DNA from: an uncultured bacterium
Lineage (GTDB): Bacteria; Chlamydiota; Chlamydiia; Chlamydiales; CAYWQB01
Assembly: GCA_964460785.1 (NCBI GenBank)
Contig: CAYWQB010000001.1
Location: 244,657-308,656, forward strand
Direction: 5' to 3'
DNA length: 64,000 bases
Positions 1 through 64,000 of the stretch are shown in pieces. Within the stretch, counting starts at the first letter, position 1. Each line of letters begins with the position of its first letter. The position numbers and the translations under genes are program-made. The notes below the pieces were generated by a model that searched no databases, was not told the origin of the DNA, and saw only the letters and a program-made list of their open reading frames with translations.

Positions 1-1082
1 AGTGTCCCTACTGTCACTTTTTTACTTTAAAGGACAATCTTCAGCAGCACCAGCAGCTTATTCAATCTTTTCTTAAAGAGCTTAAGCTGCTTGCCCCTCT
101 ACGTAGCAAAAAAAAGTTGATTTCTGTCTATTTTGGGGGCGGGACACCCGCCCTCATCGCACCTCAATTGTTAGAAAAAGTTCTCCTTCAACTCCCGATA
201 ACCAGTGATGTTGAGGTGACGATTGAAGCAAATCCAGAGGAGGTCCATAGCTCTTTGCTACAGGAGCTAAGGCATGTTGGATTCAACCGCCTAAGTTTTG
301 GGGCTCAAGCTTTTCAAACTCCCTTACTCAAGCGTTTAGGCCGTCAACACACCCCCCAACAAATTATCCATGCTGTGCAATGGGCACATCAAGCGGGGTT
401 TTCTCATATCTCTTTAGACTTGATGTATGAACTCCCCAATCAAACCATTGAAGACTGGCAAGAGTCTTTGCAAGAAGCGGCAGCTTTGCCGATTGATCAT
501 ATTTCTCTTTACAATCTTACAATTGAGCCTGGTACACCTTTTGCTAAAAGAGAAAAAAAGCTAATCCCCATTCTCCCCTCTTCTACAGAACGCTTACTCA
601 TGTATGAACTCCCTTCTGCCTACCTTCCAAGCCAGGGGTTTGAGCAGTATGAGCTCTCAGCCTTTCATCGACAAGGAGGCTACTCAAGACATAATATGGG
701 ATACTGGCAAGGGCGCCCCTTCTTAGGAATCGGTCCTTCAGCATTTAGCTACTGGGATGGGAAGCGCTTTCAGCATGCAATGAGTTTAGAAGCTTACTAC
801 CAAGAGCTTTCTGACTCCTCCATTCAGTATGCTTATATAGAAAAGCTCTCTCCTTTAGCTCAGACAGCAGAAAGGCTTGCTATTGGTCTGCGTCCATTTG
901 AAGGGATCTCCCTTGCAGAGCTGGGCGTCCAAGTCCTTCCTCTCCCCTTAGAGCTGGCAATACAAGAACTAATGGCTAAAGGGTGGGTTGTGCAAAAGCA
1001 AAATCGCCTACAGCTAACACCGGAAGGACGCCGCTACTACGACAGTGTAGGGGAAGCCTTGGTTATTCTTGAAGAAGCGTAG
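1..1082 (+). CDS. hemW: Radical SAM HemN-like protein (heme chaperone HemW / oxygen-independent coproporphyrinogen-III oxidase-like), 5' end outside window
   Basis: Frame 3 is open from nt 3 (tgt ccc tac tgt cac = C-P-Y-C-H, the end of a radical-SAM CxxxCxxC motif) into ORF 117..1082. It has a YFGGGTP motif and a HemN_C-like C-terminal region. The inferred total length (~370 aa) fits HemW rather than the longer HemN. Confidence 0.85.
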   Translation, partial: CPYCHFFTLKDNLQQHQQLIQSFLKELKLLAPLRSKKKLISVYFGGGTPALIAPQLLEKVLLQLPITSDVEVTIEANPEEVHSSLLQELRHVGFNRLSFGAQAFQTPLLKRLGRQHTPQQIIHAVQWAHQAGFSHISLDLMYELPNQTIEDWQESLQEAAALPIDHISLYNLTIEPGTPFAKREKKLIPILPSSTERLLMYELPSAYLPSQGFEQYELSAFHRQGGYSRHNMGYWQGRPFLGIGPSAFSYWDGKRFQHAMSLEAYYQELSDSSIQYAYIEKLSPLAQTAERLAIGLRPFEGISLAELGVQVLPLPLELAIQELMAKGWVVQKQNRLQLTPEGRRYYDSVGEALVILEEA

Positions 1083-1980
1083 CTTCTAGCTGATCAATTG
1101 CTTCAAGAGTTGCCTGACAGCTAGTATAGAAGGCTCGTTTTGCTGATGTATGATGCTGACAATTTTTTACTGCTTGCCGCATCCAAAAGAGATCCTGCTT
1201 TGCTTCTTGCTTAACCACACTTCCCTCTTTGACTTTCCCTTTAAGACTCTTTAGGTCATCACAGACAAGGAAGTACTCCTCACATAGTCTAGGAAGCAGT
1301 TTAAACTGCTCAACATTTGCTCGGAAAACCTCGCAAAACTCTGTACTACGCATTGCGATATCATTTAAAAAGCTCGCCTCTCGTAGAAGCTGAGGGAAAT
1401 AACTGGTCTTTTTGCAAGATTTGAGCAACGCAAGACGCTGATCAATCACTTGATACCAAAGATATTCAGCCTCTTCAAACTTTTCAGATGTACGTGCCAT
1501 CCGAATACGCAGATCAAAGGCTTTTTCTTTAGAGGGAGACTCTGAGAGGTTTGCCCACTCATTCTCTATCGAAGTCCAAAGCTTATGAGCATAGAACTGC
1601 TGACGCTCTCCAAGCTCTTGAAGTAAGCTCAGGCGCTCTTTTTGCGCTGTGAGCATCACATCTTCAGCACGGCGCACTTTTTTATCTAGAGAATCAAACT
1701 GCTTAATGATTTCTAGGAAGCTTTGCTGAGCCTCTTGGGAGTCCTCATTCGCAGCAATCGATTGACGAGCCTCTATCACTTCTTGACGTGCTTGCACAAG
1801 AGCTTTTTGAAAGTCTTGAACCTTCTGATCACAGCGCACAAGGGCAGAGGTTGCAATGACCTTCTTCAGGGGCATTTCTGCTAGTTCACTAAGGAACTCG
1901 CATACCTGGTTGCTCCTAGACTCTAGCCGCGAAAAATTTTGCAGGAAGACTTTTTTCCTATCAGAAAGATTTGCCTGCAT
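1063..1980 (-). CDS. Hypothetical alpha-helical/coiled-coil protein
   Basis: A 305-aa ORF that fills the gap between flanking genes. It is helical and rich in charged heptads, with no recognisable motif. Its 3' end overlaps hemW convergently by 20 nt. Confidence 0.55.
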   Translation of the reverse strand: MQANLSDRKKVFLQNFSRLESRSNQVCEFLSELAEMPLKKVIATSALVRCDQKVQDFQKALVQARQEVIEARQSIAANEDSQEAQQSFLEIIKQFDSLDKKVRRAEDVMLTAQKERLSLLQELGERQQFYAHKLWTSIENEWANLSESPSKEKAFDLRIRMARTSEKFEEAEYLWYQVIDQRLALLKSCKKTSYFPQLLREASFLNDIAMRSTEFCEVFRANVEQFKLLPRLCEEYFLVCDDLKSLKGKVKEGSVVKQEAKQDLFWMRQAVKNCQHHTSAKRAFYTSCQATLEAIDQLEATLLQE

Positions 1981-2056
1981 AACCCTACCAAGAAAAAGAT
2001 TTACAAAAGCTTAAGCCCCTTGCTTACACCCCTGAAGCTTTCCACGCAAGGCTTTT

Positions 2057-2776
2057 TTAACGTGCAACGAAAAGAAAAACTGCGGGTCTTTTCTCAAGCA
2101 AGAGAGGTTTTGCCTGCTTCCAGTCAGCCACACGTCGCACATGTATTTCTTGGCTTGGAAGCATAAGGTCCACACAAGCTGCGAGTAAAGTTTCTGGTTG
2201 CAAAGTTTCGATCAGAGAACTCCATGTATAGGCGTTACGATAGGGGGCTTCGATAAAAACCTGCACATTTTGATGCCGTGACTGCTTCTCAAAAGCACGA
2301 ATAGCTTTTGTCCGCTGCTGGGGTTCTCTTGGCAAATAGCCATGAAAGCTAAACCCTCTTCCTGGCAGGCCCGCTTGCATTAATGCTAAAAAGATTGCGG
2401 AAGGTCCTATATGCGTTTGTACCGCAACTCCAACCCTTCGTGCTTGCGCAACCAATAATCCCCCAGGATCAGCAATGCCAGGGAGCCCTGCATCAGAGAC
2501 ATAGCCCCACGCCTCTCCCTGCTCACTCATAGGCTCTAAGTAAAAGGCATAGTCTTTTGGAGAGGTTTTTTGATTCACCACAGCTAAGGGAATCTCATGC
2601 ACTTTCTTTTCTAAGGAAAAGTGGCTTAAAAATAGCCTCCCAGCCTTTTCACTTTCTGCAATCAAGCCGTGAAGTTTAGGAACAATAGTAAAAATAGATG
2701 GTGGAAAGCTCTCTTCTAACGAAGCTTCTTTGCCTAATAGATTGGGTAACAGGTGGAGTGTGCCTTTTTCTTTCAT
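2057..2776 (-). CDS. Tetrapyrrole-methylase-fold SAM-dependent methyltransferase (RsmI/YraL-like)
   Basis: The motif SDAGLPGIADPG matches the RsmI-family SDAG(T/L)PxISDPG signature. The N-terminus LHLLPNLLG resembles the RsmI LYxVxTPIGN motif. Its start overlaps the upstream stop by 4 nt. Confidence 0.75.
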   Translation of the reverse strand: MKEKGTLHLLPNLLGKEASLEESFPPSIFTIVPKLHGLIAESEKAGRLFLSHFSLEKKVHEIPLAVVNQKTSPKDYAFYLEPMSEQGEAWGYVSDAGLPGIADPGGLLVAQARRVGVAVQTHIGPSAIFLALMQAGLPGRGFSFHGYLPREPQQRTKAIRAFEKQSRHQNVQVFIEAPYRNAYTWSSLIETLQPETLLAACVDLMLPSQEIHVRRVADWKQAKPLLLEKRPAVFLFVAR

Positions 2777-4194
2777 CGATCTAGAGTCTCTATGTATGAG
2801 AGGTTTTCCCCCGCTTCATTTAGCAAGTCAAAGTAAGAGCTAAGAACTTGATATATAGAAGTACTAAGCAAGTGATGCACATCACGGTTAGCTTTTACGA
2901 CCTCTAAAAAATCCAGCGTGGTAATAACCTCTTCAATTTTCTGTTGTTCAGCTAACTCTAGATTTAACTCAGATAAGCGCACAGCCTCTTCTGCTATCAG
3001 GTATTGTAAAATTGTTTCTTCTAAGCGAATGAAAGCCTTTTCTACATCTGCGGAAACCTTATTCAGCAGAAGCTGCTGCCCAGCCAACTGAGAATCAAAA
3101 AGATAGCGCGCCTTTTTTACACTATTTTCCCTTGCAAAGCTATCAAAAAGAGACCAATTCAACCGAATCGTACTCTCCCAGCGATACTTCAAAGAACCAA
3201 AACTCGTTCCAGATCCTTCAGGGCCAACATAGTTCACCTCAGCTGAAATATCAGGTACATACTTCCCTATTTGCTCACGATAGCCCGCCTTTGCAGCCTT
3301 CACTTGCTGCTCTTGAGCTTTGAGAGAGGGGTTGTTTTCGATCGCTCGTGCTAGCCATGAAGAGCGCACCTGAGCTCCTAGTACCCCACCTTCGAAAAGC
3401 TCCTGTAAAGCATCAAGATCCATCCCCACAAGATGATGGGCTGTAATACCTCTTGCCTCTAGGCTTGAAGAAAAAAGAGAGACAAACTCCTGCAGGTCAT
3501 GAAAGGCCTCAAAACCCAAGTCTTCATTTTGCAATGCCCATTTGTCAATATGGGTAGAATCAAATCCCATCAGTTGGTTAAGACCTAACTTCGCATCATG
3601 AAGCTCTCTTAAAGCAGAATAATAGCTTGCAAGCGCCTGGGCAAGGGCGACTTCACTTTGCAACTTTTGAAAGTCCGTAGCATATCCTTGTTCAGCCTTC
3701 AGGCGTTCATTTTTTACATCAGACTGTAAGAGAGAAACCTCTGCCTCTTGGATTTGCAAGTTGCGTGCTGCTAGAGCAACCGCAAAGTAAGCTTTACGCA
3801 CATCTGTTAACAGTTGACTCCCAACCTGCAAAAAGTCAAATGCACTTGCTTGAAACTTTGCGGCACTCGACCGATAACGAAACCAAGTATTTGTCGAGAG
3901 TAACTGTTGGCTCAACTGAAAACGACTACTATAAAAGCGTGTTCCTGAGAAATAAGGCGAAGGTTTACTTGCTTGCCGCCTTGACGCGCTATAACTAATC
4001 TGGGGTAAATAAGCGGCAAAATCCACCCGTTTTGTTGCTAACTGTGCCTGTGCAGAGAGTCGTGCTTGCTGATACGCTTGGTTTTGCTGAAAAGCGATCT
4101 TTTCTACATCATAAAGAGATAGGGGCTCACTCGCACCCAAAGACAAACCTAAGCTCCATGCAGAAAGCAGGCAAAGAGCAAGCTTAAACTTCAT
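2773..4194 (-). CDS. TolC-like outer membrane efflux protein (OEP family)
   Basis: Signal peptide MKFKLALCLLSAWSLGLSLGA. The N-terminal LSLYDVEKIAFQQNQAYQQA pattern and the two-repeat helical architecture are typical of the OEP/TolC family. Its start overlaps the stop of the upstream NSS gene by 11 nt. Confidence 0.75.
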   Translation of the reverse strand: MKFKLALCLLSAWSLGLSLGASEPLSLYDVEKIAFQQNQAYQQARLSAQAQLATKRVDFAAYLPQISYSASRRQASKPSPYFSGTRFYSSRFQLSQQLLSTNTWFRYRSSAAKFQASAFDFLQVGSQLLTDVRKAYFAVALAARNLQIQEAEVSLLQSDVKNERLKAEQGYATDFQKLQSEVALAQALASYYSALRELHDAKLGLNQLMGFDSTHIDKWALQNEDLGFEAFHDLQEFVSLFSSSLEARGITAHHLVGMDLDALQELFEGGVLGAQVRSSWLARAIENNPSLKAQEQQVKAAKAGYREQIGKYVPDISAEVNYVGPEGSGTSFGSLKYRWESTIRLNWSLFDSFARENSVKKARYLFDSQLAGQQLLLNKVSADVEKAFIRLEETILQYLIAEEAVRLSELNLELAEQQKIEEVITTLDFLEVVKANRDVHHLLSTSIYQVLSSYFDLLNEAGENLSYIETLDR

Positions 4195-5671
4195 ATTTCC
4201 TCATCGTCATCGGTTGAACAAATAGTGTAATTATACCTGCTAAAAGCAATACTACAAAAAACCAGCCCCAGCGAATGGCTTCTGCTAAGTGAAAGCCCGT
4301 ACGAATTTCCGCTGCTAAAGCGCCACCAAGCCCCATCAATAACAAAGTCAGTGTCACGCTACGTAAAATCATATATGCATACTTCGAGCGCATAGAAGAC
4401 TGCCAAATAGGGTGATGCTTAATCTCTTTAGATAAGTAAAGAAACACTACGATTTCAACGATGCCTCCAATCAGCACTGCATCCCCCATCAACATCGGCT
4501 CGATCACTTGCATAAGGTAAAGGCCATTTCCCATACAAAGAGGAATGGCAAGCAAAGAGCAACCAATGAGGACAAGCATGAGTGCTCTGTGGCGCGAAAT
4601 GGGAAACTCTTCCACCACGTTGCCAATCACAGCTTCTAAGATAGCAAAAAGCCCGGTAGTACCGGCAATAAACAAGCAAAAGAAAAAGAGGAACCCTATA
4701 AATTGAGAGAGCCCCCCTCCAAGGGTAAGCATAATTTTTGGGAATACGACGAAACCAAGCTCATAAACCGATTCTAAATGAATCAGTTCTCCAATCTGCA
4801 TCCCATTCACATCAGCAATGAACCCTAAGCAGCCAAAAATCGCAATGCTTGCCAAGACAGACACAAAAAAGTCTCCAAAGGCAACAGCAAACATTGCACG
4901 AGGCAAGTTGGTTTCATTTGTTGTATATCTAGAAAGTCCTGTGACAATGCCCAACCCAAGAGAAAGGCTAAAAAAGGACTGCCCTATCACATCTCGCCAT
5001 AAAAATGGGCTGGCCAAGCGACTCATATCTACTTGAAAAAGATGCACGACTCCTTCAATAGACCCGGGCAAGACAAAAATCAACAGAACAAAGAGAACCA
5101 GTAGAGTAAATAGGAGAGGTAGAAAGAATGAGCAAAAGCTTTCAAGTCCACGCCGGATATTTTTATGTAGCACCCACCAAGTCAGCAAAACAACAATCGC
5201 AGATGCAATGCCTACCTTATAAGAAAAGCCTCCAAGTTCTGTGAGCTGGCCTGAAACAGATAAAAATTCATCTTTAAAAAAGAGGTCGGTTGCTTCTCGC
5301 ATATTCCCCAGGGCAGAAAATAAAGCATAAGCCCCTGAATAACCGGAAATTACAATATATATAGCCCCAATCGTAAAGCAGGTCAATACGGAGAACCAGC
5401 CAAAAAAGCGCCATTTTTTCCCTTGAGCCAGAGCAAAGCAAGTTGTAATAGGCTTACGATAGGTCTTCCCTAAGAAGCTTTCTAAAAATAAAAGGGGTAG
5501 AGCCATCAACAGCAAAACGAGCAGGTAGGGCAACATAAATGCCCCTCCCCCATTTCGGTAACAATGCCCACTGAAGGTCAATATGTTACCAAAGCCAATC
5601 GCCGAGCCAAGCATCACATAAATGTAACCAGACTCTTTATTCCATGTAGGACCTTGCGCTTGTCTTAGCAT
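4184..5671 (-). CDS. Sodium-dependent transporter, neurotransmitter:sodium symporter (NSS/SNF) family, paralog 1
   Basis: The motif GFGNILTFSGHCYRNGGGAFMLPY matches the NSS TM1 signature (GxGNxWRFPxxxxxNGGGAFLIPY). The protein is polytopic and hydrophobic at 495 aa, with an ATG start. Confidence 0.85.
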   Translation of the reverse strand: MLRQAQGPTWNKESGYIYVMLGSAIGFGNILTFSGHCYRNGGGAFMLPYLLVLLLMALPLLFLESFLGKTYRKPITTCFALAQGKKWRFFGWFSVLTCFTIGAIYIVISGYSGAYALFSALGNMREATDLFFKDEFLSVSGQLTELGGFSYKVGIASAIVVLLTWWVLHKNIRRGLESFCSFFLPLLFTLLVLFVLLIFVLPGSIEGVVHLFQVDMSRLASPFLWRDVIGQSFFSLSLGLGIVTGLSRYTTNETNLPRAMFAVAFGDFFVSVLASIAIFGCLGFIADVNGMQIGELIHLESVYELGFVVFPKIMLTLGGGLSQFIGFLFFFCLFIAGTTGLFAILEAVIGNVVEEFPISRHRALMLVLIGCSLLAIPLCMGNGLYLMQVIEPMLMGDAVLIGGIVEIVVFLYLSKEIKHHPIWQSSMRSKYAYMILRSVTLTLLLMGLGGALAAEIRTGFHLAEAIRWGWFFVVLLLAGIITLFVQPMTMRKYEV

Positions 5672-5876
5672 TCCAGTGACTCATCTTAGGATACCTCACG
5701 GTATGCCATAATATGAACATTCTGAGAAAGAAAAAGTCTTCTCTTAAGCAGCAAGAATTATGCCAATAAAGAAATAAAACAAACCAATAGTACAAATACT
5801 AAAGTGCATAGATTTATATAATAAATTATTTTAAAATAAAACTAGGATTAGTTTTGTATTATAATAGGTTATTCTT
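5672..5876. promoter_or_regulatory. AT-rich divergent intergenic region between NSS paralog 1 and giant ORF 1 (probable divergent promoters)
   Basis: A 205-nt, very AT-rich spacer between divergently oriented genes. A TATAAT hexamer lies at 5860-5865, only 11 nt before the ATG at 5877. No clear SD precedes 5877. No transcription start can be assigned from sequence alone. Confidence 0.3.
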
Positions 5877-8800
5877 ATGGCTACAGGCATTGGTGGTGAC
5901 AGTGGCAACTTAAGAGGAGACTCTACTAGTAGAGGAGAGCCTGAGGAATTTGATAGAGAAGAAGCAGCACAAAGAGATGAAAGCGCAGGTCAATCATCTG
6001 GCTGGGGGTTTTCCTTAAGTGGAGCTTGGAGAAGCGTATTCGGAGGAGGTCAGTCTGCTCCAGTCGCTCCTTCTACCCCTTCCACAACACGACACTTAAG
6101 TCTTACTGAACAGGTCTTATCAAGAGGCTCTGGAACACTCGAATCTATGCTGCATCGCCCGAAGGTTGATGGGGGAAGTCTCTCACTATATGACATGGAC
6201 CAAACAGATATCTTACGTGTCCGTAAGGCGGCAAAAAAAGACATCTCTAGCATTGAAGAAAGGCTCACAACAAGTGGCTTGTTTGATGAGTCCCTTATTG
6301 CTAGCACCCCGGAAGCCACGAGGCGAAGCATCCAAGAGACCGTGATCGAGCAGATTAACGAAAAGATGGGCTTTGTGTGTGTTGATGAGGATGGGAAAGG
6401 GAAAAGGCTCCCTCCCCTTGCTAAAGAAGCAATTGAAAAGCTTGTTGTCCACCGTGTTAAGCAAGAAGAGATTGAGTTTCAACTCCGCAATAGCAATATC
6501 CACCTTTTAAGAGTCTTAGAAGGATTCCCTGGGGGGCGCAGTCAGTTAGACAACCTCAGCCAAAGGCTTTATGAACTTGCCTGCATTGAAAATATCCATA
6601 GTGCATATAGCAATCATTTTTCTGACTATGCGCGCACGCAAAGTGATGAAAACTTAGCAATTTCTAGAGTAGCCTCTGAATATAATGCTTCATTTATGGA
6701 TAGAGCCAGTGTAACTAAGGCTCAAGCTCTTCTACAAGAAATGACAGATCGAACTGTTGAGGTTCATGAAACCATTGTTCGAGGGAGAGCAGATGAAATA
6801 GCTTCTTTAGCCAGCTTGCGCTGTGTGCGCTCGCAACAAAGAGTGAAAGAAGATCTCTTTAAAAACTTCTATATTGACTCAGAAACAGGCAAAACGTGGG
6901 AAGAGATCTCTGCAGAAACAGGATCTACAGTGATCACACCAGATACCCTAGACCGATGGATAGCTAAAATCCAAAAAAGCTACTCCGATGGGTTTGACCG
7001 TACGCTCTCCCCTATGGAAAGGCATGAAGCTGCCTGCCACCTCCTGTTTACCCAACTCGATGACTTGCGTGTTTATTTAGAAAGTGCTCGTAGCAAATTC
7101 ACTATTCTTGATGATAGAAAAACGGTAATTGTTGGCTTAGGGATGAAACTAGCCAATAACAATGGAGACCATATACATGTCAGTGCATCTGGAGAGGTGA
7201 CCATCAGAACAGAAGATGGGACTCTTGTTCTTGGCAAAGGTGAAGAGAAGTCCTTGGATGGGGGAAACTGCACAGTATCCTTAGGCTCAGAAGAAGGGTC
7301 TCTTCCAGTTGTTCGATATCATGGAGATGAGCGTTTTGAAGGAATGGGAGAGGTTCCTACGGTTACCAGTACATGGGAAGGGCCTGTCTTAAACATAGAA
7401 ACAGCAGGATCCTTCTGGACTGCGGCAACCACCTCTCGCGAGACAGACCTACCAGAAGAGCTAAAAGATGTTGTAGACCCAAAGTTAATCGAAACCTTCA
7501 TTCTACCGAAAATTCGACATAACATTCAGAACTTTCAGCTTAGGCTTGAAGAGGTTTCCTCAGCAAAATTTACAACCCCTGCCGAGCTTTTTACTCTAGA
7601 AAGAGAGGTGAGGATTGAACAAGCACGAGCGACTGGAGAAGAAAGAGAACGGGAAGATAGGAAACTTGATGCATTTGTCGCTGACCATTTCCACATACTC
7701 GATTACTTAGAGGTAGGAGTCGATGAGGATGCGCTAGAGGATGCCATGCGAGAGTCTCAGTATGCAATTGCACACCAATCAAAAATTCGTTTCGGCGCTA
7801 CAACCTCCTCATCATTGCGAGGACTTTCAGATGTTTTGGATAATGCCAAGAGCATTTTTTGGAAAAGAACAACCAATGAAGACCACATACAGAATCTAAA
7901 TGACCAGGTAGGCGACCTCAGAGATAAAATTACTGCTATGGAGCGCCTACCTGAAGGTGAGCGGTCAGAAAGTGAATTGCAAAACTTAAAACTTGCTATT
8001 CTGGAGGTAAAGAAAACAAGGCTTTGGTACGAAAAGGAAGAGCTTATTGCTGTGATGCAAAAGGTGATTCAAAACTTAACAGCATGCAACTCTTCGACAG
8101 AAGCTGCACAACCTAAAGATGTGGCCAGGCATAAAGCCTCTCTAGAAGAGGCCTATGGCAAGTGTGCTGCAAAGCTTCGTGAGCTAGAAAAAGAACTCGA
8201 GGATAACTTATCTGAAAGTAAGGATCTCCGCTCTGCTTCCTTTTCAGCAATCCCTGGATCGAGCTTAATGAGCTTACTAATGGACAGCGGGCAGGCAGCC
8301 ATTCTCCATTTAAAAGAGTACTGGCACCAACAACCTTCAATAGAAGAGATGAACCGTCGGCGTGCTCTTGCTGATATTGGTTACAATATGGTTGACGGGC
8401 TCAACCTCATCAAATCCGATATCTGTAAAGCGTTAAAAAAAACCGCAGGGGGAGAAGTTACTCTTCAGGGCTTTACTCGCGAGCTAGCGAGAGAGGCTAC
8501 AGCGGTTTTAAAGTTTATGCAAGATAACCCTGAAATGGGATCCACACTTGTTGCAGACCTCGACCAAATTGCGAATCTTGTAAAAGGAGATAGAGATGCG
8601 GCTCTCTACTTAAAGCGCATCCGCACGCAAGTCCTTTCGCATGCATTTTTACGAGGCGTTCCTGGAGATGAAGAAAGGCCTATGGCCGACCCAGAGACAA
8701 TCAAGCGCATGCAGGCTATCTGTGATGCTGTTCGTATTCTTGTCCCTTTAACTGGAGCTGCCTCTGAAGCATTTTCTCCAGAACAACGCAGCAGTGTCGT

Positions 8801-10019
8801 CCGAAGCCTTGTAGAGAAAGTCCCCTATGTGGGAGGTGTTGCCTCAAGACTTGTTGGCGCTGCATGGGGCGCACTATCCAGTGACTTTATTCGGTACTCT
8901 GTCAATAATATTAAACCTGAAACAAGAGAGGGTCTCTACACGCTAGCTGAGGCTTATACGAATGGGGCAAAGGGAGTCATTCAGGCACAAGCAAACCTTG
9001 ATATTGCTACAAGTGCAGGTGAACTAACTAAAGCTCTTACAGATGAGGGCAACTTTTTTACAAGCTTTGCGCGCAGAGCTGGGCGTGCACTAAGACATGT
9101 GTTCATTGACCGTTTAGGGGCACTCGTTCGCGTCTTAAGAGAAGATAGCTCTACAGCAAATAGGCTTTGTGCATTCGTATCGATTGCAGCTCCAGTGGTT
9201 ACTGGAGGTTTAGCTCTTGCTGGTGCATTGGGAGTTTCCGTGCTCTCTGGAGGAATATTTCCAGCTATATTTTTTGGAGCCTGTGCTTTTGCAGCTCTTT
9301 TCTCTAACTATGCTCGAAGCAAAAAGTGCGTTGAAAAGTTTTTTGAGGAAAGAGTTCAATCCGTTAAGCAAGAGACGCAGAAAGAAATTGCAAGTAGCGC
9401 AAATACTAAATTCAAGAAGCTGAAAGACGATATCCACCAACGAGCAGATCTTCTTGTTCGAGAGGAGCATCGACATGGCATCCTGGATAAAGATCTCCAA
9501 ATATACCTAGCAAAGCATGAAGAAGACCATGGAGATCTTTATCAAGAAGCAGCCTTAAAGGCTTATGCTGAAGGAAATAAAGGAGATATCCCCTTTGCAG
9601 AGTTTGTTGATTTACAGTTAAGTGAAAGACAGGTGCAATATTTATCTTCAAGAGAGCGCGAGCAGATAGAAAAAGAGTGTCATAAAGAATACTTTCAACG
9701 AAAAATTTGCAAAGAGTTCTTTGATGCAAAGATAAAAGAAAGAGAAGAAAAACTTCTTTCTGAAGCTGCAGAAGCATTTGCTAGAGAAGAGATGGGGCTT
9801 CAATCGATCAAGCAGCTTCAGGAAAAAAATACAGGTCGAAGCGAAACAGCAAAAATTGCACTGGAGCAATCTCTACGTAGAAAAGCCTCTTTACCTAAAG
9901 AAGATGGTGGCATCGAACTCCAAGAAAGTGAAATTAACGATATCCTAGAGGAAATGGAGGGAACTCCTGACCTGCACCAACCTCGATTTCGCTTTCATAC
10001 ATCCGCTCCTGCGGCTTAG
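5877..10019 (+). CDS. Giant hypothetical protein (1380 aa) with distal bilobed hydrophobic domain; putative Inc-like/secreted membrane protein, paralog A
   Basis: An uninterrupted 4.1-kb ORF that is colinear in sequence with the next ORF. It has no signal peptide. A ~50-aa uncharged G/A-rich block lies at aa 1097-1146 (nt 9165-9314: LCAFVSIAAPVVTGGLALAGALGVSVLSGGIFPAIFFGACAFAALFSNYA). The C-terminal ~240 aa are K/E-rich. Confidence 0.8.
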   Translation: MATGIGGDSGNLRGDSTSRGEPEEFDREEAAQRDESAGQSSGWGFSLSGAWRSVFGGGQSAPVAPSTPSTTRHLSLTEQVLSRGSGTLESMLHRPKVDGGSLSLYDMDQTDILRVRKAAKKDISSIEERLTTSGLFDESLIASTPEATRRSIQETVIEQINEKMGFVCVDEDGKGKRLPPLAKEAIEKLVVHRVKQEEIEFQLRNSNIHLLRVLEGFPGGRSQLDNLSQRLYELACIENIHSAYSNHFSDYARTQSDENLAISRVASEYNASFMDRASVTKAQALLQEMTDRTVEVHETIVRGRADEIASLASLRCVRSQQRVKEDLFKNFYIDSETGKTWEEISAETGSTVITPDTLDRWIAKIQKSYSDGFDRTLSPMERHEAACHLLFTQLDDLRVYLESARSKFTILDDRKTVIVGLGMKLANNNGDHIHVSASGEVTIRTEDGTLVLGKGEEKSLDGGNCTVSLGSEEGSLPVVRYHGDERFEGMGEVPTVTSTWEGPVLNIETAGSFWTAATTSRETDLPEELKDVVDPKLIETFILPKIRHNIQNFQLRLEEVSSAKFTTPAELFTLEREVRIEQARATGEEREREDRKLDAFVADHFHILDYLEVGVDEDALEDAMRESQYAIAHQSKIRFGATTSSSLRGLSDVLDNAKSIFWKRTTNEDHIQNLNDQVGDLRDKITAMERLPEGERSESELQNLKLAILEVKKTRLWYEKEELIAVMQKVIQNLTACNSSTEAAQPKDVARHKASLEEAYGKCAAKLRELEKELEDNLSESKDLRSASFSAIPGSSLMSLLMDSGQAAILHLKEYWHQQPSIEEMNRRRALADIGYNMVDGLNLIKSDICKALKKTAGGEVTLQGFTRELAREATAVLKFMQDNPEMGSTLVADLDQIANLVKGDRDAALYLKRIRTQVLSHAFLRGVPGDEERPMADPETIKRMQAICDAVRILVPLTGAASEAFSPEQRSSVVRSLVEKVPYVGGVASRLVGAAWGALSSDFIRYSVNNIKPETREGLYTLAEAYTNGAKGVIQAQANLDIATSAGELTKALTDEGNFFTSFARRAGRALRHVFIDRLGALVRVLREDSSTANRLCAFVSIAAPVVTGGLALAGALGVSVLSGGIFPAIFFGACAFAALFSNYARSKKCVEKFFEERVQSVKQETQKEIASSANTKFKKLKDDIHQRADLLVREEHRHGILDKDLQIYLAKHEEDHGDLYQEAALKAYAEGNKGDIPFAEFVDLQLSERQVQYLSSREREQIEKECHKEYFQRKICKEFFDAKIKEREEKLLSEAAEAFAREEMGLQSIKQLQEKNTGRSETAKIALEQSLRRKASLPKEDGGIELQESEINDILEEMEGTPDLHQPRFRFHTSAPAA

Positions 10020-10030
10020 GAGACACTCTT

Positions 10031-18329: not shown

Positions 18330-20201
18330 ATGGAGGGATCACATTTTCAGCTAGGACCCCAGGGAATCAGTGAAGAGTTACTAGAGGAGAAAGACTCTTC
18401 TCGCTTTACCTTCTGCTGTGATGCCTGCTCTCCTTTTTCAGACTCTTTAAAGGAAACAGCTAAGCGTCTAGCAAAAGCCTGGCTGGAAGAAGCTCTTCCA
18501 AAAGCTCAATGGACAAAAGAAGAGCTCATCCAATCTTTGCGTCTCGTCAACGAGCGGTTACGCAGTCACTTTAAAAAAGATAAGCGACGCCTCGCCTTGT
18601 CCATCGTTCTTGTTGCTGAACAACCTACAGCCAATCAGCTTTTTGTTTTTTCTTGCGGAGATATCCACCTCACCTACCTTGAAAGTAACCATCTGCAAGT
18701 TCTACATAAACCTAAGCACAGCTCTAACCTCCCCTCTGAAAGGGAGCGGTTAAAATACCTTAACCAAACATTTATTCGCTCGGCGACCCCTCATATTGAA
18801 GTTTCTACACTCCCTGCTCAAACAACACGAGGGATGGGCCTAATTCCACAATCTCTTTATCACTGTTTGACAGAAGAAGAGATCGTGGCTTTGTTGCAAA
18901 CTCCTTCAAACCTTCAAATGATTCTGGATCAACGGCAAATTTTGCTTCCTCATACAGAAGTGGTTATTTGCAAGTCTGCAAACACTCTGTCTGAACAGAT
19001 CCAAGAAGAGATGAACCCTCAGAGTATAGCTATGAGTAAAGAATCACAATCCATGACCCCTTCGGGTCTTCCCAAACCTTCACAGCAAAAATCCCCGAAA
19101 AGAAAGATGGCCCTTTCTCTTACAGTAGGAGCCATGGTGATTGCTGGTGGAGCAGGACTCTATCAACTGATGAGTGGGCCTAGTCCCACCAATCAAACCT
19201 CCTCTCAGCCTGTTGCGACCCATAGCCCTTTAGAGAACCAAACAGAGCAAACAACTCTTGTCCAACAACTGAAAGAAGAAAATAGATCTTTAACACAAGA
19301 AGTGAACCAGCTAGAGGTCAGCTTAAGAGAAGAGGTTGAAAAAAGTCAGTTTCTTCGCGATGCGCTCAATAAAGAGATGAGCAAGCAGGAGAAAGATCAA
19401 AGTGCCGTTGCTTTACTAGAGGAGAAAATTTCTCAACTTGAAGTGCAACTAGAAGAAGAGCAACGCATGAGAAAAGCAGCTCGCGCGATGCGCCTACATG
19501 CTATAACAGGGTTAAAGCGCCCTGAAGAGCAAGAAGGTGTTCCTCTCAGCCTTCCTGAGTACGAAATCTCTAAGCTAAGAGACGAAAAAGCCACTCTTGA
19601 GAGCAAGCTTGCAGACTTAGCTCTACAACATGACAACCTTGTCGCTGAAAATCAACTCCTTACAGAACAAATTGAAACACAGCATGAAAACACACCTTCC
19701 CTAGACCCCTCTGCCACACAAGAAAATGTAGCCCTCAAGCAACGAGTTGAAACGCTCGAGAGCCAACTAGCAAAAGAAAGCAAAGAAGGCGAATACTACC
19801 AAATTTCCTATGAAGCATTAAAAACAGAGCTTGAGCGGCAAAGAGAAAAAAATACCCTTCTCCAGTCTGAAGTCCACTCTCAGAAGCAAGCATATCTAGC
19901 TCTGCTACAAGACCAAGGCATTGCTCGCCCCCTTCCAAAGCTAGAGCCGACACAAAAAGAACAACCTCCTGCTCCTAATAAAACAGAAGAATCCCTCCCT
20001 GAGCATAAAAGCAGTGTCGTCCATGTGGTGCAAAAAGGAGAAACTCTGTCTGAAATTTCCATGCTTTATTATGGAAGCTCAAAGCAGTGGAAAAAGATTC
20101 TTCAAGCCAATAAAGAAAAAGTTCCAACCTCTAACCTAGTCATTGTTGGAACCGAATTGGTTATTCCTGAACCTTCAGTTAAAGGACAAAGATATGAATA
20201 A
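18330..20201 (+). CDS. Membrane protein: degenerate PP2C-like cytoplasmic domain, one TM, coiled coil, C-terminal LysM
   Basis: The TM segment is MALSLTVGAMVIAGGAGLYQLM (about nt 19107-19172). It is followed by an S/T/P/Q linker, a ~230-aa heptad region and a P-rich spacer. The LysM motif is VHVVQKGETLSEISMLYYGSSKQWKKILQANK...GTELVIP. A GAGGT SD precedes the ATG, and the stop overlaps the exbB start. Confidence 0.75.
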   Translation: MEGSHFQLGPQGISEELLEEKDSSRFTFCCDACSPFSDSLKETAKRLAKAWLEEALPKAQWTKEELIQSLRLVNERLRSHFKKDKRRLALSIVLVAEQPTANQLFVFSCGDIHLTYLESNHLQVLHKPKHSSNLPSERERLKYLNQTFIRSATPHIEVSTLPAQTTRGMGLIPQSLYHCLTEEEIVALLQTPSNLQMILDQRQILLPHTEVVICKSANTLSEQIQEEMNPQSIAMSKESQSMTPSGLPKPSQQKSPKRKMALSLTVGAMVIAGGAGLYQLMSGPSPTNQTSSQPVATHSPLENQTEQTTLVQQLKEENRSLTQEVNQLEVSLREEVEKSQFLRDALNKEMSKQEKDQSAVALLEEKISQLEVQLEEEQRMRKAARAMRLHAITGLKRPEEQEGVPLSLPEYEISKLRDEKATLESKLADLALQHDNLVAENQLLTEQIETQHENTPSLDPSATQENVALKQRVETLESQLAKESKEGEYYQISYEALKTELERQREKNTLLQSEVHSQKQAYLALLQDQGIARPLPKLEPTQKEQPPAPNKTEESLPEHKSSVVHVVQKGETLSEISMLYYGSSKQWKKILQANKEKVPTSNLVIVGTELVIPEPSVKGQRYE

Positions 20202-20922
20202 GCTGATCAATCGGCCTATGGCCTGGACTCTCCTTTGTGCTGTGTTTGCGACAGCAGGTGTTGCCCTCTTTGCTCAGCAACCGGCCCCTACTGAAGCACA
20301 AACAGTCACTCTAGACCTTGGCAAAGTGTTTAAGGGTTCCCCTATCATTTACTCTATCCTCCTTCTACTGTCGATGACTGGGTTTGTGATTTGGCTTTAC
20401 AGCCTACTCACACTAAAAACTTCCGATCTTATGCCACAAAATTTTGTTGACGAGCTGGAAGAACACCTCCATCACAAACGCTATGAAGCAGCTCAAGCTC
20501 TATGTAAAGAAGAGTCCACTCTTGCTGCTGCAATTGCAAGAAGTGGCTTAGAAGCTCGCAATGGAGGAGCCAAAGCAATTCAGGATGCTATGGAAGCAGA
20601 AGGTAAGCGCCGTGGCTTAGGCCTTTGGCAAAGAATCTCTGTCCTTAATGACATTGCAATGCTTGCTCCTATGCTTGGCTTGCTTGGGACAGTGATTGGT
20701 ATGTTCTATGCCTTCTACGATGTCAACAGGTCTACAGAAAGCTTAGCATATATTTTTGATGGCCTAGGCATTGCGATTGGAACAACCGTTTCTGGCTTAA
20801 TCGTTGCCATTGTTGCAGTCTTTTTTCATACGACTTTGAAGTTTCGATTGGTCCGCGCCCTAGCAACGGTAGAGAACCGTATGACCACTATCTGCAGCCG
20901 CATTTCTTCTCATAACTCATAA
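20194..20922 (+). CDS. exbB: MotA/TolQ/ExbB proton-channel family protein
   Basis: The C-terminal pattern LAPMLGLLGTVIGMFYAF...GLGIAIGTTVSGLIVAI is typical of TolQ/ExbB. I placed the start at the internal ATG 20194, which has an AAGGA SD and an ATGAATAA overlap with the upstream stop. The ORF-track start is 20143. Confidence 0.85.
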   Translation: MNKLINRPMAWTLLCAVFATAGVALFAQQPAPTEAQTVTLDLGKVFKGSPIIYSILLLLSMTGFVIWLYSLLTLKTSDLMPQNFVDELEEHLHHKRYEAAQALCKEESTLAAAIARSGLEARNGGAKAIQDAMEAEGKRRGLGLWQRISVLNDIAMLAPMLGLLGTVIGMFYAFYDVNRSTESLAYIFDGLGIAIGTTVSGLIVAIVAVFFHTTLKFRLVRALATVENRMTTICSRISSHNS

Positions 20923-20937
20923 TATTGGAAGAGAATC

Positions 20938-21456
20938 ATGAGCTACTTACCTGAAGAAGAAATCCAGGGAAAAGGGGGAATCAACTTAGCCCCCATGATT
21001 GACTTTCTCTTTCTAATGCTTGCTTTTTTTGCCTCTCTTGCTGTGTCAAGAGTGGCAACCAAGGAGATGGATATTGACCTAGTCAAAATAGAAGAGAAAA
21101 ACGGTGCGACTGTGCAACGAGGTGAAACAGATCGCAAGGTCATTCATGTCAGCATCTCTCCTAGTGGACAATACTTGTGGAGCACAGACCTTCACGATTA
21201 CGAGATGTCTTCTACAGAAGAGATTACAAAAGAGCTTGAAAGCCAATACCAAAGAGGACTTCTCCCTCACAGTCGTGATAAAACAAGCCTTCTTTTAAAA
21301 ATCGATCGCAGTGCCCCTTGGGAACCGATTGCACGGCTTGTTTATGAGGTACGTACAAAAGGATTTGATATTCGTCCCATTTATCAAGTTGATGAATCAA
21401 CAAGCCAAAATGAGTTGGCAGAAAACAGTGAAATACCTAAAAAGAATTCTTTCTAA
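20938..21456 (+). CDS. exbD: ExbD/TolR family protein
   Basis: The N-terminus INLAPMIDFLFLMLAFF matches the ExbD/TolR signature (inltPliDvvflLLiFF). The size fits and the gene lies immediately downstream of exbB. Confidence 0.85.
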   Translation: MSYLPEEEIQGKGGINLAPMIDFLFLMLAFFASLAVSRVATKEMDIDLVKIEEKNGATVQRGETDRKVIHVSISPSGQYLWSTDLHDYEMSSTEEITKELESQYQRGLLPHSRDKTSLLLKIDRSAPWEPIARLVYEVRTKGFDIRPIYQVDESTSQNELAENSEIPKKNSF

Positions 21457-21479
21457 TCCTATTACCCCATGAGAGTGTT

Positions 21480-21629
21480 ATGCGAGTTTTAAGCCTATGC
21501 TTTTTTAGCGCCTTTCTGCTCACTCTTTCTGCATGTTCTAAACCTCAAGCAAAAGGTGAGGTAGAGCGTATTCCTGCCGGTAAACAGCAGCATTATAAAG
21601 ACTACTACCAAACACCTCCTTTAGAGTAG
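21480..21629 (+). CDS. Small lipoprotein (49 aa), not in the ORF track
   Basis: Hand translation gives MRVLSLCFFSAFLLTLSACSKPQAKGEVERIPAGKQQHYKDYYQTPPLE*, with a canonical lipobox L-S-A-C. Its TAG stop (21627-21629) overlaps the GTG start (21629) of the next lipoprotein gene by 1 nt. Confidence 0.5.
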   Translation: MRVLSLCFFSAFLLTLSACSKPQAKGEVERIPAGKQQHYKDYYQTPPLE

Positions 21630-22987
21630 TGAAGCAGTTAATACCGCTTTTTCTTAGTCTACTCCTTCTCTCTGCATTTACTGGTTGCCAACGCACACCA
21701 AGTAAAATCCGAGCTGCTTATACAGAAGCCTATTTTCATGGGGACCTGTCAAAAGCTGAGGAAGTTCTCACCTCTAAGATGAGTCCTTCCCTTAAGCGAG
21801 GGCAATATACGGATGATGCAGATGCTATTTGGTTTCTTATGGAAAGAGGAACCATGCGTCTCCTGCAAAACCAGCCTGACCTTGCTTGTGTCGACTTCAA
21901 CCTTGCCCTGCAAGCATCGGACTACTACCAGCAAGAAGACTTTAAAGAGCAGGCCGCAAAGTTTTTACTTTCCGATGAGGTCTCTGCTTTTCAAGGTGAA
22001 GGCTATGAGCAAATCATGCTCCGCCTCTACTTTGCTTTTGCTCTTATCCAGTCTGGAGAGGAAGCGAATGGTCTTGCATTATTACGGCAGATCCAAACAT
22101 TTTCTGAATTGAGACAGGAAACCTTAAGGTCAAACAAGCTGACACAGGGTCTTGAGCAATTCAATAACCCACTAGCAGACTACCTGCTTGCTCTCTTTTT
22201 ACAAGCTGGTGGCGATCAAAGTAATGCCTCAATCCTATACCGCCGTGCCAAAAAATCTTTTCCTCCCCTCTCTAAACAGCAAGCACAGCAGCTTTTCCCT
22301 AAAACCATAGATGATGAGCAAGCGACAGTCCTTATTCTAGTGCATAATGGCAACATCCCCTACAGAGTCTCTGAATCTGCCATGCAGACAGAAGAGTCTT
22401 TAATGTTGCTGAATATTCTGCTGACAATGAATGACATCTCTAAGCCCAACCTCACCCAAATTCCTCATATCCCTGTTCCCGCTTTAAGAGATTGGCCAAA
22501 TGGCTTTCCTTGCCAGGTACAGCTCAAAATCAATGAACAATCACAACCTTTAACTTTAGCCCTTAACCTACGAGGCATTGCAGGCAAAGAGTTAGCGCAA
22601 GCTCTGCCATTAATCAAAGCGAGAGCGGCAACTCGCTACCTTTTGCGAGAGGCCACCGTCGCTTCTGCCCAGTCAAAAGACCACCTAGCTGGCTCTATCC
22701 TTGATTTGGGGATGACCCTGGCAAACAAGCTGACGCAGGCTGACACACGCTCATGGCTAAGCCTTCCGTATACAATCGGTCTTTCTCGGTGCAGCTTACC
22801 TCCAGGCAGCTACCCTCTAGAAGTCATGTGCTCGTTCCCCTCTTCAGCCTCTTCCTATTCTTTGCCAAGGTTGAAGCTGAAAAAGGGAGACCTGTGTATG
22901 ATCCATTTATTTAGCATTCATCCAGGGGTGTTTCGTTATCTTATCCCTGAGACTTTCCTAGACAAGGAGATTCCCAATGAAATTTAA
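21629..22987 (+). CDS. Lipoprotein, 452 aa, function unknown (possible helical-repeat N-terminal region)
   Basis: The signal peptide and lipobox are LLLLSAFTGC. The start is GTG. The gene overlaps the downstream gene by 11 nt and is part of the exbBD-linked lipoprotein run. Confidence 0.7.
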   Translation: MKQLIPLFLSLLLLSAFTGCQRTPSKIRAAYTEAYFHGDLSKAEEVLTSKMSPSLKRGQYTDDADAIWFLMERGTMRLLQNQPDLACVDFNLALQASDYYQQEDFKEQAAKFLLSDEVSAFQGEGYEQIMLRLYFAFALIQSGEEANGLALLRQIQTFSELRQETLRSNKLTQGLEQFNNPLADYLLALFLQAGGDQSNASILYRRAKKSFPPLSKQQAQQLFPKTIDDEQATVLILVHNGNIPYRVSESAMQTEESLMLLNILLTMNDISKPNLTQIPHIPVPALRDWPNGFPCQVQLKINEQSQPLTLALNLRGIAGKELAQALPLIKARAATRYLLREATVASAQSKDHLAGSILDLGMTLANKLTQADTRSWLSLPYTIGLSRCSLPPGSYPLEVMCSFPSSASSYSLPRLKLKKGDLCMIHLFSIHPGVFRYLIPETFLDKEIPNEI

Positions 22988-23588
22988 AACTCTCACTTTA
23001 ATGACTGCCACCTTCTGCCTACTCCTTTCTGGATGTGGAAGAAAAATCCGTACAGCAGAAGATGTCACTCCTGGACATGCAAATACTGGAGAAAGATTAG
23101 ACTGGCGCTATGGAGCCAATGACCTTAAGATCCAAACGACAAGTGTACTGGAAACGCTTATGAACCGTTGGTTCAAAAAAACACAGTACAAAGGTGAAGA
23201 GGGGAAACCCGTCATCATTGTCACGAAAGTAGAGAATGAAACAGATACTTATATTCCTACCGCAATGATTCGGGATGTTATTGAGGGAATTGCAATTGAT
23301 GATGGGCGCTTTTCGATTGCAGTTGGAAATAGTGCAGACCAGAAAGAGCTAGATGCTCTTATGGCAAAAATTCAAAAAGACCCTCTCTACAACAATGAAA
23401 GTAGAATCAAGGGCAATAAAGGAAAGGCTCCTCAGTTTCTGGCTAAAATTCGCCTTACAAAAGCAGTCACCTATCAAAAATATTATGATATTGAAGATTA
23501 CCGTATGACGGTGACGCTCTATGATATTGAGACGCAAGAAGCGATAGATTCTGCTTGGGATGTAATGCGCAAGAAGGTTGAGTTATAA
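22977..23588 (+). CDS. LpoB-like (COG3417-type) lipoprotein, 203 aa
   Basis: The lipobox is LLLSGC. The core PVIIVTKVENETDTYIPTAMIRDVIEGIAIDDGRFSIAV and the C-terminal YRMTVTLYDIETQEAIDSAW follow the E. coli LpoB pattern (VLLVDSVNNRTNGSLN...LANNGKFTLVS ... LQMQLMLVQTGEIIWSG). A GGAGA SD is present. Confidence 0.65.
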   Translation: MKFKTLTLMTATFCLLLSGCGRKIRTAEDVTPGHANTGERLDWRYGANDLKIQTTSVLETLMNRWFKKTQYKGEEGKPVIIVTKVENETDTYIPTAMIRDVIEGIAIDDGRFSIAVGNSADQKELDALMAKIQKDPLYNNESRIKGNKGKAPQFLAKIRLTKAVTYQKYYDIEDYRMTVTLYDIETQEAIDSAWDVMRKKVEL

Positions 23589-23617
23589 ACTTTCCTTAAC
23601 CCATTTAGTTTACTATT

Positions 23618-23652
23618 GCCGAAGCTACTTCGTGTAGTCTTCGGCTTTTTTA
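23618..23652 (+). terminator. Rho-independent terminator after the lipoprotein operon
   Basis: GCCGAAGCTAC (from 23618) pairs with GTAG-T-CTTCGGC (ending at 23645) around a short loop. The run TTTTTTAT follows. Confidence 0.6.
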
Positions 23653-23776
23653 TCCAATTATTTTTTCAGCCAATTAAGGTTGACTTATTACCATATTATA
23701 AATTAGTTTTGATCAACGTGTATTTAAATTTATGTAAAAAATACACACTTCTTATTGATATTAAAAGGAGTCATCC

Positions 23777-24937
23777 ATGTCTAGCTTGATCAAGTCAAGA
23801 ACAGTAATGACGGGACTGGCTATGTTTTCCATGTTTTTTGGAGCTGGTAACGTCGTTTTTCCTTTAATGCTCGGTAATCACGCTGGTGATAAGAGTATTG
23901 TGGCTGTGCTTGGTTTGGTGATTACGGGGATTATCGTCCCCTTCTCAGGTTTGCTAGCGATGATTCTTTTTCAAGGAGACTATAAGCAGTTTTTTGGGCG
24001 CTTAGGAAAAATTCCTGGAGCGATTCTAATCCTTTTGATCATGGCCCTAATTGGTCCATTTGCAGGGATCCCTCGCTGTATTACCCTCTCCCACTCTACG
24101 TTGGCTTTTTCAGGGTTAACGACCCCCTTATGGCTGTTTAGCCTTATTGCCTGTGGGATCGTTTTCTTAATGAGCTTCCGGAAGAGCTGCATCGTTTCAA
24201 TCCTGGGAAATATCCTAACCCCCTTACTGCTTGTTTCCTTGGTGATTATCATTGTCCAAGGCCTCTTTGCAGCTTCGGATCCTATTTCTGTCGAGCATAC
24301 AAACCTCGATGTATTCCTTACAGGACTGAAGGAGGGGTATAACACCCTTGATCTTCCTGCTGCCTTTTTCTTCTCCATGGTCATTCTTGCAAAGATCCGA
24401 GAGCAAAGAGAAAATTTTGATGATAGCTCAAGCAGGCACCAAGCTTTGACAACGCTAAAATCAAGTGTCATCGGTGCATCACTTCTTATTTTGATCTATG
24501 TTGGCATGTGTCGCGTAGCCTCTCTACATAGCTCTGTATTTTCTGAAGTACAAGCGGATCAGCTACTTGCAGCCATTGCTATGGAGATCTTGGGAACAAA
24601 AGCAGGTTTAATAGCCAACTTAGCTGTCGCTCTTGCCTGCTTAACAACATCTATTGTCCTAGCCTGTGTATTTGCTGAGTTTTTAAGAGACTCGGTCTTT
24701 ATGAAAAAGGTCGCGTATATTCCTTGCCTTCTTCTTACACTTGCGATCACTTGGTTGATGAGTGAACTTGGATTTATGAAAATTTTGCAGCTTGTGGCTC
24801 CAATTGTAGCCCTATGCTACCCGATCTTCATTGCCCTAACTTACCTGAATATTGCATATAAGCTATGGCACTTTAAGCCAATCAAAGCAATTGCGCTGGC
24901 TGTGTTTGCAATATCCTTGCTATTTACACTTTGGTAA
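23777..24937 (+). CDS. brnQ: Branched-chain amino acid transport system II carrier (LIVCS family)
   Basis: The N-terminal motif FSMFFGAGNVVFPLMLG is the BrnQ signature. The protein is 386 aa and polytopic. An AAGGAG SD lies 8 nt upstream. Confidence 0.85.
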   Translation: MSSLIKSRTVMTGLAMFSMFFGAGNVVFPLMLGNHAGDKSIVAVLGLVITGIIVPFSGLLAMILFQGDYKQFFGRLGKIPGAILILLIMALIGPFAGIPRCITLSHSTLAFSGLTTPLWLFSLIACGIVFLMSFRKSCIVSILGNILTPLLLVSLVIIIVQGLFAASDPISVEHTNLDVFLTGLKEGYNTLDLPAAFFFSMVILAKIREQRENFDDSSSRHQALTTLKSSVIGASLLILIYVGMCRVASLHSSVFSEVQADQLLAAIAMEILGTKAGLIANLAVALACLTTSIVLACVFAEFLRDSVFMKKVAYIPCLLLTLAITWLMSELGFMKILQLVAPIVALCYPIFIALTYLNIAYKLWHFKPIKAIALAVFAISLLFTLW

Positions 24938-24947
24938 TTTTTAGATA

Positions 24948-24975
24948 GTAGGGCCTGCGGGCCCTACAGTTTTTT
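24948..24975 (+). terminator. Rho-independent terminator after brnQ
   Basis: GTAGGGCC (24948-24955) pairs with GGCCCTAC (24960-24967) around a 4-nt loop. The sequence AGTTTTTT follows. Confidence 0.6.
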
Positions 24976-24985
24976 GGAGAAAAAT

Positions 24986-26218
24986 ATGTTGCGCTCTCGC
25001 CCTATGCTTCCGCTGTTTTTGACAGTTTTTTTTGGTTTTGTAGGGATTAGCCTCCCCTTTCCAATCTTTTCCCCTCTACTTCTCTCTTCAAATAGTCCTC
25101 TGATGGACCCGGCCACTTCAGAAAGCACACGGGGGATCTTTCTTGGCCTGCTTTTAAGCATCTACCCTTTTGGCCAGTTTATTGGGGCTCCAATCTTAGG
25201 ACAAATGTCTGATCACTGGGGAAGAAAGCGCCTGTTAGTTATCTCCTTATCAGGAACTTTCCTTGCTCATCTAGCTACGGCCTATTTTTTGATCTTCCCT
25301 TCCTATATTGGTATTTTTTGTGCGCGTTTTTTTTGTGGACTGATGGAGAGCAACGTCGCTATCGCTCAATCTGCAGCAGCAGATTTAGGCCGAGGATCGA
25401 TTGAAGCTAAAACAAAGAACTTTAGTCTAATTAATACAGCTTCTTACTTAGGCTTTTTACTTGGTCCCTTTTTAGGCGGGCTCTTTGGAGACCCTAAGAT
25501 GGGCTTCCCATACTTCTTACCTTTTATTCTTGCTTCTCTATTTTGTGGAGCAACTATTGCGGTGGTTGTTTTGATGTTTCAAGACACAACACGCAAAGCC
25601 ATCGATCAGAAAAGAATCCAACTACTTTCCTCCATTCGAAGGCTTACAAATAGTTGGCGTAACAGAGACCTACGCTTTTTCTACCTACTCAACTTTTTGC
25701 TCTTCATGAGCATGTATTTCTTCTTTCAGTTTTATGCACCCTTTACGGTCGTTCGCTTCCAGTTCACTCCTTTTTGGATTGCTATGGTTAGCGCTTATCT
25801 ATCTTTAGCGATGACGCTAAGTCAGATATTTTTGGTACATCGGGTGACCCGTTGGTTAGGTCCTGCACAAGCGACATTATATTCTGCAGCAGGTATTACT
25901 GTAGGCTTATGGTTAACCCTTACTGTCCAACATGCAGTTGTGATGGCTCTAACCATCCCCTTCTGTGCTCTTTTCTTTGCAACTGCCATGACCAACATTT
26001 CCGTTCTTATCTCTAATGCAGCAGGCGATGAACAACAGGGAGAAGCAATGGGAATTACGCAGTCAACACAAGTCCTAGGCGAAGGTTTTGTTTGCCTGGT
26101 TGGAGGTTATGCATTCGGTTTGTTTCACTACCTCCCCTTTTTCATTGGAGGCTGTATTGCTTTAGCGACTTTCGGTATGGTCTTCTTGATGATTAGAAGA
26201 GGGCGACGATCGTACTAA
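24986..26218 (+). CDS. MFS transporter (DHA1-like drug/H+ antiporter family)
   Basis: MFS motif A is present as GQMSDHWGRKRLL, and the protein has a ~12-TM profile. I placed the start at ATG 24986, which has a GGAG SD at 24976-24979. The ORF-track TTG at 24974 sits inside the terminator T-tract. Confidence 0.8.
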   Translation: MLRSRPMLPLFLTVFFGFVGISLPFPIFSPLLLSSNSPLMDPATSESTRGIFLGLLLSIYPFGQFIGAPILGQMSDHWGRKRLLVISLSGTFLAHLATAYFLIFPSYIGIFCARFFCGLMESNVAIAQSAAADLGRGSIEAKTKNFSLINTASYLGFLLGPFLGGLFGDPKMGFPYFLPFILASLFCGATIAVVVLMFQDTTRKAIDQKRIQLLSSIRRLTNSWRNRDLRFFYLLNFLLFMSMYFFFQFYAPFTVVRFQFTPFWIAMVSAYLSLAMTLSQIFLVHRVTRWLGPAQATLYSAAGITVGLWLTLTVQHAVVMALTIPFCALFFATAMTNISVLISNAAGDEQQGEAMGITQSTQVLGEGFVCLVGGYAFGLFHYLPFFIGGCIALATFGMVFLMIRRGRRSY

Positions 26219-26686
26219 CTGGTCGTTGTTATCCTCTTCACTCGCATCTACAAGGTTTCCTACACTGACTACTGGATAATCAGACTCAACCCATGCGGGG
26301 AATCCTTCCCTAAAGTAGTAGACATGAGTAAACCCCCACTGGACTGCTCTCTCAACAGCTAGGGAACTTCGTAAACAGCGAGGACCATTACAGTAAACCA
26401 CAAACTCCTGTGTGCGGTCAGGAAACTCTTGTTCAAGGCGAGCTTCGGAGAATTCTTTAATCAAATCGATGTGTATGGACTTGGGTACTCTTCCCCACTT
26501 CCATGCTTTTTTTGAACGAACATCCACAAATGGGACATGACGGTCATGCAATGCTTTTGCATCTTCCACACTCACCGTAGTGGCTCCTGAAACCATTTGA
26601 GGGGCCTCTCTTCCTCCTCGGGCACTTAGAGAAGAAAGCATTGTGCAGCTAAATACAATTAGGCAGACAGCCCTTACCTTAAACAT
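26162..26686 (-). CDS. Secreted rhodanese-domain protein
   Basis: The signal peptide is MFKVRAVCLIVFSCTMLSSLSA. The rhodanese core is FVDVRS...VVYCNGPRCLRS...GFPAW, with the active-site Cys loop CNGPRC. The acidic/Ser-rich tail overlaps the MFS gene 3' end by 57 nt. Confidence 0.75.
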   Translation of the reverse strand: MFKVRAVCLIVFSCTMLSSLSARGGREAPQMVSGATTVSVEDAKALHDRHVPFVDVRSKKAWKWGRVPKSIHIDLIKEFSEARLEQEFPDRTQEFVVYCNGPRCLRSSLAVERAVQWGFTHVYYFREGFPAWVESDYPVVSVGNLVDASEEDNNDQLVRSSPSSNHQEDHTESR

Positions 26687-26703
26687 AACCCCTCACTCTT
26701 TAC

Positions 26704-34938: not shown

Positions 34939-37197
34939 GTGTCCAGCCGTTCTTTATATCCTCTCATAGCCCTCACTCTTCTAACCACAGCATGTGGAGA
35001 GAGAGTCTCTCCAAGTGCACTGGAAAGTAATCGCTACTTAAAAGGCGTCTCACAAGCTCAGGCAGAATCTGAGTTAGATCTCTCTAAAGAAGCTGCTTTT
35101 TTTGCTCTAAAGCAAATAGAAGAAACAGCCTCTTCTCCTCTCAGTCTCTCTTTAAGTCGTGCAATTCGCGCTCGATACACACAGCTAGATCAAGAGAAGC
35201 AGTTGTTTTGCACCTATCAGCTACAAAATACCCCTTCTCATCTTCCCATTGTTCCTGGAGAGAGTTTTGCTCTTTCATCCACCAGTGTTTATGATGACTA
35301 CAAGCTCCATATTGCGTGCAAAATGCCTGAGGTCCCTAAAGAAGGGGCTCCTATTTATGTATTTTTAGGCAGACAGAAGGATTTTCCTTCTGACCTCAAG
35401 CAAGAGGATGCCTGGTTCCTCTTTCTCCCCTCAAGGCCAGTACTCAACTATGAGCTCCTTGCAGAGGGAGATCTTCGTCATAGTTTAGAAAACTTTAGGT
35501 CTCTATACCCCAGCTTGGCACAAAGCCCTATCTACCTTGTAGCTGAAGGTAAAGCCTCTGAGCCAGCACTCCAGCTAGCCAATCATTACCAGCAACTCTT
35601 TTCAGGTGTTGCCTGGTCAGGAGAGGCAACAGGCATTGGCTTAAAGAATCTTGACCGTACCCCCTTGATCTATTTTGCTTCTGAGCAAGCAAGCCCTGCT
35701 CCTTTTACGGGTCAGCAAGTGATTCATCGATTCCAAAAAAGAGGCAATCAGCAAGCCTTCTATACAGCTTCCCTACAAGAAGCACTAGATCATCTCCAAG
35801 GACTGTCTGTTGACTATGCAAAACCTTATGCATTTCGAGACTACCAGCATGCTGCTGCCACCCCTTGGGCGCAAGTGCTTCATAAAGTATCAGAAGAAGA
35901 AGAGGCTATTTTCTCTTATTTTCTCCAAGGAAATGAGCTCCACATTGAAGGAAAAAACCTCTCTCACCTCTTATTAAAGCCTGAGTTTTTCCCTGAAGAG
36001 TGGGTAGTAAACAGTGTTTTCTTTGGAGGAGACCGTTACCTCTTTATCAACGAGCGTCAGCAAATCCTTGTGGGCCCTTCTGGAAAAGATCTTCAAGACC
36101 TTTCTCTTAAAGCGAGCTCCCCTGGGTCTCTTTTAAACTTCTTTCGCAATGAGCCTGTGGTGATTGTCTACCAAGATACAGGTATGCCCCCAGAGCCCTT
36201 AAGGGAGCTTTATTTAGGGGCTAAGCAGCTTGCAAAGCTAGATTTTACAGGACTTCCAGAGCACTCATTCAAGCTACCTATGATTCCTTTATCCTCTTAT
36301 ACATCAGAAAAGTATCAGGGGTACCGCGTAATTTTTTGGGGAGAGGAAAAGGCTTTTGCAGCCTATGCAGGGGCTGATTTTCTTCCTTTGCAAATTGAGG
36401 ACCAAAACCTCTATATCAATGGAAAACATATTGCCTCTATTTTCTCCCCAATGGACTCATGGGCATATATGATTACAACTACTGGCCCCAGTAAAACTCC
36501 ACCTACAGCAGCCTTTATTGCAAAAGATGCGGCAGGGTTCCATGCACTGCGAGCCTCTGTGTTAAAGGGAACCTCGCTTTACCAGACCGCGGATCTTACA
36601 GTCATGGGTAAAGAGCAGCTTAATCAAAACTACCAAGAAATTGGCTCATACACGTTCGGAGGCTTTTGGGATACCAGTGCTGAAAGCTCTTTCCTCTTTT
36701 ACAATCCTTTTGAGTCTCAAAAGCCTTGGGAAAGAATCATTGCCAACTATCTTCTTTCACAAACAAAAGCGAAAGGAATCATTTCCCTACCCTTTTTCTA
36801 TGACTATCACACGCTACCATCGACCTTTACAAAGGCAACTTTAGAGCAAGTCTTACAAAACCGCAGCTTTAGCTTAGTGAGTTTTCGGGGGTGGGAAGGG
36901 GCAACACTGTTTTTTGAAATATTGAAGCTCAATTCTCATATCATTCACTTTGGCTTAGACCCTTATATTTCTGTAGAACCTAGCCAATGGCCCTCGAACT
37001 TCAGCCTATCTGTAGTAGTAGATAATCACCTACTCATGGAACTTCCAGAGCTTGTTCGTAATCAGTTGATCTACACTCCTCTTCCGTTTACTTTGCAAGA
37101 GTGGCTTGAAGTTGGTGTTGAGCAAGATATAGACTACTTTCGCCTCCAATTCCAAGAACTTGCACAACACAACTCGGGAGAGAACACACATGGATGA
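34939..37197 (+). CDS. Large hypothetical lipoprotein (752 aa)
   Basis: The start is GTG. The signal plus degenerate lipobox reads LIALTLLTTAC. I recognised no domain. Confidence 0.65.
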   Translation: MSSRSLYPLIALTLLTTACGERVSPSALESNRYLKGVSQAQAESELDLSKEAAFFALKQIEETASSPLSLSLSRAIRARYTQLDQEKQLFCTYQLQNTPSHLPIVPGESFALSSTSVYDDYKLHIACKMPEVPKEGAPIYVFLGRQKDFPSDLKQEDAWFLFLPSRPVLNYELLAEGDLRHSLENFRSLYPSLAQSPIYLVAEGKASEPALQLANHYQQLFSGVAWSGEATGIGLKNLDRTPLIYFASEQASPAPFTGQQVIHRFQKRGNQQAFYTASLQEALDHLQGLSVDYAKPYAFRDYQHAAATPWAQVLHKVSEEEEAIFSYFLQGNELHIEGKNLSHLLLKPEFFPEEWVVNSVFFGGDRYLFINERQQILVGPSGKDLQDLSLKASSPGSLLNFFRNEPVVIVYQDTGMPPEPLRELYLGAKQLAKLDFTGLPEHSFKLPMIPLSSYTSEKYQGYRVIFWGEEKAFAAYAGADFLPLQIEDQNLYINGKHIASIFSPMDSWAYMITTTGPSKTPPTAAFIAKDAAGFHALRASVLKGTSLYQTADLTVMGKEQLNQNYQEIGSYTFGGFWDTSAESSFLFYNPFESQKPWERIIANYLLSQTKAKGIISLPFFYDYHTLPSTFTKATLEQVLQNRSFSLVSFRGWEGATLFFEILKLNSHIIHFGLDPYISVEPSQWPSNFSLSVVVDNHLLMELPELVRNQLIYTPLPFTLQEWLEVGVEQDIDYFRLQFQELAQHNSGENTHG

Positions 37198-37750
37198 TAT
37201 TTCTAGCCTAGGCGCAGCAACAACTCCTTTTGGGCATCAAGATCGCTTGCGTCCTGAGGCTATGCTTCGTGCAGACCGCGTTGTTAATAACCTCTCTGAC
37301 AAGCTTCAAATGACTGCAGGAGAAGCCACAACTTTTTCTGTTGCTCTATCTTCGGTCATAAAAAGCACTCGAGGCACAGAGCTTGACCAGCTCTGGAAAC
37401 GCGTAGAATCAGCCCTCAACCAGGGGCAGTCCATTTCTGAAGTGAGCAAGCTCTCGACAGTTGAACAAGTCAAGACAACTGCAGCTCTCTTCTACTCTAT
37501 GATGAACCTGGTTGATAAAGAGTCCAATACACAGCTGATGAGCCAGTTTCGCACAGCATATATTGAAGGCCGCAAGCATATTGAAGAGCGCTTTCTCCCT
37601 CAGCTTGAAAGCACACAGCAAAACCTTCTCAAGCGTATTATTCGCATCACTGACCGCCGTATGCAATCAGTGGTCAAAAGAATGAACAGAGCTGTGGACG
37701 CTGGAGAGGTTGCGGGTCCGAAGATCTTTGTCGATAGCTTCAGTAGTTGA
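37190..37750 (+). CDS. Hypothetical helical protein (186 aa)
   Basis: The ATG at 37190 overlaps the upstream stop (ATGGATGA), and a GGGAGAG SD lies upstream. The 3' end overlaps the convergent pfp gene by 84 nt. Confidence 0.5.
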   Translation: MDDISSLGAATTPFGHQDRLRPEAMLRADRVVNNLSDKLQMTAGEATTFSVALSSVIKSTRGTELDQLWKRVESALNQGQSISEVSKLSTVEQVKTTAALFYSMMNLVDKESNTQLMSQFRTAYIEGRKHIEERFLPQLESTQQNLLKRIIRITDRRMQSVVKRMNRAVDAGEVAGPKIFVDSFSS

Positions 37751-39361
37751 GCTTTGCTCAAGCTGTAGAGTTAAAGGTCGAACATTGCAAACGGCTTCCT
37801 CACCAAAGTACTGCATAGGGCCTGGGTACTTATAATGATCCTGCTCTCGCCATTGCTCTCTAGCTTGACTGAAGTAGTGAAAAGGACGGCTATGCAAGTC
37901 TACAAGAGCTTTGCGGATCACGGGCTTTAGCTTTCCTTTTCTCTTTTCAAGATGTAAGAGCTGGGCTATAGGAACACCTCCTGGCTGCCAATCTTGTACT
38001 TCCCCTTCGACACCAGTCAACTGGCTCATATAGCCACTATACTTTCCCTTCACTAATAGAGCTGATGTGCTACCAAGAGCATAACAGTAGATTGCATCAA
38101 AGGCCGAAGGATAAGCGCAGCGCCCCTCATAACCAAAAAAGTGAGGAATAGCTTGGAACTTACCACTATAAGAACCTTCTGCTTTTCTTTTTTCAAGCTC
38201 TGCTTGGGTCATTTCAATAAAGAGTCGCTCTGTCTCTATTTGACTGACACGCACATTGCCATGGGGATCTCTATCTAAAAGAAGTTGCTGCTGTAGAGCC
38301 CAGGGCATTACCCTAAAACAAGCTCGACTTTCAGCAGATAGTTTTTCCACTGCTTGCTGAGGATCTGTAGCATCCGACAGCAAATGATTCAGCTCGGCAA
38401 TTAAGCGCTGCACCTCTGGGATAAATTCTATTAACCCCTCAGGGAGAAGAACTACCCCATAGTTTTTTCCTATCTTGGCTCGCTCCTCTACTAAATCTGC
38501 GACTTGTTCAACAACTTGTCGAAGGGATAGTTGCTTAGCTTGAACCTCTTCCCCAATTAGAGCAAGATTTGGGTGTGTGCGTAGGGCACATTCTAGGGTG
38601 ATATTCGAAGCACTCCGCCCCATTAAACGAACAAAGTGATAGTATTTTTTAGCAGACAAGCAATCTCTTTCGATATTACCAATCAACTCTGCATACACTC
38701 CACAGGCCGTATCAAAACCAAATGAGATAGGAATCTCTTCATTTTTCAAATCCCCATCAATTGTTTTCGGAACCCCGACAACAGTTGTAGGCACCTGCTC
38801 CTTTTTAAAAGATTCTGCAAGCAAAGCTGCATTGGTATTTGAATCATCTCCACCTATAATGACAAGTCCATCAAGTTGCAAAGCAAGGGCTGTCTGTTTT
38901 GCTTGTTCCAGCTGCTCCTTTGTCTCAATCTTTGTTCGGCCAGAGCCTAAAAGATCGAACCCTCCTTGATTACGATATGCTTGAAGAACCTCTTCCTCTA
39001 GAGGGGCTTGGTGGTTGTGTAGGAGCCCATCTGGACCTCCTAAAAAGCCGATCAACTCACTCTGTGGAGATAGTTGTTTTAGGGACTCCCATAGGCCTAA
39101 AATAACATTATGCCCGCCTGGAGCTTGCCCTCCTGAAAAAAGAACACCAACCCGAAGTTTCTTCTTTTCTGTGGGCTTTTTTCCTCTCTTCACTAGAACT
39201 TTGGAGCTCTTCTGACCAAAAGGAAAATCCTTAGCTATTTCTTCTGGCAATGAATAAGAGCTTTCTTGCTCTTCAAAGGTACACATTGCTAGACTGTCAA
39301 GAAGTGCTGGTTTTGCAAGGTATACCTTTTGGATAGCTTGCTGCAGTTGTCCCTCTTTCAT
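37667..39361 (-). CDS. pfp: Diphosphate (PPi)-dependent 6-phosphofructokinase
   Basis: The protein is 564 aa. Motifs are VGVLFSGGQAPGGHNV, IIGGDDSNTNAA, VGVPKTIDGD and MGRSAS. The long-form architecture is typical of PPi-PFK. A strong AGGAGGGGG SD is present. Confidence 0.9.
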   Translation of the reverse strand: MKEGQLQQAIQKVYLAKPALLDSLAMCTFEEQESSYSLPEEIAKDFPFGQKSSKVLVKRGKKPTEKKKLRVGVLFSGGQAPGGHNVILGLWESLKQLSPQSELIGFLGGPDGLLHNHQAPLEEEVLQAYRNQGGFDLLGSGRTKIETKEQLEQAKQTALALQLDGLVIIGGDDSNTNAALLAESFKKEQVPTTVVGVPKTIDGDLKNEEIPISFGFDTACGVYAELIGNIERDCLSAKKYYHFVRLMGRSASNITLECALRTHPNLALIGEEVQAKQLSLRQVVEQVADLVEERAKIGKNYGVVLLPEGLIEFIPEVQRLIAELNHLLSDATDPQQAVEKLSAESRACFRVMPWALQQQLLLDRDPHGNVRVSQIETERLFIEMTQAELEKRKAEGSYSGKFQAIPHFFGYEGRCAYPSAFDAIYCYALGSTSALLVKGKYSGYMSQLTGVEGEVQDWQPGGVPIAQLLHLEKRKGKLKPVIRKALVDLHSRPFHYFSQAREQWREQDHYKYPGPMQYFGEEAVCNVRPLTLQLEQSSTTEAIDKDLRTRNLSSVHSSVHSFDH

Positions 39362-39382
39362 TCTTTCCCCCTCCTGATAGAC

Positions 39383-40144
39383 TTATAGATGCTGATGCAT
39401 CCATTGGCTAATTTCTTTTAGGTAGATCCCCCTAGCTGGCTCTTCTCCAAAGAGGTGCGCAACACCTGGAACCTCCACAAAGCGATCGGCTTCTACTCCC
39501 TTCCGGTTTCTTGCATAACAATGGAAATGCTCTAAAGACACTACATCGTCACAGTCCCCATGGAAACAAAGAAGAGGAAGGTGTGTCAAACCATGCAGCT
39601 GTTCAGCAGGACGCATCGAAGCAAAAATATCTTGTGCCTCATGACCATGAGGAAAAATAGAGGAGATCTCCTCTTCTGGATGCTTGTGTTGCCATTCATC
39701 TAGCCATAGCTGACCATCTGCAATCGCTGCAGATAACGCCAAAGCTTTGAGTGAAGGTGTCTGTGCTGCAGCCAATGCAGCGACAGCTCCTCCTAAGGAA
39801 TTGCCAACTAGACCCATTCGATTGGCATCAAGAGAGGGGTTCTTTGCCAGAAAATCTAGCATAAACCGCACTTGCTCTACCTGGCTATTGACAGTTTCTG
39901 TATGCATAGAGCCTGTGCTTTCTCCACATCCTAAAAAATCAAAACGCACAGCAGCGATTCCCTGTGCAGCGAGAAGATCTGCTAGCTCAACATAGAGGCG
40001 GTAGCGCCCCATGCGGTCCCCTCGATAGCCATGGCAGAGAAGGACTGCGGGATGCTTTGTATCTGCCACAGGCAAATGTAACATTCCGTGGATCACTTCC
40101 TCTCCATAGGGAATGGTTAAAAACTTTCTATCTACAACCACCAT
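39383..40144 (-). CDS. Alpha/beta-fold hydrolase
   Basis: The nucleophile elbow is GNSLGG. The HGYRGDR and FDFLGCGES patterns are present, with a C-terminal HG.CD and a His. I placed the start at ATG 40144, which gives a TAATG overlap with the sdaA stop. The ORF-track GTG is at 40150. Confidence 0.75.
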   Translation of the reverse strand: MVVVDRKFLTIPYGEEVIHGMLHLPVADTKHPAVLLCHGYRGDRMGRYRLYVELADLLAAQGIAAVRFDFLGCGESTGSMHTETVNSQVEQVRFMLDFLAKNPSLDANRMGLVGNSLGGAVAALAAAQTPSLKALALSAAIADGQLWLDEWQHKHPEEEISSIFPHGHEAQDIFASMRPAEQLHGLTHLPLLCFHGDCDDVVSLEHFHCYARNRKGVEADRFVEVPGVAHLFGEEPARGIYLKEISQWMHQHL

Positions 40145-41514
40145 TAACACTCCACACAGTTCACGGCGAGTCCTCCTTCTGAGGTCTCTTTATAGATTGT
40201 CTGCATATCCTTTCCTGTTTGAAACATTGTTTGGATCACTTGATCAAGAGAGACTCTCCCCCCCCCTTCTCCTCTCAAAGCTAACCGGGCTGCATTGACA
40301 GCCTTGACAGCTCCCATTGTATTTCGCTCAATACAAGGAATCTGAACCAGTCCCTGCACTGGATCACAAGTTAGGCCCAAATTATGCTCCATGCCTATTT
40401 CAGCAGCATCTTCCACTTCCTCTGGGGATCCTCCCAAAATATGGGCCAATGCAGCAGCTGCCATAGAGCAAGCAACCCCGACCTCTCCTTGGCACCCCAT
40501 CTCAGCAGCTGATAGTGAGGCATTTTTATGGTATAAAGCTCCAATTGCCCCAGCAACAAGCAAAAAGTCTGTAATTTTTTCTTCTTGGGCTCCTGGAATC
40601 CAGTCAAGGTAATAGCGCAACACTGCTGGCAAAACGCCTGCAGCTCCATTTGTAGGTGCTGTGACGACTCGCCCTCCTGCTGCATTTTCCTCATTGACGG
40701 CCATGGCATAAACACTCAACCAGTCCATTGAAGAAAGAGGGTCTGGATGTGGAAGGTGTCGATCCTCCACCAGCTTTTGATGAAGACTGTGTGCTCGCCG
40801 CTTTAGGTTTAACCCTCCGGGTAAAAGGCCATCTGTTTGTAACCCTCGGTCAATGCTCATATTCATTACAGACCAGATTTTATAGAGCTCTTGGTCTATA
40901 TCTAAGCCTGGATGTCTAGCTTGTTCATTTGCTCGCACAAGGTCTGCTATGCTGAGCCTATGAATGTCACATAACTTCAGTAACACAGCTCCAGAGGTAA
41001 ATGGATAAGGCAGCAGCGTGGCTTTTTCACTTTGTTCGACAATATGTCTCTGCGTATGAGAGAGGATAAACCCTCCTCCTATGGAGTAGAAAATTTCCTC
41101 TTCTTTTTTAGCTCCTTTGATGGAAAAGCGCATAGCATTGGAGTGGAAGGGTAAAAATTTCCCCTTCAAAAAACACAGGTCTTCTTCATAGTGAAAAGCC
41201 ACTTCTTTAGCCCCTCCCAAATGCAAGACCTTTTCTTGTTTAGTCTTCTCTATAATTGTATCTGCAACCTCAAGATCACAAGTAGCGGGCTCATAGCCAC
41301 TTAACCCTAGCAAGATCGCGCGATCTGTACCATGTCCTTCGCCAGTAAAAGCCAAGGATCCAAAGAGCTCAACTTTTACTCTCTCTACCGTGGAGAGCAG
41401 ATTTTTTTCTTTGAGATGATCTACAAATTTTTTTGCTGCACGCATAGGGCCTACAGTATGAGAGCTTGATGGGCCCATACCGATAGAGAATAGATCGAAT
41501 ACACTAACAACCAA
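40144..41514 (-). CDS. sdaA: L-serine dehydratase, iron-sulfur-dependent, single-chain form
   Basis: [20 protein letters not shown] matches the SdaA N-terminus. I propose a TTG start at 41514, preceded by GAGGAG plus a 6-nt spacer, which gives 456 aa. The ORF-track ATG at 41622 adds 36 non-conserved residues and has no SD. Confidence 0.85.
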
Positions 41515-41602
41515 AGGATTCTCCTCATAAAATGGCTTATTCTGGGAAAAAGCTCTAAAGTTCGCAAGGACAACTTCCGATGTCTCCTTTAGGAGAAGTC
41601 GT

Positions 41603-41920
41603 ATGTCTAAAATCCAACCCATCAGTGAGCAAGGTCAACGAGACCATCATTCCCCTTCTCATCAAAACAATCAGAAGGAGAAGAGGGAAGGAGAAGAAAG
41701 CTTTGCCCAGCACCTTACAGAGGAGACAAAGCAGGCTATCTGCTATTCAAAACCTAAACCTAGGGATAAGGATCAGTTTGATCAAAGCTCTCAGCCTCAC
41801 CCTCGAGACCCCAAGTATGGCTATCAAAACCTCCCTCAACTCCAAGCGCAAATTTTAAAGGGGTCCCTTAAACCAAGCAAGAAGAAGCGCTCTTCACTTG
41901 ATGCTGGTCCTTTCTTTTAA
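41603..41920 (+). CDS. Possible small hydrophilic disordered protein (105 aa), uncertain
   Basis: An AGGAGA SD lies 6 nt before ATG 41603. The ORF occupies the otherwise empty ~350-nt gap left when sdaA starts at 41514. The product is Q/K/P/E-rich and low in complexity. Its 3' end overlaps the TPR-GT9 gene by 53 nt. Confidence 0.3.
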   Translation: MSKIQPISEQGQRDHHSPSHQNNQKEKREGEESFAQHLTEETKQAICYSKPKPRDKDQFDQSSQPHPRDPKYGYQNLPQLQAQILKGSLKPSKKKRSSLDAGPFF

Positions 41921-43655
41921 ATAAGAGAGCCCTTTGCACAGCCTCTTCATCCCCTTTTTGCTTACACTCTGCAGCTATGGCAACTCTTTGCAAAACTTCC
42001 TGAAAGGGGGAAGACCAATCCCATGGTTCTTTCTGAAAAAAAAGACGTCCTGAAGAATACCATGAAGTGGTTTCTTGCTCTTTAAACCAGCGCCAATCTT
42101 TTTGATAAGGAATTAAAACCCAAAAAGGCACTCCTAAGCTACCAGCCATATGAACCATCGACGTATCAGGAGCGATGAGAAGATCCATATAAGAACAAGC
42201 AGCAGCTGTATCATCGAAGTCTTTTAAAAAGCGTCCAAGAAGGTGGACATGGGGCTTTTTCCCTAAGTGCCTGATGGGCCTTTCTGCTGCTCCTACTTGA
42301 AAGCTATACAGCTCGATACCAGATAATTCACTTAATTTTTCAAAGTACTGCGCAGGAATGGAGCGATATAAATAGCTTTCTGGGGAATGTGGGCTACATC
42401 GGAAAACAAACCCTATACGCAAGCGGCTTGTAGGAGGAAACTTTTCTTGCATTTTACGAAGAAGAGTTGGGCTTGCTTGTATATATGGCCCTTTTGCAAA
42501 AGGAATGGTTTCTCGTGTCGTTTGCAGAATCCCTGGCAAGGAGCCGAGGCTTATGCGATGAGTTGCTTTTTGTAAAATTTCATCTGTTTGCATCTTTGGA
42601 TGATACGGATAGCATGCCACAGCAGGCAGGTTATGCTTAAAAAGGTGATACTGGACTCGTGGGCACACAAAACTTATCTCAAGTCCGAAGCGCTCTTGTA
42701 CGTCTAACAAAAAGCGCAAAAACATCAAGTTATCCCCTAGTCCCTGCTCTGTTAAGCAGAGCAAATGCACCTTTTTTCCTCTTTCCCCTTGCCACTCGGG
42801 CAGAGTAGAAAATAGAGCCTCTACTTCTTTTTTTGTGATATCTTGGCGCCATTCATAAAGTTTCCATGCCTCCGAGAATCTTTCATTTCGTAGAAAAACA
42901 TGAGAGGCATTGCTGATGATGTCGAGGTCCTCCTCTCCTCTCCTTCCTTCCATAGCTTTTGCCATCTGCTCAGCATAGCCCAAGCTCTCTTTATCTCTTT
43001 GAAGATGGTAGAGTAAAATTGCCAGGTTATTGAGGACATCAATTCGGTCATACACTTTCAAAGCGAAGGTAAGAAGGCGTATACTTAACTCATATTGTTT
43101 CATGCGCTCAGCAGCAAGAGCAACCGCTGCAATTGAATGGCTATATGAGTCTAGCTTTTCTTCTCCACAAAGTTTAAGAAGAAGGGGTACCTCTGTAATG
43201 GGCTCTTTTAAAAGGTCAACACCAAGAAGGGTATTAAGCTCTTGAAAGTTTGCCAGGTGTTTAGAGGTCACCAGAAAGGTGAGATAGCTCGACAGGTTGC
43301 CAATTTGATCATCCTTATGCTGCTTGGCTCCTTGCAGCATCCCAAGCTCATGGCTTTTCTGGAAATAGTCCCTAGCTTTTTCTAGTTCTAAGCTCCAAAA
43401 GGAGATACGCCCAAGCTCATAATAAAGCTGAGGGTCTTCCACCCCTTGATCCAGCCATCTTTGAAGGAAAGAAAGTGCTTTTTGATAATCTCGATGGACC
43501 ACCCAGTAGGATGAAAGAGCAAAGCTCACCTCATAACCATCAGGCTTGATTTTGTAAGCGAGCTCCCAGTGGTCCTGGGCTTTTATATAGTTTGAGCTTT
43601 CAAAATACTTACAGCCCACTTGATAGTGGAATTGATACTTACGCTCAAGATCCAT
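41868..43655 (-). CDS. TPR-repeat protein fused to a glycosyltransferase family 9 (heptosyltransferase-like) domain
   Basis: The N-terminal ~270 aa are TPR-like (YKIKPDGYEVSFALSSYW..., YYELGRISF...). The C-terminal half carries GT9 hallmarks: LCLTEQGLGDNLMFLRFL and IAPDTSMVHMAGSLGVPFWVL. Confidence 0.75.
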   Translation of the reverse strand: MDLERKYQFHYQVGCKYFESSNYIKAQDHWELAYKIKPDGYEVSFALSSYWVVHRDYQKALSFLQRWLDQGVEDPQLYYELGRISFWSLELEKARDYFQKSHELGMLQGAKQHKDDQIGNLSSYLTFLVTSKHLANFQELNTLLGVDLLKEPITEVPLLLKLCGEEKLDSYSHSIAAVALAAERMKQYELSIRLLTFALKVYDRIDVLNNLAILLYHLQRDKESLGYAEQMAKAMEGRRGEEDLDIISNASHVFLRNERFSEAWKLYEWRQDITKKEVEALFSTLPEWQGERGKKVHLLCLTEQGLGDNLMFLRFLLDVQERFGLEISFVCPRVQYHLFKHNLPAVACYPYHPKMQTDEILQKATHRISLGSLPGILQTTRETIPFAKGPYIQASPTLLRKMQEKFPPTSRLRIGFVFRCSPHSPESYLYRSIPAQYFEKLSELSGIELYSFQVGAAERPIRHLGKKPHVHLLGRFLKDFDDTAAACSYMDLLIAPDTSMVHMAGSLGVPFWVLIPYQKDWRWFKEQETTSWYSSGRLFFQKEPWDWSSPFQEVLQRVAIAAECKQKGDEEAVQRALLFKRKDQHQVKSASSCLV

Positions 43656-43709
43656 GATGGCCTCCTGGCGATAAGCTAGCGGTGAGAAATTTTAATATCA
43701 AGAAAGACC

Positions 43710-43723
43710 AGCCCCAAAGGGCT
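43710..43723 (-). terminator. Weak candidate terminator downstream of the tRNA pair
   Basis: On the minus strand, AGCCC-TTTG-GGGCT forms a 5-bp stem followed by GGTCTTTCTTG. The stem is short, so confidence is low. Confidence 0.3.
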
Positions 43724-43756
43724 TTAAGTACTCAGATCAGAGTTTTATCTAGAAAG

Positions 43757-43830
43757 TAGCGGCAGTCGGACTCGAACCAACGACACCCGGATTATGATTC
43801 CGGTGCTCTAACCAACTGAGCTATGCCGCC
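43757..43830 (-). tRNA. tRNA with CAT anticodon, elongator-type (tRNA-Met, or tRNA-Ile2 if C34 is lysidinylated)
   Basis: Minus-strand sequence: GGCGGCATAGCTCAGTTGGTTAGAGCACCGGAATCATAATCCGGGTGTCGTTGGTTCGAGTCCGACTGCCGCTA. It folds as a cloverleaf with a 7-bp acceptor (G1-U72 wobble), D stem GCTC/GAGC, anticodon stem CCGGA/TCCGG, loop AT-CAT-AA and T loop TTCGAGT. No CCA is encoded. Confidence 0.85.
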
Positions 43831-43846
43831 AATGAGGGAAAAAAAT

Positions 43847-43919
43847 TAGCGGGAGGAGGACTCGAACCTCCGACCTTTGGGTTATGAGCCCAACGAGCTG
43901 ACCACTGCTCCATCCCGCG
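43847..43919 (-). tRNA. Initiator tRNA-fMet (CAT)
   Basis: Minus-strand sequence: CGCGGGATGGAGCAGTGGTCAGCTCGTTGGGCTCATAACCCAAAGGTCGGAGGTTCGAGTCCTCCTCCCGCTA. It shows an unpaired 1:72 position (C1/U72), three consecutive G-C pairs (GGG/CCC) at the base of the anticodon stem and close similarity to E. coli metZ. No CCA is encoded. Confidence 0.85.
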
Positions 43920-43977
43920 ATCAAGAAGAGACATACTCTAACGTGAAAGCAACTTTTCATGCAAGAGGAATCTGCAA

Positions 43978-45255
43978 TTAAAGTACTTGTTCGACAAAAT
44001 GGAGAGTTTTTCGCGCACTCCCCCTCATAGCCTCTGTCATTTTTTGCGCATTTTGGCTCAATGTAGCTCTCTGTTCTACATTTGAAAATAACTCTTCTAA
44101 GACCTTTCTCAAGTCCAAAAGAGATACTTGCACACCACATTCAAATGAGAGAACCTGATCTCTTAGCTCTTTTTGTCCACTCATGTAAGGACCAAACACA
44201 ACAGGAACATGATAAAAGGAGGGCTCACATACATTATGGCCCCCAATTCCTTCTATGAAGCTTCCTGCAACACAAGCCACATCTGAGAGCGCATAAAAGG
44301 AGCATAGCTCCCCCATCTTGTCTACAAGCAGCACCTGAGCCTCTCCCAAAGAAGAAGCCTCTGAGTAACGGCAGAAGGCGATTTTTTCACTAGTCAGCCA
44401 CTGAGCTACTTTTTCAAACCTCTCGGGGTGCCGAGGGACAAGAACAACTAGCAGCTCAGGAAACAGTTTCCACAGAGGGCGTATGGCTTGAAGAAGAGCG
44501 GCCTCTTCTCCTGGGTGTGTTGAGCCTATCGTTAGAACTTTTTTATTAGGCTTTTGTAAAAGAGGAGAAAGCTGCTCTTTTTTTTCAGGACAAAGAGGTG
44601 TGGAAAGAGTATCCCACTTTAGGTTCTCACAAACAAAGACTCTGGAGCTTTTTGTTCCCAGTTTGATGAACCGCTCAGCATAAGAGCGATTCTGAGTGAT
44701 ACAAGCATCTACTTTAGGAAGAACCATTGGCCCCATACCAAGTGTATACTTTTTTATCCTCTGAAAGGAGGCCTTAGACACTTTAGCATTGATAATACAG
44801 AGCTTTGCCCCAGCTCTCTTTGCCTCTAGGAAGAAGCTTGGCCATAGACCAGACTCACATACAATCACAAGGCTTGGTACAATAGACCTCATTGCATGAC
44901 GCATCAAGAGGATATGATCAAAGGGTAGGTAACAAAAGCCATCAGCCCAAGGGATAGACTTTTTAGCCTCCTCTTGCCCGGTTTCTGTCGTTGTTGAAAT
45001 AACAACGCGATACTCAGGATGCGCCTTTTGCCATTCTCTTAAAAAAGCTGATAAAGCGCGCACCTCTCCAACGGAAACAGCATGAGCCCAAAGAACTTTG
45101 CTACCAGCAGGGAAAGAAGGGAAGGATTTCAGTGCTAGGTGTTGAAGGATGCTTTGCCGGTACTTTCCATACCTAAGCATGCGATAAAAAGCGACTGGCA
45201 GCCACCCTAAAAGAACAAAGATTCCAACGATCTGATAGCAAATATAACCAAACAT
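43978..45255 (-). CDS. waaA: 3-deoxy-D-manno-octulosonic acid (Kdo) transferase
   Basis: The protein is 425 aa. It has an N-terminal membrane anchor, the WAHAVSVGEV motif typical of WaaA/KdtA and a GT-B C-terminal GGHN..EP motif. A TAATG overlap joins it to leuS. Confidence 0.85.
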   Translation of the reverse strand: MFGYICYQIVGIFVLLGWLPVAFYRMLRYGKYRQSILQHLALKSFPSFPAGSKVLWAHAVSVGEVRALSAFLREWQKAHPEYRVVISTTTETGQEEAKKSIPWADGFCYLPFDHILLMRHAMRSIVPSLVIVCESGLWPSFFLEAKRAGAKLCIINAKVSKASFQRIKKYTLGMGPMVLPKVDACITQNRSYAERFIKLGTKSSRVFVCENLKWDTLSTPLCPEKKEQLSPLLQKPNKKVLTIGSTHPGEEAALLQAIRPLWKLFPELLVVLVPRHPERFEKVAQWLTSEKIAFCRYSEASSLGEAQVLLVDKMGELCSFYALSDVACVAGSFIEGIGGHNVCEPSFYHVPVVFGPYMSGQKELRDQVLSFECGVQVSLLDLRKVLEELFSNVEQRATLSQNAQKMTEAMRGSARKTLHFVEQVL

Positions 45256-47774
45256 TAGACAACTAAGTTTAAGAGCTTATCTGGAACAAAGATAACTTTG
45301 CGCAACTCTTTACCTTCAATATGCTTTTGGACACCAGCCACAGCTTGTGCTAGTTTCAGCAACTCGTCTTTTTGAAGCCCTTTGGGCTGCTCAAACTTTG
45401 CGCGGACTTTCCCATTCACTTGGATAACATATGTCACCTGATCATCGACTAGGTAATCCTTATTTATCTCTATGTGAGGGGTACGCATAATGTCCGTTGT
45501 TTCCCCAATCTTCTCCCATAGTTCACAGGTAACATGGGGAGCAAAAGGGTGTAAAGCCTGCAGAAGAGCTTTGAGAGCACTTTTAGGATATGTTTTCCGC
45601 TTGGAGAAGCTGTTGAGAAACTCCATCATCTTTGCAATCGCAGTATTAAAGAAAAGCTTATCCATATCCTGCATCACTCCATGCACCATTTTATGCACTA
45701 AGCGATTAACCTCTTCATTCTCCTCATCAACAAGAGCATCTGAGTATGCAATATGATAAACTCTAGATAAGAAACGATGACACCCTTGTACAGCTTCATC
45801 ACTCCAAAACTTTTGCTGGTTCAAAGGACCCATAAAGACTTCATACATTCTAAGCGCATCCGCACCTAACTCCTCCACAATTTTGTCCGGAGCAGTTCCA
45901 TTCAGCTTAGACTTGGACATCTTTTCTACTGTGACTTGGACAGGCTCTCCTGTCTCTTTATGAAAGAAGGCTTCTCCTTTCTTCTCCACTTCTTCATAGG
46001 GAACATATTGCCCTGAATCCAGCCTATAAGCGTTGGAGGTCACCATTCCAATGCTAAAATAGCGCTTAAAAGGCTCTTTTGCATGGGTCACACCTAAATC
46101 ATAAAGTACTTTGTGCCAAAAGCGAGCATAAAGCAGGTGTGTAACCGCATGTTCTGCTCCACCAAGGTAGAAATCCACAGGCATCCAGTACTGGTCTGCT
46201 TCCTGCCCTACTGCTTGCTCTCTATTTTTAGGGTCACAGAAGCGCAAAAAGTACCAGCAAGAGCCTGCCCATTGGGGCATTGTGTTTGACTCACGCTTTG
46301 CTGCTTTTCCTGATTTAGGGTCTTGAATATGAATCCAATCATCAACTTTTGCTAAAGGGCTTTCTCCAGTATCTGAAGGGCGAAAGTCTGTTAGCTCTGG
46401 AGGCATCAAAGGCAGTTCATCTAATTCTAGAGCTCTCTTTGTTCCATCTTCAAAATGTAAAATAGGGAATGGCTCCCCCCAATATCTTTGACGAGAGAAA
46501 AGCCAGTCCCGCAACTTATAGTTGACAGCTGCACGTCCAACACCTTGATCGATGAGCCACGCATTGACAGCTTGCTTTGCTTGGTCAAGGCTCATACCTG
46601 ATAGGTCAAGCGCTGCACAAGCGCTATTTACATACTCTCCTTCCCCAAGATATGCTTCTTCATCTTCTGGATGCAGCGAACCATCAGAGGGGCGAATCAC
46701 CGTCCTTGTGTTCAAGCCAAATTTTTTGGCAAATGCAAAGTCTCGAGAGTCATGGCTAGGGACTGCCATCACAGCTCCTGTTCCATACCCCATCAGAACA
46801 TAGTCAGCGATCCAAATAGGGATTTCTTCATTCGTGATGGGATGGATTGCCCATGCTCCGGTCCACACACCAGTTTTCTCTTTTGCAAGCTCTGTTCTTT
46901 CAAGGTCGCTTTTTGAGCTCACCCACTGCTGGTACTCTGCAACTGCTTGTTTTTGCTCTCTGGTTGTGATCTGCTCTACATAAGGGTGTTCCGGGCTAAG
47001 CACCATAAACGTCACACCAAAAAGAGTGTCTTGGCGTGTTGTGTAGATGTCTACAGACTGATCAAAGTCTTTTACCTTAAACTGAACCATGGCCCCTTCA
47101 CTACGCCCAATCCAGTTTCGCTGCATTTGCTTTACATTTTCAGGCCAATCTAGCTCTTCTAAATCCTGTAGTAAACGGTCGGCATACTCTGTGATTTTTA
47201 AGACCCACTGCTTTAATGGGCGACGCTCAACAAGGTGTCCCCCTTCTATAGCACGTCCATTTTCCACTTCTTCATTGGCTAAAACAGTTCCAAGAGCTGG
47301 ACAGTAGTTGACAAGCATTTCTGCTTCATAAGCCAAGCCTTTTTCATAGAGCTTGGTAAAGATCCATTGTGTCCACTTATAGTAGTCAGGATCTGTGGTT
47401 GCCAGTTCTCGATCCCAATCATAACTGAATCCAAGAGACTTTAGCTGCCTTTTATATGTCTCAATATTCTTTTTGGTGGTTTCCCTTGGGTGAGTTCCTG
47501 TCCGCACAGCATATTGCTCCGCAGGCAAGCCAAAGCTATCCCATCCCATCGGGTGAAGAACATTATACCCTTTTTGACGCATATAGCGGCTGACAATGTC
47601 TGAAGCGGTATAACCTGTGACATGCCCTACATGCAGTCCTGCTCCAGAAGGATAAGGGAACATATCTAGCACATAGTACTTTGGCCGTTTTGCATCTATT
47701 TGCGCAGCGTAGGGTTTTTCTTCTTCCCATCGTTGTTGCCACTTTTTTTCAATAAGCTGAGGATCGTAATTCAT
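45255..47774 (-). CDS. leuS: Leucyl-tRNA synthetase
   Basis: The HIGH-type motif is PYPSGAGLHVGH and the KMSKS motif is present, with a CP1 editing domain pattern. I placed the start at ATG 47774 (MNYDPQLIEKKWQ), after an AAGGTG SD. The ORF-track GTG is 6 nt upstream. Confidence 0.95.
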   Translation of the reverse strand: MNYDPQLIEKKWQQRWEEEKPYAAQIDAKRPKYYVLDMFPYPSGAGLHVGHVTGYTASDIVSRYMRQKGYNVLHPMGWDSFGLPAEQYAVRTGTHPRETTKKNIETYKRQLKSLGFSYDWDRELATTDPDYYKWTQWIFTKLYEKGLAYEAEMLVNYCPALGTVLANEEVENGRAIEGGHLVERRPLKQWVLKITEYADRLLQDLEELDWPENVKQMQRNWIGRSEGAMVQFKVKDFDQSVDIYTTRQDTLFGVTFMVLSPEHPYVEQITTREQKQAVAEYQQWVSSKSDLERTELAKEKTGVWTGAWAIHPITNEEIPIWIADYVLMGYGTGAVMAVPSHDSRDFAFAKKFGLNTRTVIRPSDGSLHPEDEEAYLGEGEYVNSACAALDLSGMSLDQAKQAVNAWLIDQGVGRAAVNYKLRDWLFSRQRYWGEPFPILHFEDGTKRALELDELPLMPPELTDFRPSDTGESPLAKVDDWIHIQDPKSGKAAKRESNTMPQWAGSCWYFLRFCDPKNREQAVGQEADQYWMPVDFYLGGAEHAVTHLLYARFWHKVLYDLGVTHAKEPFKRYFSIGMVTSNAYRLDSGQYVPYEEVEKKGEAFFHKETGEPVQVTVEKMSKSKLNGTAPDKIVEELGADALRMYEVFMGPLNQQKFWSDEAVQGCHRFLSRVYHIAYSDALVDEENEEVNRLVHKMVHGVMQDMDKLFFNTAIAKMMEFLNSFSKRKTYPKSALKALLQALHPFAPHVTCELWEKIGETTDIMRTPHIEINKDYLVDDQVTYVIQVNGKVRAKFEQPKGLQKDELLKLAQAVAGVQKHIEGKELRKVIFVPDKLLNLVV

Positions 47775-47844
47775 GTGCACCTTCTGAAAAGATCAGTTTG
47801 AGGAGGTGAATTATAGGCTCTCAAAGAATAAATTTTGAGTAAAA

Positions 47845-49197
47845 TTAATCAGCATCTTCTTCAGATGGAGGTGCTGTAAGGATATGAATACGCACCTTTT
47901 CTACTTTTCGCTCATGAGAGCTCAAAATCTCTAGATCAAAGTCATCATGATGGATGCGATAGCCTCTTGATGGAATCGTCCCTGCACGGAAAAAGACATA
48001 GCCACCAATGGTATCGTACTCTCCCTCTTGAGGAATTTCGATCCCAAATTTTTCGCGCACATCATGTAAGCTCATGCGAGCATCGGCAATCCACCCACCA
48101 CTTGGGAGCTCAATAAATAGCTCTTCTTCTTCCAAGTCATACTCATCTTCAATCTCACCAACGATTTCTTCCAGGATGTCTTCAATTGTCACGATCCCTT
48201 CTGTGCCCCCATACTCATCCACAACAATTGCCATATGGGTCTGTTTTTGCCGAAACTCTTGAAGTAAAAGGGAGACCTTTTTGGTTTCTGGAGTGAAAAA
48301 AGGAGGCTTGATCAAAGATTCTACGGTCTGGTCTAACACCTCTGGCGCTAGGCGCCCTGCTTCTACATCGATAAAGAGGCGAAAGAGGTCTTTGTAAAGC
48401 AAAATTCCGTTTACACTATCAATATTTTCCTTGTAAACGGGGACTCGGCTAACCCCTTTTTCAGCGATTTTTTCTGCAGCCACACGGATTGGTGTATCAT
48501 AGGCCAGGCCAAAAACATCCACTCGTGGCATCATTACTTCTCTGACGATGCGATCATGAAAGTCCACTAAAGAGCGCATCATCTCTTTATCGGAATCGCT
48601 GCGGTTAGGGTCTGCATCCACTTCATCAAGTAGAAGGTCTACATTTTCCTTATTTGACATCGGCCCTCGGGACAAAGGACGAATTACTTTAGGGAGCAGA
48701 AAGGAGACGAGGATCAACAAGTGTGTCACTGGAAATAAAAGGACCAGAGAGAGCTTACAGGTTGGCAAGGCGAACTTCAAAGCAAGCTCATTTCTGCGCG
48801 CTTCAAATGTTCTTGCTGCACTATCGCCAATGAAAATCCCAACAATTAAATAAATTAAGGCAATAAGCATAGGACTTAAGCCTACAGAGTGGAAAAGAGC
48901 AGCTCGAAGGGTTGGAGCTCCAATGCCATCGTTTAAGATGACACAGACTCCACTTGTGATATAAAGAAAGCGAAAGAGGTTTTCTATACAGGACAAAGAG
49001 AAATAAATAGCCTCTAACTCTCTTCCTGGAAAAAGTAGTGATTGAAAGCGTGCATACCCGCCCATTTGACTTAACAAACTTGCCCGCCGTTGACGCCCTA
49101 ACATATACCCTCTTCTGAAAGAAGAGGTTAGGATCTTACAGGCGAATAGCCCAATCAAAGCAATGATCGAAATGGAAACGAATAGTACGATTAACAC
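47845..49197 (-). CDS. corC: CNNM/DUF21 transmembrane domain + CBS pair + CorC_HlyC domain protein (hemolysin-like/Mg-Co efflux family)
   Basis: The N-terminal region has 4 TM segments. The CBS pair region is [11 protein letters not shown]...GVSRVPVY. The C-terminal transporter-associated domain is [14 protein letters not shown]. The GTG start directly abuts the ybeY stop. Confidence 0.85.
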
Positions 49198-49671
49198 CTA
49201 AGTTGCCTCTCTTCCCTCAAGGGGAGATAGCAGCCACCCCTTAGAGCCTAAATGGGCCAATAGCGCTTCCTCTCGTTTTTTCATGGCAGAGCGATCTATC
49301 TCTTCCATATCACGATAGCCGAGTAAATGCAAGACGCCATGCACGATATATCGAGTCAGCTCTTCGTAAGGGCAGGATTGGTGAGACTGTGCATATGTAA
49401 GTGCTGTAAAAGGACAAACGACCACCTCTCCTAGCATACAATACTCACAGCCTGGGACATCTATTGGGAAGGTGCAGCAGTCTGTTAAAGAGGGGTCATC
49501 AAAGTGCTCTAAATGAAGACGACAGATGGTATCTGCATCCACAAAGCTGATGGAGACTTCATCAGCATGTTGCTTCTCTTCTAAAAGCACAAAAGAGACG
49601 ATCCGGTGAATCGCCTCTTTTGTATTGGTGCAAGGTAAAAGATCTTGCTGATTGGAAAAGTAAAGCTTCAC
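49198..49671 (-). CDS. ybeY: Endoribonuclease YbeY (16S rRNA maturation)
   Basis: The zinc-binding motif HGVLHLLGY is present, the protein is 157 aa and it shows the conserved ybeY-corC adjacency. Confidence 0.9.
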   Translation of the reverse strand: MKLYFSNQQDLLPCTNTKEAIHRIVSFVLLEEKQHADEVSISFVDADTICRLHLEHFDDPSLTDCCTFPIDVPGCEYCMLGEVVVCPFTALTYAQSHQSCPYEELTRYIVHGVLHLLGYRDMEEIDRSAMKKREEALLAHLGSKGWLLSPLEGREAT

Positions 49672-49689
49672 TCTACAAAGAACTAAGCC

Positions 49690-49848
49690 TTACTTAACTG
49701 GAGTTTTAGGAAGACCAGTCACGCGGCTGTCTTCTCCCTCTTTCCACTTACCCATTTTCTTTAGGGCTTCCACTCGCTCAAAGCGCTTAAGAACACTGCG
49801 CTTTTGACCTTCTTTACTTGCTTTTCCGTAACTGCGATGCTTTGACAT
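49690..49848 (-). CDS. Small basic protein (52 aa) of the PVC-superphylum type, not in the ORF track
   Basis: Hand translation gives MSKHRSYGKASKEGQKRSVLKRFERVEALKKMGKWKEGEDSRVTGLPKTPVK*. From memory, the pattern (basic N-terminus, VLKRFER, GLPKT) matches the conserved small basic protein family of Chlamydiae, Verrucomicrobia and Planctomycetes. Confidence 0.6.
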   Translation of the reverse strand: MSKHRSYGKASKEGQKRSVLKRFERVEALKKMGKWKEGEDSRVTGLPKTPVK

Positions 49849-49863
49849 AGTTCGTTACCTACT

Positions 49864-50040
49864 TTATCGAATTTTGGGAATATATCCCAGCTGCTGATCA
49901 TCTCCACCCAAAGCATTCTCATGCTCGCGATAGCCCTTAGCTAGGTTATCTTTTTTTGCCCCAGTCTTCTTAGACAGTGGGTAGTGCAGCTTGCGGGGGC
50001 TCTTATTGCGTCGCTCCCCTTGCTTACTCATTCGTGTCAT
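49864..50040 (-). CDS. Small basic hypothetical protein (58 aa), not in the ORF track
   Basis: Hand translation gives MTRMSKQGERRNKSPRKLHYPLSKKTGAKKDNLAKGYREHENALGGDDQQLGYIPKIR*. A strong GGAGGT SD lies 6 nt upstream of ATG 50040. The ORF sits 15 nt upstream of the 52-aa ORF on the same strand. Confidence 0.45.
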   Translation of the reverse strand: MTRMSKQGERRNKSPRKLHYPLSKKTGAKKDNLAKGYREHENALGGDDQQLGYIPKIR

Positions 50041-50110
50041 TCTCTACCTCCAAACAAGAAACAGAGAGCGATTATAGAGAGGATTCAAGGTATTCTTCAA
50101 GAACTTTCTC

Positions 50111-50533
50111 TCAGCTCCCTTCTCTGTGGATAGGAAGCCCTACTTCTTGATAGTAAGTAAGCTTAGCCATGAGTAACTCTTGAGTAGCAGGCTTACTGCC
50201 ATCATCCAGTTCAAAAATTTTTTCAATCCCCTCTTGCCACTTTACTGCTGTGGTTGAAAGGTTAATAATTACTTCTGCCTGATTCAAGTTGGCCATCTGC
50301 CAACTGATTACAATTGGATCTTGGCTTGCTTGGTCTGCAATACTATGTGGCAAAAAGCTAGAGGTGGGCTGCTCCCATAAAAAATGATCGACAAATTGAG
50401 CGACCTCTAAGCTACTCACAAAAATCAAAATATGTTTTCCCTCTGAAAACGCATCTGATACGGAGCGATTGAGCCATTTTAGCTTTTGTTTTGAGCTAGC
50501 AACCTTAGTAACTATGACTTCGGGGGTAGACAT
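50111..50533 (-). CDS. holC: DNA polymerase III chi subunit-like protein
   Basis: The protein is 140 aa. HILIFVSSLEVAQFVDHFLWEQPTSSFLPHSIA parallels the E. coli HolC sequence RVLIACEDEKQAYRLDEALWARPAESFVPHNLA. Confidence 0.65.
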   Translation of the reverse strand: MSTPEVIVTKVASSKQKLKWLNRSVSDAFSEGKHILIFVSSLEVAQFVDHFLWEQPTSSFLPHSIADQASQDPIVISWQMANLNQAEVIINLSTTAVKWQEGIEKIFELDDGSKPATQELLMAKLTYYQEVGLPIHREGS

Positions 50534-51174
50534 GACGACTTACTTTTCTGCTCTTTCAGCACACCACAAGAAATAATAAAGCGAATAGCCTCATCAACTT
50601 TCATCGGCACGCTTTCCACTTCACTTTTTTTGAACATCATCAAAAAGCCTGATGTCGGGTTGGGAGTCGTTGGTACAAATACACTTACACAGGGCTCACC
50701 CATATGCTCTGAGCAAATGTCAGGGGCATCCCCACTAATAAAGCCTAAGGTTCGCCCTTCTGAACTAGGAAAAGGAATCAGAACAACTTCCTTGAAGGAA
50801 TTATTCGAAGAGGAAAGCAAAGTGCGAAAAACTTCCCTAGAAGCTTTATAAATTTTGTTCACAAGAGGAATGCGATCTAAAACCAGTTCAGCAATTTGAA
50901 AAATACTACGTAGGAAAAACCAACGTCCAAGCATTCCTAAAAGGATTGTGAAGGCAAGAAGACTTACTAAAATTAAAATTCGACTTAAATAAAGAAGAAC
51001 TTGCTGAGAGCTAAAAATCCAAAAGCTTCTTTCAAAAAATGGGACCTTCCCTAGGGTCTCTTGCATCACCCCCAAAAAGGGCATCGTCAAAAAGTCCACA
51101 ATAAACTTTACGACCAAAAAGGTAAAAGCTAAGGGAAGCAAAATGGCTAAGCCAGTGAAGAAGAACTTCTTCAT
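50512..51174 (-). CDS. DUF502 (COG2928) membrane protein
   Basis: The N-terminus KKFFFTGLAILLPLAFTFLVVKFIVDFL, the second TM segment and the C-terminal PTTPNPTSGF motif are typical of DUF502. Confidence 0.75.
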   Translation of the reverse strand: MKKFFFTGLAILLPLAFTFLVVKFIVDFLTMPFLGVMQETLGKVPFFERSFWIFSSQQVLLYLSRILILVSLLAFTILLGMLGRWFFLRSIFQIAELVLDRIPLVNKIYKASREVFRTLLSSSNNSFKEVVLIPFPSSEGRTLGFISGDAPDICSEHMGEPCVSVFVPTTPNPTSGFLMMFKKSEVESVPMKVDEAIRFIISCGVLKEQKSKSSCLPPKS

Positions 51175-51247
51175 GTAACCCTCTCAAGTAATGGAGTCAG
51201 AATAGTATCCCAAAGTTTTAGATAAAAAGCCAACACCGAAGGAAGGG

Positions 51248-51574
51248 TTATCCCTCCTTACCGCATGGTGTTCCCTGCACTCCAGCTTGACAGAGATCTC
51301 CAAACGTACAGGTAAGCGGCTGAACATCAGAGGATAACTCTTCCAGATAAGGTATGGCCCTTTGCGCTCTAAACCCTCGCATGCAATACACATAAATTGT
51401 TTGCCCTACCGGAAGGTGAGAAGGAAGTTCTCCTTCCTCAAGCCTCTGTAAAGGCCAATGGAAAGCTCCTGGCAGGTGATGTACATCCCACTCTTCTTGC
51501 GTGCGGACATCAAGAAGCAAAGCAGAGCCACTACTCAGCTCTTTTTTTACCCTTTCTAGCTCTTTTTCTCCCAT
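51248..51574 (-). CDS. Single-domain rhodanese (GlpE/PspE-like sulfurtransferase)
   Basis: The pattern is LLLDVRTQEEW...IYVYCMRGFRA, with active-site loop CMRGFR. I placed the start at ATG 51574 (MGEKELERV). It lies 44 nt inside the 3' end of rnr in another frame. Confidence 0.7.
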   Translation of the reverse strand: MGEKELERVKKELSSGSALLLDVRTQEEWDVHHLPGAFHWPLQRLEEGELPSHLPVGQTIYVYCMRGFRAQRAIPYLEELSSDVQPLTCTFGDLCQAGVQGTPCGKEG

Positions 51575-53780
51575 TTCTTCTTCCCTTTTTCTTACCCTCT
51601 TCTTGCTCCGGCTTATAGTCCTTAGACTTCTTTTTTCTGCCCTTTCGTTTTCTTTTGGGCCTATCATTCACTGACTCTAGGGACTGAGGCAATGTCCAGC
51701 GACTCTCTAGAGTCAGCAAGTTCACCTCCAGAAGAAGTAGCTCTAGCGTGACACCTACAGTAATTACTCTGCCTGTATGAGCCCCCACAAGTCGCAAAGT
51801 TTGCTCATCATAATGATAATAATCATCACTGAAAGCACTCAGGTGCAACATTGCTTCAAGGCCAAACTCTTCAAAGGCAACAACAACTCCAAAGGGCAAA
51901 ACCTTGCTCACCACTCCAGGATATAGACGACTTGGATCTTCTTGAAAATAGGAAAGAAGCCACCGCAGCTTTTTCAGAAGAAGTACAGATTGCTCAGCCT
52001 TGCTACTCACACGCTCTTGCTTTGAGCAGTGCTCCGCAAACTCTTCTAGCTTTTCTGCCTCTACCTTTTCCCCAAAAAGAGCACGGTGAACAATTAAGTC
52101 TGCATACCGGCGGATAGGGCTAGTGAAGTGACAATAATGCTCTAAATTCAGCCCATAGTGCCCTAAGGACTCCGGGTTATATATCGCAAGCTTCATGCTG
52201 CGAATATAAGAAGCAACTAAGAAGGGACCTAAAGGGTCTTCTTGTGTTTGAGCAAATAGTTGATTTAAGAAGTGGCTATCCACTCTTTTTGCTGTGTCAT
52301 AACCTAAAGCTCGTACAGTCTTGACAAACTCTTTGATGTTTTCCTCATCAGGATCTTCATGAATACGGAATAAGGCTGGCAGCTGTTCCGTGTGCAATTT
52401 TTCAGCCACTACCTTATTTGCAAGAATCATAAACTCTTCAACTAGCTGATGAGAAAGGTTATGCTCGACAATAGAGGTCCCTCGGGGTACCCCTTGGTCA
52501 TCCACATCAATACGCATTTCTTGCGTATTAATTTCTACAACCCCTTCTGCTATACGCCTCTTGCGCAAAGCAAGAGCAAACTCTGCCATCTGGCGAATGG
52601 TACAGGAATGAGGGTCTTTTTTCTCATGATCAATAATTGCCTGTGCCTGCTCATAGGTATAGCGCTTTGCGCTACGGATAACTCCTTTTACGACCCGACT
52701 ACGGACCATCTCTCCTTCAGAATCAAAAGACATACAAACAGAGGTCGTCAGACGAATCACTCGAGGGCGCAAGCTACAAAGGTTTTCTGATAGCGAGGGA
52801 GGAAGCATGGGGACACAAGTACCAGGAAAATAAGTCGAATTAGCCCTTTGAAATGCCTCTTCATCAAGGGCTGTACCAGGACGGACATAGTGCGAAACAT
52901 CGGCAATATGCACAGCAAGATCTACTCGCCCATCGCGATGTTTATGAAAAGTTAGCGCATCGTCAAAATCTTTTGCTGTTTTCGGGTCAATCGTCAAAGT
53001 CAGCTGATTTCGAAAATCCTCTCGCCCAACCATTTCTTTAGGAGTCACTCGATTAGAGAATGTTTCCAGCTCCTTCAACACAGGATCTGGAAAAGCCTCT
53101 CGCAAGCAATACTCTTGGATAGCTGTTTGAACATCCTCTCCGGGATCATAAATTGAGCCTAAGAAATCCTGTAAAGTACCACTAGGGTCTGCACCTCTTT
53201 CTCCCCAATTAGAGATAGAAATCAGGATTCGATCCCCCACTTGCATCGCCTTGCGACGCCCTTTTTTTACCAAGATGCGTGCTTTCAACAAGCTAGAGTA
53301 CGCTAATGCCTCCCCTCCAGGAAGAAGTTCTATCACACAGCCAACAACGGTATCTCTTCCTCGAGAGAGAACGGCTTCAACACTCCCCTCAGGCCCTTTT
53401 TCGATGGATGTTTCGTAATCAATAGAGATAACAACAAGATCTCCATCTACTCCAGAGGCTGTCCTTTGCTTAGGAATAAAAACCTCTGCCCATAAGTTAT
53501 TTTTTAAGGAAACAAAACCAAAACCTCGAGGGTGTGTATGCAACACTCCCTCAGCTTTTGAGGGCAGGTGGCGATGAACCACAAGCCTTCCCTTTACCTT
53601 TTTGATAAACCCCTTTTCTTCAAGGAGAGCCTTTGCTTGGGGTAAGAGTTTTTTTTCTTTTTCTGAAAAACTCGTAGTTTCTTTCTTGGGAAAAGCTAAG
53701 CTTCCTTTTTTTTTTGCAGATAGCTTGCATAGCAGCTGATGAGCCAAAAAAAGAATTGCTTTAGAGGGATTAGAATTCAC
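51531..53780 (-). CDS. rnr: Ribonuclease R
   Basis: An RNB catalytic domain pattern is present (TIDPKTAKDFDDAL, HYGL....YCHFTSPIRRYADLIVHR). It also has N-terminal cold-shock-like domains, a C-terminal S1 domain and a lysine/arginine-rich tail. Confidence 0.9.
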   Translation of the reverse strand: MNSNPSKAILFLAHQLLCKLSAKKKGSLAFPKKETTSFSEKEKKLLPQAKALLEEKGFIKKVKGRLVVHRHLPSKAEGVLHTHPRGFGFVSLKNNLWAEVFIPKQRTASGVDGDLVVISIDYETSIEKGPEGSVEAVLSRGRDTVVGCVIELLPGGEALAYSSLLKARILVKKGRRKAMQVGDRILISISNWGERGADPSGTLQDFLGSIYDPGEDVQTAIQEYCLREAFPDPVLKELETFSNRVTPKEMVGREDFRNQLTLTIDPKTAKDFDDALTFHKHRDGRVDLAVHIADVSHYVRPGTALDEEAFQRANSTYFPGTCVPMLPPSLSENLCSLRPRVIRLTTSVCMSFDSEGEMVRSRVVKGVIRSAKRYTYEQAQAIIDHEKKDPHSCTIRQMAEFALALRKRRIAEGVVEINTQEMRIDVDDQGVPRGTSIVEHNLSHQLVEEFMILANKVVAEKLHTEQLPALFRIHEDPDEENIKEFVKTVRALGYDTAKRVDSHFLNQLFAQTQEDPLGPFLVASYIRSMKLAIYNPESLGHYGLNLEHYCHFTSPIRRYADLIVHRALFGEKVEAEKLEEFAEHCSKQERVSSKAEQSVLLLKKLRWLLSYFQEDPSRLYPGVVSKVLPFGVVVAFEEFGLEAMLHLSAFSDDYYHYDEQTLRLVGAHTGRVITVGVTLELLLLEVNLLTLESRWTLPQSLESVNDRPKRKRKGRKKKSKDYKPEQEEGKKKGRRNGRKRARKGKKRAE

Positions 53781-53885
53781 ACAAATACCGCGTTCATAGT
53801 TTGCTCAATTCGATCATATCATCTATTTAGATTTGACCAAAGCTTTTCGCAAGCCCTCTTACCTAGACCAAAGGACCTGTTTTAT

Positions 53886-55067
53886 ATGAAAATCGGTATT
53901 GCAACTCGAGAAGACGTAGAGTATTGGGGTGGAGACCTCGCTGCTGCTTTCTCTGTAGCTGAAGGGTTAAAAAGCCTCGGAGCCGAGGTGGTTACCTACC
54001 CCAATACAAGCTTCACTCCCCCAGACTGTGACCTCCACTTGCTCACGAATATTTTTTGCCCACAACCTTGTGCGGCTCCCCTTCACCAAAAAAAATCTCC
54101 CTTTGGCTTTTTAGCTTTTCACTTAGATGTATCGAACCTCCAGCCCATGAGTGGCTTTGTCAATGGCCTCACCTGGATCTTAAAAAAGACATCGCCAACA
54201 AGGACCCCCTTTACCATTGAGCACCTCCGCAAAGCTCCCCACCTTGTCTACCAGCTAAGCAGTTTTGAAAGTCCTCAACTGGAAAAGTTATACTCCGTCA
54301 CCTCTGAAGCAAGTTTCATCTTTACAAACTCCCAAAAGGAACTGCAGTGGGTGCAACAGGATTTTCCGGTTCGCTGCCCTGTTAAACGCATTTTTTGGGA
54401 TATTCCCACCTTTCCCAACGCTCCTGATAATAAAATTTTATCTTTCACAGGCTTACAATCGAAAGAGTTTGCCATTCAAATCGGACGCTTAAGCCCAAGA
54501 AAAAATCAACTCGGCACAATCGTCGCCCTTAAAGACCATCCTATTCCCCTTGTCTTTATTGCCACAGGAGATAGCTCCACTAAAGGCTCTCATAGCTACT
54601 ATCGAGATCTATGCCTAACCGCCGCTCAAAACTTACGCAAAGCTCCCACTTTTTTCATCAGCCCGGACCTTCGAACTGAGAAAAATGGGAAGTGCCACAT
54701 GATTCAAACACCCATTTCTCCTGAGCTGATTGCTAGCTGTTACCAGCATGCTGCGGTGAATGTGCATCCAGCTTTTGCAGAAAACCCTGGCTTCACCTGC
54801 CTAGAATCTGTACGTATGGGAGTCCCTACAGTAGCATCTAATACCACCTCTCTACCAGATTACCCAAAAGCAAGCCCTGGTTGGGATGAGACATTTGGTG
54901 GTTGGATCCGCTACTGCCGACCTTATGATCTTGCGGCTATTGAACAGGCTGTGTGTGACCAACTTTCCTATACTGGCATCCCTCCAATTCAGCATCCTAT
55001 TTTCCAGCGTACAAGTGTAGATCTTGCCAAAGAGCTCCTGCACGAACTGCTCTTATTTTTTAAATAA
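53886..55067 (+). CDS. Glycosyltransferase, group 1 (GT-B fold, GT4-like)
   Basis: The C-terminal motif is HPAFAENPGFTCLESVRMGVPTVASN (E-x7-E type). I trimmed the start to ATG 53886 (MKIGIATRED), because the ORF-track version would overlap the divergent rnr start. Confidence 0.75.
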   Translation: MKIGIATREDVEYWGGDLAAAFSVAEGLKSLGAEVVTYPNTSFTPPDCDLHLLTNIFCPQPCAAPLHQKKSPFGFLAFHLDVSNLQPMSGFVNGLTWILKKTSPTRTPFTIEHLRKAPHLVYQLSSFESPQLEKLYSVTSEASFIFTNSQKELQWVQQDFPVRCPVKRIFWDIPTFPNAPDNKILSFTGLQSKEFAIQIGRLSPRKNQLGTIVALKDHPIPLVFIATGDSSTKGSHSYYRDLCLTAAQNLRKAPTFFISPDLRTEKNGKCHMIQTPISPELIASCYQHAAVNVHPAFAENPGFTCLESVRMGVPTVASNTTSLPDYPKASPGWDETFGGWIRYCRPYDLAAIEQAVCDQLSYTGIPPIQHPIFQRTSVDLAKELLHELLLFFK

Positions 55068-55145
55068 GGATTAATAAACTCTAATAGACGAATAATGCTC
55101 TTTTTAATAAAATATTTCTGAATTTTTTATATAAAAAGAGTCCAT

Positions 55146-56039
55146 ATGCAATCCCGAGATTCTCTTCCTAAAGCTTTTTTTTGGACCCTAGCCAGTGCGA
55201 TTGGCTTTGCGGTATTTTCAGGAGCCTTTAAAGAGCTTCAACCTCGCTATCCGACTGAGCAGCTTCTCTTTTTCCTCATGGCTCCCATTCTCCTCTTTGC
55301 CTGCTTCATGCTAAAGATCACCAAACAGCCATTTTTTGTTAAAAAAAAGGCTGGCCTTCTTTCGATTCGTGCGATTGCAGGATTCTTTGGCTGGGCCTGT
55401 TACCTTTATACTATTCCTCACCTTCCTCTGCCTATAGCCTCCATGTGCTATGTTTCGATGCCTCTATTTGTCATCTTGCTTGCCCCCTTATTGATCGGTG
55501 AACACCTCGCAAAAAGCACCCTCCTCTGGATCTCTCTCTCATTCTTTGGGATCTTACTACTCATCGAACCCTCTCCTAACAAATTTGACCTTTCTGGACT
55601 CTCTCCAGAGTACCTTCTCTTAGGTTTTTGCGGCGCCCTACTTGCGGCGCTCGGGCAAATTGCTAACCGCCGTGCCTCCTTTTCCCTCTCTTCTGAAACA
55701 ATTATTTGTTGGTTTGCTTTAGTTGGCACCTTATATAGTGCTGCTTTCTTACCCTCTCAGTGGCAGCCCATCATGCCCAAAGATTTCCTACTCTTTGCTG
55801 CCCTAGGCATTGGAGGAATTATTACCCAATACACATTCACCCAAGCCTTTCGCCATGCTCCAGCTGGCATTGTTTGTACATTTGGATTTCTTGATGAACC
55901 AGCCTGCATTGCTGTAGGTTTATGGTTTTTCAATGAAGGGCTCAATCTTGTTCAATGGTCCGGACTCATCATGCTAGCCATTGGAACCTCTACTCTTTCT
56001 TTACAAAGAAAGAAAAAATCAGAGACTTCCCCCTCTTAA
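55146..56039 (+). CDS. EamA/DMT-superfamily transporter
   Basis: The protein is 297 aa with ~10 TM segments in two EamA-like halves. An AAGAG SD is present. Confidence 0.8.
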   Translation: MQSRDSLPKAFFWTLASAIGFAVFSGAFKELQPRYPTEQLLFFLMAPILLFACFMLKITKQPFFVKKKAGLLSIRAIAGFFGWACYLYTIPHLPLPIASMCYVSMPLFVILLAPLLIGEHLAKSTLLWISLSFFGILLLIEPSPNKFDLSGLSPEYLLLGFCGALLAALGQIANRRASFSLSSETIICWFALVGTLYSAAFLPSQWQPIMPKDFLLFAALGIGGIITQYTFTQAFRHAPAGIVCTFGFLDEPACIAVGLWFFNEGLNLVQWSGLIMLAIGTSTLSLQRKKKSETSPS

Positions 56040-56141
56040 TCTCCAAGCATTGATTGAACTGCTTGAAAAAGAAACAATTCATCAGGCAGAATGGCGCCGC
56101 TAACGTGTACTTAACCTCTGGAAAACGGAGATTCCCCATTT

Positions 56142-58049
56142 ATGCGCCGTTCTGTATGTTACGCCGAGCCCTCTCTAGCTCTTGCTGGAGAAGTTGGCAC
56201 TTGGAAGTTCATCTACTCACCTGCTATTAATCTTCCTAAAGGAGCCAGGCTTAAATTTGACCTTCGATCTGAAGGGCGAGAAATTGACTGGGAAGTACCG
56301 ACAACAAGCTTACGAGCAAGTGATAATACGATTTATGCACTGCTAGAAGATGAAACGATTCTTTCAGCTCAAGAAGTTGAAGTTCCAGACTCTTTTGTTC
56401 CCCAGTTTGAATTTACCCTTCCCAAAGCTCTCGAAGCAGGAGATAAATTCACCATTGTACTGGGTCCTTCTCCAAAGTCCAAAGCTAAAGCACCAAAAGG
56501 CAATGCGGCGCAAACTCAATCTCAGCGCCGTCGGAACTTTTTGCTGTATATAGATCCTAAAGGCAAGGGAAGCTTTGAAGACCCTGAGTCATTCAGTATT
56601 GATATCAAGGGAAACAAACTAGCTAACATTCGCGTTCTCTCTCCCTCTTTGGTCACTCGAAATAAGCGCTTTGATATTGTTGTGCGCTTTGAAGACGAAT
56701 TTGGCAACCTGACAGCAAATGCAGATGAAGGCACCCTGATTGACCTCTCGTATGAACACTTAAGAGAAAACCTAAATTGGAAACTCTTTGTTCCTGAAAC
56801 AGGTTTTGTTAGCTTGCCTAACCTTTATTTCAATGAAGCTGGTATTTATCGCATTAAGTTAACGAACCTAAAAAATAAAAAAACCTACATCTCCTCTCCA
56901 ATTAAGTGCATGAACGAATCTGATGTTGGCATTTTTTGGGGACTGCTGCACGGAGAAAGCGACCGCTATGATTCAGCAGACAACATTGAAAACTGTCTGC
57001 GCCACTTCCGCGATGATAGCGCTCTTGACTTCTACGCCAGCTCTTGCTTTGAATCCCAAGAAGAAACTCCCAATGAAACATGGAAGCTGATTAGCCAAAA
57101 TGTCCAAGACATGAATGAAGCTGATCGCTTTATCACATTTCCTGGGTGCCAGTGGGAAGGAGAAACCTCTGAAGAGGGCTTGCGCCACTTAGTCTATCTA
57201 AAAGATGGCCGTCCAATTCCTCGCAAGAAGGATATTAAATACAATAACCTCAAGAAAATTTATAAAGCGTTTTCCCCCAAAGAGCTTCTATCTGTTCCTA
57301 GCTTTACAATGGCAAAGGGCCACAGCTTTAATTTTGCAGACTACCAGCCAGAGTATGAAAGGGTAGCCGAAATTTATAATGCCTGGGGCTCCTCTGAACG
57401 AACAAAAAAGCAAGGGAATCCATGGCCTATTTCTTGCCCTGGAAAAAGTGGTGTCAAAGAAGCCAATGAAGGTTCTTTAATCGATGCGCTAAAAAACAAC
57501 TGTCGCTTTGGCTTTGTTGCTGGAGGCTTGGATGACCGAGGCTCTTATAGCGAACTCTTTGACAGCGAGCAAGAGCAGTACAGCCCTGGATTAACCGCTA
57601 TTTTTGCTGAGGACTGCTCAAGAGATGCTTTTATGGCAGCTCTCTACAAGCGCGCTTGCTATGCAACAACAGGGCCCCGGATTTTAATGGGTCTATACCT
57701 TGCAGGAGCCTGTATGGGACAGGAGCTTGATACAACTGACAAACCGGGACTGGAAATCAACCGTCACCTATCTGGTTACATTGCAGGGACTGAAAAAATC
57801 AAGCTAGTAGAGATCATCCGCAATGGTGATGTTTTAACAAGCTTCACCCCAAATACTATGCATTTTGAGTTCACTTATGATGACATGGAGCCTCTTGAAA
57901 AAGTTGCCCTCAAGGCCTCAAATCAAGAAGAGCGCTTTGCATTTTACTATGTCCGCATGATTCAAGAAGATGAACAAGGCGCATGGAGCTCCCCTATTTG
58001 GGTAGACCTTTCTGCTAAAGCTAAAATCAAGCGCAGCAAGAAAAGCTAG
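56142..58049 (+). CDS. Hypothetical protein with DUF3604-like C-terminal region
   Basis: The protein is 635 aa. The order WGLLHGESDRYDS...LDFYASSCFESQEE...FPGCQWEG...LRHLVYL...VAEIYNAWGSSE follows the DUF3604 layout (GDLHvHT...DFxAvTDH...yEW...ei.S..G..E), but with H-G-E in place of H-x-H. The assignment is tentative. Confidence 0.55.
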   Translation: MRRSVCYAEPSLALAGEVGTWKFIYSPAINLPKGARLKFDLRSEGREIDWEVPTTSLRASDNTIYALLEDETILSAQEVEVPDSFVPQFEFTLPKALEAGDKFTIVLGPSPKSKAKAPKGNAAQTQSQRRRNFLLYIDPKGKGSFEDPESFSIDIKGNKLANIRVLSPSLVTRNKRFDIVVRFEDEFGNLTANADEGTLIDLSYEHLRENLNWKLFVPETGFVSLPNLYFNEAGIYRIKLTNLKNKKTYISSPIKCMNESDVGIFWGLLHGESDRYDSADNIENCLRHFRDDSALDFYASSCFESQEETPNETWKLISQNVQDMNEADRFITFPGCQWEGETSEEGLRHLVYLKDGRPIPRKKDIKYNNLKKIYKAFSPKELLSVPSFTMAKGHSFNFADYQPEYERVAEIYNAWGSSERTKKQGNPWPISCPGKSGVKEANEGSLIDALKNNCRFGFVAGGLDDRGSYSELFDSEQEQYSPGLTAIFAEDCSRDAFMAALYKRACYATTGPRILMGLYLAGACMGQELDTTDKPGLEINRHLSGYIAGTEKIKLVEIIRNGDVLTSFTPNTMHFEFTYDDMEPLEKVALKASNQEERFAFYYVRMIQEDEQGAWSSPIWVDLSAKAKIKRSKKS

Positions 58050-58071
58050 CCTAGACTAGGAAGGAGGGGTT

Positions 58072-58266
58072 ATGTCATCATTTCTCACTACATTTCTTAT
58101 TGCATGTGCGCTTGTTGCCCTTGCCTTTGTCGGACTATTAATCGGCTGGTTTTTTACTGGCCGTCCCTTCAAGGCTAAGTCGTGTGGAGGAGCACTTAAG
58201 CACCGTAAAGACAGCTCTTGCGGCAAAGACATTAAGTGTGAGCTGTGCTCAAAGGACAAAGAGTAA
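58072..58266 (+). CDS. nqrM: NqrM-like (DUF539) Na+-NQR maturation protein
   Basis: The protein is 64 aa. One N-terminal TM segment (FLTTFLIACALVALAFVGLLIGWFF) is followed by a basic tail with four Cys (KSCGG, SSCGKD, KCELC). An AGGAGG SD lies 6 nt upstream. Confidence 0.6.
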   Translation: MSSFLTTFLIACALVALAFVGLLIGWFFTGRPFKAKSCGGALKHRKDSSCGKDIKCELCSKDKE

Positions 58267-58339
58267 CCTTTGCCATTGTCTAGAAAATCCTGAGTCGATA
58301 TATCTTGTCTGAAGGAATATTTCGATACTTGGAAAATCT

Positions 58340-59473
58340 ATGACTCCCACTCTTTCTCTTTCAGAGGCGGCTGAGCGCCTTATCAATGACATGCCCACCC
58401 CAGAGCTCCAGCAGATTGCAGAGCATGCTTTGCAAGGAGAGCGCTTGCAAACCACCGAGGGAGAGTACCTTTTTCGCACTCCCCATGAAGATGCGGTCAC
58501 CAAGCTTGCAGATCTCTATAGAGCCACTTTTTTTGGCAATCGCGTCTACTATGCCCACACTCTTTTCATTCACCCTACCAACTTATGTGAGCTTTCCTGT
58601 CCTCTCTGCTCATTTTATGCAAAACCGGGTTGGGAGAAGGCTTGGTTTTTAACTCCAAAGCAAATTGCTGAGAAAGTGCGCAGTGCATATGAACGAGAAA
58701 AAATTGGAGAAGTCCACTTTGTAGGTGGCCTATGGCGTGATTGTGATTTAGACTACTACCAAGAAGCTTTTGGATATATTCAAGAGATTAGCCCCTCAAT
58801 CCATATTAAAGCTCTCACTGCCGTTGAGTATGATTTCCTAGCTAAGTTGCATAACCTTCCAGTAGAAGAAGTCTTCCGCCGCATGCAGGCTTGGGGCCTA
58901 AGCTCCCTGACAGGAGGCGGTGCAGAAGTACTAGTTGAAGAGATTCGCAAAAAACTAGCACCGCAAAAAATCACCTCTGATGAATACTTGGATATTCATC
59001 GCCGTGCTCATAAGGCCGGATTAACATCTAATATCACCATGCTCTTTGGTCATATAGAGGAAGACCATCACCTTGTCACCCACCTAGATCGCGTTCGTCA
59101 ACTACAAGATGAAACAGGAGGCCTACGCTCTTTCATCCCACTAAAATTTCATACAGAAAATAATGCTTTAGGCAAGCGCAAGCAAAGACTCAAACCTAAG
59201 AACCTTCATAAAGTCTATGCCGTTTCTCGCCTCATGCTTGATAATATTGACCGAGTTAAAGTGCTATGGAACTACCTTGGCATTGAAGAAGCTGTGGCTC
59301 TACTTCAAGGGGGAGGAAACGACCTAGCTGCCACACAGGTAGATGAAAAAGTCATCAAAATGGCTGGTGGTATGGAGTTTCAAATGACAAGGGAAAAGCT
59401 ACGCGAATTGATTCTGGAAATTAACCGCGAGCCTATCGAGGCACATTCTGGGTATACCAACAAAGAGGGGTAA
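58340..59473 (+). CDS. Radical SAM enzyme of the futalosine pathway (MqnE/MqnC family: aminofutalosine synthase or cyclic dehypoxanthinyl-futalosine synthase)
   Basis: The radical-SAM cluster motif is CELSCPLC within IHPTNLCELSCPLCSFYA. The protein is 377 aa and sits directly upstream of mqnA and ubiE. Confidence 0.8.
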   Translation: MTPTLSLSEAAERLINDMPTPELQQIAEHALQGERLQTTEGEYLFRTPHEDAVTKLADLYRATFFGNRVYYAHTLFIHPTNLCELSCPLCSFYAKPGWEKAWFLTPKQIAEKVRSAYEREKIGEVHFVGGLWRDCDLDYYQEAFGYIQEISPSIHIKALTAVEYDFLAKLHNLPVEEVFRRMQAWGLSSLTGGGAEVLVEEIRKKLAPQKITSDEYLDIHRRAHKAGLTSNITMLFGHIEEDHHLVTHLDRVRQLQDETGGLRSFIPLKFHTENNALGKRKQRLKPKNLHKVYAVSRLMLDNIDRVKVLWNYLGIEEAVALLQGGGNDLAATQVDEKVIKMAGGMEFQMTREKLRELILEINREPIEAHSGYTNKEG

Positions 59474-59476
59474 ACT

Positions 59477-60298
59477 ATGTTGCGAGTGGGGCGCTTATGC
59501 ACAATCAATGTGCTTCCTATTTTTGCAGGGCTAAAAGCGATTAATGCAGATCTACCAAATATTGAATGGGTTTCTGGAACGCCTGCAGAGCTCTCTAGGC
59601 TTTTTTTAAATGGCGAGCTTGATGTCTCTTTTCTCCCTCTCCCCAGCTACCTAAGCTGTCCGTCTCTACCACAACCTGCCGGTAACTTTTGCGTTTCAGC
59701 CCACCCTCAGGCACATACGGTCTCTCTCTATACAAGAAAGCCCATTAAAGAGCTTCATCATCACCCCGTCCACATTACTACTCAGTCAAGAGCTAGCGTA
59801 CAGCTTCTTCGCGTGCTTTGTAAGCATTTTTGGAAAGTCCATCCCCACTTCTTTTTACTTGAGGGCCCTCCTACCCCCTCCCTTGATGCCTATTTATTAA
59901 TTGGTGATCAATGCATGCACCACTCTCCTCCTAAAGGGTATGAGCGTATTGATCTAGCCCAAGCTTGGCGGTTAGCCACTGGCCTTCCATTCACCTTTGC
60001 CCTCTTGGTCCAGCAAACTTCCCTGTCAAAAGAAAAGCAAGCTAGTTCCAAGCTCTTGATACAAGCCTTAAACCTTTCCCATCAGTGGTTTTTATCACAT
60101 CGTGATCAGGTAGCAGCAGAAGCTGCTAAACAAAGCCATGTAGAGAAAGCATTTTTTGACCAATACTACCAAGACTTACATTATAAGTTATCAAAACACG
60201 ATGTAGAAGCCATTCAGCTTTTTAACTCGTATTATAAGCCCTTTAATGAACAGCAGCGAAAAGATGACCTCCTCCCCTCCCTCTCAGCAATTTCCTGA
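59477..60298 (+). CDS. mqnA: Chorismate dehydratase MqnA-like protein (VitK2_biosynth family)
   Basis: The N-terminus MLRVGRLCTINVLPIFAGL fits the MqnA pattern (i.ylN.lP) rather than the MqnD SPCPND pattern. The protein is 273 aa and has a GAGGGG SD. Confidence 0.7.
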   Translation: MLRVGRLCTINVLPIFAGLKAINADLPNIEWVSGTPAELSRLFLNGELDVSFLPLPSYLSCPSLPQPAGNFCVSAHPQAHTVSLYTRKPIKELHHHPVHITTQSRASVQLLRVLCKHFWKVHPHFFLLEGPPTPSLDAYLLIGDQCMHHSPPKGYERIDLAQAWRLATGLPFTFALLVQQTSLSKEKQASSKLLIQALNLSHQWFLSHRDQVAAEAAKQSHVEKAFFDQYYQDLHYKLSKHDVEAIQLFNSYYKPFNEQQRKDDLLPSLSAIS

Positions 60299-60998
60299 AA
60301 CAATCCAGAAAATGTTTAGTCGCATTGCAAATCAATATGATAAAGGCAATGCGATTCTTTCATGCAATACGCACCACAAGTGGAACCGCCGCCTTGTTCT
60401 TGAAGTACTCAAGCATATACAACCGAGAGCTGCATTAGATTTGTGCAGTGGCACGGGAGAAGTAGCGCTTCACATAACCAAGTTATATCCTCAGATTAAG
60501 CAACTACACCTTATTGATTTTTGTGCTGACATGCTGGAGCATGCCAAAGACAAGTTTGCACAAAGAACCTCTCCAGAACAGGTGACTATCCAGGTAGGCG
60601 ATGCCATGGACATCCCCCTACCAAATAATCATGTCAATGCTGTCACCATTGCCTATGGCATTCGCAACATCCAAACTCCCTTACGTTGCCTTGAGGAGTG
60701 CTATCGGGTCCTTGCCCCTCAGGGAGTACTTGGAATTTTAGAGCTTACAGAACCGAAAAACCGCATGATACGCTTACTGCATAAAATCTATCTCAACCAT
60801 ATTCTGCCTGGAATTGGTCGATGTATTAGCAAGGATCGCGAGGCATATACCTACTTATCAAAAAGCATCCAGCAGTTCACCTCTCCCCAAGCTCTAGCTA
60901 AACAGATTGAGCAAGCTGGGTTTGAAACCCCGCAAAGAATTCCGCTAATGGGAGGGATTGCACATATTTTTATCGCAAGAAGTACAAAAGAGGGCTAA
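60246..60998 (+). CDS. ubiE: Demethylmenaquinone methyltransferase (UbiE/MenG)
   Basis: The motifs are FSRIANQYDKGNAILSCNTHHKWNR and the SAM-binding DLCSGTGE. The start is ambiguous between ATG 60246 and ATG 60264, and both overlap the mqnA 3' end. Confidence 0.85.
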   Translation: MNSSEKMTSSPPSQQFPETIQKMFSRIANQYDKGNAILSCNTHHKWNRRLVLEVLKHIQPRAALDLCSGTGEVALHITKLYPQIKQLHLIDFCADMLEHAKDKFAQRTSPEQVTIQVGDAMDIPLPNNHVNAVTIAYGIRNIQTPLRCLEECYRVLAPQGVLGILELTEPKNRMIRLLHKIYLNHILPGIGRCISKDREAYTYLSKSIQQFTSPQALAKQIEQAGFETPQRIPLMGGIAHIFIARSTKEG

Positions 60999-61263
60999 AA
61001 AGCTTCTCAAGAAAGAAAAAGAACCCTTTATACAGCCAAGTAGCTGCTTGAGCAATTTTAGAGGGATTTTGAGTCTGCAAAGACTCCTCTTCGTCATCAA
61101 ATAACCTACGCTGACAACGAGGCTTGTCTTCCACTAAGCGACTCCGATACACCTGCTCTCTTCTCTGCAGAGGAGGTGGAGAGGAAGGAACCCTGGGCGC
61201 TCTGGACTCTGGAGTATGAATAGAGTTGCTAGAACTACGACTAATCGAAGGTGAAGAAGACAT
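60970..61263 (-). CDS. Possible Ser/Pro-rich hypothetical protein with hydrophobic C-terminus, uncertain
   Basis: The ORF reads MSSSPSISRSSSNSIHTPESRAPRVPSSPPP... and ends ...WLYKGFFFFLEKLFSPLLYFLR. No clear SD precedes ATG 61263, and the ORF-track start is a TTG inside a hairpin. It overlaps the ubiE 3' end by 29 nt. Confidence 0.3.
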   Translation of the reverse strand: MSSSPSISRSSSNSIHTPESRAPRVPSSPPPLQRREQVYRSRLVEDKPRCQRRLFDDEEESLQTQNPSKIAQAATWLYKGFFFFLEKLFSPLLYFLR

Positions 61264-61278
61264 AATAACAATCACATA

Positions 61279-61304
61279 GGCCAAGGGGAGCTTCCCCCTT
61301 GGCC
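61279..61304 (-). terminator. GC-rich 10-bp hairpin downstream of the 162-aa gene (candidate terminator or RNA-stability element)
   Basis: GGCCAAGGGG (61279-61288) pairs with CCCCTTGGCC (61295-61304) around a 6-nt loop. On the minus strand it follows the stop at 61321 and precedes the U-rich UAUGUGAUUGUUAUUAUG. There is no clean U-tract. Confidence 0.35.
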
Positions 61305-61320
61305 TAAAAATTAGGTTAGA

Positions 61321-61809
61321 CTAAAGCGTAAGTTTTTCTGGAGTCTTGCGCTGTCTTGGGCCTAATTCAGCTTTCTTTGCTTGTTCAGCATCTTCCGCTG
61401 TATGAATTCCAAGACCCTTCATCTCCTTGGAAATTTTAGGCTTAGAAGAACCCCACTGTCCTAGAATAGACTGTAGGCCACTCTTCACAGAAGCATACAT
61501 TGACTTGCATACAGAGACGGTAGAGGCAAAAGCTTCCTCTAATTTCTCTTGAATTTTGACTGCAGCTGAGTGAATGGAACTCTTTACAGAAGCCCATGCA
61601 GACTCTACAGATGCCATAAAGCTTGTTGGCTCCTCTACAGGAGAGCTTGGAGTTGTAGGTTTAAACTTTTCCATAGATTGAATTCCCCCAGCATCTGTAG
61701 CGATGCCTTTAGGAGATCCAGTAGGTGGAGTTACAGATGTTGATGTAGCTCGTGGAGCCTCTTGTGGTAGCCTAATAGTAGGCTTTTGTTGGGCAACAGG
61801 TGTAGACAT
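61321..61809 (-). CDS. Hypothetical small protein, paralog of the 61973..62398 product
   Basis: I placed the start at ATG 61809 (MSTPVAQQKP...), after an AGAGG SD. The N-terminus is P/T/S-rich and the core is an amphipathic helix. The C-terminal KEMKGLGIHTAEDAEQAKK motif is shared with the neighbouring gene. Confidence 0.6.
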   Translation of the reverse strand: MSTPVAQQKPTIRLPQEAPRATSTSVTPPTGSPKGIATDAGGIQSMEKFKPTTPSSPVEEPTSFMASVESAWASVKSSIHSAAVKIQEKLEEAFASTVSVCKSMYASVKSGLQSILGQWGSSKPKISKEMKGLGIHTAEDAEQAKKAELGPRQRKTPEKLTL

Positions 61810-61890
61810 ATTGCAACCTCTTTTTTTAAGAGAGTAATAAAATATTATGGAGAACATCGTAGTAGCAGTGAAAGATTTCGTCAAACACTT

Positions 61891-61938
61891 AAAAATAAAA
61901 AAAGCTCAAGAAGTCCTTTAGGACTTCTTGAGCTTTTT
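61891..61938 (-). terminator. Strong (bidirectional-type) Rho-independent terminator
   Basis: A perfect 13-bp stem forms between GCTCAAGAAGTCC (61904-61916) and GGACTTCTTGAGC (61921-61933), with loop TTTA. It is flanked by an A-run (61891-61903) and a T-run (61934-61938). On the minus strand it follows the stop of the 141-aa gene and is followed by UUUUUUUAUUUUU. Confidence 0.75.
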
Positions 61939-61972
61939 CGTTAAAAAGATCGCTTGGTCTGCTATAGACTGC

Positions 61973-62398
61973 TTATCCTCTTACCTTTCCAGATCTTGTT
62001 GTTTTTGGAGAGTTAGCCATTTCTTGGACTTTCTCTGCAGTCATACCAAGACCTTTTAGGTCTTTATTAATCACTGGAGCTTTCTTGAACAAGCTTACAA
62101 AATTCTTTGCAGCTGCATAAATAGTCTGAAGTGCAGATTCATAAAATTTCACGGCAGAGTCCAATGCTGCGTTCAGAAAAGTTTTTGCAGACTTCATGAA
62201 AGCAGAAACTTTTTCTTTCATTGCTGAAGACTCTTGTGTCATTTCTGCAGCTACAGGTGTTGCTGAAGCAATGGTATCTTGAGCTTGTGGCGCTATAACT
62301 TTTCCAGTTCGTGTTTTTACACCATTTGGTGCTGCAGCGAGCTCTTTTGCTTGTTCAGGGGTAATTCCTAGCTTTTTATTAAGATTAGTTAGTCTCAT
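61973..62398 (-). CDS. Hypothetical small protein with the same motif at both termini
   Basis: The protein is 141 aa. The N-terminus is NKKLGITPEQAKELAAAPNGVKTRTGKV and the C-terminus is LKGLGMTAEKVQEMANSPKTTRSGKV. The central region is an amphipathic helix. The gene has its own terminator and a long AT-rich upstream region. Confidence 0.65.
   Translation of the reverse strand: MRLTNLNKKLGITPEQAKELAAAPNGVKTRTGKVIAPQAQDTIASATPVAAEMTQESSAMKEKVSAFMKSAKTFLNAALDSAVKFYESALQTIYAAAKNFVSLFKKAPVINKDLKGLGMTAEKVQEMANSPKTTRSGKVRG

Positions 62399-64000: not shown

Follow-up and report, generated by a model that had tools for sequence, protein, structure and literature searches.

The six genes at positions 18330-23588 of the window (the whole 64-kb stretch of DNA analyzed here, which belongs to an uncultured, environmental member of the Chlamydiota) form one operon, and the explanation that we prefer, which we judge to have an even chance of being correct, is that this operon combines two separable envelope modules, an ExbB-ExbD motor with a LysM-tipped partner protein and a set of lipoproteins. 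Module A (18330-21456) would be a proton-driven ExbB-ExbD motor of the TolQR/ExbBD/MotAB kind that is translationally coupled to a lineage-specific partner. The single transmembrane helix of the partner would dock on the ExbB pentamer, its segmented stalk would carry the LysM domain out to the peptidoglycan for binding, and the protein might be a transducer comparable to TolA/TonB or, like MotB, an anchor to the wall. Its PP2C-fold domain, which appears to have lost the catalytic residues, would have a regulatory or binding function on the cytoplasmic side of the motor. Module B (21480-23588) would be a lipoprotein set, comprising lp49, the TPR protein lp452 and the LpoB-family protein lp203, that recurs behind exbBD in Chlamydiota and whose core pair is widespread in bacteria; it probably takes part in the same envelope-maintenance process and is possibly the outer partner of the motor, but the motor would not strictly require it. 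Direct contact between the two modules is presumptive. What the analysis establishes is the structure of the genes, the domains and folds assigned to their products, the conservation of motor residues, the synteny and the co-inheritance, and the locus may encode a novel form of Tol/Ton-like envelope machine.

Layout of the operon and composition of the motor module

The six open reading frames, all on the + strand as are the other features given below, encode proteins of 623, 242, 172, 49, 452 and 203 aa and are closely spaced, with overlaps of 8, 1 and 11 nt and gaps of 15 and 23 nt. The stop codon of the partner gene overlaps the exbB ATG at 20194 within ATGAATAA (20194-20201), lp49 and lp452 share 1 nt in TAGTG (21627-21631), with GTG as the lp452 start codon, and the 11-nt overlap of lp452 and lp203 is accompanied by AAGGAG ahead of the lp203 start at 22977. 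The operon is closed by a strong intrinsic terminator (23618..23651), whose hairpin (23618-23645; dG -17.3 kcal/mol, z = -5.2) is followed by U6 and was matched in stability by none of 200 shuffles; it was revealed by folding against shuffles and was not picked up by a consensus scan for terminators. The sole sigma-70-like match 5' of the operon, TTTACA-18-TATGTT (18014..18043), is a weak promoter candidate that rests on consensus; shuffled sequences gave more matches, and it is no evidence of function. The stop/start overlap, the overlapping lipoprotein genes and the terminator had all been described in a first-pass annotation of this DNA, and they are present as it described them. That annotation made its proposal depend on a gene order conserved in relatives. 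A distant relative (L005) contains all six genes in unchanged order, with identities of 31, 64, 61, 53, 45 and 72 %, respectively, and no other relative shows the full order; given the complete set in L005, comparison of the sequences indicates that the six genes are not chance open reading frames.

The exbB gene (20194..20922) encodes an ExbB/TolQ-family subunit of 242 aa with a signal-peptide-like N terminus, which matches Pfam MotA_ExbB above the gathering score (E = 1.9e-21, 76.6 bits), and exbD (20938..21456) encodes an ExbD/TolR-family subunit of 172 aa that also exceeds the gathering score of Pfam ExbD (E = 1.1e-11, 45.3 bits). The nearest solved structures of ExbB are TolQ (2.8e-5) and ExbB (1.4e-4), with both pore Thr residues aligned, and Asp22 of ExbD aligns to the transmembrane Asp of E. 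coli TolR. The retention of the Thr ring and the proton-binding Asp suggests that the motor is competent. When compared with NCBIfam models, the ExbB protein stayed under the TolQ and ExbB cut-offs (TolQ score 54 versus 221), and ExbD scored 31 with TolR against a cut-off of 127.

The partner (18330..20201; 623 aa) is predicted to be a bitopic inner-membrane protein with a cytoplasmic N terminus and a periplasmic C terminus, and its sole close relative is P0028 of L005. It consists of four parts, i.e. a PP2C-like N-terminal domain, one transmembrane helix, a segmented helical stalk and a LysM domain. The helix MALSLTVGAMVIAGGAGLYQLM (aa 260-281; 19107..19172) is the hydropathy maximum (1.63), and it is preceded by KSPKRK, a positive charge that argues for the N-in topology; a motif check revealed neither His nor an SHLS motif within it. 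According to a heptad scan, the periplasmic stalk (aa ~300-545; 19227..19964) contains three heptad-rich segments (305-387, 410-450 and 488-517) with Pro/Gly breaks between them and an E/K/Q/R/L fraction of 0.54, and a Pro-rich linker comes after it. The LysM peptidoglycan-binding domain (aa 565-613; 20022..20168; Pfam PF01476, E = 1.1e-5, 25.7 bits versus a cut-off of 20.9) is 60 % identical to that of L005. The TolA-like body plan of membrane anchor, helical spacer and distal LysM that the first-pass annotation had proposed is therefore borne out.

The N-terminal domain (aa 1-257; 18330..19100) adopts a predicted PP2C fold and is probably catalytically inactive. Its AF2 model has a pLDDT of 77 and a pTM of 0.73, the best 50 Foldseek matches of the model in the PDB were all PP2C/PPM phosphatases (top E = 7.6e-8), and a profile of the family compared with the PDB gave tPphA as the best match, collinear over 165 residues. 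No match to Pfam PP2C or SpoIIE was observed in any of the 12 family members checked. The pairs CD (30-31) and GD (110-111) are invariant in 7 sequences and nearly so in 12; the GD of the GDSR motif is conserved and collinear (D111 of the window protein aligns to tPphA D119), D31 is probably the Asp equivalent to that of DGxGG, and a conserved Glu, E15, appears by its position to replace the phosphate-binding Arg. At the position of the tPphA metal ligand D193, the window protein has Q and its relatives have Y. In agreement with a tentative idea of the first-pass annotation, the domain is thus probably a pseudophosphatase, although the alignment is marginal (E = 0.038) and the confidence of the model moderate. 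We found no description of an architecture in which a PP2C-like domain is fused N-terminally to a TM-stalk-LysM protein.

The lipoprotein module and its linkage to the motor

The three lipoproteins contain the lipoboxes LSAC (lp49), FTGC (lp452) and LSGC (lp203). The small lp49 (21480..21629) carries a C-terminal YY-DYY-PP motif whose residues Y39, Y42, Y43 and P47 are invariant among homologues, and no further occurrence of the motif was found in ~1.7 Mb of loci searched; homologues adjoin exbD in L005 and L018 and the lp452 homologue in L003. The AF2 model of lp452 (21629..22987; pLDDT 87.5, pTM 0.88) predicts a TPR region (aa ~24-222) followed by an alpha/beta domain (aa ~230-440). A Foldseek search of the PDB with lp452 returned TPR matches only, with E values of at least 2.5e-3, and no match for the C-terminal alpha/beta domain among solved structures; lp452 has no Pfam or NCBIfam match either. 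One search gave 26 homologues, and at least 423 relatives occur in metagenomes, where a search with the invariant motif ADTRSWxxLP (aa 371-380; 22739..22768) alone retrieved 423 confirmed members of the family. As the first-pass annotation had suggested, lp203 (22977..23588; 203 aa) is LpoB-like, since it matches Pfam PF13036 (E = 1e-10, 42.1 bits versus a cut-off of 22.3), and its score with the NCBIfam LpoB equivalog, 33, falls below the cut-off of 110.55.

Comparative genomics divides the cluster into two modules, the motor with its partner and the lipoproteins. Of 57 informative metagenome loci, 46 have the lp452 homologue next to an LpoB-like gene, and an ExbB+ExbD pair is absent from all 80 metagenome lipoprotein loci; L113 has a lone weak ExbB-like match 3.5 kb from the lipoprotein genes. 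The two genes are likewise adjacent without an ExbBD pair in L002, L003, L004, L088, L089 and L090, three of which (L002, L003 and L090) are chlamydia-like loci with module B. Four loci (the window, L005, L019 and L075), which represent three separate branches of the motor tree, have lp452-lp203 downstream of exbD and in the same orientation. By our own estimate, linkage of modules A and B by chance would occur in ~0.001 of genomes, i.e. in ~0.06 cases among the ~47 genomes with enough flanking sequence. Most Chlamydiota ExbBD loci show no lipoprotein triad within 8 kb, and L018 and L036 contain partner and motor genes and lack lp452 and lp203. An lp49-like gene is kept with exbD in L018 and with lp452 in L003, so the breakpoints differ and lp49 travels with either module. 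Insertions resembling toxin-antitoxin genes lie around the modules of L002 and, on visual inspection of the sequences, also around those of L075.

The first-pass annotation had taken the six proteins as a single proton-motive-force-driven envelope machine. That they form one obligatory trans-envelope machine, in which the partner, energized by ExbBD, acts on the three lipoproteins at the outer membrane and the whole substitutes functionally for TolA-TolB-Pal, is rather unlikely in our opinion. The tight operon preserved in L005, the linkage of ExbBD with lp452-lp203 on three branches, the occurrence of lp49 with either module and the lipoprotein genes that follow exbD also in a subclade whose partners have only the N-terminal domain (c33, c70) are all consistent with such a machine, as is the overproduction of outer-membrane vesicles by the hp0018 mutant discussed below. 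Vesicle overproduction resembles the known tol-pal phenotype. Nevertheless, the lipoprotein pair is widespread without the motor, including the three chlamydia-like loci, most Chlamydiota motors lack a nearby triad, and L018 and L036 combine partner and motor without the pair. Outside Chlamydiota the pair is an independent module that no ExbBD adjoins, and the six-protein machine is only partly supported, since the cluster splits into two modules that are linked in four Chlamydiota loci.

Inheritance of the partner with the motor

In a neighbor-joining tree of the ExbB core and ExbD from 75 Chlamydiota loci, constructed without bootstrap support, the nine partner-bearing loci form an exclusive clade, which may simply mirror organismal phylogeny. 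The ExbD of the window is ~20 aa longer than in partner-less Chlamydiota; eight of the nine loci in the partner clade encode an ExbD of 168-175 aa, L018 is the exception with 154 aa, and the median elsewhere is 154. All eight genes with the N-terminal domain and a known context (the window, L005, L007, L008, L009, L015, L056 and L086) are located directly upstream of exbB, and in L018 and L036 the same slot beside exbB is occupied by a LysM/coiled-coil partner that maintains the TM-stalk-LysM plan and has lost the cytoplasmic domain. The LysM domain, in turn, was lost in the c24 subclade. About 88 % of orthologous Chlamydiota ExbBD pairs have no adjoining partner gene, suggesting that the motor works without a partner or with unlinked ones. 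The gene order around Chlamydiota ExbBD is highly fluid, and crude motif scans revealed no TolB (PD40) or Pal/OmpA-like motif in the 64-kb window or within 8 kb of 81 orthologous ExbBD loci.

Two observations speak against the partner as a transducer: its transmembrane helix lacks the His/SHLS feature that mediates TonB/TolA docking, and its LysM tip binds a static polymer, so that it is hard to see what work the motor would perform on it. The partner might instead be a transmembrane sensor or regulator, in which LysM reads the peptidoglycan and the PP2C-like domain passes the signal on in the cytoplasm, for instance through bound phosphoproteins that belong to the Ser/Thr kinase or Rsb networks of chlamydiae; the partner would then brake or gate ExbBD, as FliL or YcgR do with MotAB, or be merely co-expressed with it. 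Such a role, which would fit the missing docking motif, a large conserved cytoplasmic domain foreign to TonB/TolA, the fact that PP2C domains are signaling modules, and the modular loss of LysM or N-terminal domain, is in our view decidedly unlikely. In all known cases the partner gene directly precedes exbB, here with a start/stop overlap, it is co-inherited with a distinct ExbB/ExbD clade having a longer ExbD, and the L018 and L036 versions keep TM, stalk and LysM beside exbB without any cytoplasmic domain. Moreover, the loss of catalytic residues would preclude signaling by dephosphorylation.

The fluid gene order, the insertions in L002 and L075 and the separate occurrence of each module elsewhere might also indicate mere adjacency, i.e. 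two unrelated envelope gene sets that a rearrangement of a small genome brought together and that share a transcript but no function, the partner being an ordinary peptidoglycan-anchored coiled-coil protein. This is very unlikely, given the invariable partner-exbB adjacency of the N-terminal domain family within one motor clade (8/8) and a linkage of modules A and B on three branches, compared with the ~0.06 cases of our chance estimate. A divergent Tol-Pal system, with ExbB/ExbD as TolQ/TolR and the partner as a divergent TolA, would agree with TolQ and TolR as the best-scoring models and structures for the two subunits, with a stalk like the helical TolA domain II and with the tol-pal genes reported in Chlamydiae (PMC7391070), but it is extremely improbable in the light of the NCBIfam scores far below cut-off, the negative crude motif scans for TolB and Pal in the window and near the ExbBD loci, the missing SHLS and a LysM in place of TolA domain III.

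Comparison with known systems

Taking the operon as two separable modules, the closest parallels of module A are TolQ-TolR-TolA and ExbB-ExbD-TonB, 5:2 proton motors with a bitopic transducer that spans the periplasm. The subunit families, the ExbD transmembrane Asp and the ExbB pore Thr are shared, and the subunits are no closer to the Tol than to the Ton subfamily. Like TolA and TonB, the partner is encoded beside the motor genes and combines a single N-in transmembrane helix with an extended spacer, helical like domain II of TolA, and a small globular domain at the C terminus. In contrast, its helix lacks SHLS/His, its C-terminal domain is LysM rather than TonB_C or TolA-III, and a 257-aa cytoplasmic PP2C-fold domain replaces their short N-terminal tail; in addition, the partner gene is upstream of exbB, and no TolB, Pal or TonB-dependent transporter is encoded nearby. 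Motor-adjacent transducers with a non-TonB C-terminal vWA domain have been described in PVC bacteria and others (Mol Biol Evol 2025; PMC12204202). They resemble the partner as inner-membrane-tethered proteins encoded beside tolQR-like genes, with a C-terminal domain unlike those of TonB/TolA, in the PVC superphylum and with a co-occurring TPR gene; they differ in having vWA and, in one family, SHLS plus His, where the partner has LysM, no SHLS and a PP2C-like domain, and no sequence relation between them was detected.

A peptidoglycan-binding module tied to a MotA/ExbB-family motor is also found in MotB/PomB and extended TolR, and the presence in ExbD of a peptidoglycan-binding motif similar to LysM has been discussed (PMC9389320). 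Here, however, the domain is LysM rather than OmpA-like, and it is carried not by the Asp-bearing axle subunit but by a third protein, at the tip of a ~250-residue stalk. The N-terminal domain shares with PP2C/PPM phosphatases (tPphA, PstP, PppA, SpoIIE) the overall fold, the GD of GDSR and probably the DGxGG Asp, and differs from them in lacking a Pfam PP2C/SpoIIE match and in having Q or Y at the D193 position.

Regarding module B, lp203 falls in the same Pfam family as E. coli LpoB, the activator of PBP1B, and is likewise predicted to be an outer-membrane lipoprotein, but it misses the equivalog cut-off and has a short linker after the lipobox. Chlamydiae are not known to encode class A PBPs such as PBP1B, which makes a role of lp203 as PBP1B activator unlikely. 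The Campylobacter jejuni operon cj0089-cj0090-cj0091, with which the first-pass annotation had compared the triad, is real; it encodes lipoproteins of 453, 122 and 207 aa (PMC3100323), compared with 49, 452 and 203 aa here, among them a TPR lipoprotein and an LpoB homologue (PMC11394524). The resemblance ends at the middle gene, since a YcfL-like Cj0090 is missing here and the 49-aa YY-DYY-PP lipoprotein comes first. No ExbBD has been reported beside the Campylobacter/Helicobacter clusters. Shared with cj0089-91 and hp0018-hp1457 are a ~450-aa TPR lipoprotein gene upstream of a ~200-aa LpoB-family gene and a three-lipoprotein operon, and the putative correspondence of lp452 to Cj0089/HP0018 is one of published size, TPR and gene order. 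Cells deleted for hp0018 are altered in shape and form chains of outer-membrane vesicles; HP0018 itself, for which an envelope/peptidoglycan-related role has been suggested, was co-immunoprecipitated with AmiA and MltD (PMC11394524). The core pair of module B resembles Cj0089/Cj0091 and HP0018/HP1457, and by analogy may be linked, as they are, to peptidoglycan and outer-membrane maintenance.

Architecture of the motor operon and of the ExbBD partner protein

The six open reading frames reported in the first-pass annotation at 18330-23588 (+ strand) were all present exactly as listed: the gene for a 623-aa protein 5' of exbB (here called the partner), exbB, exbD, and the genes lp49, lp452 and lp203, named after the lengths in amino acids of the three lipoproteins that they encode. 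The stop codon of the partner gene was seen to overlap the ATG of exbB (ATGAATAA, 20194-20201), exbB and exbD are separated by 15 nt and exbD and lp49 by 23 nt, and the two overlaps claimed further downstream were also found, one of 1 nt between the lp49 stop and the GTG start of lp452 (TAGTG) and one of 11 nt between lp452 and lp203, with AAGGAG ahead. The terminator that had been placed at 23618 corresponds to a hairpin at 23618-23645 (−17.3 kcal/mol, z = −5.2 versus shuffles) followed by six U; it was not picked up by the consensus scan. No structured RNA (Rfam) or tRNA was found in or beside the cluster.

The neighbourhood of the operon includes a further peptidoglycan-related gene, encoding a YkuD-type L,D-transpeptidase (26704-27474, − strand, Pfam E = 1.3e-22), 3 kb downstream. 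Upstream, a divergent gene (16722-17972, − strand) encodes a protein of 416 aa in which a hydrophobic segment with two lobes (aa ~68-108) precedes a long coiled coil and which by eye is like a chlamydial inclusion-membrane (Inc) protein. In L005, a locus from a distant relative that carries all six operon genes in order, the same place is occupied by three tandem genes (3958-7589; 414, 397 and 397 aa), the last two of which were grouped as relatives, and the comparison of the 416-aa protein with one of the three products revealed a weak similarity (E = 0.003). A very basic 48-aa ORF (MPPAKTKKEKKR...KKKVKKSKK), intergenic and upstream of the operon (18043-18189, − strand), has a counterpart at L005 7700-7843; the two assemblies both list it as a called gene, and its conservation is weak (46 % over 26 aa, pairwise E = 2e-6).

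The window ExbB matched MotA_ExbB in Pfam (PF01618, 76.6 bits versus a cut-off of 22.9), and the window ExbD matched PF02472 (45.3 bits versus 25.4). When INLAPMIDFLF of the window was aligned with INIVPLLDVLL of TolR, the essential transmembrane (TM) aspartate was kept, Asp22 of ExbD being equivalent to the TM Asp of TolR, and alignments to TolQ and ExbB showed that the pore threonines of TM2 and TM3 are kept as well (LLGTVIG/LFGTVWG and GTTVSGL/ATAIGL); the TM3 Glu of the ExbB-type subunit is replaced by Ile in the window ExbB. By these matches and alignments, the two proteins belong to the 5:2 ion-driven motor family and keep their catalytic residues. The nearest solved structures to the motor subunits were TolQ (2.8e-5), ExbB (1.4e-4) and TolR (6e-4). 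All of the NCBIfam equivalogs scored under their cut-offs (TolQ, 54 versus 221 bits; ExbB, 34.5 versus 206; TolR, 31 versus 127), and because they did so by such a distance, the window motor falls in neither the Tol nor the Ton subfamily. A defence system of the Zorya type was considered and rejected: PADLOC returned a weak, generic MotA-family match to ZorA (8.8e-5) and none for the other five proteins, and the ExbBD pair is conserved phylum-wide beside housekeeping genes.

The partner has one hydrophobic helix (aa 260-281, MALSLTVGAMVIAGGAGLYQLM) and, since KSPKRK lies ahead of it, the topology is predicted to be N-in, C-out. This TM helix contains no His, and the SHLS regular expression was absent from the entire window. 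The helix is followed by a spacer of ~250 aa, rich in E, K, Q, R and L and with three heptad-bearing segments, and by a Pro-rich linker, the two together making an extended periplasmic spacer as in TonB/TolA transducers. At the end stands a LysM domain (PF01476, aa 565-613; 25.7 bits versus a cut-off of 20.9 in Pfam), a predicted peptidoglycan-binding domain that is extracytoplasmic and C-terminal to the N-in helix. LysM was the sole domain that Pfam and NCBIfam found at the C-terminus, with no TonB_C or TolA-III domain there.

A homology search with the whole partner returned the query itself as sole match and, because words from the coiled coil had probably swamped the list of candidates, the search was moved to the cytoplasmic domain alone (aa 1-257, the N-domain) and then to a profile. 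An exhaustive phmmer search of 1.84 billion representatives yielded one relative of the N-domain, the L005 partner P0028 (33 % identity), and the profile search yielded ten further proteins of ~400 aa each. No match for the N-domain was found in Pfam or NCBIfam, and the Pfam models PP2C, PP2C_2 and SpoIIE did not match any of 12 family members at E <= 10. When a seven-sequence profile was compared with the PDB, tPphA ranked first (E = 0.038), collinear over 165 residues; the invariant GD of the family was paired with GDSR, and D119 of tPphA was kept as D111. The 50 best PDB matches of the AlphaFold2 model of the domain (pLDDT 77, pTM 0.73) in Foldseek were all PP2C/PPM proteins (E from 7.6e-8, TM about 0.55-0.63), including PppA, tPphA, PstP, STP, SpoIIE-family and plant and human PP2Cs. 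The profile match to tPphA and the uniformly PP2C/PPM structural matches indicated that the PP2C call, tentative in the first-pass annotation, was correct at the level of the fold.

As for catalysis, the metal ligand D193 (CSDG) of tPphA faces Gln in the partner and Tyr in its relatives, and the position of the phosphate-binding Arg is apparently held by a conserved Glu (E15), the N-terminal motifs being judged by position only. C30-D31 and G110-D111 do not vary in the seven-sequence alignment, and among the 12 family members their conservation is at least 90 %. The full set of metal-binding Asp and phosphate-binding Arg is not present in the N-domain, for which a putative pseudophosphatase is the likeliest reading.

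Inheritance of the motor and the partner in Chlamydiota

The best 80 ExbB relatives in species-representative genomes were 46-58 % identical to the window protein, and nearly all of them were labelled Chlamydiae, Chlamydiales, Parachlamydiales, Simkaniaceae or Rhabdochlamydiaceae. At most of these loci, exbB and exbD constitute a two-gene unit that faces divergent, conserved housekeeping-type genes (c4-c2-c3).

The species-representative genomes included no close relative, the nearest ExbB among them showing 58 % identity, and the same window proteins were present in an NCBI contig and in Logan assemblies. About two thirds of the comparison loci L006-L085 have the c4-c2-c3 set upstream of exbB; by eye, c4 resembles the tRNA methyltransferase TrmB and c3 glucose-6-phosphate isomerase, and c2 is without assignment. 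In the window and in L005, the motor has moved to another neighbourhood (holA, SNF transporter). A signal peptide is present in many of the ExbB orthologues of Chlamydiota, and between it and the first TM helix these proteins have a periplasmic extension of 100-350 aa that is extremely acidic and of low complexity (L019, L030, L031, L035, L044, L046-L048, L055, L061, L062, L064, L069, L070, L077, L079 and L085, with exbB at about 7300-8700 in most of these loci); in the window ExbB, this extension is short.

A partner-related gene on the same strand and immediately 5' of exbB was found in three architectures: N-domain, TM helix, stalk and LysM in the window and L005; TM helix, stalk and LysM without the N-domain in L018 and L036; and N-domain, TM helix and a short coil without LysM in the c24 proteins of L007, L008, L009, L015 and L056 and also in L086. 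All N-domain genes with visible context adjoin exbB. In a neighbour-joining tree of the motor, computed without bootstrap support from the ExbB core and ExbD of 75 loci (362 columns), the nine loci with a partner gene grouped as an exclusive clade, and their ExbD proteins measured 168-175 aa in eight loci and 154 aa in L018, versus a median of 154 aa elsewhere. The exclusive clade and the ExbD length fit a single origin and the co-inheritance of the partner with a motor variant; alternatively, the clade could mirror organismal phylogeny.

Downstream of exbD, the loci of the c24 subclade have one or two lipoprotein genes, c33 and c70 (e.g. L009 9169-10141), and in this LysM-less version of the system their products are candidates for the counterpart in the periplasm or outer membrane. 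These genes were observed in L007-L009, L015 and L056; c33 is acidic and of low complexity, with a WYGKDHF motif, c70 has about 150 aa, and both lipoproteins are without family assignment. In L086 (2092-7046), an N-domain gene, exbB, exbD and a 155-aa gene are arranged as a perfect inverted duplication within one ENA contig, with genes of 234, 175 and 155 aa on both strands, either as an assembly artefact or as a real palindromic duplication.

The lipoprotein genes and their association with the motor

A lipobox is present in all three proteins encoded downstream of exbD. The AlphaFold2 model of lp452 (pLDDT 87.5, pTM 0.88) comprises a TPR domain (aa ~24-222) and an alpha/beta C-domain, and its Foldseek matches in the PDB were to the TPR part only; the ADTRSWxxLP motif is invariant in the family. 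Pfam and NCBIfam have no model for the lp452 family and gave no match for lp49, and tblastn against plasmids gave no match for lp452 or lp203. The earlier description of lp203 as LpoB-like was borne out by Pfam (PF13036, 42.1 bits versus a cut-off of 22.3), and the protein is not an LpoB equivalog according to NCBIfam (TIGR02722, 33.2 bits versus 110.55). The small lp49 represents a real family, in which Y39, Y42, Y43 and P47 are invariant; no further occurrence of the motif was seen in about 1.7 Mb of loci.

In the chlamydia-like loci L002, L003 and L090, genes for lp452, lp203 and a small lipoprotein occur together, and ExbBD is absent from the flanks that were available. A search of JGI metagenomes with the motif ADTR[SQT]W provided at least 423 confirmed lp452 relatives, and the neighbours of the best 80 (L090-L169) were surveyed with a narrowly trained lp203 HMM. 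Of the 57 loci among these 80 whose flanks were adequate, at least 46 had an LpoB-like gene adjoining the lp452 relative, and none of the 80 had an ExbB+ExbD pair. The LpoB-like gene of the metagenome loci usually lies upstream of the lp452 relative, and the order is the reverse in Chlamydiota and Campylobacter. Pfam annotation identified L004, L088 and L089 as further loci with an lp452/LpoB pair and without ExbB+ExbD. The recurrent adjacency across the metagenome loci and these three indicated that the lp452-lp203 pair is an old, widespread module.

Cj0089 is a 453-aa TPR lipoprotein and Cj0091, of 207 aa, is the orthologue of the LpoB homologue HP1457; hp0018 and hp1457 are neighbours in enterohepatic species of Helicobacter (PMC3100323, PMC11394524). 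An hp0018 mutant sheds chains of outer-membrane vesicles and is altered in cell shape (PMC11394524). The likeness to Cj0089-Cj0091 that the first-pass annotation had suggested holds for a ~450-aa TPR lipoprotein beside an LpoB-family lipoprotein and fails for the YcfL-like middle protein Cj0090 (122 aa), which is missing; there is no gene between lp452 and lp203, and the third lipoprotein, lp49, is encoded upstream and is unrelated to Cj0090. Compared by published description, Cj0089/Cj0091 and HP0018/HP1457 are probably members of the same widespread module.

Four Chlamydiota loci, which belong to three separate branches of the motor tree, have the lp452-lp203 pair 3' of exbD and on its strand. 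The pair is adjacent to the motor genes in the window and L005, one hydrolase gene intervenes in L019 (Simkaniaceae), and four genes, judged by eye to be an insertion, intervene in L075 (Parachlamydiales). Moreover, lp49 lies 3' of exbD in L018, without lp452 and lp203 there, and 5' of lp452 in L003, without ExbBD there. Breakpoints that differ by lineage suggest a decayed ancestral exbB-exbD-lp49-lp452-lp203 arrangement, which would mean a related function without obligatory co-transcription.

A HepT/MNT toxin-antitoxin pair (Pfam) is situated just upstream of lp452 in L002 (6095-6893), and two genes of 245 and 320 aa, AbiE-like by eye, are situated between exbD and lp452 in L075 (9204-12399). 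The presence of toxin-antitoxin-like genes at these junctions of the module suggests that they are prone to insertion.

A composite model, its rivals and known systems

The results establish an operon, a motor that keeps its catalytic residues, a bitopic partner with a PP2C fold inside and LysM outside, the co-inheritance of partner and motor, and a separable lipoprotein module. We favour, with confidence evenly balanced between acceptance and doubt, a composite model in which the TM helix of the partner would ride on the ExbB pentamer and its stalk would present LysM to peptidoglycan, with the partner in the role of a transducer like TolA/TonB or of an anchor like MotB. The presumably inactive PP2C-like domain would have a regulatory or scaffolding part at the cytoplasmic side, and the lipoproteins would work in the same process of peptidoglycan and outer-membrane maintenance. 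The model is weakened by the absence of the SHLS/His docking motif from the partner, by the static nature of the peptidoglycan target and by the lack of a linked partner for most orthologous motors. All of the results are computational and concern uncultured organisms, and the partner clade makes up a minority of the loci (9/75).

An obligatory machine of all six proteins, with which the order of the genes in L005 is in agreement, appears unlikely beside the many lipoprotein pairs that stand apart from any motor. Somewhat less probable again is a partner that serves as sensor or regulator, a role compatible with its PP2C fold; the constant position of its gene immediately 5' of exbB counts against this reading. 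The mere adjacency of gene sets, as the lipoprotein pairs without ExbBD might suggest, is improbable: in a rough estimate, ~0.06 cases of chance placement within 5 kb on the same strand would be expected in about 47 genomes, which makes the link between motor and lipoprotein genes within Chlamydiota commoner than expected by chance. A divergent Tol-Pal system, with TolQ as nearest solved structure, deserves very little credence, given the sub-threshold equivalog scores, the lack of adjacent tolB and pal genes in a crude scan for PD40 and OmpA-C motifs (none in the window, and none at a distance of up to 8 kb from 81 orthologous ExbBD loci) and the lack of TolB/Pal-type Pfam matches among the 26 window ORFs scanned.

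The composite model can be extended to a more specific proposal, which we regard as unlikely in its entirety: in a subset of Chlamydiota, the inner membrane, the peptidoglycan and the outer membrane would be coupled by a proton-driven system that is independent of Tol-Pal. ExbBD would move or tension the LysM-tipped stalk protein, and this protein, gated by its cytoplasmic pseudophosphatase domain, would act via lp49 on the TPR/LpoB-like pair. Chlamydiota are a phylum reported to divide without FtsZ. If the coupling were true, it would provide a first mechanistic role for the Cj0089/HP0018-LpoB-like module and would explain why chlamydiae retain ExbBD without TonB. The lp452 family and the LpoB-family lipoprotein form a widespread two-gene module, for which the chlamydial link to a proton motor supplies a testable hypothesis.

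Chlamydiae keep ExbB/ExbD and are without TonB and TonB-dependent receptors (PMC5599777). The partner is a candidate for the chlamydial ExbBD, co-inherited with one motor clade, and it would point the motor to peptidoglycan rather than to an outer-membrane transporter. Its N-domain has the fold of PP2C/PPM phosphatases but fails their sequence models and does not have their complete set of catalytic residues. The proposed working is like that of TolQRA and ExbBD-TonB, whereas the partner differs in its TM motif, its C-terminal domain and its cytoplasmic tail. In common with the TonB/TolA transducers, its gene is motor-adjacent and co-inherited, as seen in the overlap with exbB, in L005, L018, L036 and the c24 loci, and in the clade. 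The published concept that comes closest is that of motor-adjacent transducers with a vWA tip, which were recently reported from PVC and further bacteria (PMC12204202), and the catalogue of 5:2-motor partners now being compiled with such vWA types would gain a LysM-tipped stalk and, as an unusual feature for a partner of this kind, a putative cytoplasmic pseudoenzyme of PP2C fold.
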